Shown here piece by piece: positions 1-64,000 of a DNA stretch of 64,000 nt (positions are counted from its first letter, which is position 1; every line of letters starts with the position of its first letter). Under the pieces are notes generated by a model. That model did not search any database. It worked only from the letters and a program-made list of their open reading frames with translations, and was not told where the DNA came from. The translations under genes and the position numbers were made by a program. This DNA is from an uncultured Planctomycetota bacterium. GTDB lineage: Bacteria; Planctomycetota; Planctomycetia; Isosphaerales; Isosphaeraceae. The stretch is from contig CAWGMQ010000005.1 of assembly GCA_963823665.1 (NCBI GenBank), positions 1,472,001-1,536,000 of the forward strand, given 5' to 3'.

Positions 1-165
1 AAGATCAAGGCGACCTACGCAAGTTTCGCTGCAAACTACGCCACGCAGCGCGATCAGCGCGAGGCGCTGAGAAAAGAGGAGCTGAACGCAATGAGTGCGG
101 TACTCACGCCTGAACAGCGGGAGAAGACCAAGAACTACTTCGCAGACGTGCTTGACAATCCCTGA
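1..165 (+). CDS. 3' end of an LTXXQ-motif (Spy/CpxP-like) helical protein, 5' end outside window
   Basis: Frame 1 reads KIKATYASF...EELNAMSAVLTPEQREKTKNYFADVLDNP* (TGA 163-165); LTPEQ motif. Confidence 0.6.
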   Translation, partial: KIKATYASFAANYATQRDQREALRKEELNAMSAVLTPEQREKTKNYFADVLDNP

Positions 166-229
166 CCCGAACTACCAGCCGCAGCGCGGGCCTCTCCGTC
201 CGTGCTGCGGCTTTAGATCCCGTGGTCGT

Positions 230-811
230 TCAGTAGGGCACGCCGTTTTGTCGGGCGGCCTTGAGCGCGTGCGCGTACCATTCCAGTTCGTCGAGGAACC
301 GTCCTGCCCGCCGGTGATACGACTCGTCCCTCGAGCGGCCTTCCTCATCAAAGGCATCCTGGACGGCCGGAATCGGAAGCAGCGACGGGATGCTCGGCAT
401 GCCCAGCTCGCAGAGCATCGCCCGCAACTGCATGGCGGCTCTCACCCCGCCGAAGGCGCCGGCGGAATAGCAGACGATCGCCGAGGGCCGCCAGAAATAC
501 TCCTCCAGAAAGTGGTCGAGCAGGTTTGACAGCGCCGGGGGGATGCTGTGGTTGTATTCGCCCGAGACGATGATGAATGCGTCGGCCGCCTTGATCTGAC
601 CCGCGAGCCGTGTCAAGACTTCCGGCGCCTGGCCCGGCTCGAATTCCTTGTACATCTTGTCGAGGAGCGGGAGCTGAGCTTCCGTCGGGTCCACCAAGGT
701 CGCCCTGTGCCCTCTAGCTTGGCATTCACCCAGGATAAACCGGGCCGCCTTGATCCCCTGGCGGTGGTGTCGTACCGACCCATAAATGATGAGCACGTCG
801 AGAGGCGGCAT
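230..811 (-). CDS. NADPH-dependent FMN reductase (flavodoxin-like)
   Basis: IIYGSVR N-terminus, SGEYNHSIPPALSNLLD and YSAGAFGGVRA motifs. Confidence 0.9.
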   Translation of the reverse strand: MPPLDVLIIYGSVRHHRQGIKAARFILGECQARGHRATLVDPTEAQLPLLDKMYKEFEPGQAPEVLTRLAGQIKAADAFIIVSGEYNHSIPPALSNLLDHFLEEYFWRPSAIVCYSAGAFGGVRAAMQLRAMLCELGMPSIPSLLPIPAVQDAFDEEGRSRDESYHRRAGRFLDELEWYAHALKAARQNGVPY

Positions 812-887
812 TCCGTCACTGTAGCCGATACGCCATCGTTCTGGGAACGCCGCGCTTCGGTGGGTGTCCGAGGTTCCACGCGCCTTG

Positions 888-1301
888 TCACAGGGACGAA
901 AGGGGTACGGTCAACGTTGGGAAGGTGTTCACGAGCCGTTGATCGCCCGTGACGACCTTGCATTGCGCGCGTTCAGCGACAGCGATACAGAGACAATCGT
1001 AAAGCCCGATTCGAAATGTTGAAGAGAGAACAATTGCACGGGGAACAAGTATTCCAGACGGCTCAAGATCCGGCGGTGTGGACATGACGTCGGCCCAGAA
1101 GAGGCTCGCCTGTCCGACAAGAATCCGCTTCTGACGCTCGGCCCGCGTCAGTGCGTGACCGATCTCAAACTGGAAAATATCCGGAGCACAAAGGTCGTGA
1201 ACAGCCTTGTTGAATTCGTCCCGCAGTTGCAGGGCTTTTGAGGAATCTCGCTCAGCCGGTACCCATTTCAACGCGGTCGAAGAATCAAGCACGTACCTCA
1301 T
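888..1301 (-). CDS. vapC: PIN-domain toxin (VapC family)
   Basis: YVLDSS N-terminal acidic motif, EIGHAL, LYDCL and VTGDQRL PIN motifs; ATGA overlap with the upstream small gene. Confidence 0.88.
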   Translation of the reverse strand: MRYVLDSSTALKWVPAERDSSKALQLRDEFNKAVHDLCAPDIFQFEIGHALTRAERQKRILVGQASLFWADVMSTPPDLEPSGILVPRAIVLSSTFRIGLYDCLCIAVAERAQCKVVTGDQRLVNTFPTLTVPLSSL

Positions 1302-1498
1302 TCTTCGCGGATTTCACGGATTAGATCGACGGCGATCTCCCGGACTCCGAATTTCTTGAGTAGTTCAGCCTGTGCCAATCGCGACCGCTCCAGGATACGG
1401 CGGGCGACTTCTGGGTCAACGGGCTTGCCCGCAGCAACCGCATCTGCCACGGCTTGCGCGTCATTCATCACGTCGGTGGGAATGGTTTCAGTCGTCAT
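1298..1498 (-). CDS. Putative antitoxin of the PIN toxin (66 aa)
   Basis: MTTETIPTDV...IAVDLIREIREE; C-terminal DLIRExR is typical of VapB-type antitoxins; 4-nt overlap with the toxin start. Confidence 0.75.
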   Translation of the reverse strand: MTTETIPTDVMNDAQAVADAVAAGKPVDPEVARRILERSRLAQAELLKKFGVREIAVDLIREIREE

Positions 1499-1892
1499 GA
1501 TGCAATTGTCGAAGGAATTGCGGGAAAAATCAACGGCGGCTTGACCGATTCGGGCCGGCCTTATTTCGTGATGGAATGTGTCTACGAACGTCGCGCTAGG
1601 TATTGGTTTCCGGCGATGGTACACTGACTCAAGCCAAAGACGGTGGCTCAGCCGACAGGTCGCACCGCCACTGTCGGACATGCATTGCTCCGTCGGATTT
1701 CAACACGACGCCAGGTGTTTGCGCCCTGCTTCGGTTGAACAACCTCGCGAAGTGTTCGGCCCGACGCAGACGGAATTCTTGTTGGCCGTTTCACCGCGGC
1801 GCTGTCCGTAGCCCGCGAGAGCGAAAACAGCAGTCAACAAGGCCAAGCACACCCCAGCCCGCCCAACGCTCCGTTTCTCATCGGAACGAATC

Positions 1893-3536
1893 ATGACACG
1901 AATAGGCAACACCATCATTATCCTTTCGGCCATAATCCCATCGACATGCCCGGGCCAAGAATCGAACGAGGCTACTGCCCGGCTGACCGGCAAGGTCACC
2001 GCGCATTCGCAGGGGCTGCATGGATACATCGGGTTCACGGCGTCTCGTCCACCGGCGCGGTCTGAGTATAGTGCGGGGATGGGATTTTATTCCGCGGTCT
2101 GGCCGCTCGTCGATCAGCCGATCGCGAATTTTCAGATAGGGCTGGCAAGTGCCTGGATCACACCCGACAACTCGGACAACAAGGACAAACCGCTCGCGCC
2201 GGAAGGGACGATTGCGCGGAAGTGGCCGGAGCGGGGGCCGACGTGGGATAGCGTTTTCCAGACAGTGGAGGGTGGCCTGGGCTACTGGGCCGGTAACCAT
2301 TTTCGCTATGGACCGCCCAAATTCAGCATGAATGCGACACCGCAGTGCTACGACTATGAGATCGGATCGCCGGGATGGTCGTTCTTCTACAGCAATCAAG
2401 CTCTGCCCGATCATCGCCTGGGTATCGCCCAGTTGAGCAACCGGCTTTTGATTCCACCGGACGCCCTGCCGTTTCAAGGGAATCCCAACGGCGAGTTCCT
2501 GGGCTACACCTGGATGGCGCTGCCATTCACGGATCCCACTACCATCGATCCGCCCACGGGCGACCAGAGCTGGACCTGTTTTCTGAGCACGGCCAACTTC
2601 AAAGGTCCGATCGCGTATTACATTCCCGAAACGTGGAGCAAGATCGGCAAGCTCTTCAACTATCCGTTCATCTATGGACGTGGTCTCGATGCCAGGGCAG
2701 GAATCATGGGCGGCGGCGCGATGGAGATCAACACGGTGCCGCGATTCGATAGCCCTGACGCGCAAGGCAACGTCTATTCGAAGATCCCCAAGCTTCAATT
2801 TCCGGTCGACGAACAGGGTCGTACTTACCTGGTCCAGGACGTAACTTTCTACTCCAAGGCCGCGCTCGCCGACCAGTTCAAGGCGTGGCGGAAGGGCGAT
2901 CCGCCCTCGTCAGGCCGATTCGACGCCCGGGGCGCCTGGAAGTCGTCACTGACGACGCACACCACGCGATACGACCAGGACGGCAGGCGGATGGCCGACG
3001 TTGAAAAAGTCTTCGATACGAAGGTGTTCGAAGGCAACGTCTGGGGGCTGCAGTGGTTCAAGAGCGACATCAGTCCGAAGGGATCGTTCCCGCAGTACTA
3101 CAAGCAGGGGGGCCAAGAACGCGTCGCCGTGGCGGCGGCGAGGGTGCCCGTGGAGACGAGGTTGCACGGGCAGGAATTCCCGCACGCCCAGATCGGTGCG
3201 GCTTATACATCACCGACGACCGGCGCCTGGAGCCGGCCTGGCCCCAAGGCAGGCCCGTTCAAGGCCACGCTGATCGACGGTTCGGTCGTGACCTATTCGT
3301 GGTATCGCTTCATCGACCAACCCTCGTTCCAGCAATATCACTGGGACAACCCGAAGAAGGCTGCGCTACAAGCCTTCGTGGCAAAGATCCACGCGAGCTG
3401 GCCAATCGACCGAGATTACATGCCGCCTCCCACTCGCGGGACTCTCGTGACGCTCGATCCCGCGCTGCTTGTGAGGCCCCCGAAGGGTCTTGAGACCGGC
3501 TACGTACCGATCGTGACACATCAAGAACGACGTTGA
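1893..3536 (+). CDS. Secreted protein of unknown function (547 aa, W/Y/P/G-rich)
   Basis: Long ORF with host-like codon use and an N-terminal hydrophobic stretch (IIILSAII); no catalytic family recognised. Confidence 0.75.
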   Translation: MTRIGNTIIILSAIIPSTCPGQESNEATARLTGKVTAHSQGLHGYIGFTASRPPARSEYSAGMGFYSAVWPLVDQPIANFQIGLASAWITPDNSDNKDKPLAPEGTIARKWPERGPTWDSVFQTVEGGLGYWAGNHFRYGPPKFSMNATPQCYDYEIGSPGWSFFYSNQALPDHRLGIAQLSNRLLIPPDALPFQGNPNGEFLGYTWMALPFTDPTTIDPPTGDQSWTCFLSTANFKGPIAYYIPETWSKIGKLFNYPFIYGRGLDARAGIMGGGAMEINTVPRFDSPDAQGNVYSKIPKLQFPVDEQGRTYLVQDVTFYSKAALADQFKAWRKGDPPSSGRFDARGAWKSSLTTHTTRYDQDGRRMADVEKVFDTKVFEGNVWGLQWFKSDISPKGSFPQYYKQGGQERVAVAAARVPVETRLHGQEFPHAQIGAAYTSPTTGAWSRPGPKAGPFKATLIDGSVVTYSWYRFIDQPSFQQYHWDNPKKAALQAFVAKIHASWPIDRDYMPPPTRGTLVTLDPALLVRPPKGLETGYVPIVTHQERR

Positions 3537-3539
3537 TCC

Positions 3540-4178
3540 GTGGCGGCTCACGCGATGGCAGCACTTCTGATCTGGGGGACCGCGGGGGTTCTCTACGCAG
3601 TGTTCTCCCTGTGGTACAACTCGTTGCGCGGCTCGCTTACGTCGGCGGAGATCGACGGCTACATGGAACGCCTGCGAACCCAATCGGGGGCGACGGCGGA
3701 ACGACTGGCACCGGTGCGGGAGTTCCTTGCCGCCGATGACGGCCGCGAATTCTTCATGGTGAATTTAATCCGGATGCATGACGGCCCTGTGAAAGAACCC
3801 GGGACTGGCCAGGAGAAGTCGGCACGGGAGGTTCTCTCGGGCTACTCTCGCTACTTTCTGGTCGCCCTCTTCCGCCGCGCCGGACATCCCCTTTTCGGCG
3901 GCCGTGGCGCCGGGCACTACGTCGAGCACTGGGGAACCGTGCCTGATCCCGGCTGGACTCTTGCCATTGTTGTGCGATACCGGAGCCGCCGCGATATGAT
4001 CGAGCTGGCCACCGATCCGCGCTTCGCCCCAGCACACGCCTACAAGGTCGCCGCGATGGCGAACACGCTCGCGTTCCCCGTGTCACCGGGGTATGCGCTT
4101 TTCGGAACCCGTGTCGGCGTCGCTCTCGTCGTCGCACTGGTTGCGGCGCTCGTTCAGATTGCCATTCAAGCGACTTGA
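3540..4178 (+). CDS. Membrane-anchored protein with a DUF1330-like core
   Basis: N- and C-terminal TM helices; FFMVNLI...WTLAIVVRYRSRRDM...AHAYK pattern resembles DUF1330; start uncertain. Confidence 0.6.
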   Translation: MAAHAMAALLIWGTAGVLYAVFSLWYNSLRGSLTSAEIDGYMERLRTQSGATAERLAPVREFLAADDGREFFMVNLIRMHDGPVKEPGTGQEKSAREVLSGYSRYFLVALFRRAGHPLFGGRGAGHYVEHWGTVPDPGWTLAIVVRYRSRRDMIELATDPRFAPAHAYKVAAMANTLAFPVSPGYALFGTRVGVALVVALVAALVQIAIQAT

Positions 4179-4434
4179 GGTAACGAAGGCAGACACTCCA
4201 ATCGAGAAGATCCTTCATCTCCTCAGCGCAAAGCAGTACGATATCTTTTTCGAGACGGGGTCGAACACCGGGGCGCAGGCCCCTTGAACAAGTGCGGCAG
4301 TGCGCCCAATATCACAAAAGCTGGGGTTTCGTCGCGGCAACGGTGGGCGTTTTCAATTGTTGACTGGCACGGAACCACGGCTCGCCATTCCCACCTAGCG
4401 CGTTGTTGAAAGATCAAGTTCACGGGAGGTCGAC

Positions 4435-5970
4435 ATGAGGCAGAACACGGTCAGCAGACGGGGGTTCAATGCCGGGACGGCCGCGGTTGCCTTCGGCGCC
4501 ATGGTGATGCCGCGTCATGTCCTGGGTGGGGCGGGCTACTTACCGCCGAGCGAGACGGTCAACTTCGCCCTTGTCGGCTGCGGCGGTCAGGGCGCGTCCG
4601 ACGCGACCGAGATTGTGTCCGGCGGTCAGAATCTGGTCGCGCTGGCCGATGTGGACTTTGGGTTCGTGGACTCGACCATGGCCGGGCGAGGCAAGGGCCG
4701 CAACGGCCAGCCGAACGCGGAGGGCGTCAAGCTTCAGCAGGCTTACGGCAAGGCGAAGCGGTTTGCAGACTATCGCAAGATGCTCGAAGAGTGCAAGGAC
4801 ATCGACGGTGTCGTCGTCGCGACGCCCGATCACACGCACGGTGTCATTGCCAAGGCGGCCATGGAGCTGGGCAAGCACGTTTACGTCGAAAAGCCATTGA
4901 CCTGGTCGGTGCACGAGGCCCGCGTGTTGCGCGAGACCGCGCAGCGCACCAAGGTCGTGACCCAGATGGGCAACCAAGGACATTCGAGCGAAGGCGCCGC
5001 GCTGATCAACGAATGGATTCGGGCGGGCGTGATCGGCCCCGTGAGAGAGGTCCATGTCTGGACCAATCGGCCGATCTGGCCGCAGGGCATTCCGCGCCCG
5101 GGAAAGCCCGCCGCCGACCAGGGCGGGGCGCGAGGAGGTGGCGGCTCTGGACAAAGATGGAATTCGCGACGGCTGAACTCGACGATCGCGTCGGCCATCG
5201 ACGGCGGCGAGACGCCACCGCCCGGCCTTGAATGGGATCTGTTTCTCGGGCCCGCACCGGAAGTGGCGTTCCATCCGATCTATCATCCCTTTAACTGGCG
5301 CGGCTGGGTGGACTGGGGGACCGGCGCGCTCGGCGATATGGGCGCGCACCTGATCGACCACCCCTACTGGGCTCTGGGCCTCAAGTATCCGTCGAGCATC
5401 GAGGCGACCTCGACGCCCTGGGGGACCGACAGCAAGAATAAGCCGGCGAGTTACCCGCTGGCAACGCAGGCTGTGTACCACTTCCCGGCGCGTGGCTCGG
5501 ACCCACCAGTGACGATGACCTGGTGCGACGGCGGGCTCATGCCGGGGCGTCCTGACGCGCTGCCGGATAGCGTGACGCTTGACCGCGGCGGCGGCGTCAT
5601 TTTGATCGGCGACAAAGGCATTCTGCTGCACGGGACTTACGGCGCGAACCCGAAGCTGTACCCCGCGGCGCTCATGGAAGACGCGCAGCGCGTGCCCAAG
5701 ACTCATCCGCCAATCCAGACCGCAGACGGTCCCAAGAGGTCGGCACCCCACCGGATGAACTGGATTGATGCGATCCGGGAGCGCTCGAAGACGACGTGTC
5801 CGTTCGAGTATGCCGGGCCGCTCACCGAGACCATGCTGCTGGGAGTCGCCGCACTCCGCACGGGCCAAGGCGTGCGGATCAATTACGACGGGGAGAATGG
5901 TAAGATCACCAACAACTCCGGTGCCAACCAGTATCTCCATCGCGAACCGCGCAAGGGGTGGGTAATCTAG
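4435..5970 (+). CDS. Tat-exported Gfo/Idh/MocA family oxidoreductase
   Basis: SRRGF twin-arginine signal, [45 protein letters not shown]. Confidence 0.93.
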
Positions 5971-5982
5971 CCCTCGATCGCC

Positions 5983-6546
5983 ATGAGCGACGTGACGCGG
6001 ATTCTGGAGCAAATCGAGGAGGGAGACGGCGTCGCCGCTGAGCGGTTGCTGCCAGTAGTCTATGACGAACTGAAGAGACTGGCGGCCGCGCAGATGCACT
6101 CGGAAAGTCCAGGAAATACGCTTCAGGCCACCGCGCTTGTTCACGAAGCGTACGTGCGGCTCGTCGACGTCAAGCACGCGCAAAACTGGCGAAGTCGCGG
6201 CCATTTCTACGCCGCGGCCGCCGAGGCGATGAGGCGTATCTTGATCGAACGCGCGCGAGGCAAACGGCGCGAGAAACGCGGGGGCGACTGGAAACGCGTC
6301 GACTTCGAGAACTTCGACCCCGTTTGCTCGACCACCCCCGAGCAACTCGTGGCGCTCGACGACGCGCTCACACGGTTGACCGAGCTCGACAAGATTGCGG
6401 GGCAACTCGTTTCTTTGCGCTACTTCGCCGGCCTCTCTGTCGCGGACGCAGCGGAATCCGTCGGCATTTCTGCCGCAACTGCTTATCGGCACTGGGCTTA
6501 CGCACGCGCATGGCTGAGTTGCGAATTGACGGGGCAAACGGAATAG
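5983..6546 (+). CDS. ECF RNA polymerase sigma factor (planctomycete TIGR02999 type)
   Basis: MSDVTRIL..LLPVVYDELKRLA..TLQATALVHEAYVRL..HFYAAAAEAMRRIL..WAYARAWL. Confidence 0.93.
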   Translation: MSDVTRILEQIEEGDGVAAERLLPVVYDELKRLAAAQMHSESPGNTLQATALVHEAYVRLVDVKHAQNWRSRGHFYAAAAEAMRRILIERARGKRREKRGGDWKRVDFENFDPVCSTTPEQLVALDDALTRLTELDKIAGQLVSLRYFAGLSVADAAESVGISAATAYRHWAYARAWLSCELTGQTE

Positions 6547-6627
6547 AACTCTTTTTTGCAGGATCGTGAGAAAAAAACCCGCGCCGCGTCGCACTTCGTA
6601 TGGGATGAAATTCGCGCGAGGCTTTCC

Positions 6628-9600
6628 ATGACCCAGCTCGAAGAGCACGCCCGCTCGGTCTTCCTGAGCGCGCTGGAACACACTGACGAAGACCTCGAGG
6701 AATACGTCAAGTCGGCGTGTGCTTTGGATGAGGAATTGCGGCAGCGAGTCGATCGGTTGCTGCGAGCGCATCGCGCGATGGAGAATCCCGAAAAGCCGGC
6801 GGTTGATCGGGGCTCAACTCCTCCGGTCCGGCGAAGTCTTTTGCTCGAAGGGCCGGGGACGATTATCGGCCAGTATCGACTGCTCGAGCAGATCGGCGAG
6901 GGCGGATTCGGCATCGTCTACATGGCCGAGCAACTCCAGCCGGTGCGGCGCAAGGTCGCGTTCAAGATCATCAAGCCCGGCATGGACACGCGGTTGGTTG
7001 TCGCTCGCTTCGAGGCGGAGCGGCAGGCGCTGGCGCTCATGGACCATCCGAACATCGCCCGGGTGTTCGACGGCGGCGCGACGGATACCGGCCGGCCTTA
7101 TTTCGTGATGGAGCTTGTGCATGGGATTCCGATCACCGAATTTTGCGACGACAATCGGCTGCCGATTCGCGACCGGATCGAGCTGTTCGTCGCCGTTTGC
7201 AAGGCGGTTCAGCACGCGCACCAGAAGGGAATCATTCACCGCGATTTGAAGCCGACCAACGTGCTGGTGACGCTGCATGACGACAAACCCGTGGTCAAAG
7301 TGATCGACTTTGGCATCGCCAAGGCGATCGGCCAGCAGCTCACCGAGAAAACGCTGTTCACGAACTTCGCGCAGATGATCGGGACGCCGCTCTACATGAG
7401 CCCGGAGCAAGCCCAGTTGAGCGGCCTTGACGTCGACACTCGCTCCGACATTTACGCGATGGGCGTTCTGCTCTACGAATTGCTCACGGGCACCACTCCA
7501 TTTGACCAGGAGCGGCTGCGGACGCTCGCGTTCGACGAAATTCGGCGGATGATTCACGAGGAGGAGCCGCCGCGGCCGAGCAGCCGGCTCACTTCGCGCG
7601 ATGAGGCGACGACCACGGCCTCCTTCAAGCGGGCGAGCGATCCTCGGCGGCTCTGCCAGCTCATCCGCGGCGAGCTCGACTGGATCGTGATGAAGTGCCT
7701 GGAGAAGGACCGGAACAGACGGTACGAGACCGCGAACGGTCTGGCGATGGACCTGACGCGATACCTCAAGAACGAGCCGGTTCACGCCTGCCCGCCCGCG
7801 CTCGGATATCGCACCAGGACGTTCGTCCGGCGACATCGCGCGTCGATCGGCACGGCGGCTTCTCTGCTGGCGATCGCCTTGATTGGCGCGATACTCACCG
7901 TGTGGCAGGCGATTCAGGCCGCGGCGGCACGCGACGCGGCGAATCGAGCAAAGCTGGCGCTCTCCGAGTCGAAACAAGCCGATGCAGAGGGACGCGCCAA
8001 TGAGATCGCGCGACAACTCGAGACCCTCAACAAAGCGAACAGCTTGATCGAGAGCGCACGCAGCCACGTCGACTTTGCTGAATGGCGAAAGGCGGAAGCG
8101 GAACTGAATCAAGCGCTGGGCTTGCGCAAAGATCATTCCTCGGTGTGGGCCACGCGGGGCGACTTGTATGCAAGGCTCAGCCTGTGGGACCTGGCCGCGG
8201 CCGATTTCCAGCGGGCTTACACCCTGCATGAGCCCGGCTCTGTCACGTCCCTTTATCTCCACGCACTTTTACGTCTTCAAATGCGAGATGAGGCGGGCTA
8301 TCGCAGGATTTGCGAGGTGATGGCGGGTCGATTCGGTAAGGCGGACGACCCTCGAGCCTGGGAGCGGGAGGAAGTCGCACGCGTTTGCCTGCACGGGCAA
8401 CCGCCGGTGATCTCGACCGACCGGCTGATCGCGCTGTGCGAACGCGCGACCACCGCAAGCAAGACGTCGGTGCGGCTGGCGAGTCTTGGAACGGCGCTCT
8501 ATCGCGCGGGCCAGTATGACCTCGCGCTCGTGTCGCTCTCCGAGGCTCGCGACTCGACTCCGCAAGTCGCGAGCGTCTGGACGAATTCGCTGCTGGCGAT
8601 GACGTACTTCCGGCTCGGCCAGCCTGAGCCTGCTCGCACGGCGCTTGATGCCGCCGCGAAGGGGCTCGGGGGCCGTTTGAGCTCCCGTGCGAGAAACATG
8701 GCGAGTGCACTACCGACGGCGTGGTGGCTCGAAGTTCAAGAGAATTTGTTTTTTCGCGAGGCGACTCTGCTGATCGATGGGAATGAGCCGCGCGACGACC
8801 CGCGGCAGTGGTACGTCCGCGGCCAGGCGCTCGAGATGCTTGGACATTCCAAGGAAGCGATCGCGGCGTACAGCCGAACCGTTCAAATCGACCCGAAACA
8901 CTCCGCCGCATTCGCCCGCCGGTCGGAGCTCTATTTTGGCCTCGGCGACTGGGCAAACCTGTTCAAGGACCTTGAGCAACGGCGTGTGCTCGAACCGAAG
9001 AACGCACAAGTTGCCAACGACCTTTCGTGGTGTCTGGCGACGTGCCCGATAGGGCGGTATCGCAACCAGAAGCGAGCGATTGAGCTCGCCCAACTCGCTG
9101 TGAAGCTGGTGCCGTCGAACGCGAACTACCAGAACACGCTCGGCGTGGTCGGCTATCGCGCCGGCGACTGGAAAGGGGCGGCGAAGGCGGCGCTCAAGTC
9201 GATGGAATTGTCAGGTGGAGGAACGTTCTGGGACTGGTACACGCTGGCATTGTGCGAGTGGCGCCTCGACCAGCGCGAGCGGGCGCGACAACTCTTGATT
9301 CAGGCCTATCGGCGCACGCCGCCGGAGGCGACTCAAGATCCATTCTATCCGGAGCTACGTGACGAGGCAGCAGCCCTGATCGGCGAACGCGCGAGCACTG
9401 GCGGCAACTCGTCGGACGACCCTTCGGCTTACACACTCTTGCTCGAGATCGAACCCGAGGCTGCCTGGATCTATGCACTGAGAGCGAGGGGGGGTGTTCG
9501 ACTCAAGCAATGGGATCAAGCCGCGGCCGACCTCGCGCGTGTGACGCAAGTCAGGCCGAAAGACTTTCATTCGTGGTACGCTCAAGCCGCCGCCCGGCTC

Positions 9601-10083
9601 GGTGCGGCGGATCTCGAGGGCTATCACAAAGCTCGGCGGGGAATCATCGCCAACTTTCGCGAAGACACCAATCACATCGTGGTCGGCCACGTCTGTTATG
9701 TGAGCGCCGCAGTGCCGGCGACGCCGGAAGAAGCGCAAGCCTTGTTGAAAATGGCCGATTTCGCCGCGTCCAGGGCGGAGCAGAACCGAAGACTCCGAGG
9801 CGCAATGAACTTTCGGGCCGGTCACTATGAAGCGGCGATCGCGGATTTCAACCGCGCGATGACCATATTTCCCAGACGCGCCTGGGATTGGCTCTTCCTG
9901 GCGATGTCGCACCAGAAGCTCGGTCAGACCGACGAAGCCCGCAAAGCGCTCGCGAAAGCCGTAGACTGGATCGAGCAAACCAATCGCCGGCAAGGCGGCG
10001 GATCGACAACGACATGGATCGGTTGGTATGAACCGCTCGAAGTCGAGCAAATCCTCAAAGAAGCCAAGCAGCTTATTCCGTAA
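6628..10083 (+). CDS. Hanks-type Ser/Thr protein kinase with TM helix and C-terminal TPR repeats
   Basis: IGEGGFG, VAFKIIK, HRDLKPTN, DFGIAK, GTPLYMSPEQ; TPRs after the TM segment; probable start MTQLEEH at 6628. Confidence 0.93.
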   Translation: MTQLEEHARSVFLSALEHTDEDLEEYVKSACALDEELRQRVDRLLRAHRAMENPEKPAVDRGSTPPVRRSLLLEGPGTIIGQYRLLEQIGEGGFGIVYMAEQLQPVRRKVAFKIIKPGMDTRLVVARFEAERQALALMDHPNIARVFDGGATDTGRPYFVMELVHGIPITEFCDDNRLPIRDRIELFVAVCKAVQHAHQKGIIHRDLKPTNVLVTLHDDKPVVKVIDFGIAKAIGQQLTEKTLFTNFAQMIGTPLYMSPEQAQLSGLDVDTRSDIYAMGVLLYELLTGTTPFDQERLRTLAFDEIRRMIHEEEPPRPSSRLTSRDEATTTASFKRASDPRRLCQLIRGELDWIVMKCLEKDRNRRYETANGLAMDLTRYLKNEPVHACPPALGYRTRTFVRRHRASIGTAASLLAIALIGAILTVWQAIQAAAARDAANRAKLALSESKQADAEGRANEIARQLETLNKANSLIESARSHVDFAEWRKAEAELNQALGLRKDHSSVWATRGDLYARLSLWDLAAADFQRAYTLHEPGSVTSLYLHALLRLQMRDEAGYRRICEVMAGRFGKADDPRAWEREEVARVCLHGQPPVISTDRLIALCERATTASKTSVRLASLGTALYRAGQYDLALVSLSEARDSTPQVASVWTNSLLAMTYFRLGQPEPARTALDAAAKGLGGRLSSRARNMASALPTAWWLEVQENLFFREATLLIDGNEPRDDPRQWYVRGQALEMLGHSKEAIAAYSRTVQIDPKHSAAFARRSELYFGLGDWANLFKDLEQRRVLEPKNAQVANDLSWCLATCPIGRYRNQKRAIELAQLAVKLVPSNANYQNTLGVVGYRAGDWKGAAKAALKSMELSGGGTFWDWYTLALCEWRLDQRERARQLLIQAYRRTPPEATQDPFYPELRDEAAALIGERASTGGNSSDDPSAYTLLLEIEPEAAWIYALRARGGVRLKQWDQAAADLARVTQVRPKDFHSWYAQAAARLGAADLEGYHKARRGIIANFREDTNHIVVGHVCYVSAAVPATPEEAQALLKMADFAASRAEQNRRLRGAMNFRAGHYEAAIADFNRAMTIFPRRAWDWLFLAMSHQKLGQTDEARKALAKAVDWIEQTNRRQGGGSTTTWIGWYEPLEVEQILKEAKQLIP

Positions 10084-10168
10084 GCAGAGGGATGGCGCGT
10101 GCCTGGACCCGATCCTCCTGGTATGCTCGTGAATCACGGTCCGATTCACCCAGCAGCAAGGCCAATCG

Positions 10169-11275
10169 ATGAGTGAAGTATCGGCTTCCGGCGGCAACCG
10201 CCCGAATGAACCCTGGGTGGAAGTGACCGGCTCGGCGCGGCTGGCGTCCTGGCTGGCGGAAGAGAAGGTCAGTCTGGCGTTCACGACGTACGAATCGGGC
10301 AAGCTCTTCCTCCTTGGGCACAAGCCCGAGGGTACGCTCGGGGTCGTCGAGCGAACGTTCAATCGCGCGATGGGCCTCTGGGCCGACGGCCAGACCCTGT
10401 GGCTGAGCACGCGCTATCAGCTCTGGCGTTTCGAGAACCTGCTCCGGCCCGGGGAAAGCTATCAGGGGCACGACCGGCTCTATGTACCCAAAGTCGCAAA
10501 CACGACCGGCGACCTGGACATCCACGACATCGCCGTTGGCCACGACGGCCGCCCGGTGTTCGTTGCCACCAAGTTCGGCTGCCTTGCAACGGTGGCAGAG
10601 CGATCGAGCTTCACACCGCTCTGGCGGCCGGCGTTCGTGAGCAAGCTTGCCGCGGAGGATCGCTGCCACCTTAACGGTTTGGCTCTGGAGGAGGGCCGCC
10701 CGCGTTATGTCACGGCGGTCAGTCAGAGCGACGTGGTCGACGGCTGGCGCGACCGTCGCCAGAACGGCGGGGTCGTGCTGGACGTACCGGAAAGCCGTGT
10801 GCTCGCGTCGGGGTTGTCGATGCCGCATTCACCCCGGCTCTACCGGGGCCGGCTCTGGCTGCACAATTCCGGCCAGGGTTACTTCGGTAGTATCGATCCC
10901 GGCGGCGGTCCTTTCGAACCGCTGGCTTTCTGCCCCGGCTACTTGCGTGGTCTCGCGTTTGCCGGCGATTACGCCGTGGTCGGTCTGTCGCATCCACGCC
11001 ATGAGAAGACGTTCAGCGGCCTGGCGCTGGAAATCGAGTTAGCCAAACGCGACGCGGAGCCTCGTTGCGGGCTGCTGATCATCGACTTGCGCAGCGGAGA
11101 CGTCGCGCACTGGATCCGCGTGGAAGGAATGGTCCGCGAACTTTACGACGTCGCGGTTCTTCCGGGGGTTTCCCGGCCGATGGCACTGGGTCTCAAGTCG
11201 GACGAGATCGAGCGGATCATCGCCATCGGCGAGGATGAGGATGACGAAAGCGAACGCAAGTTGCGGGTAAATTGA
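10169..11275 (+). CDS. TIGR03032 (DUF4915) family beta-propeller protein
   Basis: SLAFTTY..ERTFNRAMGL..TGDLDIHD..EDRCHLNGLA..GLSMPHSPR..FCPGYLRGL. Confidence 0.88.
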   Translation: MSEVSASGGNRPNEPWVEVTGSARLASWLAEEKVSLAFTTYESGKLFLLGHKPEGTLGVVERTFNRAMGLWADGQTLWLSTRYQLWRFENLLRPGESYQGHDRLYVPKVANTTGDLDIHDIAVGHDGRPVFVATKFGCLATVAERSSFTPLWRPAFVSKLAAEDRCHLNGLALEEGRPRYVTAVSQSDVVDGWRDRRQNGGVVLDVPESRVLASGLSMPHSPRLYRGRLWLHNSGQGYFGSIDPGGGPFEPLAFCPGYLRGLAFAGDYAVVGLSHPRHEKTFSGLALEIELAKRDAEPRCGLLIIDLRSGDVAHWIRVEGMVRELYDVAVLPGVSRPMALGLKSDEIERIIAIGEDEDDESERKLRVN

Positions 11276-11495
11276 GGGTGCTCAAGCCGATTCGGTGAAC
11301 ATCGGCCGGGGCTGATTCGGGGCGCTGCACGGTCCCACCTGCACCTCCGAAGCGACGCCCGCCAGGGCGCGGCCTTCGAATTGACAGACGATCTGTGGAC
11401 GAGAGTCGAACGCGCGCCGGCGTTCGGCACGTTCACAATGATTTACCGGATAACGCGCTGGCCACGATCGATCTGGCCTAGCCCAACGAGCGATT

Positions 11496-11975
11496 GTGGA
11501 GATAATAACGCCGGTCCCGGATGGAACCGGGATGCCTTTTCGTCGCGAGGGCCGTACTGTGATGGCGGGCGTGGTCAGACGATCGATGTGGGCCGTATAT
11601 CGGATCGTCCTGCTCGCCATGGCGATCCAGGGCCTCACCCCCGACTCCGCCAGCCTCGCCTTTCCGTGGCTCTTGCGGCTTATCACCCCGGCGTCGATTG
11701 ACGGCTTGGCCGCGGGCGATGGCTCGTCTTCGATGCCGAAGCCACTGCACGGCAGCGAGGAAGGCGGCGTGGCGGGGGTGATCTGCGAGCCCGTAGCGGC
11801 GGTATCCGCGCCGTGTGTCCGCCGCGACGACGATCGCGGGCTCTCCATTCCATTTCTCGCCGCCAGCCTGCGCGATCGGCCGATCCGCTCGGCTCCTCGC
11901 TTGGTCCGTTCCCGAGGATTGGTCCAGCGATGGCCCGACGGCCTGATCCCATCTCTTTGCCGCTTCCTCTGCTGA
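11496..11975 (+). CDS. Hypothetical membrane/secreted protein
   Basis: ORF with a hydrophobic segment (IVLLAMAIQGLTPD) ending LCRFLC, upstream of the MBOAT gene; start uncertain. Confidence 0.4.
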   Translation: MEIITPVPDGTGMPFRREGRTVMAGVVRRSMWAVYRIVLLAMAIQGLTPDSASLAFPWLLRLITPASIDGLAAGDGSSSMPKPLHGSEEGGVAGVICEPVAAVSAPCVRRDDDRGLSIPFLAASLRDRPIRSAPRLVRSRGLVQRWPDGLIPSLCRFLC

Positions 11976-12199
11976 GAGATCCCTTCCGCCCGTCATGACT
12001 TGCATCGTCGACCGTTCGGCCGGTGCGCTCCATGCGCCGTCAGCCTGCGCCGGGCAATCCGCCTCGAATCCGGACGATCACGCGGCGAAACGCCGCGTCG
12101 ACCGGACGCGATCGGCTGGCCCGGCGCCGGTGGCCCGCGCATGGTTGGTTGGCACCGACGATTGGCCGGTAACCGGCTTGTCAAGGGACCGGATCGTTC

Positions 12200-13591
12200 G
12201 TGGGGGGGACCATGTCTGTCGCATCGAACGGAGCGACCGTCCGGCGATTCATTCCTCATCGCCGGTTGCGCCCGATCTCCGCATCCCTGCCCATCCGACG
12301 CCCTGGGTTGTACGCCGGGGAGCCCGAGAACTGCCGGCGTCGAACGCGCGAGTTCGTGGGGATCATGGCGCAACTGGGGCTCTTGCTCGCTTTCTTCGAC
12401 GCCTACCGAATCGAGACGCGATCATTTCGGATCCTCGTCCTTCTGGCGGCGGCGGCGCTGCCGGCCCACTACCTGGCGCCCTATCGCCTGAAGAAACCGC
12501 TCTTCGTGGCGGTCTCGATCCTGGGGATGGTCCTCGTCAACGGCCTGTTCACCTCCGGCGGCGTACTTGCCGTCTCAGCGGTGCTCCTGATCCTTGCCGC
12601 GGCGCCGCTCCCCTGGTTGATCCGCGTTGGACTGATCGCCGTGCTGGCGCTGTGCCTGGCCGTGCTCCGGTCGCGGGCCGACGCCGGTGCCGAGGCGATT
12701 TCGAGCGGGGTCATCCCCATCGTCGCCACGATGTTCATGTTCCGGATGATCCTTTATCTCTACGAACGGAAGCACGCCCAGGTCCGCGAGCCGCTCGTCG
12801 ATACACTCAGCTACTTTTTCATCCTGCCCAATTATGTCTTCCCGCATTTTCCGGTGGTTGACTATCGAGCGTTCCAGCGCGGCTACTTCGCGCGAGGCAT
12901 CCACGAGATCCAGCAGGCGGGCCTGAAGATGATCTCGCGTGGGACTTTTCATTTGCTGCTCTATCGCGTGATCGACCGCTTGCTGCTGATCTCACCCGAG
13001 GCAGTGCACGACCCGCTCAGCCTGGCGGGCTATCTGGTTTGCAATTACTTGCTGTATCTGCGGGTATCGGGCCAATTCCACATGGCTTGCGGCCTGCTCC
13101 ACCTGTTCGGCTTCCAGCTCCCCGAGACTCATCGCCAGTACCTGCTGGCGAGCGGGTTCACCGACTACTGGCGCCGGATCAACATCTACTGGAAGGATTT
13201 CATGGTGCGGATCGTATTCAACCCGGTGGTCTTCCGCCTGAAGCGCTGGCCCCAACCCGTCGCTCTGGCGGCGGCGACCTTGGTGGTGTTCGTGGTCACC
13301 TGGCTGTTGCACGCGTACCAGACGTACTGGCTGCGGGGCGTCTGGGGCTTCAGCGCGCCCGACGGCCTCTTCTGGGGCATCCTGGGCTTCCTGGTGCTCT
13401 TCAACGTGCAGCTCGACGCGCGGCGGGGCCGGAGAAAACCCGAGGGCCCGTCCCGGTCACCTTTGGCGCTGGCCATTCGCGCGGCCCGGATCGCCGGCAC
13501 ATTTATCACCATCGCCCTGCTCTGGTCGCTCTGGAACAGTCCGAACGTCGGTGCCTGGATGGCGCTGATGCGCCGGGGCGTGGGGTTCTGA
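12200..13591 (+). CDS. MBOAT family membrane-bound O-acyltransferase (AlgI/DltB-like)
   Basis: Many TM helices; FTDYWRRINIYWKDFM (variant of FWRRWHxSL) and catalytic-His segment TWLLHAYQ; start uncertain. Confidence 0.8.
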   Translation: MGGTMSVASNGATVRRFIPHRRLRPISASLPIRRPGLYAGEPENCRRRTREFVGIMAQLGLLLAFFDAYRIETRSFRILVLLAAAALPAHYLAPYRLKKPLFVAVSILGMVLVNGLFTSGGVLAVSAVLLILAAAPLPWLIRVGLIAVLALCLAVLRSRADAGAEAISSGVIPIVATMFMFRMILYLYERKHAQVREPLVDTLSYFFILPNYVFPHFPVVDYRAFQRGYFARGIHEIQQAGLKMISRGTFHLLLYRVIDRLLLISPEAVHDPLSLAGYLVCNYLLYLRVSGQFHMACGLLHLFGFQLPETHRQYLLASGFTDYWRRINIYWKDFMVRIVFNPVVFRLKRWPQPVALAAATLVVFVVTWLLHAYQTYWLRGVWGFSAPDGLFWGILGFLVLFNVQLDARRGRRKPEGPSRSPLALAIRAARIAGTFITIALLWSLWNSPNVGAWMALMRRGVGF

Positions 13592-13605
13592 ATGGAGCAC
13601 AGACC

Positions 13606-14745
13606 ATGTCTCGTTCCTCAGGGATGGCGTTGCGAATGCTCGCGGTCGCGGCGATGCTGGGCTGGCGCTGGGTGCCGCGTGAATGGGCACCGCGCGAGGT
13701 GGATCGGGTGCGTTGGGCGCTCGGCTGCGACGAGATCGAGAACCTCGAGCGCTTGCTAAGCCATGTCGAGCTCGAGCGGATGGATCAGGGCTATTACAAC
13801 CAGCTCCTCGACACCGGCCTCGAGCCCGGGTTGTCGCCTCCGATCTGCGGGCGGGTCGACGAGCTGCGTGATGTCGTGCTGAGGCCAAACCTGTCAATCG
13901 TGCGGGCCGACGGAACGACCTGGACCACCAATGAGTGGGGGATGCGCGACCGGGCTTATGCGATGTCCAAACCGGCGGGGACGCTGCGGATGGCGATGAC
14001 CGGCGACTCGATCGGCGTCGGCCTGGGGGTCAGCGACGGCCGGGGCTTCGAGCCGGCGCTCGAGCAGTGGTTTGACGAGCAGTCGCGGCGGCACGGCGGG
14101 CCCGCGGTCGAGATTCTCAACTGCTCGCTGCCCGGCCGCAGCCCCGGCCAGCGCTGGGACCACTTCCAGAAGGTCGCATGGGCGATGGAGCCCGACCTCG
14201 TCCTGTTCGAGGCGACCGCGGCCGACGTAGGCTGGGACCAGCGGCGGCTCGCCGAGTTGCTGGCACGGGGAATCGGTTGGGACTCTCCGCTCTACGGCGA
14301 CGTATTGAGGCGCGCGGCGGTCCGGCCGGGCGCGACGAGCGAAGAGTACGCGCGGGCGCTGCACCCGTATCGCTGGGACCTGCTCGCGGCGGCCTATCGG
14401 GCAGTCGCCGCCGACTGCCGGGCCCAGGGTGTGCCATGCCTTTGGGTGCTGATTCCCCGGGTCGGCCGAGTTGTGGATCCAGCCCAACACCGGCGGCTCC
14501 TCGACCTGGCTAAAGCCGCGGGGTTCACGGCGGTCGTCGATGTTTCCGATGCCTTCGACCGCTCTGATCCGGCCACCTTGGCAATTCACCCCAGCGACTT
14601 CCATCCCAACGCCCTTGGTCACGCCCTGCTGGCACGCCGGCTGGCAGAGGCGCTGTCGCCGCTGCCGGCGCTTCGAGCGGTCCTGGAGCCGCGGACTGAT
14701 GACACACAGCGCAAGTCGCAGCCGATTGAGCATCAGCGCCACTGA
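13606..14745 (+). CDS. SGNH/GDSL hydrolase family protein (AlgJ/AlgX-like partner of the MBOAT)
   Basis: TTNEWGMRD, MTGDSIGVG (block I) and DFHPNALGH (block V); start MSRSSGMAL at 13606. Confidence 0.8.
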   Translation: MSRSSGMALRMLAVAAMLGWRWVPREWAPREVDRVRWALGCDEIENLERLLSHVELERMDQGYYNQLLDTGLEPGLSPPICGRVDELRDVVLRPNLSIVRADGTTWTTNEWGMRDRAYAMSKPAGTLRMAMTGDSIGVGLGVSDGRGFEPALEQWFDEQSRRHGGPAVEILNCSLPGRSPGQRWDHFQKVAWAMEPDLVLFEATAADVGWDQRRLAELLARGIGWDSPLYGDVLRRAAVRPGATSEEYARALHPYRWDLLAAAYRAVAADCRAQGVPCLWVLIPRVGRVVDPAQHRRLLDLAKAAGFTAVVDVSDAFDRSDPATLAIHPSDFHPNALGHALLARRLAEALSPLPALRAVLEPRTDDTQRKSQPIEHQRH

Positions 14746-14770
14746 CGGCGATCGGGAGCGATCAATCAGT

Positions 14771-15130
14771 TTAACCCGCAGCTTTCAAGGTTTCGTCTCG
14801 GCTGGTAGCACGGCCTTGCCCGCGGCAGAACTCGAGCGCCTCGCGCAAGCCTGGCTCCGCGACGACCGATACCAGGCTACGGTGCGCATCGCCGCCGTGG
14901 CGTGCGAGATGCCTCTCGACCAACGGCTCCAGCAGGCGTCGTTCCTCTTCCGCCAGCGCTGCCTGCTGGACCAGAATCGCTCCCAGCGGCTGGTCCTTGT
15001 GCAGCACCCAGGCGTTCACCCCTGCGATCAGCGCGTCGCACTGAACGAAGTCCATCTGAAGTGCCAGGATTCCAAACAGGAGGTTACGGTCCGCATTGGC
15101 GACGAGCCATGGGGCGGGTCTCACGGACAC
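14771..15130 (-). pseudogene. Remnant N-terminus of a planctomycete Ser/Thr kinase
   Basis: ADRNLLFGILALQMDFV...LGAILVQQ..LLEPLVERHLARHGGD..SL is the typical pre-kinase leader; no kinase domain follows. Confidence 0.7.
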
Positions 15131-15364
15131 CTGGTGACGTCGGCGGGCACCTGGTGTCCGACGACGATGTACTTTCCTCCGGCCACATGAGCCGGCTCGA
15201 TCGGATTATCGCAAAGCGGCTTGTCCTGTACAGCCGCGCCCCACCGATCGAGCCTCCGGACCTGGCGCACGCCCGTCCGGCCCCCGTAGCGAGTCGTGGG
15301 CCTCCACCTCTTCGGCGGGCTCTCGGTCGAGAAAGCGGGCGATCACCGCGACCTGGAGCGTGCC

Positions 15365-15707
15365 TCAGATCCCCAGCAGGGGCTTGAGCTTGGCGCGCAC
15401 TTCGTCGAGTACCTCGGCCGGAACGGTTGCGATGTGCTCGCTCTTCCTTTCTTGCCAATCGGCACTCTTGACGTGATCAGCCAGGACCACGCCGTGCACA
15501 GGCAAGCCGCCCGGGAGAGGCACCTCGAAGACGTATCCCTTGGCGTGTTGCGTCACAGGGCAGACCAGGCAGAGCCCGACCTTCGCGTTGTAGGAGCGAG
15601 GTGACAGCACCAGACCGGGGCGCCGACCCGCCTGTTCGCGACCGGCCTGAGGCGTGAAGGAGAGCCAGATCAACTCGCCCTGTTCTGGAATATGCCTGGC
15701 GTCACCA
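15365..15707 (-). CDS. mazF: MazF/PemK family mRNA interferase toxin; start region probably carries a 1-nt frameshift
   Basis: IPEQGELIWLSFTPQAGREQAGRRPGLVLSP..YN..LVCPVT..DHVKSADWQER; the GTG overlapping the mazE stop is out of frame; alternative in-frame ATG at 15748. Confidence 0.88.
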
Positions 15708-15941
15708 CGCCTCGCGACCGAGGGCCGAACCCCAATCCGTTTCGCCATGGATGCTCTCCGGCGTAATCTGCTCGAGCAACTCTTCGAGTTGATATTCGCG
15801 CTTCCGGGGGCGCAGCAATAGCCCGCCGTTCACGCGCGTCAGCTCCAATTCGGCACCCTCGGCGAGTCCGAGCTCCCGGGCGTAGGTTCCGGGAATGCGA
15901 ACCGCCAGGCTGTTACCCCATTTACCAACTTGTGCGTTCAT
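15702..15941 (-). CDS. mazE: AbrB/MazE family antitoxin
   Basis: MNAQVGKWGNSLAVRIP...YQLEELLEQITPESIHGETDWG..GREAW; GAGGAG RBS. Confidence 0.92.
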   Translation of the reverse strand: MNAQVGKWGNSLAVRIPGTYARELGLAEGAELELTRVNGGLLLRPRKREYQLEELLEQITPESIHGETDWGSALGREAW

Positions 15942-15954
15942 GACGACTCCTCGT

Positions 15955-15972
15955 GTTTCTACTAAGTATATC
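15955..15972 (-). promoter_or_regulatory. Probable mazEF operator (imperfect palindrome GATATACTTAGTAGAAAC)
   Basis: AT-rich imperfect palindrome just upstream of the mazE RBS, resembling GTATA-type mazEF operators. Confidence 0.45.
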
Positions 15973-16466
15973 AACACGGCGGGCCCGCACAATGGGCGAG
16001 CGAGGTCAAGGCCGAGCCCGACAGGCAATGGCCAAGACGTGGACGGACGTCCACATTTGCTACCGCATCGTCGCCAGCGTCGGGACCAACTTGATGCTGG
16101 CGCTGACCGCGGGCAACTGGCGGATTGGCTCGATAAATTTTTCAGCCGGTGAGAAAAACCGAAGCGATTTGTCGCACGCAGATAGTGAGGCGATGTGCTG
16201 GTCGTCGGGCCGGTAGGCGGGGTTTCCTGCGACAGCATACCGGATTCTCACGGGGACTAGGTTCACGACCGACCGAATTGACCCGGTCGTCCGGGCTCGC
16301 TTCGTCCTGATTCCGCGTTGGCTCGTTGGCATGGTGAGGCCGGGGACAAGCGGGAGACCGGTCTTCCTCCGGAGCCCGGCCTGCTTCCCGTACGCTCGCG
16401 TTTTCGTCCGCAAATTCCGAAATCCCAGACTCTCGAGTTGAGATCAGCCCAAAAGGGAGCTTCGCC

Positions 16467-19400
16467 ATGAGAAGGTCGATTTCTGCACTCAAGTCACGGC
16501 GTCGGCAGCGATTGTGCGTCGATGTCCTGGAGGATCGCCAGCTCTTATCGACGATCACGGTGAACACGACCGCGGACGAGACGGCGGCGGATCCAACAAT
16601 GTCGCTCCGCGAAGCGATCGAGGTCTCCAACGGCACCCTGCCGGTCTCGTCGCTGAGTACGCAAGCGCAAGCTCAGGTCAGCGGTGCCGTCGGGGGTACG
16701 AACACGATCGACTTCAATATCCCCACGACGGATCCCGGCTATGACGCGACGACCGGTGTCTGGACGATCGCGCTGGGCACGGCGCTGCCGGCGATCAGCA
16801 CCAACGCGGCGATCATCGACGGCTATAGCCAGCCCGGGGCGGCCGTGAACACGCTGGCACAGGGCGACAACGCCAAGCTCACGATCGCGATCAGCGGGAC
16901 AGGTGGCGGCACCATTGTCGGGCTGACGATCGCCCAGTCCGGTTCAGAGGTGCGCGGGCTTGACGTCGAGAACTTCGGTTACGCCGGAATCCTCGTCACG
17001 GCCGCGACCAACGCCCAAGTCTCCGGCTGCTTCATCGGCACCGACCCGACCGGGGAGACAGCCGCCCCCAACGCCACGGGATTGATCATCCAGAACTCGT
17101 CGAATCTGATCGGCGGGCCGAATGTCGGCGATCGCAACGTGATCTCCGGCAATGCCGGTTATGGCATCCTCATCCCCGACCAGTCGGGCGACCCGCTCAA
17201 TATCGAGCCGACGGGGAACGTGATTGACAACACGTACATCGGCACCGACGCGACGGGTACCAAGGCGCTCGGCAACGGTTACTCAGGCGTCTACGACTCT
17301 GGGTCGGGCAACACCTACGGCAGCAACCAGCCCAACCTCGGGGATGTCATTTCGGGGAACAAGGAAGGCGGCCTGAAAGCGGGCGGGAGCATCACGATTG
17401 AGGGGAACTACGTCGGCACGGACGCCACCGGCGAGGTCGCCCTTGGCAACCAGGGGGGCTTTCCGGGAATCTACACTTCGCAAGACGTGGGCGGGGCCCC
17501 CGTACTCTCGACGATCATCGAAAACAATGTCGTCGCGGCCAACACTTCGGGCGGGATCGCCGTGGAGGGGAGCTCGCAGGAAAGCCTGGCGACCTGTTCG
17601 ATCACAAATAATCGGATCGGGACCGACTCAAGCGGCACGGTCGCAATCGGCAACGGCCAGGCCGGGCTGCTGCTCGCGTCGGTCGCGAACGCCTCGATCG
17701 TCGGCAACGTGATCTCCGCGAATGCCGTGGGTTTGCAATATTCGGGGTTCAGCACGCTCCCCCAAAACGGCGTGATCGCGGGAAACATGATCGGGACCGA
17801 CGTGACGGGCCAAGTCGCGCTTGGCAACACCGGGCCGGGAATCATCCTCGATGATGCACAGACCAATTTGATCGGGGCCGCAGGATCGGCGGGATCGGCG
17901 AACGTGATCGCCTACAACGGCGGCGACGCGATCGACGTGGTTGGCGGCGGGCAAGACCAGATCTCGCTCAACTCGATCTTCAACAACGGGGGGGCTGCTA
18001 TCAAGCTCACGTCGCAGGCCCACCCCGTGGCCCCGCCGGTCATGACGTTTGCGCCGGGGTCTGGAAACGGCACGCTGTCGGGGACGCTCACCGGGTCGCC
18101 GAATCTGGCCTATACCATCCAGATCTTCTCGAACGCGGTAGCCCCCGCGGTCGGCCACGAACAGGGCCAGACGTTCGTCGGGGCGTTGACGGTCAATACG
18201 GACGGCTCGGGCGAGGGCACGTTCTCCGTGATCAAGCCGAACAGCTTCTACACGGCGACAGCGACTGACCCGTCGGGCAATACCTCGGAGTTTGCAGCCG
18301 CCACCACCGCACAGGCGTTGCCGGCTTCGCAGACGGCGGTCTCGTCGACGGCGAACCCGTCGACCGTCGGTCAGTCGGTGACCTTCACCGCCGTCGTGAC
18401 CGCGCCGTCGTATCAGGGAACTCCGACGGGAACGGTGACCTTTACCATCGACGGCGAGGGACAAACGCCCGTGACCCTCGCACTCGTCGCCGGCAGCGAC
18501 AAGGCCCAGCTCACCACCTCGACGCTCTCGGCCGGATCGCACACAGTCTCGGCGTCTTACAGCGGCGATAAAAACGTGAGCGCCAGCAGCGGATCGCTCC
18601 TCTCTCAAACGGTCAACGCGCCGGCCTTGCAGGCATCGACAACAACGCTGGAATCCTCGCACGATCCATCGACGCTGGGGCAGGCAGTGACGTTCACGGC
18701 CGTCGTGACTGCGGGGTCGTACCAGCGAACTCCAACGGGAACGGTGACCTTTACCATCGACGGGCAGGCGCAGTCGCCCGTGGCCCTCGCACTCACTGGC
18801 GGCAGCGACCAGGCCCAGTTCACGACCTCGACGCTCTCGGAAGGATTGCACACGGTCTCGGCGTCTTACAGCGGCGACAGCGATGTGAGCGCCAGCAGCG
18901 GATCGCTCCCTACTCAGTCGGTCCAGGCGCCGGCTTTGCTGACATCGACCACAACGCTGGAATCCTCACACGATCCATCGACGCTGGGGCAGGCAGTGAC
19001 GTTCACTGCCGTCGTGACTGCGCCGTCATACGAGGGAACACCAACGGGAAAGGTTACCTTTATCATCGACGGCCAGGCACAGACGCCCGTGAACCTCGGA
19101 GTCGTTGGCGACATCGACGAGGCCCGTTTCACCACCTCGACGCTCTCGGTCGGAGCGCACACGGTCTCGGCGTCTTACAGCGGCGATAGCAACGTGAGTG
19201 CCAGCAGCGGATCGCTCCCCACACAAACAGTCAACGCGCCGGTCTTGCAGGCATCGACAACAACGCTGGAATCCTCGCACGATCCATCGACCGTGGGCCA
19301 GGCCGTGACATTCACGGCCGTTGTCTCCCCGAGTGGATCCACGGGAACCCCATCGGGGAGCGTAACCTTCACGATCGACGGCGTCTCCGTGGCGCCTGTG

Positions 19401-20030
19401 CCGCTCCAGTTGTTGAGCGGCAGCGACCAAGCCACGCTTTCGATCGCATCCCTTGCCGCAGGTACGCACACAATCAGTGCGGCGTATACGGGCGACTCGT
19501 CATTCGCGGCGGGCGCCGTCGTAAGCCCGCTGGTCGAGATGGTCACGGCGGTCGCTTCTTCTTCTGTCGACGGGCCGAAGGTCGGATCCGTCAAGAGGTT
19601 TGGCATCCACATGCAGCCGACGGTCCTGGTGGTGAGCTTTAACGAGGCGCTCGACCCGGCCTCCGCCGTGAATCTGAGCAATTACCGGATCACGGGTCCG
19701 GCCGGCCGCTCGGTCCGGATCAGGTCGGCGGTGTTCGGTGCGGCGACCAACACGGTGACGGTCCGGCCGGCAGACCGAATTAACCTTCACCATACGTATC
19801 ATCTCACGTTGGTCGGTATCGGCCCCGACGGAATTCAAAACACGCAGGGCGAACTGCTGGACGGAGCGGATACCGGAAGCCCGGATGGCAATTACACGGG
19901 CACCCTCACCTGGCGAAACGTCGTCTTCACGCCGGCGGAAATCAAGAAATACATTGACCCGATCCTGGCCAAGCCGGCGGGAGCGCTGAATCATCATTTT
20001 CAGGCCTCGAATCACTCGAGGCTTCGTTGA
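16467..20030 (+). CDS. Surface protein: planctomycete leader, CSLREA-like motif, parallel beta-helix repeats, four Ig-like (Big_3-type) repeats
   Basis: RRRQRLCVDVLEDRQLLS leader; MSLREAI; GNxIGTDxTG repeats; STxGQAVTFTAVV...HTVSASYSGD repeats. Confidence 0.88.
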   Translation: MRRSISALKSRRRQRLCVDVLEDRQLLSTITVNTTADETAADPTMSLREAIEVSNGTLPVSSLSTQAQAQVSGAVGGTNTIDFNIPTTDPGYDATTGVWTIALGTALPAISTNAAIIDGYSQPGAAVNTLAQGDNAKLTIAISGTGGGTIVGLTIAQSGSEVRGLDVENFGYAGILVTAATNAQVSGCFIGTDPTGETAAPNATGLIIQNSSNLIGGPNVGDRNVISGNAGYGILIPDQSGDPLNIEPTGNVIDNTYIGTDATGTKALGNGYSGVYDSGSGNTYGSNQPNLGDVISGNKEGGLKAGGSITIEGNYVGTDATGEVALGNQGGFPGIYTSQDVGGAPVLSTIIENNVVAANTSGGIAVEGSSQESLATCSITNNRIGTDSSGTVAIGNGQAGLLLASVANASIVGNVISANAVGLQYSGFSTLPQNGVIAGNMIGTDVTGQVALGNTGPGIILDDAQTNLIGAAGSAGSANVIAYNGGDAIDVVGGGQDQISLNSIFNNGGAAIKLTSQAHPVAPPVMTFAPGSGNGTLSGTLTGSPNLAYTIQIFSNAVAPAVGHEQGQTFVGALTVNTDGSGEGTFSVIKPNSFYTATATDPSGNTSEFAAATTAQALPASQTAVSSTANPSTVGQSVTFTAVVTAPSYQGTPTGTVTFTIDGEGQTPVTLALVAGSDKAQLTTSTLSAGSHTVSASYSGDKNVSASSGSLLSQTVNAPALQASTTTLESSHDPSTLGQAVTFTAVVTAGSYQRTPTGTVTFTIDGQAQSPVALALTGGSDQAQFTTSTLSEGLHTVSASYSGDSDVSASSGSLPTQSVQAPALLTSTTTLESSHDPSTLGQAVTFTAVVTAPSYEGTPTGKVTFIIDGQAQTPVNLGVVGDIDEARFTTSTLSVGAHTVSASYSGDSNVSASSGSLPTQTVNAPVLQASTTTLESSHDPSTVGQAVTFTAVVSPSGSTGTPSGSVTFTIDGVSVAPVPLQLLSGSDQATLSIASLAAGTHTISAAYTGDSSFAAGAVVSPLVEMVTAVASSSVDGPKVGSVKRFGIHMQPTVLVVSFNEALDPASAVNLSNYRITGPAGRSVRIRSAVFGAATNTVTVRPADRINLHHTYHLTLVGIGPDGIQNTQGELLDGADTGSPDGNYTGTLTWRNVVFTPAEIKKYIDPILAKPAGALNHHFQASNHSRLR
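18324..19550 (+). repeat. Four intragenic Ig-domain tandem repeats, period 309 nt
   Basis: RCATCGACMACAACGCTGGAATCCTCRCACGATCCATCGAC recurs at 18633, 18942 and 19251; a more diverged first unit lies upstream. Confidence 0.85.
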
Positions 20031-20037
20031 CGGGGAG

Positions 20038-20626
20038 TTAGCCGTCCGGAGTGTCGAGCAAGGATCGCAACCGCACTGCTAACTCAGCAGGCAGTTTCAG
20101 GGGCCACGACTCATCAACGAGCCCCACGCCGATCAAATCGCGGAGGTGAGTGCGGTCCTTGTCGCGGAACGACGTGAGTTTCATCCGCACGAGCGAGTCG
20201 AGTCGCAACACGCGGAATGCTTCCGCGGGTTCCGACTCGATCACATCCGGAGCCGGCAAGGTATATTCCGGGCGTACTTTTTCACCAGCGAAAATAACGT
20301 GGACCGCATCCCGGGCTTTCGCGTCAGGACCGTCGAGAAACAGATCGACGGCGGCGACGTGGCGATAGATGAAGCCCGCCGTTGCAAGAGCCGCCTTGGT
20401 CGCCTCCAGATCGGAGCGAAGGATCAGCAGATCCACGTCTTGCGTGAAGCGCACGGCCGACTGATCGACCTGCCCGACCCACGCGGCGACGGCATTGCCT
20501 CCGATCACCGCGTAAGGAATTCGCGCATTTTCCAGCGCCGCAGTTGCGCAGCAAACGGTCCTTGACGAGTTCCACGGCTCGGATCGTCCGCTCCCAGGAT
20601 TGCAAACCCAGCGGCACAGTCGCCAT
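20038..20626 (-). CDS. Pol-beta superfamily nucleotidyltransferase-like protein, frameshifted near 20546
   Basis: MATVPLGLQSWERTIRAVELVKDRLLR / ATAALENARIPYAVIGGNAV...FTQDVDLL...MKLTSFRDKD; GG..DxD motif. Confidence 0.75.
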
Positions 20627-20817
20627 GGTAGAATTGTACCAAAACGATGGCAAGCGCGCAAGAGGTGATGAGAGGCGAGCACCGCACGACGGCCACATCA
20701 TTCGAATTTGTATTTCTTGCTCTTCCACATACGACATGAAAGCCTATGATCCTCGATTGGGCCGGCGACGGACCGCCGGCGAGTGGCTCGCCGACATGGG
20801 TAGCAGGATCGATCGGC

Positions 20818-21666
20818 ATGGACACGAAGGTCTGCCCGGGGCTTGTGTTTGCCTTGGTTCTCACGGTCGCCCAGTCGGTGCGAGCCGCGGACGAGCCCGC
20901 CGTCGCGAAGGAAGCGGCCGTTCTGCTCGAACAGATCGCTTCGGATCCCGAGATGGGCATCCCGCCGCAGTTTCTTCGGGAAGCCTCGTGCATTCTCATC
21001 ATGCCGCACGTCGTCGAAACTCGGCTCGGCATGGGCGGAAAGCGGGGCCGCGGGATGTTTCTCTCTCGAGATGAGCACGGCGAGTGGGGCGATCCCGAGC
21101 CTGTTGAAATCTCGGGAGTGAGCGCGGGGGTGGAGGTGGGCCGTCAGACCACCGACACGGTGATCATCTTTCGCAACCGCAAGGCGGCTGAGAAATTTGG
21201 CGAAACACCCAGGAATCTGACGCTCGGTGTTTACGGCTTTGTGTCGCTCAGGCGCAAGCACCGATTCCACGGCCCGGCATCGAACTCGGATGAGGAAGTT
21301 CTGGTCTATGAACGGTACCGCGGTCTTCGCGTCGGGGCCGCCATCAACGGCGAGCGCAGATGGGGGCCCTCCTTCGCCCGCACGGATCGGAAGACGGAGC
21401 GAACGGCCGAGCCCGGGTTCGTCGACGGCAAAGCACAAGCGATGGCGGCACGCGACGCCGCGAAGCCCGCGTCCGAGGCCACGCGCGTGAGCGACTCACC
21501 CGACACGGTGCGACTCAAGCGAGTGCTCACCACGTTGACGCGCTCTTCGGCCGCTCGGGTCGCGGCGTCCGAAAAGAAGGATGTGACGGTCACACCCGCG
21601 GGCGGCGCAAAGCCCGTCCCCGCGACGGCCACCCCGCCTCGCACCTGGTCGACGGCCAGGGATTGA
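20818..21666 (+). CDS. Lipid-binding SYLF (Ysc84) domain protein with signal peptide
   Basis: IPPQFLREASCILIMPHV..GMGGKRGRG..WGDP..SAGVEVGRQTTDTVIIF. Confidence 0.8.
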   Translation: MDTKVCPGLVFALVLTVAQSVRAADEPAVAKEAAVLLEQIASDPEMGIPPQFLREASCILIMPHVVETRLGMGGKRGRGMFLSRDEHGEWGDPEPVEISGVSAGVEVGRQTTDTVIIFRNRKAAEKFGETPRNLTLGVYGFVSLRRKHRFHGPASNSDEEVLVYERYRGLRVGAAINGERRWGPSFARTDRKTERTAEPGFVDGKAQAMAARDAAKPASEATRVSDSPDTVRLKRVLTTLTRSSAARVAASEKKDVTVTPAGGAKPVPATATPPRTWSTARD

Positions 21667-21848
21667 GACGGGCTTCGTCACGGCCGTACAATAGAGGCGG
21701 CCGCGCAATCATGGCTATGCAGCGGACCCGCCTGCGGCGGGCCGGTGAGATGACCGACGCGACGTGATTCGCTCAGCAACGATACGCTGGAGGCGCGGCT
21801 GCGCGCCTCCGTTTTTTGGTCGCGAGGCAGCCGGTATACTCCGTTGTT

Positions 21849-22393
21849 ATGCCCGAGATCACCCACCTCATGGACGCGGCAGCGGGCGGCGACCGCCGGG
21901 CGGCGGCCGACCTGCTTCCGCTCGTTTACGACGAGCTGCGCAACTCGCGGCCGCGCGAATGGCCGCGGAGAAGCCCGGGCACACGCTCAGCCCCACGGCG
22001 CTGGTGCACGAGGCCTAAGTGCGGCTAGTCGGCGACCAGCAATTCGACGGCGGAGGGCACTTCTTCGCGGCCGCCGCGGAAGCGATGCGGCGCATTCTGG
22101 TCAATCATGCCCGGGACCGCAAGCGGCTGAAGCGGGCCGGCGGGCGGATGCGGCTCGAGCTGCTCGATCAGATTGGTTCCCTCGCTCTTGATCCCGACCT
22201 CGTGCTGGCGATCGACGAGCTGCTTACCCGACTCGGGCAGGAAGACGCTGCCGCGGCGCGGGTCGCTCAGCTTCACCTTTTCGGGGGGCTCTCCGTCGAG
22301 AAGGCGGGCGAGGCGCTCGGCCTCTCGAGGGCGGTCGCGTACCGGAACTGGAAATACGCGCGGGCGTGGCTCCGCGAGGCATTGGAAAAATAA
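21849..22393 (+). pseudogene. ECF sigma factor (TIGR02999 type) with a frameshift (~21943) and an in-frame TAA (22016-22018)
   Basis: MPEITHLMDAAAGGDRRAAADLLPLVYDELR / LAAARMAAEKPGHTLSPTALVHEA*VRLVG..HFFAAAAEAMRRIL..YARAWL. Confidence 0.85.
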
Positions 22394-22485
22394 TTTCGAT
22401 TGCGCGAGACACTTTTCGCCTGGACGGGGCATTGAGAGTAGGCCTCGTCGTTGGGGGAGATCACGCCTGGTCCTGGAGGTGAGCC

Positions 22486-24868
22486 ATGGCCGCCCTGGCC
22501 GCACGAGCGAAATCCCTGTTCCTGACCGCGTCGGACCTTTCTGATCCAGTGGAGCGTGCCGCCTTCCTGGACCGCGAGTGCGGCGGGGACACCGAACTCC
22601 GTGGCCGGGTCGAGGAGCTCTTACGGGCCAATGATGCCGCGCCATTACCACCTCCCCGCACAGAAGGTGCGACAGTGGACCCCGACCCAGGGCAACCGAC
22701 GGCGGGAGCCATGAATTTATTGACGCCGAAACACGATCTCCATTCCTCGCCAGGCTCGATCACCGCCGATCATGATGAAACCACCGCCCTGCCGAGCGTG
22801 CTCATTGCCGGTCGATACACGCTCCAACAAAAGATTGGCGAAGGGGGTATGGGCGAGGTCTGGGTTGCCAAGCAATCCGAGCCGGTCAAGCGCAAGGTCG
22901 CCTTGAAGCTGATCAAGACCGGCATGGATTCGCGCGGTTCTGCAACGCTTCGAGCAGGAGCGTCAGGCACTGGCGCTGATGGATCATCCCAACATCGCCA
23001 AGGTCTTGGACGCCGGCCTGACGCCCACCGGGCAGCCGTTCTTCGTGATGGAGCTGGTCAACGGCCTGCCGCTCAACAAGTTCTGCGACGAGATGAAGCT
23101 TACGCCGCGCGAGCGGCTGGAACACTTCGTGCCGATTTGCCAGGCCGTACAGCATGCGCATCAGAAGGGGATTGTGCACCGTGATTTGAAGCCGGCCAAC
23201 ATCCTGGTGACAATCGTCGACGGCAAGCCGGTGCCGAAGGTCATCGACTTCGGCGTCGCCAAGGCGACGTCGGGCAAGCTCACCGATGAGTCGATGTCGA
23301 CACAGTTCGGCTCGGTAGTCGGCACGCTCGAATACATGTCCCCGGAGCAAGCCGGTTTCTCGGGGGAGGACATCGACACCCGGGCGGATATCTACTCCCT
23401 GGGCGTCATCCTTTACGAGCTGCTGACGGGCCTAGGTCCGATTGACGCCAAACGGCTGAGGACCGCCGCGCTCACCGAGATGATTCGCATCATCCGCGAA
23501 GAGGAGCCCTCGAAGCCGAGCACACGGCTTTCGACCGATGAGTTGCTCCCATCGCTGGCGGCCCTGCGGCAAACCGAACCTCGCAAGCTGATGAGGCTGT
23601 TGCGCGGTGAACTGGACTGGGTGGTGATGCGCTGCCTGGAGAAGCATCGCGAGCGCCGCTACGAGACGGCCAGCGGCCTGGCCCGCGACATCCAGCGCTA
23701 CCTGGCCGATGAAGCGGTGGAAGCCCCTCCGCCGTCGGCGCGATATCGCTTCGGCAAGTTCGTGCGCCGGCACAAGGGGCAGGTCATCGCCGCGAGCCTG
23801 GTTCTCGTGGCAGTTCTGGGAGGGCTCGGCGCCGTGGCGGCCGTGCAGACGGCGGCCAACGCCCAGCTCTCTAGAGCGCTGGCCCGCGAGACGAAAGCGA
23901 ACGAGGACGTAGGCGCTGCCAACGCCGAGCTGAAGCACTCGAGGGCCGCCGTGCAGGCGCGGTACGAGCTGGCGGTGAAGGCGATCAAGATCTTTCACAC
24001 CGGCGTCAGCGACGACTTCCTGCTCAAGCAGGAGCAATTCAAGGATGTGCGCGACCGGCTCTTGAAGTCAGCCAGCGATTTCTACGGCAAGCTTGGCGCT
24101 TTGCTGGGCAAGCCATCGGAGGCGGACGCCGAGTACCGCAAGGCGCTAACGATTGATCAGAGGCTGGCCGACGAAAATCCGGCAGTGCCAGAATTCCGTA
24201 GCGACATTGCGACCAGCCACGTTGGCCTCGGCCTGTTGCTGTGGAAAGCGAGCAAGTCAACGGAAGCCCTGATCGAGTACCGCAAGGCGCTGGCGATCCA
24301 GCAGGAACTGGCCGATGCGAACCCGAAGGTCACAAGCTATCGCGACAACGCGGCGAATACAGCCAACAACCTCTCGGTCGTGTTCCGCCGCCTCGGCCGC
24401 GCGGCCGAGGCTCGCGATCTCTGCGAGCGAGCCGTCGCGGTCCGCGAAGCGCTCATCAAGGAACATCCCATAACGACCGGCTACCGCACCGGCCTCGCCG
24501 AGAACTACCTCAACCGCGGCCTGGCCCGGCGAACCTTGGGCGACCACGCCGGCGCGGGGGCCGATATCCGGCGGACGGTGGTGTTGTATGATGCCGTGGC
24601 GCCGCGTCAAATTAGCCAATTGTTCCTGTCCGCGTGCACCCACGCCGCGCTCGCTGGGCTTGCCGGTCAGGCCGGGGCGGGGTTGTCGGCCGCCGAGGCG
24701 ATGCGCGAAGCCGACGCGGCGATGGCCCTGCTGAAAAAGGCCGTCAGCACGGGCTTCCGCAGTGCTGACAACTTCCGCACGCAGGACGCCCTTGACCCGC
24801 TTCGCGGGCGGGAGGACTTCAAGAAGATGGTCGAGGAGCTCGAAAAGCCGTCGCCGCCCGCTAATTGA
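22486..24868 (+). CDS. Ser/Thr protein kinase with TPRs, frameshifted near 22935
   Basis: IGEGGMGEV, VALKLIK in the first frame; RFEQERQALALMDHPNIA, HRDLKPAN, DFGVAK in the second; C-terminal DALDPLRGREDFKK. Confidence 0.88.
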
Positions 24869-24883
24869 CAAGCCAATCGGGCA

Positions 24884-26176
<1,293 letters not shown>

Positions 26177-26398
26177 TCCAGATCAACGCCAAAGAACCGC
26201 AAAGGAGAGGCAAATTGCCGCAGACGTCATTATGGCTGGCGACTAGGATTTCGGCGACCGTGTCGGCATCTCGACGTCTCCGATGTTTGCAGTTCCTACG
26301 GCATACTGGTCCGGGGCGACATCGTACTTTCCGCGCAAATCGAATTAAATGATTGGTGCGATCGGGGCCTTACCGAGTCAGTTTTGGGAGAAGGATCC

Positions 26399-26939
26399 AT
26401 GAGTCGTGCTCTGCTTGTCATCGACGTCCAGAATGAGTACTTCACCGGGGCGCTGCCAATCACGCATCCGGCCGGACATCTGGAGCAGATCTTGAATGTG
26501 ATGGATCGCGCAGGGCCGGGTTCCAACCGTGCTGATTCAGCACACGCTCGAAGGGCCCGACGCGCCGTTTTTTCGCAAAGGCACAAAAGCCTGGGAGCTT
26601 CACCCTGAGGTTGCCAAGCGCCCGCACGACCTGGCGATTGAGAAGACACTTCCCGGAAGCTTCACCAGCACCGGTCTTGAAGACTGGTTGCGAGAGCGCG
26701 GAATCTCGACCGTCACGATCACTGGCTACATGACGCACATGTGTTGCGATACGACCGCGCGCCAAGCCTTCCATCGGGGCTTCGCCGTCGAGTTCTTGAG
26801 CGACGCCACGGGCACCCTGCCCCTTTCAAATTCCGCGGGGCAAGTCACCGCGGAAGAGCTGCACCGATCAATTCTGTGTGCCCAGCAGATGTTCTTAAGC
26901 GAAGTACTGCCGTCGTCGACCTGGATCGGCCGACTCTGA
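26399..26939 (+). CDS. Isochorismatase/cysteine hydrolase family protein, frameshifted near 26515
   Basis: [15 protein letters not shown] in one frame; [32 protein letters not shown] in another. Confidence 0.85.
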
Positions 26940-27175
26940 GCGAAAAGGTCGGTGGCGAATACCGCGGTCGCCCAGCTCTTGAAGGAAACCGTGCGCCGAC
27001 ACCTGTCAGACACCGCATTCGGTGCCCTTTACCAAGAATTCGCTTGAAATTCACTCGTGTGCTCACAACGATCTACTGTCTGCCCCGCGTCGATCGACCG
27101 CGAACGCGCGATCAGGCAGCGCAGCGACGTGATGCTCTCCCCATCGACCACGTGAGTCTACTGAGGACATCTCTT

Positions 27176-27649
27176 ATGGGTTGGATCTTCCGCGCAAACT
27201 GTCCCGACTGCCGTCATGAATGGGAAGGCGCTTGCACCAGCTACCGCGTCGGCCGGTGGACCGAGCAGGCGGAATCTGCAATCGACGACGGCTTTCGATC
27301 GTGGTTCTGCCCGAGGTGCTATTTTGTCCTGCACATCCCCCGGGCCATCGAGCGGAATGTCTGGCAGAAGTGGCGCAAGACCTTCCTGGGCGCCCCGGAT
27401 GCGCAATCGAAGTTCCTGAGCAATGTCGTGGCGAAGGTGGATAGTTCGCTTGCAAATGGAAGATTCTACGCGCCGCTGCCGGTCGATCTGCAACCGGTTG
27501 ACTGCCCCGAGTGCCACCAGCCGTTCCAGGAGCGCACGCCCGGCAGCGCCGACCGGGTGGTCTGCCCCCAATGTCAGGGAGCAAAAGCTGTTCTCGCCGA
27601 CTTCGACTCACACTGCCAGATGCCCTGCGACGAACACGGGTTCTCCTGA
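27176..27649 (+). CDS. Small Cys-rich putative zinc-ribbon protein
   Basis: Four CxxC pairs (CPDC, CPRC, CPEC, CPQC); GAGG upstream of the ATG. Confidence 0.6.
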   Translation: MGWIFRANCPDCRHEWEGACTSYRVGRWTEQAESAIDDGFRSWFCPRCYFVLHIPRAIERNVWQKWRKTFLGAPDAQSKFLSNVVAKVDSSLANGRFYAPLPVDLQPVDCPECHQPFQERTPGSADRVVCPQCQGAKAVLADFDSHCQMPCDEHGFS

Positions 27650-27858
27650 CGGGGATTGATCCAGCGAGGTCTTTGTCAAATGCGGCCGTTGTAACTTCGC
27701 CTTGCCGCGGACGATGATGAGCTGATCATGCTCGACGTCACCGGGGGGCTCGATCGTGGTATCAACTCACTTGCTGAAGCAGGCCAAGCAGCGATACGAG
27801 GCGGAGAACCGCCAGAGATGTCGTTCAGCAGAGTCGCACACAATCAGCGTAATTCCAA

Positions 27859-27931
27859 TGGGCGGCACAGGATTCGAACCTGTGACTTCCACCGTGTGAG
27901 GATGGCACTCTAGCCGCTGAGTTAGCCGCCC
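27859..27931 (-). tRNA. tRNA-Val (anticodon CAC), CCA not encoded
   Basis: Minus strand GGGCGGCTAACTCAGCGGCTAGAGTGCCATCCTCACACGGTGGAAGTCACAGGTTCGAATCCTGTGCCGCCCA: acceptor stem GGGCGGC/GCCGCCC, T-loop GTTCGAATC, anticodon loop CT-CAC-AC. Confidence 0.95.
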
Positions 27932-28093
27932 GATTGAGTGGGGCTCTTGACAGAAGCCGCACTCGGCTCGTTACTTCAAAAATAGCGACTCCTGCGGTCA
28001 ACCACAAGAGTCTCAACGATGGTCGAGACTGGGGCGCCCTAGCCAGGTCGATTGGAGGAGGGGATTGGATGTCGGCGCGCGCTCGGTAGAATG

Positions 28094-28123
28094 GTAGGTT
28101 GCGCTTCGCTTCACCCACCCTAC
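28094..28123. repeat. GTAG-type REP-like palindrome
   Basis: GTAGGTTGCGCTTCGCTTCACCCACCCTAC; related to the pair at 36250-36312. Confidence 0.55.
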
Positions 28124-28251
28124 AGGAACGCCAGGCGAACGAAGAAAACCTAACGCCTACTGGACTATTGAAGTGCGGCGTGGCGACGTTACCATGATGG
28201 CTTGGATGTCTGTACTGTTCGACAGGCTGGCCACACCAGTGAGAACCGCCG

Positions 28252-29565
28252 ATGGCCCAAGCTTTTCCCGAAGTGCCCAAGATCCAGTACGGCGGTCCCA
28301 AATCGAAGAATCCACTCGATTTTAAATATTACAATCCGGACGAAGTCATCGACGGAAAGTCACTCAAGGACCATATGCGGTTCTCCGTCGTTTACTGGCA
28401 CACGTTTTGTAATGTGCTGTCGGATCCATTTGGGGTCGGAACCGCACTGCGGCCCTGGGACGACGGCACGGGCACCGTCGCCAATGCCCAGCGCCGGGCC
28501 AAGGCCGCCTTCGAACTCTTTGAAAAACTGGGCGTTCCCTATTACGCCTTTCACGATCGCGATGTTGCGCCCGAGGGCAAAAACCTCAAGGAAAGCCACG
28601 CGCATCTCGATGAGGTTACCAAGGTCCTGAAGGACGAACAGGCGCGCACTGGCGTCAAGCTCCTCTGGGGCACGGCCAACCTCTTCACCAATCCGCGATA
28701 CATGCACGGGGCTGCAACCAGCCCTAATTTCGACGTGTTTGCTTTCGCCGGCGCCCAGGTCAAGAAGGCGATGGAAGTCACCCATGAGCTGGGCGGCGCG
28801 GGGTATACGTTCTGGGGAGGGCGCGAAGGATACTCGACACTCCTCAACACCGACATGAAACGCGAGCTCGATCACCTAGCTCGGTTTCTCCATATGGCCG
28901 TCGACTACAAGAAACAGATCGGGTTCTCCGGCACCTTCTACATCGAACCCAAACCCAAAGAACCTACCAAACACCAGTATGATTCCGACGCGGCCGCGTG
29001 CTTGAACTTCCTCCGAACTTATGACCTCCTGCCCCACTTCAAACTCAATCTCGAAACCAATCACGCCACGCTCGCCGGGCACGAGATGATGCACGAGCTG
29101 CAAGTGGCCATCGACGCCGGTGCGCTCGGCTCCATCGACGCAAACACCGGCGATTACCTGCTCGGGTGGGACACCGACCAGTTCCCCACCAATATTTACC
29201 TCACCACACAGTGCATGCTCTGCATCCTTCGCATGGGCGGTTTCACCACGGGCGGCGTGAATTTTGATGCGAAAGTGCGCCGCGAGAGCTTCGAGCCGAT
29301 CGACCTCTTTTACGCTCACATCGGGGGAATGGACGCGTTCGCACGCGGACTGAAGATTGCGCGCGCCATCATGGCCGATGGCCGGCTGGCGGGGTTCGTG
29401 AAGGAACGCTACCGAAGCTGGGATTGCGAGCTCGGCCGGCGCGTCGAGGCCGGTAAGGCCAAGTTCGAAGATCTCGAGGCGTACATCCTTCCCAAGGGAG
29501 ATGCCGCCAAGAACTCGAGCGGGCGGCAGGAGATGCTTGAGAATCTGATTAACGAATTTATATAA
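28252..29565 (+). CDS. xylA: Xylose isomerase (class II)
   Basis: [66 protein letters not shown]. Confidence 0.97.
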
Positions 29566-29621
29566 ATTCGTTAATGAAACGGCGGAAATTCCGGAGGCAT
29601 GGCGGGCCTCGGGGCTCACGC

Positions 29622-31186
29622 CTTTGTCCTTACCATCATTTTCTGGTGGTCATAGGTGCGCTTCCCCGGCCTTTTCCCGGCTTTTCTCGCTTCGCACCTG
29701 GTAATATCAAGCCAAGCCACACGCTGAGGTGGGGGGGAGGGATCGCGTTTCAACCGCCGGAGCCTCGGATGGACACCTTTCTTTCAGATGCGCAGACTTG
29801 GGCCATGACCCAATTCGCCACCACTGATCTTCATGACGAACGCCGTACCAAACGACTCGTTCTGTTGGCAACGCAGATCGCCGCAGATCCGTCCGGGAGT
29901 TTTCCTCAGCAAACCGAATCCTGGAATGATCTGAGGGCCGCATACAATTTCTTCGATTGTGAGGACGTCACCTTTCAAGCGATCGCCAGTCACCATTGGG
30001 AGCTTACCAAGAAGACAGCAGGTGAGCGTCAATTGATCATCGCAGACACGACCGAAATCGATTACGGGCCGTGCCGACAGGTCACAGGTCTTTCGCCGGT
30101 TGGTTCGGGTATCGGACAAGGCTTTCACCTTCACTCGGGTTTGATGGTTTCCCCCGAAGACGACCGGGTTCACGGCTTGGCCGGACAACTGATCTATCAT
30201 CGTCAGCGCGTTCGTAAGGGGGAGACGCGGACCGAACGGTTGCAGCGTGACGATCGCGAATCACAGATCTGGGGTGATCTTGTCATCCAAATGGGATCCC
30301 CGCCGTCGGGAACCTCCTGGATTCACGTAGTTGATCGTGGCGCCGACGACTTTGAGTTTTTCTATCACTGCCAGCAGACAGAAACCGAATGGGTGGCGCG
30401 AGCCAAGAGCCTGATCCGGATCATTATCACGCCGGAGAGCGGGGAAACGCCGCTGAAAGCCTACTTAGGGACCCTGCCGCGGGCTGGATGTTACACGCTC
30501 AATCTGCGGGCTCGCCCCAAAGCACCGGCTCGGACGGCCAAGCTGGTGGTCGCCATCGGGGCCTTACGGATGCCGACGCCGAAACTCAAAAGCCCATTTC
30601 TGAAGCAGGTCAAGCCCGCGGCGATCCCCATGTGGGTCGTCTGGGTGCGCGAGGTAGATGCTCCCGACGGAGTGGAGGCGATCGAGTGGGTGCTTTACAC
30701 TTCTTTGCTGGTGGAGGATTTTGAAGATGCTATGGCGATCGTGGGGTACTACGGGAAGAGGTGGCTAATCGAGGAGTGGCACAAGGTCCTGAAAACAGGC
30801 TTTCAGGTAGAACGTCGCCAGCTCAAGACGTGCGATCGTCTCGAAGCCATGATGGGATTGATGTCTGTGGAAGCACTGCGGTTGTTCCAGTTGAAGGGAA
30901 TGGCGCGGACAGCTCCCGAGCAGCCTGCGACCGAGGTGGTACCGCCCAAATACGTGATGATGCTGAAGGTGGTGCGCAGATTGACGCCCACGACAATATT
31001 AACTGCGGGAGGATTTTTTCGGGAGTTGGCCAAGCTGGGAGGGTTCCTGGGCCGCCGCCACGATGGGGAGCCAGGTTGGATGACGATCTGGCGGGGTTGG
31101 GACAAGCTGCAGATCATGATCCGGGGCGCCGAGGCTATCATCGACGTATCTTCATCGGTATGATGAAGATGATGGTAAGGACAAAG
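29622..31186 (+). mobile_element. IS4-family (IS50/Tn5-like) insertion sequence with terminal inverted repeats and target duplication
   Basis: IRL CTTTGTCCTTACCATCAT (29622-29639), IRR ATGATGGTAAGGACAAAG (31169-31186); direct repeat GCTCACGC at 29614-29621 and 31187-31194 (6-10 bp depending on end assignment). Confidence 0.92.
29769..31163 (+). CDS. IS4 family DDE transposase
   Basis: DLHDERRTKRL, ADTTEIDY, VVDRGAD, YGKRWLIEEWHKVLKTG (YREK motif), LAKLGGFLGRRHDGEPGWMTIWRG. Confidence 0.95.
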   Translation: MDTFLSDAQTWAMTQFATTDLHDERRTKRLVLLATQIAADPSGSFPQQTESWNDLRAAYNFFDCEDVTFQAIASHHWELTKKTAGERQLIIADTTEIDYGPCRQVTGLSPVGSGIGQGFHLHSGLMVSPEDDRVHGLAGQLIYHRQRVRKGETRTERLQRDDRESQIWGDLVIQMGSPPSGTSWIHVVDRGADDFEFFYHCQQTETEWVARAKSLIRIIITPESGETPLKAYLGTLPRAGCYTLNLRARPKAPARTAKLVVAIGALRMPTPKLKSPFLKQVKPAAIPMWVVWVREVDAPDGVEAIEWVLYTSLLVEDFEDAMAIVGYYGKRWLIEEWHKVLKTGFQVERRQLKTCDRLEAMMGLMSVEALRLFQLKGMARTAPEQPATEVVPPKYVMMLKVVRRLTPTTILTAGGFFRELAKLGGFLGRRHDGEPGWMTIWRGWDKLQIMIRGAEAIIDVSSSV

Positions 31187-31246
31187 GCTCACGCCCCGAG
31201 CTATATGATGTCGCCCCCTTCGGGGGCTCAAGCTACTACTGGCCGC

Positions 31247-31771
31247 TCAACCTTCCAGTGCGGCGAAGATGCCCTGCATGAAGGCGGGGAGATCGTCGGG
31301 GGTTCGGCTAGTGACGATGTTGCCGTCGCGGACGCAGGCGGCGTCTTGCCAGATTCCGCCGGCGTTTTCGACGTCGTCGCGAATGGCGAAGAAGCCGGTG
31401 GTCTTCTTGCCTTTCAGGCATTTGGCGGAGCAGAGCATCCAGGGGCCGTGGCAGATCGCGGCCAGAACCTTGCCCAGCTTTGCGGCCTGGGTGACCAGGT
31501 CAACCATCGCAGGGTGCCGGCGCATGTGGTCGGGTGAATAGCCGCCGGGGATGATGACGGCGTCGAAGTCGGACGCCTTGACCTCGCTGGCGGCGATATC
31601 CGCCTTGGCCGGATAGCCGTGCTTGGACGCGTAGGTCTCGCCGGTTTTCGGGCCGACGATCTGAACCTGGCAGCCGGCTTCCCGAAGGCGGAGCACGGGG
31701 TACCAGAGCTCGAGGTCTTCGTAGAACTTCTCGACCAGCACCGCCACGCGTTTTCCTTTCACGTCACTCAT
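31247..31771 (-). CDS. PfpI/DJ-1 family (type 1 glutamine amidotransferase-like) protein
   Basis: YEDLELWYP, IIPGGYSPD, AAICHGPW, VTSRTPDDLPAF. Confidence 0.92.
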   Translation of the reverse strand: MSDVKGKRVAVLVEKFYEDLELWYPVLRLREAGCQVQIVGPKTGETYASKHGYPAKADIAASEVKASDFDAVIIPGGYSPDHMRRHPAMVDLVTQAAKLGKVLAAICHGPWMLCSAKCLKGKKTTGFFAIRDDVENAGGIWQDAACVRDGNIVTSRTPDDLPAFMQGIFAALEG

Positions 31772-31814
31772 CGTTTGACTCCTGTTTCGCGGAGAACTCA
31801 CTTGTGGATTCGGT

Positions 31815-32870
31815 TCAACTGGATTCGGACGTCGCCACCGCCGCCGCCTCGGGCTCTGGCTCGGGCGAGCCGGTGGGACGGTGCTCGGCCATGGCGCGAT
31901 CAATCGCTTCTTCAAACGTAAACGGCGGCTGATAGCCGAGCACACGCCGTGCCTTTTCGATCGAGTAGTCGAGATGGAGGCCGACGAATTTAAAGCGAGC
32001 CTTGTTGATGAAGGGCGGATTCTTGGCGCCGCGAAGCTTGGCAATACCCTCGACCGTGCTGGCAAGGATGCGCGCCAGCGGCCGAGGAATGCGGCGGGTG
32101 GGGTGCTTCAAGCCGGCGAGCTCGGCGACCCGGGAGACGAACTGCCTCTTGGTCACGAGCTGACCGTCCGTGAGGTTGAACACTTCACCCACGGCCGCCG
32201 GACTCTCGGCGGCGAGGAAGATGCCTTCGACAAGATTTTTGACATAGATACAGTTGAGCGCTTGTTCTCCGGAGCCGAAGTAGGTGAAGAGACCGCGCTT
32301 CAGGCTATTGATCAATTTGGGAAGGACGGTGCGGTCGCGCTCGCCGTAGATGAAACCGGGCCGCACGACGGCGGCGGGTAATCCGTGCTCGCGGTGATAT
32401 TTCAAGACGAGGGCTTCGGCTTCGGTCTTGGAGCGGGTGTAGGCATCGAGCGAGCTGGCGGCGGGGGGGACGGTCTCGTCGGTTCCGTGGTGATCGCGGC
32501 CTTCGTAGACACCGAGAGAGCTGACATGAACGAGGCGTTCAACTCGAGCTCCGGAGGCGACTTCGAGCAGCAGGCGAAGCGCGTCAACGTTCAATCGCCG
32601 GAATTCGGCGAGGGTACCCCAGTCACCGACCTTGGCGGCGCAATTGAACACCCAGTCGGCGCCTGATGCGCCGGCTCTCAATGCCTGGGCGTCTTCGAGG
32701 TCGCCAACCACGGTCTGCACGCCCCACTGATCGAGCCAGCGGGTGTCACTCGAGGGTCGGACCAGCGCTCGGACTCGGTGGCCGCGCTTCAGGGCTTCTT
32801 CGGCGGCGTGGCTGCCGACCAGTCCGGTGGCACCCGTGATGAAGATCGTTTTCACAGACTTCGTGTCCAT
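31815..32870 (-). CDS. NAD-dependent epimerase/dehydratase (extended SDR)
   Basis: FITGATGLVG, HVSSLGVY, YTRSK, VRPGFIYG. Confidence 0.92.
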   Translation of the reverse strand: MDTKSVKTIFITGATGLVGSHAAEEALKRGHRVRALVRPSSDTRWLDQWGVQTVVGDLEDAQALRAGASGADWVFNCAAKVGDWGTLAEFRRLNVDALRLLLEVASGARVERLVHVSSLGVYEGRDHHGTDETVPPAASSLDAYTRSKTEAEALVLKYHREHGLPAAVVRPGFIYGERDRTVLPKLINSLKRGLFTYFGSGEQALNCIYVKNLVEGIFLAAESPAAVGEVFNLTDGQLVTKRQFVSRVAELAGLKHPTRRIPRPLARILASTVEGIAKLRGAKNPPFINKARFKFVGLHLDYSIEKARRVLGYQPPFTFEEAIDRAMAEHRPTGSPEPEPEAAAVATSESS

Positions 32871-33099
32871 GTTCTTGCACACCCTTGCGAAAGGCGGAGT
32901 ATCCGTTTGAGGAGACCATGGTACCGCATCTCCGTAAAAGCGAGATAGGGGTGGTTTTCCAATCGGTGGTCGGTGTAGGCTTTACTGTTCGGAGGTGTTC
33001 GGATTGACCGGAACCGAGACAGGGTCTAGGATTCGCAATTCCATCCCTCCCTGGTCACGAAAAAAGAAGAAAGCGCGGTGCAAAAGAAGGGCGGGATTC

Positions 33100-33486
33100 A
33101 TGGGTGCTGTTTTCAAGTCCGAGGAGCTAGGGGTCATTCAGGAAACGCTTGAAGGATTGCGGGCTCGACTGCGAGGCGACCTGCACCAGATGACGGATGA
33201 AGCCTTGGGCGGAGACAACGGGGGCGGGACGGGCAATCTGTCCAATGTTCCGCTGCACATGGCCGACTTGGGGACGGACAATTACGACCAGGAATTCACG
33301 CTGGGGCTGATCGAGAACGAGCAGAGCACGCTTGAACTGGTCAACGAGGCGCTCAGCCGCATGGAAAAGGGAACATATGGCTTGTGCGCTGAGTGCTCCG
33401 AGCCAATTTCGAAGCCGCGGCTGCAAGCGATTCCGTATGCGAAGTATTGCATTCGTTGCGCAAGGAAGCTGGAGGGTGAGGAATGA
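33100..33486 (+). CDS. TraR/DksA C4-type zinc finger protein
   Basis: HMADLGTD coiled-coil tip, GTYGLCAEC..I..PRLQAIPYAKYCIRC. Confidence 0.9.
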   Translation: MGAVFKSEELGVIQETLEGLRARLRGDLHQMTDEALGGDNGGGTGNLSNVPLHMADLGTDNYDQEFTLGLIENEQSTLELVNEALSRMEKGTYGLCAECSEPISKPRLQAIPYAKYCIRCARKLEGEE

Positions 33487-34151
33487 GGGATGAACGGCGC
33501 GTGGGTGTGGGGCGCTGGTTGCTCTTCTGGTCGATCGCCCTGGGCGGGACGGCGTTTGACCTGGTGACGAAATCGCTCATCTTTGCTCGACTCGGTCACC
33601 CCCATGCGCAGACTTATCCGATCGTCCCCAAGATCCTCGAGCTGCGCACCAGCGAAAATACAGGTGCGCTCTGGGGCATCGGTGCCGAGCTGCCTGGCAG
33701 CAGCCTGATCTTCGCGGGGCTCTCGGTGGTGGCCGCGATCGTGATCTTCTATTACCTCTTTGTGCTGGGGGCAGCAGCGAGCCGGGTGCTGACCGTCGCA
33801 TTAGGTCTGATCATGGCCGGCGCGATGGGGAACTGCTACGACCGGCTGACGCTCGGGCATGTGCGGGACTTCGTGCACTTCCACGTCGACGCGATCAACT
33901 TCGATTGCGCGATCTTCAATTTTGCCGATAACATGCTGGTCATCGGTGCTTGCACATTGCTGCTTTATGCGCTTCGGCCTGAAAAGCAACGGCCGGAGCA
34001 GGAGCAGGAGAGCGCCCTGCGCCATCGGGTGACGTGGAAGTTGCGGGTGATGAGGCGTCGCCCCATTCGCGGCATCGGCAAGCAACGCTGCCGAGCGCAT
34101 CGCCGGCTCCGTGATCGTCGTCGTGCTTATCGAATGCGTCAGACGTCATAG
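33483..34151 (+). CDS. lspA: Lipoprotein signal peptidase II; C-terminus probably extended by a frameshift
   Basis: DLVTK, ENTGALWG, GAMGNCYDRL..GHVRDF, IFNFAD; ATGA overlap with the dksA-like gene. Confidence 0.9.
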   Translation: MRDERRVGVGRWLLFWSIALGGTAFDLVTKSLIFARLGHPHAQTYPIVPKILELRTSENTGALWGIGAELPGSSLIFAGLSVVAAIVIFYYLFVLGAAASRVLTVALGLIMAGAMGNCYDRLTLGHVRDFVHFHVDAINFDCAIFNFADNMLVIGACTLLLYALRPEKQRPEQEQESALRHRVTWKLRVMRRRPIRGIGKQRCRAHRRLRDRRRAYRMRQTS

Positions 34152-35550
34152 TAGAGGGCGAACTCGTACGGATGCGGGCGAACGCGAATCGTTTCGACTT
34201 CGTGGGTTTGTTTGTACCAGATCCAGGTGTCGATGACGTCGGGAGTGAAAACGTCGCCGCGGAGCAGGAACTCGTGGTCGGCTTTGAGGGCTTCGAGGGA
34301 GGCTTCGAGCGAGCGCGGGGTGGCCGGAACGGTGTCGAGCTCTTCAGGCTGGAGGTCGTAAATATCCTTGTCGAGCGGCTCGCCGGGCCGCATCTTGTTC
34401 TGAATTCCGTCAAGGATCGCCATGAGCATGGCGGGGAACAAGAGATAGGGATTGGCCGCGCTGTCAGGCCCGCGGTATTCGATGCGCCGGTTTCTGGGGT
34501 TGGCGCTATCGAGTGGCACCCGCACGATCGCGGCGCGGTTGCGCCTGCTGTAAGAGACCTTGGTCGGGGCCTCGAAGCCCGGGACGAGCCGCTTGTAGCT
34601 ATTGGTCGTCGGGTTGGCAAACGCGGAGAGCGCCTGGGCGTGCTTGAGCAAGCCGCCGATGGCGTAGAGCCCCAAGTCGCTCAAGCCCGCATAACCCTGC
34701 CCGGCCAGAAGCGGCTGATCGTCTTTCCAGAGCGTCAAGTGAGTGTGCATGCCGGAGCCATTATCTCCGAAGAGCGGCTTGGGCATGAACGTGGCGGTCT
34801 TACCGCTCCTGCGGGCGACGTTGCGAATGATGTACCTGGCGAGCACGACGTGATCGGCACTGGGTACGAGGGGACGCGGAACGAGATCAATCTCGCACTG
34901 ACCGCCGGTGGCCACCTCATGGAAATGGGCGGTCGTTCCGATCCCGCAATCCGCCATGCGCTGGGCCATCTCCGAACGCAGGTCGACCAGGCTGTCCGTC
35001 GGCGGACATGGGAAATATCCCAGGCCTGACCCGGGCTTATATCCCAGGTTGGGCGATTCATTGCGTCCACGGTTCCAGATGCCTTCGACCGAGTCGACGT
35101 AGTAAAAGCACTCGTGGCCGCTCTGCTCGAAGCGGACGTTGTCGAAGACGAAAAACTCAAGCTCAGGTGCCAGCAAACATTGATCGGCCAGCCCTGTGTT
35201 CCGCATGTAGCTGACGGCTTTGCGGGCGATATTGCGGGGGTCGCGGGTGTAGTCCTGATGGGTGATGGGATCCTGGATGTTGCAGATCATCGTGAGCGTG
35301 GACTGCGCCGGGAAGGGATCGATCAGCGCGGTCTCGGGCTGCGGAACGACGAGCAGATCGGCCTCGTTGATTGGCGCCAGCCGACGATGCTCGAGCCGTC
35401 AAAATGCCGGCCTTCTTCGAATGTCTCTTCCGTGAGGGAATCAGCAGGGATCGAGAAATGCTGCCAGACCCCCGGAAAATCCATGAATCGCAGGTCTATC
35501 GTGGTGACCTCGCGCTGCCGGATCTGGGCCAGAACTTCTTTCGGAGTCAC
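34139..35550 (-). CDS. glnA: Type I glutamine synthetase, single frameshift near 35373
   Basis: GTG-TPKEVL..DLRFMDFPGVWQHF..FDGSSIVGWR / INEADLLVVP..HEVATGGQCEI..TFMPKPLFGDNGSGMH..NSYKRLVPGFEAP..DKDIYDL..RPHPYEFALYYDV. Confidence 0.95.
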
Positions 35551-35591
35551 GCAACATCTCCCAAATGGCGTTACGCGGGCAAGTCGGGGAG

Positions 35592-35740
35592 ACCTTCGGT
35601 CCAGGAACGGGCGGGGTCTGGAGACCCGCGCCCAACACTTCACCTTCGGTCCAGGACTGGGCGGGGTCTGGAGACCCGGGCCTGACACTTTCCCAGGCCT
35701 CGGCCGGGTCAGAACACCCCCGCCCAACAGATCTTCGGTC
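35592..35740. repeat. Tandem ~50-bp REP-like units upstream of glnA
   Basis: ACCTTCGGTCCAGGA..GGGCGGGGTCTGGAGACCCG..CC..ACACTT at 35592 and 35642 plus a degenerate third unit; internal GGGTCT/AGACCC hairpin. Confidence 0.75.
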
Positions 35741-35897
35741 CGCGCTCGGACACCGAGCAGTCTATCGAATCACAAGGGGCAAAGTCTGCGCAAGGGACAA
35801 AGAGCGCGCCTCCAGCCCCGACGCCCCTTGACCGCGGCCGGTGGGCGGGTATGCTTTAATGCTGTTGACACTGAATCTCAGTCGCTGGAGAGAATTC

Positions 35898-36212
35898 ATG
35901 GCAGGCCGGACTGTGCTGGCAACGTTGGGTGGCAAGCGTCCATCGCAGCGTCTGGAGGTCGGCTTGTCGCAGGGTGAAGACGGGCGGTTGCTGATCGACT
36001 TGCGAGAACAGCACCACGCGGAAGGAATCGGCTGGTTTGACCAACGGCGGCTCGAGCTGGATGCCCTTCAGTTTCAACAACTTCAGGCGGTGCTGGCTTT
36101 GAAGTCGGAGGCATCGGAGGCCGCCATTGCCGAGGAGCCGGCGACGATTCCATTCCCCGGGCCGTCGACCAATTCTGCGTGCCGGAAGGCTGTGGGCAGC
36201 GATCGTTCGTAG
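35898..36212 (+). CDS. Hypothetical protein
   Basis: MAGRTVLATL..RLEVGL..IDLREQHHAEGIGWFDQRRLELD; GGAG RBS. Confidence 0.65.
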   Translation: MAGRTVLATLGGKRPSQRLEVGLSQGEDGRLLIDLREQHHAEGIGWFDQRRLELDALQFQQLQAVLALKSEASEAAIAEEPATIPFPGPSTNSACRKAVGSDRS

Positions 36213-36249
36213 GCGGTGGCTCGTGGCCGGGTCGATCGCCAGTTTCTTC

Positions 36250-36312
36250 GTAGGGTGGGTGCAACCCAACATACCACATAGCGTTAGGGCTGGTGGGTTG
36301 CACCCACCATAC
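36250..36312. repeat. Inverted pair of GTAG-type REP elements between convergent genes
   Basis: GTAGGGTGGGTGCAACCCA ... TGGGTTGCACCCACCATAC. Confidence 0.75.
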
Positions 36313-36391
36313 GTGACGTGCTTTCCGAATGCGCCGTGAGGTGGGCTTCGGGTTCGGGCGTTTCTAGCCGATTATTCACGGCTTCGCCGGG

Positions 36392-36856
36392 TCAGCCAAC
36401 TTTCTGGCGGCTTGGTTTGGCATGGCCGCTGACGGCCAGCTCGCGCTTGTTGAGCAGTTTTTCGAGGTGGTCGACCCCTTCTTGCTCCTCCCTGCAGATG
36501 TCTTCAAGAACGACGCGGAGCGCGACGTCTCTCTCGCCGCAGAGCTCGAGTGCCTCGGTGTAAAGCTTGACCTGGAGGCTTTCGACTTCGAGCGAGTATT
36601 CGAGCATTTCGTGCAAGTCGGTTGATTGCTTGACGGCGCCTCGTTCGACGCTCGGCACGCCGCCGAGTGACGTAATCTTGTCTCCCACCAGATGGGCGTG
36701 CTTGAGCGCTTCTTCGCCGTTTTCGCGAAAGAACTTGTAGTAGACCTCGCGCCAGGTGTCCTGAACCAGGAAGCTGAACTGGGTGTACTGCACCAGCCCG
36801 GCGTATTCCCATTTGAGGATCTCATTGAGCTTGTCGATCAGTTTGGCTTTATCCAT
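36392..36856 (-). CDS. Bacterioferritin-like / ferritin-like domain protein
   Basis: LNEILKWEYAGLVQY..EEALKHA..KITSLGGVP..MLEYSLEVE..LEDICREE. Confidence 0.85.
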   Translation of the reverse strand: MDKAKLIDKLNEILKWEYAGLVQYTQFSFLVQDTWREVYYKFFRENGEEALKHAHLVGDKITSLGGVPSVERGAVKQSTDLHEMLEYSLEVESLQVKLYTEALELCGERDVALRVVLEDICREEQEGVDHLEKLLNKRELAVSGHAKPSRQKVG

Positions 36857-37172
36857 GGTGACGTCCCGTTTTTCTTGATGGGAAGGTCGGAAAGGGTTTG
36901 TTCGCGTTCGATGAACGCAATTTTAGACGCTCCGGACGGGAAATGAAACCCAAGCGGAGGTCGTCGGGGTTGCGTCGAAGGGCGAGAAGATCATGCCAAT
37001 GGCTAACGAATGTGCCGAGGGGTGAGGGAGGCGCCGAGGGCTGAAGGCCGAGGGGTGAGTTTCTTGTGAACGGCCTGGAAAGGTTTCCGCATAGCCCCCC
37101 TATATCTCAGTAGGTGATACCCGGAACCGGAGGCTTCAGCAACGTGCGCTGAAAGGCCAGAGGAGTGCATCT

Positions 37173-40100
37173 GTGTCGAATTTTCCACGTCGTCGGATCA
37201 CATCCGTTCATCGCCACGTTTGCCGTCCCTGGGTTCAGGCCCTGGAAGAGCGGAGGCTCTTGACGACGTTTGTCGTCAGTAATCCCAACGCGACGGACGA
37301 CTTGACGTCGCTTCAAGGCATTCTCGCCAGCCCCACGCTGGCGCCGGGCGACGTCATCACGTTCGACAATGCGACGGTCAGCACGATATCCACCATTGGA
37401 TCATTCTTCGTTCCGGCCGGCATCACCATCACGAATACCGGGAATACGCCCATCACGATCGAAGGGAGCGGAGCGCAAAGCGATTTTGAGATTCTGCCGT
37501 TCGACGGCTCAAATGTGCAAGATCCGAACAATTTTTCCGACACTTCGACAACGACGCTGAATGGACTCAACATCATCGGAGGCGGCCTTGGAAGCGACGT
37601 GGAGATCCCCGGTGGCGGCGGTGTTTACTTCAACTCGGATCAAAACAAAGATGCACTGTCGCTCAAGATCACCGATTGCTCGATCGACGAAAACGGGGCC
37701 CTCACCGGCGCCGCCACCGGCGGGTTCGATCGGGGCGAGGGCGGAGGAGTCTATTACAGTGGGAATGGAACGCTCTCGATGCTCAACAGTACGATTTCCA
37801 ACAATGTGGCTGGTTTTGCCGGCGGAGGAATCTATGCCACCGCCGGCAAGCTGACGATCGCGTGCAGCACAATCGCCGACAACACCGTAGACGACACGGT
37901 CGGCCGTGGCGGAGGAATCGACGCGCCCGATCTCGAGCTACAGAACACGATCGTCGCGACGAATGGAGGACCTGGTCCCGTGCCGTTAGAGGATCTCAAC
38001 GCCGACACGATCCAATCGCTGGGTAATAATCTCATCGGCGTAGACCCGCGACCGTATTTCACCGAGTTCGGTATCCCGACGGACATCAACTTCTTCGGCA
38101 GCGACTTGATCGGTGTCGATATCAGCCAGACCCTGGGCTTTCTCGGGTTCAACGACGGACCGACCATGACCCAGGCACTTTTGCCGGGGAACCCCGCCAT
38201 CGATCATGGCAGCAACAACATCGTCGATTTCCCGACACCGCTCTTCGACGAACAAGGCGATCCTCGGATCGTGAACGGCACGATGGACATCGGCGCCTAC
38301 GAATTCCAGTCCGACGCCGACGTGACGATCACTCCGTCGGATAACCCGGCGGTCTACGGTGAGCAGGTGGGGTTCCAGGTCAACGTATCCGACGACAGTG
38401 GCAACGACCAGGTGCCCACCGGCAACGTGCAGCTTCAGATCGATGGAGGCAATGTCGGCAATCCGGTCACGCTAGACGCAAGCGGCGACGCGACATTTCC
38501 GGCTGTCTCCGACTTGAGGGCCGGCACGCACACCGTCGTCGTCATCTATTCGGGAGACAGCAAGTTCCTGGGTGTGAACGCCCCCTTACCCGGCGGGCTT
38601 GTGGTCGAGCCGGCTGTCCTGGCTTTCGAAAACCCGCCAACGACGCTGGTGGCCGGGCAGGTTTTCGACCAGAAAATCGAGGTTGAAGACGAAAACGGCG
38701 ACGTCGACACCACTTACTCGGGAACCGTCGGAATGATCTTGAACAGCACGACGGGAGTCGCGCTAGAGGGAACGACGACCGTTCCCGTGAGCGACGGCAT
38801 CGCCGACTTCAACAATTTGCAGATCCCCACGCCGGGCGCGCAATATTCGCTCACCGCGATTTCCGACAACGCCACCATGGCCACGACCGAGCAATTCCCG
38901 GTGACCGAGGACCACCTGGATTTCACACAGTTACCAAACCCAATGATCGTCGGCCGGAAAAATTTAATCGTCGTGACTCTGGAGAACGCGAACGATGAGC
39001 CCGACAGCAGCCTGGACGGCCAGACGGTGCAACTGAATACCGACCCCAATAATGATGCAGACGACCATATCAATCTGATCGACACCAGCGCCACGTTGCA
39101 GAACGGCGTTGCCACGTTTAGCGGGTTCATGGTGTTTCCGGCCGCGACAGGCTACACAATCGTCGCGCAGACGCCAAATGCCGAGAGCGTGACAAGCACC
39201 CCCTTCGACGCGGTCAATGACGCGTTTCAGTTCACCCAGCAGCCGGCCAACCGCGAAGTCGTGGGGCAGCCATTCACTCCCCAGGTGCTTGTGACCCTGA
39301 TGGGTCCCAAGGGACTACCCGACTCGGGCTTTGACGGCCAGACTGTGACGCTCAGCCTCGCTCAGGACCCCAGCAATGGAACAGCGAAGCTATCAGGCAA
39401 CACGGCGACATTGCTAGGCGGCGTCGCGGTCTTTCCCAATCTTTCCCTGGACACGGAGGGAGACGGCTACGTGCTTCAGGCGACGATCACGGCCTCCGCG
39501 GACGACCTGACGCCCGGTCAGAGCAACGCGTTCGACGTCGTCCCATCCCAGATCTTGCATTGGACCGGCTCGGGTGACGGCGTTAACTGGAGCGACCCGA
39601 ACAACTGGCAAGAAAAGGCTGCGCCGGATCCCAATGACAACGATACCCTCATCTTCCCGGCTACCGGCGCGCCCTCTCGAGCACGAACAACGTTACGGAT
39701 TTGACGCTCGAGGGCATCGACATCGAGGGGGGCGGCTACAAGTTGAGCGGCAACTCGGTCGCGCTGCTCGGCACCCTGACGAGCGCGAGCGGTAGCAATA
39801 CCTATTCAATCCCAACCACGCTGGGCGGCGGATCCGTGACGATGAACGTCGCAACCCTGAGCAAGCTCGAGATCACGTCGCCCTTCAACGGCCCCGGAGG
39901 GCTGACGCTAACCGGCGGCGGCACGCTGCTGCTGGATCAGAGCAACACCTACACGGGCGATACGACGATCTCTAACGGCACGCTTGCGTTCGCAACCAAC
40001 AATGCCCTGGGAATCGGCACGCTGCATCTGGCCGGTGGAACGTTGCAGAGCAATGCAACCGGCGACGTCTCGCTTGACAATCCCATCCGCATGGAAGCCA

Positions 40101-43100
40101 GTTCGACGATCAATGTTGGCAATGGACTGATCTTCCAGGGGTCGTCTCCGGACGAGCAACCCACAGTGACGGTGGCAGCGAACTGCACGCTCAACGTCGC
40201 CGGAGGTAACCCGCAAGGCGACGGTTTAACTCTTGGCGATCTTTCGTCGCAAACAACTTCGAGCTCCACGCCCGTTACGCTTGGTATTGCTAGCGACGAC
40301 GAGTCGGTGGTGGGAATCGTAGGGCTGGTCGACGGCTCTCTCAGCGCCAATGGTGATGTCGATCTGATCGTCGTAGCCGATCCCGGCTCGGTTGGTGCAA
40401 TCGTGGCGGGTGGCCAGCCGGGCGATGATGCTGTCGTCGAGCTGGGCGGCGATCTCGAAAACCTTCCGCTCAGCGGCTCGGACACGATCACTGCGGAAGC
40501 CGGCGGCACCGTCAAGGGATTGATCGCTAACCCTAACTTCTCGGGCACGATTGTTCTGAACGGCGGCACGGTCAAGGTCGGGGTCGATAACGGGCTCGGG
40601 ACGGGAACCATCCAGGTTGGCCTGGCGGATTCGGACGGCTCATCGGCCGTCGGACTTTTACAGAACATCAGCGATAGCGATCTCGATCTGGACAATGCGC
40701 TCAAGTTTTATCAGAGCGCCACGTTCAGCGTCGGGGCCGGAATGTCTTTCGGGGACGTGGATGATCCCACACCACCCGGAGTCGAAATCGCGGCCAACAG
40801 CAGCCTTACCGTTACCGGTCAAACTTCGGCGTCGTCCAGCCCAGCACTGGTCTTTTTCGGGAAGATGACCTCGGATAGCGGCACCGATTCCAATTCTACG
40901 CCGTTGACTCTCGATCTCTTGGCGGCTTCCGGCGTGTCGGTCGAATGCAACGGGGAAATTGCCGGCTCCTTGGCCGCCCAAGGCAGCACCGACTTGGAAC
41001 TGTTTGCAACAATCGACCCGGGCGCGTCGGTTACCGCGGGCGGTGCAGCGAGTGACCAATCCGTTGTCGAGCTCAACGATTCGACGGGCTCGGGCACGGT
41101 CACCGCGGATGCCGGCTGCACTGTCAAAGGAACCGCCAACAACAGCGCTTTCGCCGGCACGATCGTTCTTGACGGTGGCACGGTCAAGGTGGACACCGGC
41201 AATGGACTCGGGACGGGCACGATCCAGATCGGAACAGCGCAAACCGGAGACTCGTCAGCGGGGTTGTTGCAAAACTCGAGCAGCGAGGCGATCGGGCTCG
41301 TCAACAGCATCGAGTTCTTGGCCAGCGCGACGTTCAGTGTCGGCCAGGGAATGCAATTCAACGCGCCGGATCAGCCTGGCTCGCCGATCCCAGTGGAAGT
41401 TGCGGCCAATTGCACGCTAACGGTTACGGGCCAGAACAGCAGCGAGGGCCCCCCCATCTTGGAGTTCGCGGACGACCTGATTTCGGACAACGAATCAAAC
41501 TCCAATCCGTTCGCGCTCGACATTCAGGCGATTTCCCCGGCGGGAGTCGATTTGGGTGGCGCCATCGCGGGTACCGTGAACGCCATGGGGACCACCGATT
41601 TGTCGCTGACCGGGAATCTGGTCGCAAGTGGGTCAATCACGGCGCAAAACCAGTCCACCGTCGAGCTTGGTTTTGCCGCGCAGCAAATACAAGTGACGGG
41701 ATCGGGCACGATCACCGTGTTCAATGGCGCCACGATCAAGGCCTCGACCGCCAATCCCAATTTCTCAGGCACGGTTGTATTGAGCGGCGGTACGGTTCAG
41801 GTGGGTGTCAGTGATGGGCTCGGGACGGCGTTGATCCAATCGAATGCGGTCACCGGAAATACGCTCTCGAGCACGGACGACGACGTCCTTCAATTGGCGA
41901 ATGCGCTCAAGTTATCTGGCAATCTCACGCTCGATATCGGACCTGGGATCAGTTTCCGAAGACTTCGTAGCGGCTGCCGACACGGGCGTCGAAGTTGCTC
42001 AAAACTGCACGCTCACCGTAACCGGGGCCGAAGGTCAGGACCCGACTTTATCGTTTGTCGGCAACTGGACCTCCGACCAAAATGGGATTAGCCTCGCAAC
42101 TCTCGCCATCGCGGCCGATGAGGGGATTTCGACCTCTCTAGTCGGGGATGTTGCCGCAGAATTGACCCTCGCCGGCAGCACAGCCTTGGTCGTAGAAGGC
42201 AACCTCGACAATAACCTGATTTCGATCCGGGGAAGCTCCGGCTCCGTTCTCGTGCTAGGCAACGCCGCCACGGGAGTGCCGGTCACGGGAACTGGAGTAA
42301 AAATCATCGTCGATACCGGCGGCGTTCTGAAAGCCGCGATCGCAAACCCCAATTTGAGCGGCCAGATTATCCTGAACGGCGGCGTGCTGAGCGTCACAGC
42401 CAATGGCGGGACCGGCTTGGCGACGATTGTCCAGCAAGTCGCATCGACTTCGACGATCACCGGCGACCCGATCATCAATAGTCCTGTCGATGTAGAGGCA
42501 GGTACGCTCGACCTCCAAGGCCAACTGACGTTCACCCAGAGCATCACCGTCGCGGCCGGTGCCAACGTCGACGTTCAAAACGCGGGCACGAACGTTGCCC
42601 TCGAAGGTGCGCTTTCCGGCGGCGGCTCGATCGGTGTGGAGCAGAACAGCACATTCCTTGTCGCGAGCAGCAACAACCCGTTTTCCGGGACGGTGACCCA
42701 GGCCGGCGGCACAGTGACTCTGCTCGGTACCGATTCCTTGGGTACAGGTAAGCTTGTCGTTCCGGTTACCGTGCCGCCGGTGATCGTGACATCGGTCGAA
42801 TGGAGCTCGATTCGGGTCAAGACCGGCAAGGGCAAGCACGCCAAGACGAAATCCGAGCCGGCGCTTCGCGTCACCTATAGCGCCCCCGTTTCGGGCGCCG
42901 CCGGTCTTGGGGCGTATGAGCTGTCGAGCGTTACCACGAAGAAAGTGAAGAAAAAGTCTGTCACCGTCTTGAAGCCGGTTCGCCTGAGCTCGGTCGTGGC
43001 GGCCTCGAGCCCGAGTGCGACATCGGTCGAGCTGGTGCCGGCTGGTCGCTTCAAGATCGGGCCGAAGTACGAGCTGGAAATCATTGGGGCCGATCTCGGA

Positions 43101-43289
43101 GACGCCCTAGGCCGCGCCCTGGACGGCAACGACGATGGCGAGCCCGGCGGGAACTTTGTCGCCATGTTCGGGCGCAGCGGCGTGCTGTTTGGGCTGCCCA
43201 GCGGCCGGCTCGGCTCTGGAGGCCTATCGTCCGCAGCGGTCGACGCGGTACTCGAGAGCACGCACGCCGGCGGCGATGCGGGCGACTGA
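37173..43289 (+). CDS. Very large surface protein (~2000 aa) split by frameshifts near 39675 and 41957
   Basis: RPWVQALEERRLLT leader; GGGIY polymorphic-membrane-type repeats; GPTMTQALLPGNPAID..DIGAYE; Ig-like domains; NTYTGDTTISNGTL passenger repeats; C-terminal LDGNDDGEPGGNFV; three consecutive ORFs join seamlessly. Confidence 0.82.
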
Positions 43290-43673
43290 AATTCCAAGGG
43301 CTGAAGAAGTGCCAACAAGAAGTGCCAAGGGCTAAAGGCCGTGGCTATTGACCGGGGCGCCGTTGGGGCCGTGGATACTGCCGGCGGCGATGGCGAAGAT
43401 CTCCGCACGATTCCGCTCAGTCGACGAGGTACGCCGAGCGGCCGGGGACGGGCGTCGCGGTGGGGTTTGGAGGCCGTTGGTTCGGTCAACGAGGCTGAGG
43501 CCACGGCGCGTCTTGGTGAACGCCTCCGGTACAGTGCTACCAGGGCGTGATGGACACGTCGACAAGATGCGCGCGGGCCGTCGTCATGGATGGATCTCCG
43601 GTTGTGGTTGGCGGAAGCTACGCGACTTGCCGGTAGGTGTCGAGATTGCGATGGGTGTCTTTACCCTTGCTCC

Positions 43674-43727
43674 CGGGATGGATGGGTGTCTGGCGCTCCT
43701 CGGGATGGATGGGTGTCTGGCGCTCCT
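43674..43727. repeat. Exact 27-bp tandem duplication CGGGATGGATGGGTGTCTGGCGCTCCT x2
   Basis: Units at 43674-43700 and 43701-43727; a partial GATGGGTGTCT copy at ~43650. Confidence 0.85.
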
Positions 43728-43854
43728 AACCTCCTACGACCGTGTGGTTCAGTCATTTGTGGATGCTTCAGGGCCCCTCGAGGCCGGGGGAACTTTTTCC
43801 GGGTCCGGCTGTATAACCTCTCAGCGGGAGTTCAGTGCACAAGGGCAGGGCGCC

Positions 43855-44187
43855 ATGAACGACGACCTCGATGCGATCCGGCGGGTGCTGGCGGCAGACG
43901 TCGAGTCGTTCCGCCGCCTCGTCGAGCGCTACCAGCGGCCGCTGTTGACACTGATCCGCAACCTGACGCCGCCCGACACCGACCATGAGGGAGTCGCCCA
44001 GGAGGTGTTCCTGGCCGCGTTCCGATCCCTGGCATCGTTCGACCCAAAGCGGTCGGCATTCTCGACCTGGCTGTTCACCATCGCCCGCAACCGCTGCCGC
44101 AACGAACTCGCCCGCCGGCGGCCGGTCGTGGGCGCCCTACTGCCGGACGTCGTCGATCTGCGGTCGCCCGAGCGGGCGGCCTCGGAA
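43855..44187 (+). pseudogene. Truncated sigma-70 ECF factor (region 2 only)
   Basis: DDLDAIRRVLAADVESFRRLVERYQRPL..VAQEVFLAAFRSL..FSTWLFTIARNRC; region 4 missing. Confidence 0.8.
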
Positions 44188-44200
44188 ATGAGGTTTTCTC

Positions 44201-44524
44201 TTGAACACCCCAAACGCTCCCGCCCGCAGTCCGCTGATCGCCGTGATTCTATCGCTTGCCGCCACCGGACTAGGCCAGATTTACTGCGGCCGTATCGTCC
44301 GAGGCCTGGTGATGTTCCTCAGCTCGCTGCTGTTCGCGCCGGCGACCGTGGTGGCCGCCCTGTTGCCACCAGCGACCTTTGTTCTGGTCGGCCTGATCCT
44401 CGCGTTGCTGACAGTGCTGGGCGTCTATGTCTTTGCGGTCGTGGACGCCTTCCGCCTTGCCCGCCGCGGCCGTGATCTCTTCCAGTCAATGGACTACAAC
44501 CATCCGCTAGTCTACGCTCTATGA
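44201..44524 (+). pseudogene. Membrane protein fragment resembling the N-terminal part of signal peptidase I-like proteins
   Basis: RSPLIAVILSL..TGLGQIYCG..RGL..VVDAFRLARR..YNHPLVY then stop; no S26 catalytic domain. Confidence 0.45.
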
Positions 44525-44608
44525 GTCCGAGGAGTTGTTTGCAATTCTCGAATGTGCATTCGATCGCCCAGCGGTAGGAGTATGCTGTCAGGATCTGCCT
44601 GGCGCTCC

Positions 44609-44721
44609 ACTCGCTTCCGGCTGCTGGCCCGGCTCTGCCGGACGGGATTGGTTACCCGCGGGGTTCCAATCGGAGGGTTCACATTTGAGATGATCCTGCT
44701 GTTCCGAGCTTCTTGGCGCAA
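44609..44721 (-). mobile_element. Probable 5' relic of a group II intron (start of domain I)
   Basis: Minus strand begins TTGCGCCAAG.. and contains GGAACCCCGCGGGTAACCAATCCCGTCCGGCAGAGCCGGGCCAGCAGCCGGAAGCGAGT, matching my recollection of bacterial group II intron 5' ends; no RT ORF follows. Confidence 0.6.
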
Positions 44722-44825
44722 TGTCTGGGTTCCCATAGATAAAGCCCCAAGGTGCTACTCTCGCACTTCTTGGAATGGCAACATCTGCTCACAGAATTGA
44801 AGGCTTCCTTCAATACTAATCACGC

Positions 44826-44903
44826 CCCAGTTTCCGTCCCAGTTTCCGTCCCGTCCCAGTTTCCCTCCCGTCCCAGTTTCCGTCCCGTCCCAGTTTCCCT
44901 CCC
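44826..44903. repeat. Five copies of CCCAGTTTCC (spacing 12,17,17,17)
   Basis: Cores at 44826, 44838, 44855, 44872 and 44889. Confidence 0.9.
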
Positions 44904-45047
44904 CATGCGAATGGCAGTGTTGGCTCTCATACCGTCAGATTCTAACGGGTTACTAGATAGTTACTTATGGTGAGTTCATCCATTACCTACCGCTCGCGAT
45001 TCCCGTATAAACTGAAGGCCGTATGGCTGTACGATAGCTATTTTTTA

Positions 45048-45075
45048 TTGATTTTCTAGCCGACTCTTCTATAAT
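45048..45075 (+). promoter_or_regulatory. sigma70-type promoter of the RHH-GNAT-XRE operon
   Basis: TTGATT (45048-45053), 16-nt spacer, TATAAT (45070-45075); AT-rich upstream tract; GGGGAG RBS before GTG/ATG at 45093/45096; CTATAATAG palindrome over the -10. Confidence 0.7.
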
Positions 45076-45092
45076 AGCGTCAAGGGGGAGCA

Positions 45093-45305
45093 GTGATGGC
45101 CGCAAAGCGTACAATGACGCTGAATCTGACAGATGGGGAAATGGCTGCACTCGAAGAGCTTTGTGAGAAGAAGGACCTCTCGAAAACTGCCGTGCTCAGG
45201 CAAGCGCTTAGGCTCTACCAGTTGGTTGATGCGCGCATGGAGCGAGGCGAGAAGCTCTTTTTTGAGGATGATGCCAAGGCAAAAGCAGAGGTCATGGTCC
45301 TGTGA
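45093..45305 (+). CDS. Ribbon-helix-helix (CopG-like) protein, putative antitoxin/autorepressor
   Basis: KRTMTLNLT beta-strand, LEELCEKKDLSKTAVLRQALRLY helices. Confidence 0.85.
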   Translation: MMAAKRTMTLNLTDGEMAALEELCEKKDLSKTAVLRQALRLYQLVDARMERGEKLFFEDDAKAKAEVMVL

Positions 45306-45931
45306 GTGGTGTCGTTATCCAGATTGAGCGGCGACCAACGGGAGAAGTTGACGCAACGCTTTTCGACAACATGGCAGCGGCGGATCTGCTTGTGGTTGAA
45401 AACGAATGGTCGGCCGAGCGGTCTCGGATTATGCAGGAGCTCTTGCAGTTCGCAGTACCTCGGTCGCAGTGGCCGCAGAGCTTGCACTGGGATTGGCGTC
45501 GAAAAGCGCCTGAGCTTAGGCTCCTTGAGTGTTCAGGCTTCGGCATCGCATGCGAGGAAAGCTGGCAAGGGGTCATGCTGACTAAGACAGCCTCGTATAC
45601 AGCGCGGCTGGCGCCGGATCGAGGCAAGCCGCTGGTGTATATCGATTTTCTTGAGGTCGCTCCATGGAACTGGGCGATCCCGGAGCTCGGCCGCATGGGT
45701 CGGTTCCGATCAGTTGGTTCCGTGCTGTTCTGGAGAGCAGTAAAGCAAAGCAAAGAGGAGGGATTTAGAGGACGCGTGGGGCTCCACGCTTTGCCACAAG
45801 CCGAGCAGTTCTATGTGAGAGCATGTGGGATGACGCCATTAGGGCATGATCCCAGCAAAGAGAATCTTTCTTATTTTGAACTGACGAGCGCGCAGGCAAG
45901 CGAGCTCCTTCAACGGGAACAAGAACAATGA
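45302..45931 (+). CDS. GNAT-fold acetyltransferase, putative toxin
   Basis: LVYIDFLEVAPWN, FRSVGSVLF (motif A-like), VGLHALPQAEQFY..CGMT (motif B); GTGA overlap with the RHH gene. Confidence 0.8.
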   Translation: MSGVVIQIERRPTGEVDATLFDNMAAADLLVVENEWSAERSRIMQELLQFAVPRSQWPQSLHWDWRRKAPELRLLECSGFGIACEESWQGVMLTKTASYTARLAPDRGKPLVYIDFLEVAPWNWAIPELGRMGRFRSVGSVLFWRAVKQSKEEGFRGRVGLHALPQAEQFYVRACGMTPLGHDPSKENLSYFELTSAQASELLQREQEQ

Positions 45932-46419
45932 CACACATGAAGAAAGAGCCAGGTCCACCGCGTGAATGGCTGAAGAGAGCAGGGGAAATCGAAGACCACT
46001 GTCGTTCTCTTTCCGTTGCTGGACTCGCATCTGATCTGGGGATGCTTCGAGCAGTAACCTCAGATGTTCAGCCGGTCTTCGGACGGTTAATTGAGTACGC
46101 AAGGCGAAGGCGAGGTTTATCCGTCGAGGAGCTGGCTGAGCAGGCAGACGTTGACCTTGCGGCAGTTGTTGAGATTGAGAGAAATGGCAGAGTGCTGCCG
46201 GAGACTAGAACTGTCTTCCAACTTGCGCAGGTGCTCGATTTGCCAGCCAGTAGGCTGATGGAAGTCGCAGGCCTTGCGTCACCGAAGCCAGAGATTAGTC
46301 ATGCCGCGCTTAGATTCGCGGCGCGTTCAGAACCGACTGCTCAGCTATCCCATGACGAGAGCAGAGCGTTGGAAGAGTTCGTGAAGGTGTTGGTTGAGAC
46401 CTCTGACGGAGCTTCATGA
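45928..46419 (+). CDS. XRE-family HTH protein with N- and C-terminal extensions
   Basis: FGRLIEYARRRRGLSVEELAEQADVDLAAVVEIERN..TVFQLAQVLDL; ATGA overlap with the GNAT gene. Confidence 0.85.
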   Translation: MTHMKKEPGPPREWLKRAGEIEDHCRSLSVAGLASDLGMLRAVTSDVQPVFGRLIEYARRRRGLSVEELAEQADVDLAAVVEIERNGRVLPETRTVFQLAQVLDLPASRLMEVAGLASPKPEISHAALRFAARSEPTAQLSHDESRALEEFVKVLVETSDGAS

Positions 46420-46548
46420 GTTGCAAAACCACTTTTTTGCGCAACTGCCTTCGTGGAGCGAAGGCCGACGATGTTTTCGGCGGGCGCTTTAACTGGCTTG
46501 CTGGCGGCTGCGCGAGCTGGGGCGCTGGGCGGCTCGAAGCGTGCGCGA

Positions 46549-46789
46549 CTTGATGAGCTCATCGCCCTGTATCGACGGGGATTGGTGCAGAAGGCACACG
46601 CGTGGAAGCAAGCGTTGCGCGAGGCCTTCGTGCATCGGTGGACGATGCCGGGGCGGATGCTGATCATGCCGCGTGATCTTGCGGACGATCCCCATGCGCT
46701 GGTGGTGCGGGCGTTCTGGGTGCTCGTGGGCTGGCACCCACCAGATGACGTGTGCCGAAAAAGCTATTTTCGGGTCCTGGCACCTTTTC
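46549..46789 (+). repeat. Copy 1 of a ~240-bp diverged direct repeat (gene 3' fragment plus CCTGGCACCTTTTC motif)
   Basis: Aligns along its length with 57273-57514; encodes ELIALYRRGLVQKAHAWK..RWTMPGRMLIMPRDLADDP. Confidence 0.85.
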
Positions 46790-47090
46790 CCTTTCGGCGA
46801 GAGCTGGGTGCCACGGAGTATTTGGAAAGTGCTAACATATGGTTTGGCGAGCCATGGAAAGTGCTGGAATCTGTTGCCAAGGTACGGGCCGACAGAGGAT
46901 GAGCTCGATTTGCGTGAGGCGCTTGCGGTGTCAGGCTCGGATCGATTCGCATACTCAGCTTTTTTCTTCGATTCGCAGCATTTTGCTTGCGTTTGGAGCT
47001 TTTTGGCCTTCAACTGGGTTGAGTTTCACGTCTGCCCGAATCTGGTTTTGCGTCCCCGCCGCTCGAAGATGCACGAGGGGAAGGTATCCG

Positions 47091-49109
47091 ATGGCCCGCC
47101 CGAAGAAACCGAGCAGTCCCAGGAAAGCACGGCCGCCGAAGCCGAACCTGGCGGATACGCCAGCTTCGCCGAAAGCCGCCGACGGACCCAACAAGAAGAA
47201 ACGTCCGCTTACACAGAAGAATGTCAGCATTCAGCATGCTGAGCGAATCAATCTCTACGCGGCAGCGCCTTACCTATTGTCCCGCACAGAAGAGGCGGTT
47301 GGCCTCAAGTTGGGGGTCGTCACTTATCTGAAAGACCCATCCGTCGCCAAAACTTATCGCAGTTTCGCTCTGGACGAAAACTATCTCGTTGATTGGGAAC
47401 CCGGTCTATCCGATGGTCCGACCAGTGCCCGCTTCGCGGTCGTCGATTTCAGCGCCGATACCGGCCAGCTTGCGCCGCCGGTCGAATGGGACATTGAACG
47501 TCAGGTGTATGGGTTTGAAGGCAAAGACCTTGATAAGGACACGGTCAAGACATTTCAGTTCCATCAGCTCATGGTTTGGGCGCTAGTGCAGCACGCACTC
47601 CAGTATTTCGAGGACGGCAACGGGCTGGGGCGCCGAATACCATGGGCGTTTGAAGGCAATCGTCTCATCGTCGTCCCGCACGCCGGGTATGGAGAAAATG
47701 CCTTTTACGATCGGGAGAGCAAGTCGCTCCAGTTTTATTATTTCGGATCCGGCGAGGACACCGTCTACACGTGCCTTTCGACCGACATCGTCTACCACGA
47801 ATTCGCGCATGCCGTGCTGGACGGAGTGCGGCCTTACTTTAACGCCAGCATTGTCGTGCAGACGGCTGCATTTCACGAGTTCATTGGCGACCTCACCGCG
47901 ATTCTGCTGGTTTTGCGCAACAAAAAGTTTCGCGATGCGCTCGCCGACCAAACTCACGGAAAAATGAAAGACGCGGAAGTGCTGGCGTCGCTGGCGAGGC
48001 AGTTCGGCGAGGCCGTCACCGGCAAGCCGTACCTGCGGAGCGCGTTGAACAAATACAAGATGTCAAAGATGGTGGGGGAAACCAGTGCTCATCTGGTTCC
48101 GCAGGTGCTGGTGGGCGCGATGTTCGACGTGCTCATGAAACTCGTGGAATTCTATCAGAAGGAACCGCCGGAACAACCTGCGAGCGGTGCTCGCACGTTG
48201 CAAAAGCAAAAGCGCAAGGCAACCCCCAAGGAGGCATTCTGGAGAGCCGTCGAGCGGACGCAGAGAATGGCCATCCAGCCGCTTGACTTGCTTCCCCCGG
48301 TGGACGTCACGTTCAAGGACTACGCACGCGCCGTGTGCCGAGCCGAGCAGCTCTCGAATCCGACCGATCCCGAAGGGCATCTCAAGATGCTGATCGAGGT
48401 ATTTCGCACGCGCCAGATATTCGACGCAAAAGATGTTCAGGAGCTTGAAGCTCCACAGTATCTTTACAGCCGCTTGAGACTGAAAGTGTATCTCGACATC
48501 GATGAAGTCTCGCGGTCTCGTGCGTCGGCGTATCGGTTCCTGGACAACAACCGCGAGGAGCTGTTGATCCCGGCGTTCCAGGATTTTTTCGTCGCCGATC
48601 TTTACGATGCGAACAAGCGGACGCGCGAGGGGGCACGGCTGCCTCGCCAGGTGGTGCTCGAGTACCTTTGGCGCGAGGACGTGCCGCTCGTTGGGCCTGA
48701 ATTTGGGGCGTACAACGGGCGATCGACCACGATGCTCTGCGGCGGCACGCTGGTCGTCGACGACAGTGGCAATGTGCTCGCGTGGGCCCGGAAGCCCGGC
48801 ACGCAGGATTTCGGCAAGCAGGCTGAGCACTCCGGCGAAATCGAGCAGAGGTGGAAGGAAGCTGTCAAGGAAGGGACCAATCGCAAACGCGAGTTTCTGG
48901 CCACTCTCAAAACACAGATCGCTGCCGGCCGTGTTGGGGTGGCCATCGGCGGCGAGAAGGGGTTTCTCGGAACGCGAATGCCGCCGCTCGAGGCGGACGA
49001 AAATGACGGTGTTGTGCAATTCCGATTGTCGCCCCACTTGAATCTAAACGGCGACACCGATCTACACGACGAAGCATCTGGAGGCCGGCGATGGGAAACA
49101 AGCTCTTGA
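47091..49109 (+). CDS. Cytoplasmic gluzincin metallopeptidase (thermolysin M4 / fungalysin M36-like)
   Basis: ENAFYD, DIVYHEFAHAVLD (HExxH), AAFHEFIGDL (third-ligand Glu), SAHLVPQVLVGA; no signal peptide; K/P-rich N-tail; probable start MARPKK at 47091. Confidence 0.82.
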   Translation: MARPKKPSSPRKARPPKPNLADTPASPKAADGPNKKKRPLTQKNVSIQHAERINLYAAAPYLLSRTEEAVGLKLGVVTYLKDPSVAKTYRSFALDENYLVDWEPGLSDGPTSARFAVVDFSADTGQLAPPVEWDIERQVYGFEGKDLDKDTVKTFQFHQLMVWALVQHALQYFEDGNGLGRRIPWAFEGNRLIVVPHAGYGENAFYDRESKSLQFYYFGSGEDTVYTCLSTDIVYHEFAHAVLDGVRPYFNASIVVQTAAFHEFIGDLTAILLVLRNKKFRDALADQTHGKMKDAEVLASLARQFGEAVTGKPYLRSALNKYKMSKMVGETSAHLVPQVLVGAMFDVLMKLVEFYQKEPPEQPASGARTLQKQKRKATPKEAFWRAVERTQRMAIQPLDLLPPVDVTFKDYARAVCRAEQLSNPTDPEGHLKMLIEVFRTRQIFDAKDVQELEAPQYLYSRLRLKVYLDIDEVSRSRASAYRFLDNNREELLIPAFQDFFVADLYDANKRTREGARLPRQVVLEYLWREDVPLVGPEFGAYNGRSTTMLCGGTLVVDDSGNVLAWARKPGTQDFGKQAEHSGEIEQRWKEAVKEGTNRKREFLATLKTQIAAGRVGVAIGGEKGFLGTRMPPLEADENDGVVQFRLSPHLNLNGDTDLHDEASGGRRWETSS

Positions 49110-50512
49110 TACGTGCCTACAACGTCGGTTGCGGCGATTGCTTTTATGTTCGCATTCCGAATAAAGGTGACGGCTTTCATATCCTGATCGACTGCGGCAA
49201 GAAAGGGGGCGCGGAGCCTTTGCTCAAGCAGGCGATCGATCACCTGCGGGACACGATGTTGCCCAAAGGAAAAGCCCCGGGAATGAAGCGGCTGGACCTG
49301 ATCGTGGCGACGCATCGTCACGAAGACCACATCAAAGGATTTGATCCGGGCTGGTTCAAGAAGATCGAAGTGAAGAATGTCTGGCTCAGTGCCGTGATGA
49401 ACCCCGATCATCCCCAGGCAGAAAGGGTGCGGAAGCTGCACGACTACGCCCGCACCCAGATGCGAGGGCTCATGGAGAGCGGACTGGCGCTGAGCCCCGA
49501 GGCCGAAATGCTGGCGTCGCTCTACAGTGTCAGCAACGACGTGGCTGACGATTTCCTGATGAAGACACTCAAGGACAAGTTTGGAACCGAACCCAAGTAT
49601 GTGCACGCGGGAATGACGCACAAAGACCTGGGCATGAAGCTCGATGGCGCGCTCATTCGCGTGCTGGCGCCCGAGGAAGACATCGACGGCTATTACCTGG
49701 GCAAGGTCGACGCGAGCTTGAAGGGGCTTCAAGAGGGTGCTGGAGTTTTCATGGATCACTCGCTGCCGGTGGCCGACTCTGTACCCGTGAACATCAGTGC
49801 CGCCGATTTTCGGCTGTTGCAGTCACGACTGCTCTCGAACGCGCTTGGGTTTGCCGAGAAGGACACAACCATCCAGAACAACATGAGTGTGGTGCTTTTG
49901 ATCGAATGGCAAAAGCGGCGACTGCTCTTCGTGGGCGATGCGGAGTGGGCTGGACCGTACAAGAAGGGGAAGCAGAACGGAAGCTGGAACGTGATGTGGG
50001 AGAATCGCAAAGAGCACCTGAACAAGCCGGTGGATTTTCTCAAGATCGGCCATCATGGCAGCTTCAACGCGACGCCGTGGGCGCCCGAAGTCGTGGTCGA
50101 GACGTCCGCAGCGGGCAAGAAGAAGCAGAAACCCGGGGCCGCTCGAGCGGCGGGAAGACCGGCGATCTGCGAGATTCTCGATGCACTGTTGCCGGTTCCC
50201 GCCAAGGGAAAGCCGGCGACCGCCTTGGCGATTGTGTCGACAGAACGCGAGTTTTACCCCACAATTCCTGATGGCGAGCTCCTGGTCGAGCTTGGCAAAC
50301 GAGTGAGCGGGACCAGAGACTACAGCGAACTTCTGCACGGTGTGAAGAAGAATCCGGAGAGCCTCTGGGTCACGACGAAAGCGAAGAAGCACCGGTTCTT
50401 CGAAAGCTACGAGAGGGATTTTCTGGACAAGCATCAACCGCCGCGCACGGACCTGGAATTCGCAGTCACCGGGCAGCCGTTTATCGAGGTTGAGATCGGG
50501 CCTAAGAGGTAA
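49091..50512 (+). CDS. Stand-alone ComEC/Rec2-type metallo-beta-lactamase-fold hydrolase (putative nuclease)
   Basis: NVGCGDC, LIDCG, THRHEDH (HxHxDH), NNMSVV, LFVGDAE, KIGHHGS; no TM or signal peptide; 19-nt overlap with the peptidase gene. Confidence 0.85.
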   Translation: MGNKLLIRAYNVGCGDCFYVRIPNKGDGFHILIDCGKKGGAEPLLKQAIDHLRDTMLPKGKAPGMKRLDLIVATHRHEDHIKGFDPGWFKKIEVKNVWLSAVMNPDHPQAERVRKLHDYARTQMRGLMESGLALSPEAEMLASLYSVSNDVADDFLMKTLKDKFGTEPKYVHAGMTHKDLGMKLDGALIRVLAPEEDIDGYYLGKVDASLKGLQEGAGVFMDHSLPVADSVPVNISAADFRLLQSRLLSNALGFAEKDTTIQNNMSVVLLIEWQKRRLLFVGDAEWAGPYKKGKQNGSWNVMWENRKEHLNKPVDFLKIGHHGSFNATPWAPEVVVETSAAGKKKQKPGAARAAGRPAICEILDALLPVPAKGKPATALAIVSTEREFYPTIPDGELLVELGKRVSGTRDYSELLHGVKKNPESLWVTTKAKKHRFFESYERDFLDKHQPPRTDLEFAVTGQPFIEVEIGPKR

Positions 50513-50693
50513 GACGCGGGACATGAGCACACCGGATGTGCCACGGCCGAAATGCGACCATTGAGTCCACAAGGACTCATGAACAGCGCAACCGACTCGG
50601 CGAAAGTTGGCGAAGGTTGACGCGATGCGCCCGTCCAGCCTAGAGTGGTGGGGTGTGATAATGCAGGAATCGTCCATCTTCGAGGGTAGCGCC

Positions 50694-51728
50694 ATGACCG
50701 CGCCAAACGAGATGAACCGCCGGGCATTCATCAAGACCACCGCCGCCGCCACTGCCACGGCGGCTGTCGCGCCGTCGGCGCGGGCCCAGGACGCGCCGGC
50801 CGACGGCCTGATCCACCGCAACGAGCGGAGCGGCATGCCCTACCGCAAGCTCGGCCGGACGAACTTCATGTGCAGCCACCTCGTTTTCGGCGGCGGGGCG
50901 GCGCTCATGGGCGGGAAGGCCGTTCGGTTGCTCAACGCGGCGTTCGACGTGGGCGTGAACTTCTACGATCTGGGCTCCAACGCCTATTACAAGGGTAGCG
51001 AGCGCGCCTTTGCCCCCTTCCTCGCGGAGCACCGCGGCAAGATCTGGGTCACGTCCAAAGCGCCGTTGCGTCCCATTGACGGCTACGAACCGGGCAAGGC
51101 GTTGACCGCCCAACAAGGCAAGTTTCTGGCCGATCACTGGACGGGGCTGCTCAATGCGAGCCTCACCGATCTGGGTACCGACTATGTGGACGCGTACTAC
51201 CTCATGGGCGTCGGCGAGCCGGAGGTCGTGCAATGCGAGCAACTGCATGAGGCCTTCCTCAAGGCGAAACAGGCCGGGAAGGTGGGGCATTGGGGCGTGA
51301 GTACCCACAAGCGGGCGCAGCAAGTGCTCGAGGCCATGGTTGGAACGGGCTGGTACGACCTCGCCATGATCGCCATCACCCCCGCCGGGTGGTACGACTG
51401 GGATTCGAAGAGTCTCCTCAAGGGCACGCAAACGATGGTCGAGCTTCAACCCACACTGAAGCGCGCCCGGGACTCAGGCATCGGTCTCGTCGGTATGAAG
51501 GCGGCCCGCTACTTATCGTCCCGCGGTGGTAAGGAGTTGGCGAACGCCTTCGACGGGCACTACAACGACAAGCTCATGCAATCGGGGCTTTCGCCCTGGC
51601 AACGGTCCTACGCGTTTGTGATCGCCCACGGCGTCGACGTGGTCAATTCAGACATGCAGAACTTCGCCCATTTCAAAGAGAACCTCACAGCCGTTCAGCG
51701 CTCGGCGGAGCTCTTCGTCAGGGCTTGA
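50694..51728 (+). CDS. Tat-exported aldo/keto reductase
   Basis: NRRAFIK signal; MPYRKLGRT, GVNFYD..YY..SE, SLTDLGTDYVD, GKVGHWGVSTH, GLVGMK. Confidence 0.85.
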   Translation: MTAPNEMNRRAFIKTTAAATATAAVAPSARAQDAPADGLIHRNERSGMPYRKLGRTNFMCSHLVFGGGAALMGGKAVRLLNAAFDVGVNFYDLGSNAYYKGSERAFAPFLAEHRGKIWVTSKAPLRPIDGYEPGKALTAQQGKFLADHWTGLLNASLTDLGTDYVDAYYLMGVGEPEVVQCEQLHEAFLKAKQAGKVGHWGVSTHKRAQQVLEAMVGTGWYDLAMIAITPAGWYDWDSKSLLKGTQTMVELQPTLKRARDSGIGLVGMKAARYLSSRGGKELANAFDGHYNDKLMQSGLSPWQRSYAFVIAHGVDVVNSDMQNFAHFKENLTAVQRSAELFVRA

Positions 51729-52695
51729 TCGACGCCGACCGTTTCGGGATCCTCAGTCCTTTGAGCAGGAACGTCATGGCCTTGACGGCCGCGTCGCGGC
51801 CCTTGACCGCCGTGACGCCGGCGATGACGTCGCCGACCTGGCAGGCGCCGTCGAAGTCGCCGCCGCCCACCTCGGCGAACATGACCGACGCCCCTTCGAT
51901 TTTGGCCGGTTCGGCCATGTCGCCAAATTCTTCGAGGTGGGCCTTGTACTTGGCCAGGACTTCTGCGGCGTTATCAGCCGATTTGCAGCGCGCGACGAAG
52001 CCGGTGAACCTGGCCTCGCCGTCGCGGTACTGGGCCATGAACGCGTTGGTCAGGAAGTCGAGCCCCAGGGCATCGACCATGAGGTATTGGACCGTATCGT
52101 CGATCCGATTCTTCGCCGGGAGCATCGCGAGACCCCATAGCTCCGCCGCTTCGCCTTTCAGACGAATAGCCAGTGTATCGGCCAAGGCCGTTACCGCTTT
52201 CTGGACCTCCTCGTCGGGTCCCGATGTCAGGATCGACGCATAGTATTGGCCCTTCCGGAAGAATAAATCCGCCTTGGTGCGGTGGCCGCCGTCGCCGGTT
52301 GCGATGGCCTTGCTGCCAGACGAGCGCTCGACCGAATAGACGCCGAAGGCGCCGAGGGGGGTGGTCATGTCGTAGAGGAAGACGTCGATGAATTTGGCTG
52401 GGTTGTCCGCTTTGGAGAAGGTGACGAAGGTCATGCCCGTCACGTCGTAGGATTGAAACAGTTCGGACCGGCCGTTGATCTTCTCGTACAAGTTGGCTTC
52501 GGTGTAGCGTTCAACCAGGCTCTTTTTCGTGAAGCCTCCGGGCGTGAGACCCTCGAGTGCCCGGGCGATGGTTTCCGTCTTCGCCTTCATTTCGGGCGTG
52601 ATCCGGGGGGCGGCGTCTTTGACGGAGCCGACGGAGTCTTGGGCGGCGACGAAGACGGGGAATACAAACGGGATCGCGGCCAGCAATCCTCCCAT
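51718..52695 (-). CDS. Secreted DUF6599-like protein
   Basis: Signal peptide; NLYEKINGRSELF..IDVFLYDM.TPLGAFGVYSVER..LFFRKGQYY. Confidence 0.65.
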   Translation of the reverse strand: MGGLLAAIPFVFPVFVAAQDSVGSVKDAAPRITPEMKAKTETIARALEGLTPGGFTKKSLVERYTEANLYEKINGRSELFQSYDVTGMTFVTFSKADNPAKFIDVFLYDMTTPLGAFGVYSVERSSGSKAIATGDGGHRTKADLFFRKGQYYASILTSGPDEEVQKAVTALADTLAIRLKGEAAELWGLAMLPAKNRIDDTVQYLMVDALGLDFLTNAFMAQYRDGEARFTGFVARCKSADNAAEVLAKYKAHLEEFGDMAEPAKIEGASVMFAEVGGGDFDGACQVGDVIAGVTAVKGRDAAVKAMTFLLKGLRIPKRSASIKP

Positions 52696-52765
52696 GGGAT
52701 ACTCCTTTTTCGGGGCTGTTTTTACGGTATGGGATCGACGCCGCGAAAAGCAAGACCTTCGGAGT

Positions 52766-55700
52766 TCATTTCTGTGCCGCCCCGCGTTCCTGGTTTTCGG
52801 GACCACTTCGGAAACCTGTGGACTGAATCAGTGCTACCGCCTCGCGGCGCAGGACGTGCGCTTCCAGCCAGTTGTGAAAATGCAGCCCTAGCTCCTCTTC
52901 AGCGCTGGCTGGCATCCCATCACCGTACTGATCGAGCCACGCCCGGGCCTTCTCCAGCCAGCGACGCGCCTCCTCGGCCTTCCCGAGGCGCTGATTGGTC
53001 AGGGCCAGCCACAGCCAGTTGAGCACCGCACGGCCCGGCCTGGAGTCGGCCTGGAGGCTCTGCTCGAAGAAGGGGACCGCCTGCTGGAACCGGCCGGCGC
53101 GGTAAGCCAGGGCTCCTTGCTCGTTCAGCGACCAGAACGCTCGACCGGAGTTCTTGAGTTCGTTCTCGGCCAGCCGGCCGGGTAGCGAGACATCCGCAAC
53201 GGCGTCCGGGGCCAGCGTGCACGCGCGGACCATGATGTACGACCGCGGCCCCTTGTCCTTGCCACACCGGTCCACAAGGTGGGCACACGCCTTCACGTAG
53301 CCCGGGCGATCGCCAGACAGCAGCAACAAGGCAGCGTACTCAAACCAGAAGTCGCCCTCGTCCGCGGGGACGTGTTTCAGGGCCCGCGCGTAACAGTCGG
53401 CGGCCTTGGCCCAGTCTCGGCGTGCGGCGACCACACGGCCCAGCCCCAGCGGGTCCACGGCGACTTGCGCCGCCACGTCCGCCCAGAGGCGCTGCCAGTG
53501 CTCACGCTCGGCTTCGGGCAACTTCGCGAGCGCATCCCGGTCACGCACGGTGGCGAGAGCGGGATCCGTTTGCCAGGTAGAGAGCGACCACTCCACCGCC
53601 TTACCGTCCTTGAGCAGCTCGGCCGTCAGTTCGATATTGGCCCGCAGCCAGTCGAGAGCCCGCCCGCGCAGGCCGACTCGTTCCGCCTCGTCAACTCTTC
53701 GCTGCCGATTGTCATCGCCGCCCGCAGCCCGGACTGCGGCGCAGACGGCGTCGTATCGGCAGGAGAAGAGCCAGCGTCGGGCGACAGCGAGGTTGGGGTC
53801 GCGCCCGACAACTTGCTCGAAGTGGCCGATGGCCTCATCCAGCCGGCCCTTGTCCCGCAGGACGAGCCCGAGGCTCAAGTGGGCCTGGACAGACTTGGGG
53901 TCGAGCCGGATGGCTTGTTCGTAGTGGCTCATGCCCTCGTCCGGCCGACCCTTCTGGACCAAAGCAACCCCGAGGTAGATGTGCGGAACAGCCGAGTTCG
54001 GGTCGAGGCGGACGGCTTTCTGAAGATGGTCGATGGCTTCATCCAGCCGGCCCTTGCGGCGTAGAGCATTGCCGAGTTCATTGCGTGCCCTGGGTGAGTT
54101 AGGCTCGAGGCGGACGGCTTCCAGAAGATGATCGATCGCCTCATCAAGCCGGCCCTTGTCCCGCAGGACAATTCCAAGGTTGGAGTGAGCGAGCGCTAGC
54201 TTCGGATCGAGGCGGATGGCGACCTGAAATTGGTCGATGGCATCGTCCGGCCGGCCCTTGGCGTTCAGAGCAGCGCCCAAGGTGGTGTGTGCCCGGGCAG
54301 ACTCCTTCGGGTCGAGCCGGATGGCTTCCTCGCAATGGCTGATGGCATCGTCGAGCCGGCCCTTGATGTACAGAGCCTCGCCCAGGCCGGTGTGTGCCCT
54401 GGCCGACCCACTCGGATCCAGCCGCGTGGCTTCCTGAAATTCGTCGATGGCCTCGTCCAGCCGGCCCTTCATTCGCAGGGCAGACGCGAGGCTCGTGTGT
54501 GTTTCGGCCGACCGCTGTGGGCGCAGCCGGATCGCTTCGCGGAAATGGTCGATGGCCTCGTCCAGCCGGCCCTTCGTTCCCAGGGCAGAGCCGAGGTCAT
54601 GATGGGCCGCGGCATAGTCGGGGGCGATGCTCAGGGCTTGCTGAATATAGCCGGTGGCCTCGTCCACACGTCCCATGAGAAAAAGGGAGGCGCCAACGCC
54701 GCGGTAGGCCGGGGCGGCATCGGGTCGAACCGCCATCGCCGCACGGAAATAGCCGAGCGCTTCGTCGCTCCGCCCAGACCCCCAGAAGGCCCAGCCCAAC
54801 TGAAAGTTGAGCCAGAAGTCCTGCGGGTGACGCGCATGCGCTGCGGTCAGCAGCGGCACGGCTTCTTGGTGGTTCTGGTGCAGAATCCTGCCCAGGGTGA
54901 GCGCCAACTGCGCGGATAGCTCACCATCTCGCGCCTTCTCAACGAGTCTTGCCTCCTGGACGAGCTTCGTCAATTCGGGACCGTTCCCCCACAACTCTGG
55001 CTGGCGCAGCCGGTCGCGTAGGGTGTGTGGGTCTGTCGCGCGGGCGACGGCGAGCAGCCACCGCCGCCGCGCCGGATCCGCGGTGGCGCCGGCCCAGTCG
55101 TCGAGGGCGGCGATGATGTCCGCGCGCACCGCGGAGTCCCGCACCCGAGCCGCCACCGCCGCGCTGTCGTCTCCCGGCTGGCCCAGCCCCGCGTTCGCGA
55201 AAGCCGCTGCGTAGAGCGGATCGGCCCAGCCGACCTCGAACCTTCCTTTCACGGGGGAATTCGTCTGTAGGCGCGCATTGTCCAATATCTCAACCAATTC
55301 CAGGTCGGCCCGCGCCTGATCGACCTGCCTGCGCAAGTCGTCCGGCCCCGCCGGTTGCAGCCGCTGCCGGGCCTGCTCCAGCAGCTTCCGCGCTTCGCGG
55401 AAGTGGAACCCTTTGCGCAGATTCGCGGCCTGATCAACGTCCGTGCTGACCTGGTTGCGCAGGTGGGCCGCATCGGCACGCCGCTCGGCACGTTGCTGGA
55501 GGAACGATACCCCACCAGCGAGAGTCAGTCCGATTAGCGCCAGGCGCTGTTGCCAACAGCGCGGCGGCCGGCGGGTTGCGCCGGCCCCAGCGCCATAATC
55601 GTTCTGCATGGCCGACGGGCCTTGCCTCGATCGGCCGTCCCTCGCCGAAGCGCTGTAGGTCGTCGGCCAGCGCCCTTGAGCTGACGTAGCGACGCCCCGG

Positions 55701-56675
55701 CTCCTTGGACAGGCATTTCAGGCAAATCGTCTCGAGGTCGCGCGGTACTTTCGGGTTCAGTCGCGAGGGGGAGACGGGCTCCTCATGGATCACCTGCCGC
55801 TCCGTTTCCGAACCCGTCTCGCCCCGGAACGGTGGCCTCCCGGTGAGCATCTCATACAGCAGAGCGCCCAGGGCGTAGATATCCGTCGCCGGCCCGATCG
55901 TGCCCGCGTTCCCGATCACCTGCTCGGGGGCCATGTAGCTGGGAGTCCCGATCCGTGCACCGCTCATGGTAAGACCCGGCTCGCCGTCGAAGTGCCGCGC
56001 CACCCCGAAATCGGCGACCTTGGGTGTGCCCTCAGCCGTGAGCAGGATGTTGGCCGGCTTCAGATCGCGGTGCACGATCCCGCCCCGGTGCGCCACCTGC
56101 ACCGCCTCGGCCAGCGTGGCCACCAGCGTGGCCGCCTGGTGGGCCGGCTGCGGCGTGCCGGCCAGGGCCTGGGCCAGGCTGCCCCCCTCGAGCAGCTCCA
56201 TGGTGAAGTACGGCCACCCCTGGTGGTCTCCCACGTCGTGGACCTGCACGATGTTGGCGTGGTGCAGGCTGGCCGCCGCTTCCGCTTCGCGCTGGAACCG
56301 CGCAAGCTCGTGCGGCCCGGCGTAGGCGCCGGTGATCAGCATCTTGAGGGCGACGAGGCGTTTGAGCCGGAGTTGCCGGGCCTTAAAGACCAGACCCATG
56401 CCCCCGCGCCCGAGAAGGGCCTCCACCTCATAGCCCGGGATCTGCGGCAGCTCATCGCCCGAATGGCACGGAACGCGGGTCTCGGCGCCCGGGCCGGCGG
56501 CGGGCCCCGGGACCAGAAACAGTGCATGGAGGTCCGCCTCGACTGCGCACATCTGTAGCCAGCGCCGGCGGACCTCGGGCAGCAGCTCGGGGCAGGCGGC
56601 GCAGACCTGCTCCGGAGTACACCCGCAGTCGCAGAGCTCGTCGAGTAGCTGTTCCACCTGCAAATCGACAGCCAT
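52766..56675 (-). CDS. Ser/Thr protein kinase with a long TPR array, frameshifted near 55543
   Basis: LGRGGMGLV, VALKML, HRDLKPAN, DFGVAR, GTPSYMAPEQ (56675-55434 frame); TPR C-half in the 55609-52766 frame; start MAVDLQ. Confidence 0.88.
53790..54800 (-). repeat. Array of ~9-10 TPR units (102-105 nt), LG.AL..KGRLDEAIDHF.EA.RLDP
   Basis: Recurring GATGGCCTCRTCCAGCCGGCCCTT on the + strand. Confidence 0.85.
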
Positions 56676-56982
56676 GACTGGGCTCCTCGAGGCGGCTGTG
56701 TGCCAGGACTCCGAAAGAGAACCTACTTCCTGCCGGGAAATGCTACTCATCTAAGCGTCGGGCCAGGTCATCGAATTTCCACCAGTGGCTGTAATGGTTG
56801 GACAGGACGAACACCGGGCGCGCGGTGCGGTCGAGTTCGGCGCATGCCGCTGGTTGGTGCTCAGCTTGAACAGGGGCGGCCAGCCGTGGGCTGATGAAAC
56901 GCGGGCCGTATTGGCGAATTTCGAGGTGCACAATTCGGCGTTTTCTGTTGCGCGACTGTTTTGTGATGGCGGCCGCCGGGAC

Positions 56983-57017
56983 GGCCCCCCCCTTGCCCCC
57001 CCTTCTAAAGGGGGGGA
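56983..57017. repeat. CCCCCCTT..AAGGGGGG hairpin (REP-like)
   Basis: GGCCCCCCCCTTGCCCCCCCTTCTAAAGGGGGGGA. Confidence 0.55.
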
Positions 57018-57272
57018 AACTTGGCGCAAGATTTCCGCCGCGAAATCTCCGGTCCCTCCGGTGCGTATTCTCAACGGCCCGGGACAGCCGGACCGAGGCC
57101 CTTGGCCGCCCGAGGAGCGATCCAGCCACGAACGGCACCGCGGCGTTCAGAGGCGTTCGCGCTCTCATGGTGGCGTCTCCGCACGCTGTGCGACGGTGTG
57201 GTTTCTCTGGATATTTTCAGGCATCATCACGCCCAATTCCAGGTGGTCGCCCCGGACCGCACCCTCCAAAGC

Positions 57273-57514
57273 CTTGAGGAGCTCATCGCCTTTTATCGAC
57301 GGGGATTGGTGCAGAAAGCAGGCGCATGGAAGGAAGCAGTGGCGCGAGGCGTCCGAGCGTCGGTGGACGATGCCGGGGCAGATGCTGATCATGCCGCGTG
57401 GTCTTGCGGACGACCCTGACGCGGTGGTTGTTCGTGCAGACTGGGTTCTCGCGGGCGGGCATCAATCAGATGACGTGTGACGCGAACGAGGTTTTTGGTT
57501 CCTGGCACCTTTTC
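57273..57514 (+). repeat. Copy 2 of the ~240-bp direct repeat
   Basis: Aligns with 46549-46789; encodes ELIAFYRRGLVQKAGAWK / RWTMPGQMLIMPRGLADDP..SDDV*. Confidence 0.85.
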
Positions 57515-57682
57515 TTCAGTCGATCGTAACACAGCCTCACTGTCCTGCCTCGCAAGATGGCAAGAAAGCGACTAGCGCGGCCGCCTTCACCTGGAATCAA
57601 CCCCGTGTCGCGCGCACAATCGAAGTCGCTCGACCTGCCGAAATCGGGCGAGTGAAATCTTGGGGTTCCAGGAGTTATCGCA

Positions 57683-58638
57683 ATGCTTCCCACTCTCTCG
57701 CGCCGCGAGCTCTTCGGTGGCTTGATCGGAACGGGCCTGGCCCTCACAATCTCCCGCGACGGCGCGGCTGATCTTGCGCGGTGCGCAAGTTCACTGTGGA
57801 TCTGGTCTGCGGCAATATCGGCGTCTCCGCGCGGCTTCCGGAAGCCATCGCGCTCGCACACCGATACGGGTTCGAATCAGTCGCGCCTGAAGCTGGGTAC
57901 TTGAAGTCGCTCTCCGAGAATCAACTTTCCCAGCTCCGCGCGGACCTCACGAGCAACAAACTGGTCTGGGGAGCGGCCGGCCTTGCCGTCGACTTCCGCG
58001 GCACAGAGTCGTCGTTCCAGGATGGCCTGCGCGGCTTGGCGGATAATGCCAAGGCGCTCGAGCGCGCCGGCGTCTCGCGCATGGGCACCTGGATCTCGCC
58101 GGGCCACAATGGTCTGACGTATTTGAGCAACTTCGAGCAGCACACTTCCCGATTGCGCGAGATCGCCAAATCGCTCGGGGACCATGGAATCCGGCTCGGG
58201 CTGGAATACGTCGGCCCGAAAACATCGTGGTCCGCGACGAGATACCCCTTCATCCACACGATGGCAGAGATGCGCGAACTGATCGCCGCGATCGACCAGC
58301 CGAATGTCGGCCTGCTACTCGATAGCTGGCACTGGTACACAGCCCACGAAACCGAGGCCGATCTGCTGAGACTCAAGGGCGCCGAAGTCGTGGCCTGCGA
58401 CCTCAACGACGCGCCCGCCGGCATTCGCATCGACGAGCAGAAGGACAATACGCGCGACCTTCCGTGCGCGACCGGGGTCATCGATCTGAAAGCGTTCCTC
58501 AGCGCGCTGGTCAAGATCGGCTACGACGGCCCCGTGCGCGCCGAGCCGTTCAAAGCCGATCTGCGGCGTCTTTCGGCAGACGAGGCCGTGGACCGAACCG
58601 CCAAAGCAATGAAGCGGGCGATCGAGCTTCTTCACTAG
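57683..58638 (+). CDS. Tat-exported sugar phosphate isomerase/epimerase (TIM barrel), frameshifted near 57775
   Basis: LSRRELFGG leader in one frame; GIRLGLEYVGP, NVGLLLDSWHWY, DLNDA, LPCATGVID, GYDGPVRAEPF in the next. Confidence 0.85.
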
Positions 58639-58676
58639 AGGCATGGCGGGATATCGAAATCTCGCGATCCGCGCAG

Positions 58677-59498
58677 TCAGGCTCGCCGTTTGCGCGATTT
58701 GAGCACAGCCGCCGCCCATTCGGCTTGTTCCGGCCTCAAGCGTGGGACTATTGGGTCCTTGCCGTACGCGACCTCACGTGCATAGGGACCGGCCTCATAG
58801 GCTCGCTGAAAGATTTCCTGAAGATCGAGTCGCACGTCCGGATCGCCAGGCAAGAGGGGGATCGCGATCTCGGGAAGCGGATCCGCCAAACCGATCGGAT
58901 AGACGAGGAAATCCTTAGGTCGATCGAAGCGATGGATCGACACGAAATAGTCAAACCGGCCGGCCTTTGCCTCGACCAGTTGCCTGGGAACGGCCGCGGT
59001 GTGCGTTCCGCCCCGGAGCAGGTCGATTTCGACCAGGTGAGTGTCGCTCTCGAGAGTCTCACGCTGCTTGTCCAGGAATTTGGCCCGTCCCGCGTTACCG
59101 GCCTGCTTGTTGGACGGACTCAGGATCTCGATCGAGGTGACGATCTGCACCTCCTTGCCCCGTCGCCGCCGGATATTGACGAATGACTCCTTGAACGGCC
59201 CGTGTTCGACCGTCTCAACCGTTACAACCAAGGGGCCACCCTCGCCGAGCTCGGCGACAGCCCCCCTGCCCTTCGTCCTCGTCCGAGGCTTCCGCGCGGA
59301 ATGGACAACCTGGACGTCGGGCTCGATGAACCTCTGGGAGAACTCCAGCCAGACACGCTGGTCTGACTGAGCATAGTACGGCCTGGGCAAGCTGCCCTGA
59401 AGCGTTTCCTTCATGAGGAAAATAAGGCTGCCATGCAGGTCAGGGAACCAGTCCGGACTCTCCAGGTAGGGGTCCATGCCCGGGAAAGGTGAAGGCAT
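58677..59498 (-). CDS. DUF4058 family protein (probable PD-(D/E)XK fold)
   Basis: MPSPFPGMDPYLE..WFPDLH..EPDV..IEILSPSNK..HLVEIDLLRGG..IPLLPGDPDV.LDLQ. Confidence 0.9.
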   Translation of the reverse strand: MPSPFPGMDPYLESPDWFPDLHGSLIFLMKETLQGSLPRPYYAQSDQRVWLEFSQRFIEPDVQVVHSARKPRTRTKGRGAVAELGEGGPLVVTVETVEHGPFKESFVNIRRRRGKEVQIVTSIEILSPSNKQAGNAGRAKFLDKQRETLESDTHLVEIDLLRGGTHTAAVPRQLVEAKAGRFDYFVSIHRFDRPKDFLVYPIGLADPLPEIAIPLLPGDPDVRLDLQEIFQRAYEAGPYAREVAYGKDPIVPRLRPEQAEWAAAVLKSRKRRA

Positions 59499-59646
59499 CG
59501 CGCGGCTCCGTGTGAGTATCGGTCTGGCGTCATTTTCATTCTCGCCGGGGCCCGGCGCGCGGTCAAGAAATGCCAGGGCTCGACCGACGGCGAACTGTGG
59601 TTGGCAGCTCGCGAGAGAAGCTCGCCGTTTGCTCCGATCCACGTCG

Positions 59647-59820
59647 TCACGGCCGCTTCCAGTCGCCTCGGAACTTGCGGTAGTCGGTCTGCACGTAACC
59701 GATCTCGGCGAGCCGCACCCCGGACGCCTCGTAATCAGCCGGGTCCGCCGGGAGCGAGGTCCCGAGACCGTCCACATATCGGTTGAACATGCAGAAGGCA
59801 GCAGCGATCAGGACCGTATG
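59647..59820 (-). pseudogene. 3' fragment of an AhpD/carboxymuconolactone decarboxylase-like gene
   Basis: HTVLIAAAFCMFNRYVDGLGT..P.DP..Y..G..LAE.GY. Confidence 0.7.
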
Positions 59821-59914
59821 TCGAAATGACCAGCGGCCGTGCGGCGTTTCTCTGCCGCGCGTGTGGGCCGCGAACGGACGGATTTGGGGGCCGTGACAGA
59901 AAGGGTGGGTGTCT

Positions 59915-60084
59915 GGATTCCATATCGGATCGAGCACGGCATCCCGAGGGACCAAGCTTACAACGGGACGATGTACCTGATGGCGGGTCTTCTCATCGTA
60001 GGCCTGATCTGCAACCTGTCCGTCCGCGCCGTCGATGAAAGATACCATCACCAGAAAACCGCGCCTCTTGATCAGCTTGGATAG
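59915..60084 (+). pseudogene. 3' fragment of an OFA-family MFS transporter
   Basis: YRIEHGIPRDQAYNGTMYLMAGLLIVGLICNLSVRAVDERYH. Confidence 0.7.
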
Positions 60085-60125
60085 AGGATTAAACCACGAC
60101 CGAGACTCGAGCCGGAAGGATATCA

Positions 60126-60316
60126 TGGTTCGCACCGAAAAGAAGTCTTCGCCGCTTCTGATCGCGGTATCCTGGATGATCGTGCTCATCCCGCTGGGAT
60201 GGGGAGTCGTTCAAAGCGTGGTCAAGTCGTTGCCGCTGTTCCAGGCGCCGAGCGCTAAAGACCATCAGGCCCCAACGTCGCAGGTCAGGCGGGGCGCGGC
60301 CGATGGCCTCGAGTAG
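60126..60316 (+). CDS. Small membrane protein that typically follows OFA MFS genes
   Basis: SSPLLIAVSWMIVLIPLGWGVVQSVVKSLPLFQ; AAGGA RBS. Confidence 0.6.
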
Positions 60317-60443
60317 GTCTGCGGCGAACACCAGGAGAGTCGCGGTGAACAGGCCGGCGGCCCAGGCGTCGGAGGCGTTCCGCACGGCGGCGATAGCCAC
60401 TCCCATGGTGGCGACCGCATCCAGCAAATGCGTCACGGCAGCT

Positions 60444-60491
60444 CCGGCTCTGCCGGACGGGATTGGTTACTCGCAGGGTTCCAATAGAAGG
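60444..60491 (-). mobile_element. Second, shorter probable group II intron domain I relic
   Basis: CCGGCTCTGCCGGACGGGATTGGTTACTCGCAGGGTTCCAAT, near-identical to 44629-44670. Confidence 0.5.
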
Positions 60492-61036
60492 CCCCGCGGC
60501 GCGACGAGGACCCACGCCGGGGCGACGTCGCTCGGGCGAGAATCGGATCAGGGCGACGGTGGCGCGGAAGCGCACCGTCAAGGGTAAGGCCAGGGGTTAT
60601 CGAAGAATAGGACGGCGGATTCGCCTCGCTGTCCTGCCTCGCAAGATCGGGAAGGACGCGCTCGGTTGTGGCGGGGACATGATTGCCCGGAGTGCAAGTC
60701 GGGCGCGGTGGGCATGGTGGCGATGCGTGATCCCGGCGCAATGCACGTCCTTTCCGCTCCGTATCGAGACGGATCAGAATTTGTGAGGACGACCTTCTTT
60801 CCGATCCAGGAATCGGACCGGACCGTTTCCCGCCAGTCGGTCGGCAGCATGACCGCATTCCCAGCGGCAGGCTCCACGAGAGTGATGACTGCCGCCATCG
60901 ATCACCATCTCCTTTTCAGGCTGTTCGCGATCAAGAACGGGCTGATCGGGCAGGACCTGCTCGTGCTCGCCCTTGCCGGAAATTGGCTGCGAACAATCCA
61001 GCCGTCACCCGCAGTCAGCTGTGTCTTGGTCTTAGC

Positions 61037-61567
61037 CTATGTCGCAGTGCCTGTCGTTTCCGCTTCCCGGGCGATGTTCTGATGATCCATCATCGCCAGG
61101 GCCTGGCGCTCAGCCTCGAATCGCGCAACAACCTGACCGGTGTCCATGCCCGGCTTGATGACCTTGAGCGCGACCCGCCGGCGAACCGGCTGGGTTTGCT
61201 CAGCCATGAACACCGCGCCCATGCCCCCTTCACCGATCTTCTGAAGCAGCTTGTACGGTCCGATCGTTGTTCCCGGCCCTTCGGCAATCGCCGGCCGGTC
61301 CAAGCTAACGGTCAAGCCGCCGTTCGGCTCGGGCGTTTGATCGACCGTGGCATCATGCACGGAACCCGCCGGCGCTGACGGCCCCTTCGCCGCGGATCCG
61401 AGAAACCCACCGGCCTCGTCGTGAGCTTTCAACAGCGATTCCAACTGGCCGCGAAAGGTCGCGTCCGCTCCGCAAGCCTCATCAAGATACGCCGAACGCT
61501 CGGCTCCGGCCGCATGCTCGAGCGCCTCACAGAAGATCGCCTTCAGGTCGGGTTCGGCTGTATTCAT
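61037..61567 (-). pseudogene. Ser/Thr kinase truncated in subdomain IV
   Basis: DLKAIFCEALE..IGPYKLLQKIGEGGMGAV..VALKVIKPGMDT..RFEAERQALAMMDHQNIAR then unrelated sequence and a stop. Confidence 0.85.
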
Positions 61568-61641
61568 GGGAATCACCGGACCTCGGATTCGTTGGGTAGG
61601 GGTCGGTCAGAGCGGGTGGGTCGTTCCCGAGGAACCTCGAA

Positions 61642-64000
61642 TTAGGGCTTCGCCCCCAACTCGAGCAACAACTTCTTGAAGTCCTCTCGCGTACGCAGAA
61701 CGTCGAGGTCTTTGTCCTCTTTCATATGCGCCGCGTCCTTGTAGCCGGCAGCAACGGCTTTCGTGAGGCGGGACATCGCCCGGTCGGCTTCCTCCTCGGC
61801 CAGCCGGGCCGCATCCGCGGCCGGAATCTTCGGGTCTTGCTTGATCACGGCGGCGGTGATGGCGCGGAAACAGGCGGCGTTGTACAGACTTACTGAATCA
61901 GTGCCGGTCAGCTCTTCCCATAGCTCCGCGGCCTGTCGGCAGCCAGCGGCGTTCCTGGCCTTCGCGAAGTGCTGCAACCGGAGGATGATCATTTCAGCTA
62001 AGCTTTGCGCAGCAAGACCCTTGACTACCTGGTCTTGGAACAACGATGGAGGTTCGGTGAGCAACCGGACTGCTTTGTCCAGGTGCCCTGACGCTTCGTC
62101 CCAGCGATCCCGACTTTCCAGCGCTGTCGCCAGACTTTTGGTGAAGTCCGCCAGCCGCCACCGGCGAACACCTGGGTGCGGGTAATCAGTCGGTAACTGG
62201 TCCATGAGCAAAACGGCTTCCCTGAGTGCCAGGATCGCGTCGTCGGGTCGTTTAAGGTCGGCAAGGAGCAGACCGACGGCCTTCTGGTTCCTGGCGAGCA
62301 TGTGTCGAAACCGTACGTTACTTGGGAAATCCTGCATGAGCTGACGCAGCAGACGGCTCGCCTCTTCGCGCAGCGGAAGCCCTTCCGACGGCCGATTCCG
62401 CCTGTGCAGAAAGCCGCCATAATTGAAAAGGCCATTCGCAAGCTGATGTCGTCTCGAGGGATCCTTTGGCTCTGCGTCGAAAAGCTGACGATCGATCGCG
62501 ACGGACTCACGATGGGCTGCTTCTGCTTCTTTCGAGCGCCTGGCGCGGTCAAGTCGGATTGCCGAATTGCCCAAGGCCATGGACAGCGACGTTTGATAGT
62601 CGACCACCTTTGGATGCTCTCGGACCAAATCGCGAAGCTCGCGGATCGCTTCATCGAAGTGGTCTTCTCCAAAGTCCTCACCGTATAGCAAAACGTCGGC
62701 GCAGCAGCGAGCGCGCTTCCGGTTCCTTTGGGAAGTCACTCACCAGTTGCTCGGCCAGTCGTTCCGCCTCGTGATAATCCCGAGTGGCTGTTGCCGTGTC
62801 ATGAACTCGCCACTCAAAATAGGCTAACCGGCTTGTGCTGTTTACTAGTGCCGATCGGAAACCGAAGATTTTCGGCGATTCCGTGGCGAGTTGGGTGTAG
62901 ATGTCCTTCGCTTGGCGGAGAGACTTGACGGTTTCGCCCAGATTCCCCGATTCGAACTGCACCGACGCCAGTTTCATGAAGGTCCGGCCGCTCTCCGCTC
63001 GCGTCGTCGGATCAACTCCCAGTTGAGGCGCGAATTGCTGGTAAAACGGGATCGCCGATTCCAGAAGCCGCTTTCGAAGACTCGTGAAGTCCGTTCGATC
63101 TTTAAGGTCGGCATCGTCGGTGACCCGCGTGAGATAGTCTTCCACGGCTTTCCGAGCCAGCGCAAAGTTCTTGTCGGCTCGGTTTTTCTCGACGATGGCC
63201 CGGTCTCGCTCCGCGCGGGCCTCGTCATCCGCGGCGCGCGCCCGGTCACGGTCTTTAATGGCAACACTCTCGGCCGCGGTCGCGCGCACCGCTTGCCGAA
63301 TCGCGACCGCCGTTCCGACCAACAGAGCCAGCGCAACCGCCGCCGTGGTCAGAACCGCCGCCCGATTCCGATGCGCGAATTTGCGAATCTTGTATACGGT
63401 CGACGGGGGCCTGGCCAGGATGGCCTCGCTGCGCAGGTAGCGTTCGATGTCCTCTGCGAAGTTACCGGGCGTGACGTAGCGACGGTTTCGGTCCTTCTCC
63501 ATCGCCTTCATCACCAACCAGTCCAGATCGCCGGCCAAGAGCTGCACCAGCTTCTTGACGTCCAGTCCACGGTTGCCGGCCAGCACCGTGGCTGAGTCAC
63601 CCATCGAAGATAACCGGGTGCTCGGCCGTGGCGCTTCCTCTTCCCGGATGAGGCGCTGCATCTCTGCGTAGCCTGCTTCGCGCAGTCGCTTGCTCTCGAG
63701 CGGAGTCGTGCCCGTCAGCAACTCGTAAAGCAGCACGCCCAGTGCATAGACGTCGCTGCGCGTGTCGATGTCCAGTCCGCTCATTTCCGCCTGCTCGGGG
63801 CTCATGTAGGCTGGCGTGCCAATCATCTGCCCGTAGGCGGTGAACAACGTCCGCTCGGTCAACTTCTGCACCGTCGCCTTGGCGACGCCGAAGTCAATCA
63901 CCTTCACAACCGGCACCCCATCGTGCAGCGTGACCATGACGTTCGACGGCTTGATATCTCGGTGGATGACCCCTTTGTGATGGGCGTGCTGGATCGCATG
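61642..64000 (-). CDS. Ser/Thr protein kinase with TPRs, 5' end outside window, frameshifted near 62700
   Basis: [40 protein letters not shown]-half ending [23 protein letters not shown]. Confidence 0.88.

Follow-up and report, generated by a model that had tools for sequence, protein, structure and literature searches.

The locus raises the question of what a gluzincin metallopeptidase and a ComEC-type MBL hydrolase, encoded by two overlapping genes (Table 1), do together. Within the window, i.e., the whole stretch of 64,000 nucleotides that was analysed, the initial annotation had singled out these genes as a candidate conflict system, in which the peptidase senses a trigger and activates the MBL protein. 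Our analysis somewhat favours this reading, to which we assign a probability of roughly 0.55: the pair would be a metalloprotease-gated MBL pro-nuclease, with cleavage, nuclease activity and phage defence as its predicted properties.

Table 1. Features of the peptidase-MBL locus, with positions in the window.
Feature	Positions	Strand	Basis
Shine-Dalgarno-like site ahead of the peptidase ATG	47075..47084	+	sequence
Gluzincin metallopeptidase gene (P0001, 672 aa)	47091..49109	+	ORF and Pfam M4 match below cut-off
M36/M4-fold catalytic domain, residues about 74-454; NAFY, HEFAH (236-240), E263, D267, H334	47310..48452	+	fold comparison
Folded C-terminal region (beta-sheet, long helix, hairpin), outside any assigned family	48453..49040	+	predicted model
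H649, closing the C-terminal region; candidate autoinhibitory zinc ligand (putative)	49035-49037	+	121/121 invariance
GGAGG ribosome-binding site for the MBL gene, within the peptidase coding sequence	49080..49084	+	sequence
19-nt dual-coding overlap; peptidase W-E-x-S-x-stop over MBL M-G-N-x-L-L	49091..49109	+
ComEC-type MBL hydrolase gene (P0002, 473 aa), predicted pro-nuclease; THRHEDH 74-80, D283, GHHGS 320-324	49091..50512	+
MBL insertion 1, about residues 103-164, helical; candidate gating segment (approximate boundaries)	49397..49582	+
MBL insertion 2, about residues 196-264; candidate gating segment (approximate boundaries)	49676..49882	+

The open reading frames and all of the motifs named in the initial annotation were confirmed, with HExxH..E intact in the peptidase and the MBL motifs intact in its partner. 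The predicted model of the peptidase (P0001) was most similar to the M36 structure 7qp3 (Z 28.5, rmsd 3.4, 318 residues aligned) and also matched thermolysin (Z 22.4). By sequence, P0001 matched Pfam M4 with an E-value of 1.2e-3 and 19.7 bits, under the gathering threshold of 22.4; the Pfam search gave no match to M36 at E 0.1 and no S8 domain, no PADLOC or NCBIfam model matched the peptidase, and a PDB sequence search returned nothing significant. P0001 was assigned to the gluzincin clan by its HExxH motif, a downstream Glu as third ligand, and a thermolysin-like fold. Moreover, N203/A204, H236/E237/H240, H262/E263/D267, and H334 showed no variation in the aligned peptidases (121 out of 121).

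An upstream in-frame ATG at 46839 would add 84 codons, and this extension was unmatched in 160 related loci. Because the extension is not conserved and a strong Shine-Dalgarno site precedes 47091, the latter is the likely start, and a longer peptidase carrying a signal peptide was ruled out. The absence of a signal peptide or transmembrane segment from both proteins, as first read from the letters, was upheld by a crude Kyte-Doolittle hydrophobicity test (not SignalP): a hydrophobic N-terminal window was found in 3 of the 121 peptidases and a TM-like window in none, while neither type was found in the 120 MBL proteins, which also lack a membrane competence domain.

The peptidase had been described as continuing for about 250 aa past its catalytic core; this has to be corrected, as the gluzincin fold reaches about residue 454 and is followed by some 200 folded residues and a disordered tail. 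In the ESM Atlas, residues 455-655 matched only unnamed clusters with scores of 0.80 or below, which is at best a lead. H649 was retained in all 121 peptidases by motif count, which was preferred to the column of alignment A3 (13 out of 80), where the C-termini are poorly aligned; this residue may be an autoinhibitory zinc ligand. The Lys-rich stretches pointed out initially in both proteins are present, but they fall in parts of low model confidence (residues 1-36 of the peptidase, which form a basic, disordered N-terminus, and residues 337-344) and vary among relatives, the wider family being devoid of the N-terminal one.

The predicted model of the MBL protein (P0002) had the ComEC MBL domain 9ic4 as its best fold match (Z 25.1, rmsd 2.7, 253 residues aligned), followed by the phosphorylcholine esterase Pce (Z 20.7), and H75/H77/D79/H80, D283, and H321/H322 were invariant (119 out of 119 aligned), so that the protein is ComEC-like with an intact catalytic site, as the initial annotation had it. 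By sequence, the ComEC model TIGR00361 gave 22 bits (cut-off 190), the PDB search weak ComEC matches only, and the ESM Atlas generic MBL clusters. The best matches in the defence library were LmuA (E 1.8e-19), RTasMBL (2.9e-13), and Avs1a, all of them weak and under the NCBIfam cut-offs (for the equivalogs, 44.5 bits against a cut-off of 420 for Avs1a, and 36.9 against 220 for 6A-MBL). About 220 of the 473 residues lie outside the core aligned with 9ic4. The spacing from HxHxDH to GD is 208 aa, versus 86-101 aa in three ComEC proteins, and this excess indicates that large insertions are present; in trypsin-, caspase-, plain-S8-paired, and solo MBLs, the spacing was 141-206 aa (leaving aside false regex values for L048, L173, and L175c; the motifs were not found in L035 and L214). 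In the model, the insertions are mostly helical rather than disordered loops, with the second made up of a variable linker of low model confidence and, after it, a conserved helix.

The overlap of the two genes is real and conserved: it measured exactly 19 nt in each of the 139 loci in which the MBL start was aligned, and an SD-like word preceded that start in 126 of them. Programmed frameshifting was rejected, since there was no slippery heptamer in the required frame and the SD and ATG/GTG are retained. The overlap probably couples translation, such that both proteins are made together. A promoter and terminator scan gave results at chance level.

The pairing itself is far beyond chance. Among 80 peptidase-anchored genome loci, an MBL gene lay directly downstream in all 77 informative ones, from seven phyla (the remaining 3 contigs stop within the peptidase), and among 80 MBL-anchored metagenome loci, a peptidase gene lay upstream in all 58 with at least 250 nt of upstream sequence, the other 22 being too short. 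In the wider family, the next gene encoded an MBL in 20 of 22 loci with a score of 200 bits or more; in one other, the MBL was one transposase away, and none of six weaker, mostly shorter relatives had one. Not all members have an N-terminal S8 subtilase: it was present in 3 of the 22 wider-family loci and was fused ahead of the gluzincin in 32 out of 33 longer homologs; one close relative (P0261) carries an N-terminal, sensor-like LRR fusion. Pairwise identities of the peptidases and of the MBLs were correlated (Spearman 0.88, 50 pairs), as identities of linked genes are regardless of function. There was no conserved third gene or sensor beside the pair among the neighbourhoods compared. The genes upstream at 45302-46419 were considered as part of the system and rejected: they are present without the pair in two genomes (G607 and G614) and do not recur beside it.

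In quick trees with few reference rows, the gluzincin-paired MBLs formed a branch of their own (SH-aLRT 99), set apart from the trypsin-, caspase-, and plain-S8-paired MBLs, among which the published antiphage DNases gated by a protease fall, and about as distant from the known gated clades as ComEC is; a sister relation to these clades was neither established nor rejected (p-AU 0.17). The caspase-adjacent MBLs from the loci collected here also grouped away from this family. MBLs paired with a plain S8 protease (L074, L175, and L217) clustered with those of the trypsin and caspase pairs, and their union with the MBLs of S8-gluzincin fusions was rejected (p-AU 1e-64), which rules out identity with plain S8-MBL pairs. 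The later trees were built without L215, whose sequence had been taken in the wrong frame, and without the long-branched L174b, and 13 more rows were thinned in one of them.

The distribution of the pair is patchy and sporadic across phyla. Within the phylum, at least 14 out of 301 genomes carry it, whereas a DNA-level search of 40 relatives, one of them a genome of the same genus that holds the downstream genes, did not find it; in the tree, phyla are intermixed. Most hosts belong to the Acidobacteriota, Planctomycetota, rhizobia, and Bacteroidota, and some are cultured soil bacteria; homologs occur, for example, in Paludibaculum fermentans (L019) and Phyllobacterium (L169). The wider family is common on plasmids, with 67 records. 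A pattern scan of viral contigs gave no relative of either protein.

The evidence for enrichment near defence genes, which a defence role would lead one to expect, was mixed. For close relatives, PADLOC matched 7 of 147 genes within 4 kb, versus 10 of 128 in the control (raw counts; 21 random loci out of 61, and 20 control stretches); only 3 of these 21 loci had defence-like neighbours, and the neighbours were mostly metabolic, transport, or regulatory genes. For the wider family, 21 of 134 neighbour genes matched, a value driven by plasmid loci that were hand-picked (14 of the 67 records) and compared without a plasmid-matched control; 7 of 10 plasmid loci had a match, as did 1 of 10 whole-genome loci. 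These divergent plasmid-borne members adjoin CBASS, Hachiman, Dsr2/SIR2, E1-E2, and FRG genes.

One alternative is a cassette of two coupled hydrolases whose substrate is not DNA, in which the MBL would be a Pce-like phosphoesterase or esterase of lipids or cell-envelope material and the peptidase would mature it or work with it, for scavenging or membrane-directed toxicity. Patatins and DUF2235/Tle1-like hydrolases recur beside the pair (10 each among 161 loci), LCAT-like and PLD genes adjoin wider-family members, and the mostly metabolic neighbours, the missing raw defence enrichment and the fold match to Pce are all in line with this explanation. However, the Z-score of ComEC exceeds that of Pce by over 4 units, both proteins lack an export signal, no metabolic or transport gene is conserved as a partner, patatins and DUF2235 hydrolases were also present inside the defence islands seen, and the distribution is sporadic. 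We regard the cassette as unlikely.

Slightly less probable still, in our judgement, is that the gating is as proposed and its role is not antiphage, the trigger being general stress, a plasmid, a predator, or, in soil bacteria with large genomes, developmental cell death. The host range, the lack of a phage-sensing domain and the location of close relatives mostly outside defence islands agree with such a role, against which stand the divergent members in phage-defence islands and the antiphage function of the characterised protease-MBL pairs found in the literature. Least probable is a toxin-antitoxin (addiction or stress) module, in which the MBL would be active as made and the co-translated peptidase would neutralise it through binding or degradation: strict pairing, the upstream peptidase, a fixed overlap that suggests enforced co-translation, and the frequency on plasmids speak for it, but the MBL carries gate-like insertions, proteases activate the MBL in related published systems, and in a single MAG (L002) a nonsense codon interrupts the peptidase ahead of its catalytic motif, with the MBL frame intact, which fits the peptidase as activator better than as antitoxin, though translational coupling could silence this MBL.

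The reading as a protease-gated pro-nuclease is thus backed by adjacency, by the catalytic sites and by gated MBLs as best matches, and is weakened by the lack of defence enrichment among close relatives and of a conserved sensor. In this module, the triggered peptidase would cut the MBL insertions and thereby release a predicted cell-killing DNase in the infected cell; the zymogen state, site-specific cleavage, DNA substrate, and abortive infection are all extrapolated from trypsin-MBL and caspase-MBL systems. With a thermolysin-like specificity, the cuts would fall before conserved hydrophobic residues of the insertions, such as V147 and I235. More speculatively, the C-terminal region of the peptidase might keep the enzyme inactive, with the conserved His as zinc ligand, and the trigger might be received by this region or by a fused S8, LRR, or second gluzincin domain. 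Extended further, the family could be an undescribed multi-phylum immune switch with an independently evolved gate, in which a cytoplasmic gluzincin locked by its C-terminal His is unlocked by the invader and opens the MBL DNase, a possibility that we hold only tentatively and rather doubt. An invader protein would then displace or cut the peptidase tail; alternatively, a fused subtilase or second gluzincin would do the unlocking, in a two-step cascade.

If the gated reading is true, the gluzincin-paired lineage adds metalloproteases as a fourth activator class, and gating may have arisen in it independently, from ComEC-like ancestors. The pair seems to need no NTPase sensor, and this poses the question of how it is triggered; as a module of two genes, it is carried both by plasmids and by soil bacteria in culture. 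The annotation of the family is also corrected: NCBI labels even its S8-free members 'serine protease', whereas the domain that all of them share is a zinc gluzincin, with S8 present in some members only.

Activation of an MBL DNase by a protease was published in 2025, with trypsin and caspase partners and an antiphage function, and protease-gated MBL nucleases were presented as a widespread antiviral module, including a noted S8 clade (PMC12799240, 10.1101/2025.11.14.688446). A description of a metallopeptidase-MBL pair was not found in the literature searched, although the supplements of two 2025 papers may yet include one. The trypsin-gated nucleases comprise HamMAB, Avs1a/Avs2/Avs4-MBL, Lamassu, and DRT (PMC12799240, 10.1101/2025.11.14.688446). 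Like these, the pair described here has a standalone ComEC-like MBL with two insertions and tight linkage to a protease, together with the weak LmuA, RTasMBL, and Avs1a profile matches; unlike them, its partner is a zinc gluzincin, encoded upstream with a 19-nt overlap and usually without a fused known sensor, and its MBL has larger, helical insertions and belongs to a separate lineage. Measured against trypsin/caspase-type gating in general, the metal ligands are intact, the adjacent protease shows correlated divergence and two insertions are present, but the class of the partner protease differs and the MBL does not nest within the trypsin and caspase clades.

Canu (caspase-nuclease, KaeCanABC) combines a caspase that has an Ig-like fold with an accessory protein, CanB (PMC12799240). 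It shares with our pair an upstream protease gene, a downstream MBL gene, and standalone proteins, and its characterised locus has no NTPase sensor; our pair differs by its gluzincin with an unassigned C-terminal domain and by the lack of a conserved third gene. 'Clade 3' of Evans et al. is a subtilisin-adjacent, uncharacterised MBL clade (10.1101/2025.11.14.688446), which some wider-family members resemble in fusing S8 ahead of the gluzincin, unlike P0001, which is free of S8.

Among peptidases, P0001 has the fold and zinc site of M36 fungalysins and thermolysin-like M4 enzymes, but it is only 11-16% identical to them, falls below the Pfam M4 cut-off, lacks a hydrophobic signal segment, and has, besides its MBL partner, an additional C-terminal domain (about 200 aa). 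The initial statement that M4 peptidases are normally secreted admits an exception in protealysin, described as an intracellular M4 peptidase (PMC9505478). Among nucleases, P0002 shares its fold and metal ligands with the ComEC MBL domain (9ic4), from which it differs by having no membrane competence domain. The partner of protealysin is a small inhibitor, emfourin; that of P0001 is this ComEC-like hydrolase.

Both genes of the reported pair were found as open reading frames overlapping by 19 nt (table below). All catalytic motifs that the initial annotation had claimed for them were recovered in the gluzincin peptidase, P0001, and the ComEC-type MBL hydrolase, P0002. As it had also stated, neither protein exhibited a signal peptide or TM segment in a crude hydrophobicity test, and the alternative start upstream of P0001, which might have supplied a real signal peptide, was not conserved among related loci. 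A Pfam scan assigned P0002 to Lactamase_B and P0001, below threshold, to M4. Against defence MBL models, P0002 gave weak matches to LmuA (E 1.8e-19), RTasMBL (2.9e-13) and Avs1a, with scores far under NCBIfam cut-offs; P0001 had no match to PADLOC or NCBIfam models.

Coordinates of the pair, its surroundings and related systems (window positions unless a locus is named)
Feature	Coordinates	Strand	Basis
P0001 peptidase gene, 672 aa	47091-49109	+	ORF in sequence
P0002 MBL gene, 473 aa	49091-50512	+	ORF in sequence
Overlapping genes, 209-aa protein and XRE-type HTH protein	45302-46419
Tat-signal aldo-keto reductase and DUF6599 genes	50600-52760
Element of ~300 bp	46490-46790 and 57273-57514
Shorter repeat	~44610-44735
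Second, divergent system of the window genome	G000:C4 about 1,078,700-1,084,200 (L177:6744-12214)	-
Plain S8-MBL pair	L074:230-3857
Plain S8-MBL pair	L175:12075-15255
Plain S8-MBL pair	L217:56-2817

The peptidase-MBL pair is a real, strongly conserved two-gene module. Among 8,000 scored candidates, more than 1,300 relatives of each protein were detected at E 1e-10. The adjacency that the initial annotation had proposed to check was conserved in both directions: the MBL lay directly downstream of the peptidase in 77 of 80 genome loci (the best 80 of 149 confirmed), the contig stopping within the peptidase in the other three, and the peptidase preceded the MBL in all 58 metagenome loci with sufficient upstream sequence (from the best 80 of 288 MBL-anchored loci). 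The genome loci belonged to Planctomycetota, Acidobacteriota, Pseudomonadota, Bacteroidota, Chloroflexota, Gemmatimonadota and Verrucomicrobiota. Of the 160 loci, some of them closely related to each other, 139 allowed alignment of the MBL start; all 139 showed the 19-nt overlap and an ATG or GTG start, and 126 an SD-like word ahead of it. No conserved third gene was found beside the pair in related loci. Peptidase and MBL identities were correlated (Spearman 0.88 for 50 pairs and 0.65 when restricted to 31 close pairs), as would in any case be expected for linked genes.

Of 301 genomes from the phylum, at least 14 contained a family member, and a DNA-level search of 40 host relatives did not find the pair; a same-genus genome (84% complete) without a detected pair keeps the downstream genes at 94% identity. 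Two planctomycete MAG copies carried in-frame nonsense codons, in both genes of L001 and in the peptidase only of L002. Around the pair, the 209-aa protein encoded just upstream has no Pfam match, and DNA similar to this stretch was found in two genomes without the pair (G607, G614). The downstream aldo-keto reductase and DUF6599 genes have a duplicate at 96% about 25 kb further along the contig and counterparts at 82-95% in five relatives. The ~300-bp element has several diverged copies in the window genome and in genome G606, and the shorter repeat has copies in many family members.

A profile search extended the peptidase family to 3,296 clusters (E 0.001), in which the peptidase occurs alone, duplicated in tandem or fused. 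An N-terminal S8 subtilase was present in 32 of 33 longer homologs; the remaining one, P0261, is a close-family peptidase with an N-terminal LRR region of ~600 aa and terminates in the W-E-I-S-F overlap motif, like the close family. We inspected 28 wider loci: the second system of the window genome, every non-self hit within the phylum (13), and 14 plasmid records chosen by hand out of 67. The gluzincin is the constant partner of the MBL and S8 is optional, because among the 22 loci scoring at least 200 bits the MBL was the next gene in 20 (beyond a transposase in one, absent in one) and S8 was fused to the gluzincin in three. The six weaker, mostly shorter gluzincin relatives (L203-L206, L210, L211) had no MBL beside them; one adjoins a RiPP radical-SAM cluster. 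The second system has an MBL gene preceded by two gluzincin copies in tandem; frameshifts, from sequencing error or decay, break this double gluzincin into three ORFs, and an astacin-like peptidase is encoded upstream.

In the AlphaFold2 model of P0001 (121 aligned sequences; pLDDT 84), residues 74-454 resembled M36 fungalysin (Z 28.5, rmsd 3.4, 318 aligned) and, more distantly, thermolysin (Z 22.4). Zinc ligands and catalytic residues were invariant in 121 close relatives and almost invariant in 80 diverse ones. P0001 is an intact gluzincin and not a serine protease, as NCBI annotates its relatives. The model predicts an additional folded region (residues 455-650), for which no named family was found. 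Close to its end, H649 is invariant among close relatives; among 80 diverse relatives, 66 have an [LFMP]H word in their final 40 residues, compared with 18% for background windows, and all 32 S8 fusions end with an F-x2-3-H word. H649 may be an autoinhibitory zinc ligand.

The P0002 model (pLDDT 84) best matched the ComEC nuclease domain 9ic4 (Z 25.1, rmsd 2.7, 253 aligned), followed by Pce esterase (Z 20.7). Its HxHxDH-to-GD distance is 208 residues, longer than in three ComEC proteins (86-101) and in the trypsin-, caspase- and plain-S8-paired and solo MBLs from the fetched loci (141-206, after three spurious regex hits and two sequences with no motif match were set aside). The surplus lies at about 103-164 and 196-264, as two insertions modelled mainly as helices, with lower confidence and a variable linker. 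We favour, at roughly 55%, a metalloprotease-gated pro-nuclease: both proteins would be co-translated, the MBL would be latent as made, and the peptidase, upon a putative trigger, would cut the insertions to yield a lethal MBL, presumably acting on DNA in an antiphage role. A cassette whose MBL hydrolyses a substrate other than DNA appears unlikely.

Defence context was assessed at a PADLOC threshold of E 1e-20. In the wider family, 21 of 134 neighbours in 20 loci matched, with a match in 7/10 plasmid versus 1/10 genome loci, the plasmid records being hand-picked. Divergent plasmid members lay among defence genes: CBASS, patatin and Hachiman flank the pair in L208, Dsr2 and SIR2 occur in L171, E1-E2 in L173 and L174, and L175 holds FRG together with a plain S8-MBL pair. 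Enrichment near defence genes, a check that the initial annotation had proposed, did not appear in raw counts for the close family: PADLOC matched 7 of the 147 genes near 21 randomly chosen loci, against 10 of 128 in 20 stretches used as control. The seven matches were HamB twice, PtuA, PtuB, an RM enzyme, SoFic and one generic; the control matches (seven short mad3, a kinase, a dGTPase, a desulfurase) look like housekeeping paralogs. Defence-like neighbours were confined to 3 of 21 close loci, most neighbours being metabolic genes, and Pfam and PADLOC revealed no defence island around the pair in the window. An identical gate answering a non-phage trigger seems still less likely than the non-DNA cassette. 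Toxin-antitoxin logic is the least probable reading, and L002, a single MAG whose MBL frame is intact beside a nonsense-bearing peptidase, leans against it. Patatin and DUF2235 hydrolase genes were each found in 10/161 loci, and in several rhizobial loci the pair directly adjoins an S1/P1 nuclease gene (upstream in L056, L059, L061, L064, L067; downstream in L172). In L213 and L215, the gene preceding an LmuA-like MBL has an N-terminus resembling, by eye, these patatins, and is possibly part of another MBL module.

In the literature searched, with most subscription journals outside its scope, we found no metallopeptidase-MBL pair; the main texts of Tuck et al. (PMC12799240) and Evans et al. 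(PMC12642450) do not mention metallopeptidase, M36, thermolysin or zincin, and a term search of available text returned no such pair in 10.1101/2025.09.03.673762, 10.1101/2025.09.30.679545, PMC7159879, PMC13069673 or PMC12419801. A trypsin-like partner cuts MBL pro-nucleases at two insertions, giving DNases (Tuck et al., PMC12799240; Evans et al., 10.1101/2025.11.14.688446 / PMC12642450), protease-dependent activation holds for the caspase system Canu (Tuck et al., PMC12799240), and a third, uncharacterised clade adjoins S8 proteases (Evans et al., 10.1101/2025.11.14.688446). The LmuA-like MBLs paired with a plain S8 subtilase and lacking a gluzincin (L074, L175, L217) are probably members of that clade. 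In quick trees with few, long-branched reference rows (the trypsin type being two, one without a Pfam trypsin match), gluzincin-paired MBLs formed one branch (SH-aLRT 99), separate from ComEC and from the MBLs paired with trypsin, caspase or plain S8. Grouping S8-gluzincin MBLs with plain-S8 MBLs was rejected (p-AU 1e-64); a topology uniting every protease-paired MBL to the exclusion of ComEC and solo MBLs was not (p-AU 0.17). In its apparent build the pair resembles the published protease-gated MBL nucleases, but it belongs to neither their trypsin nor their caspase family.
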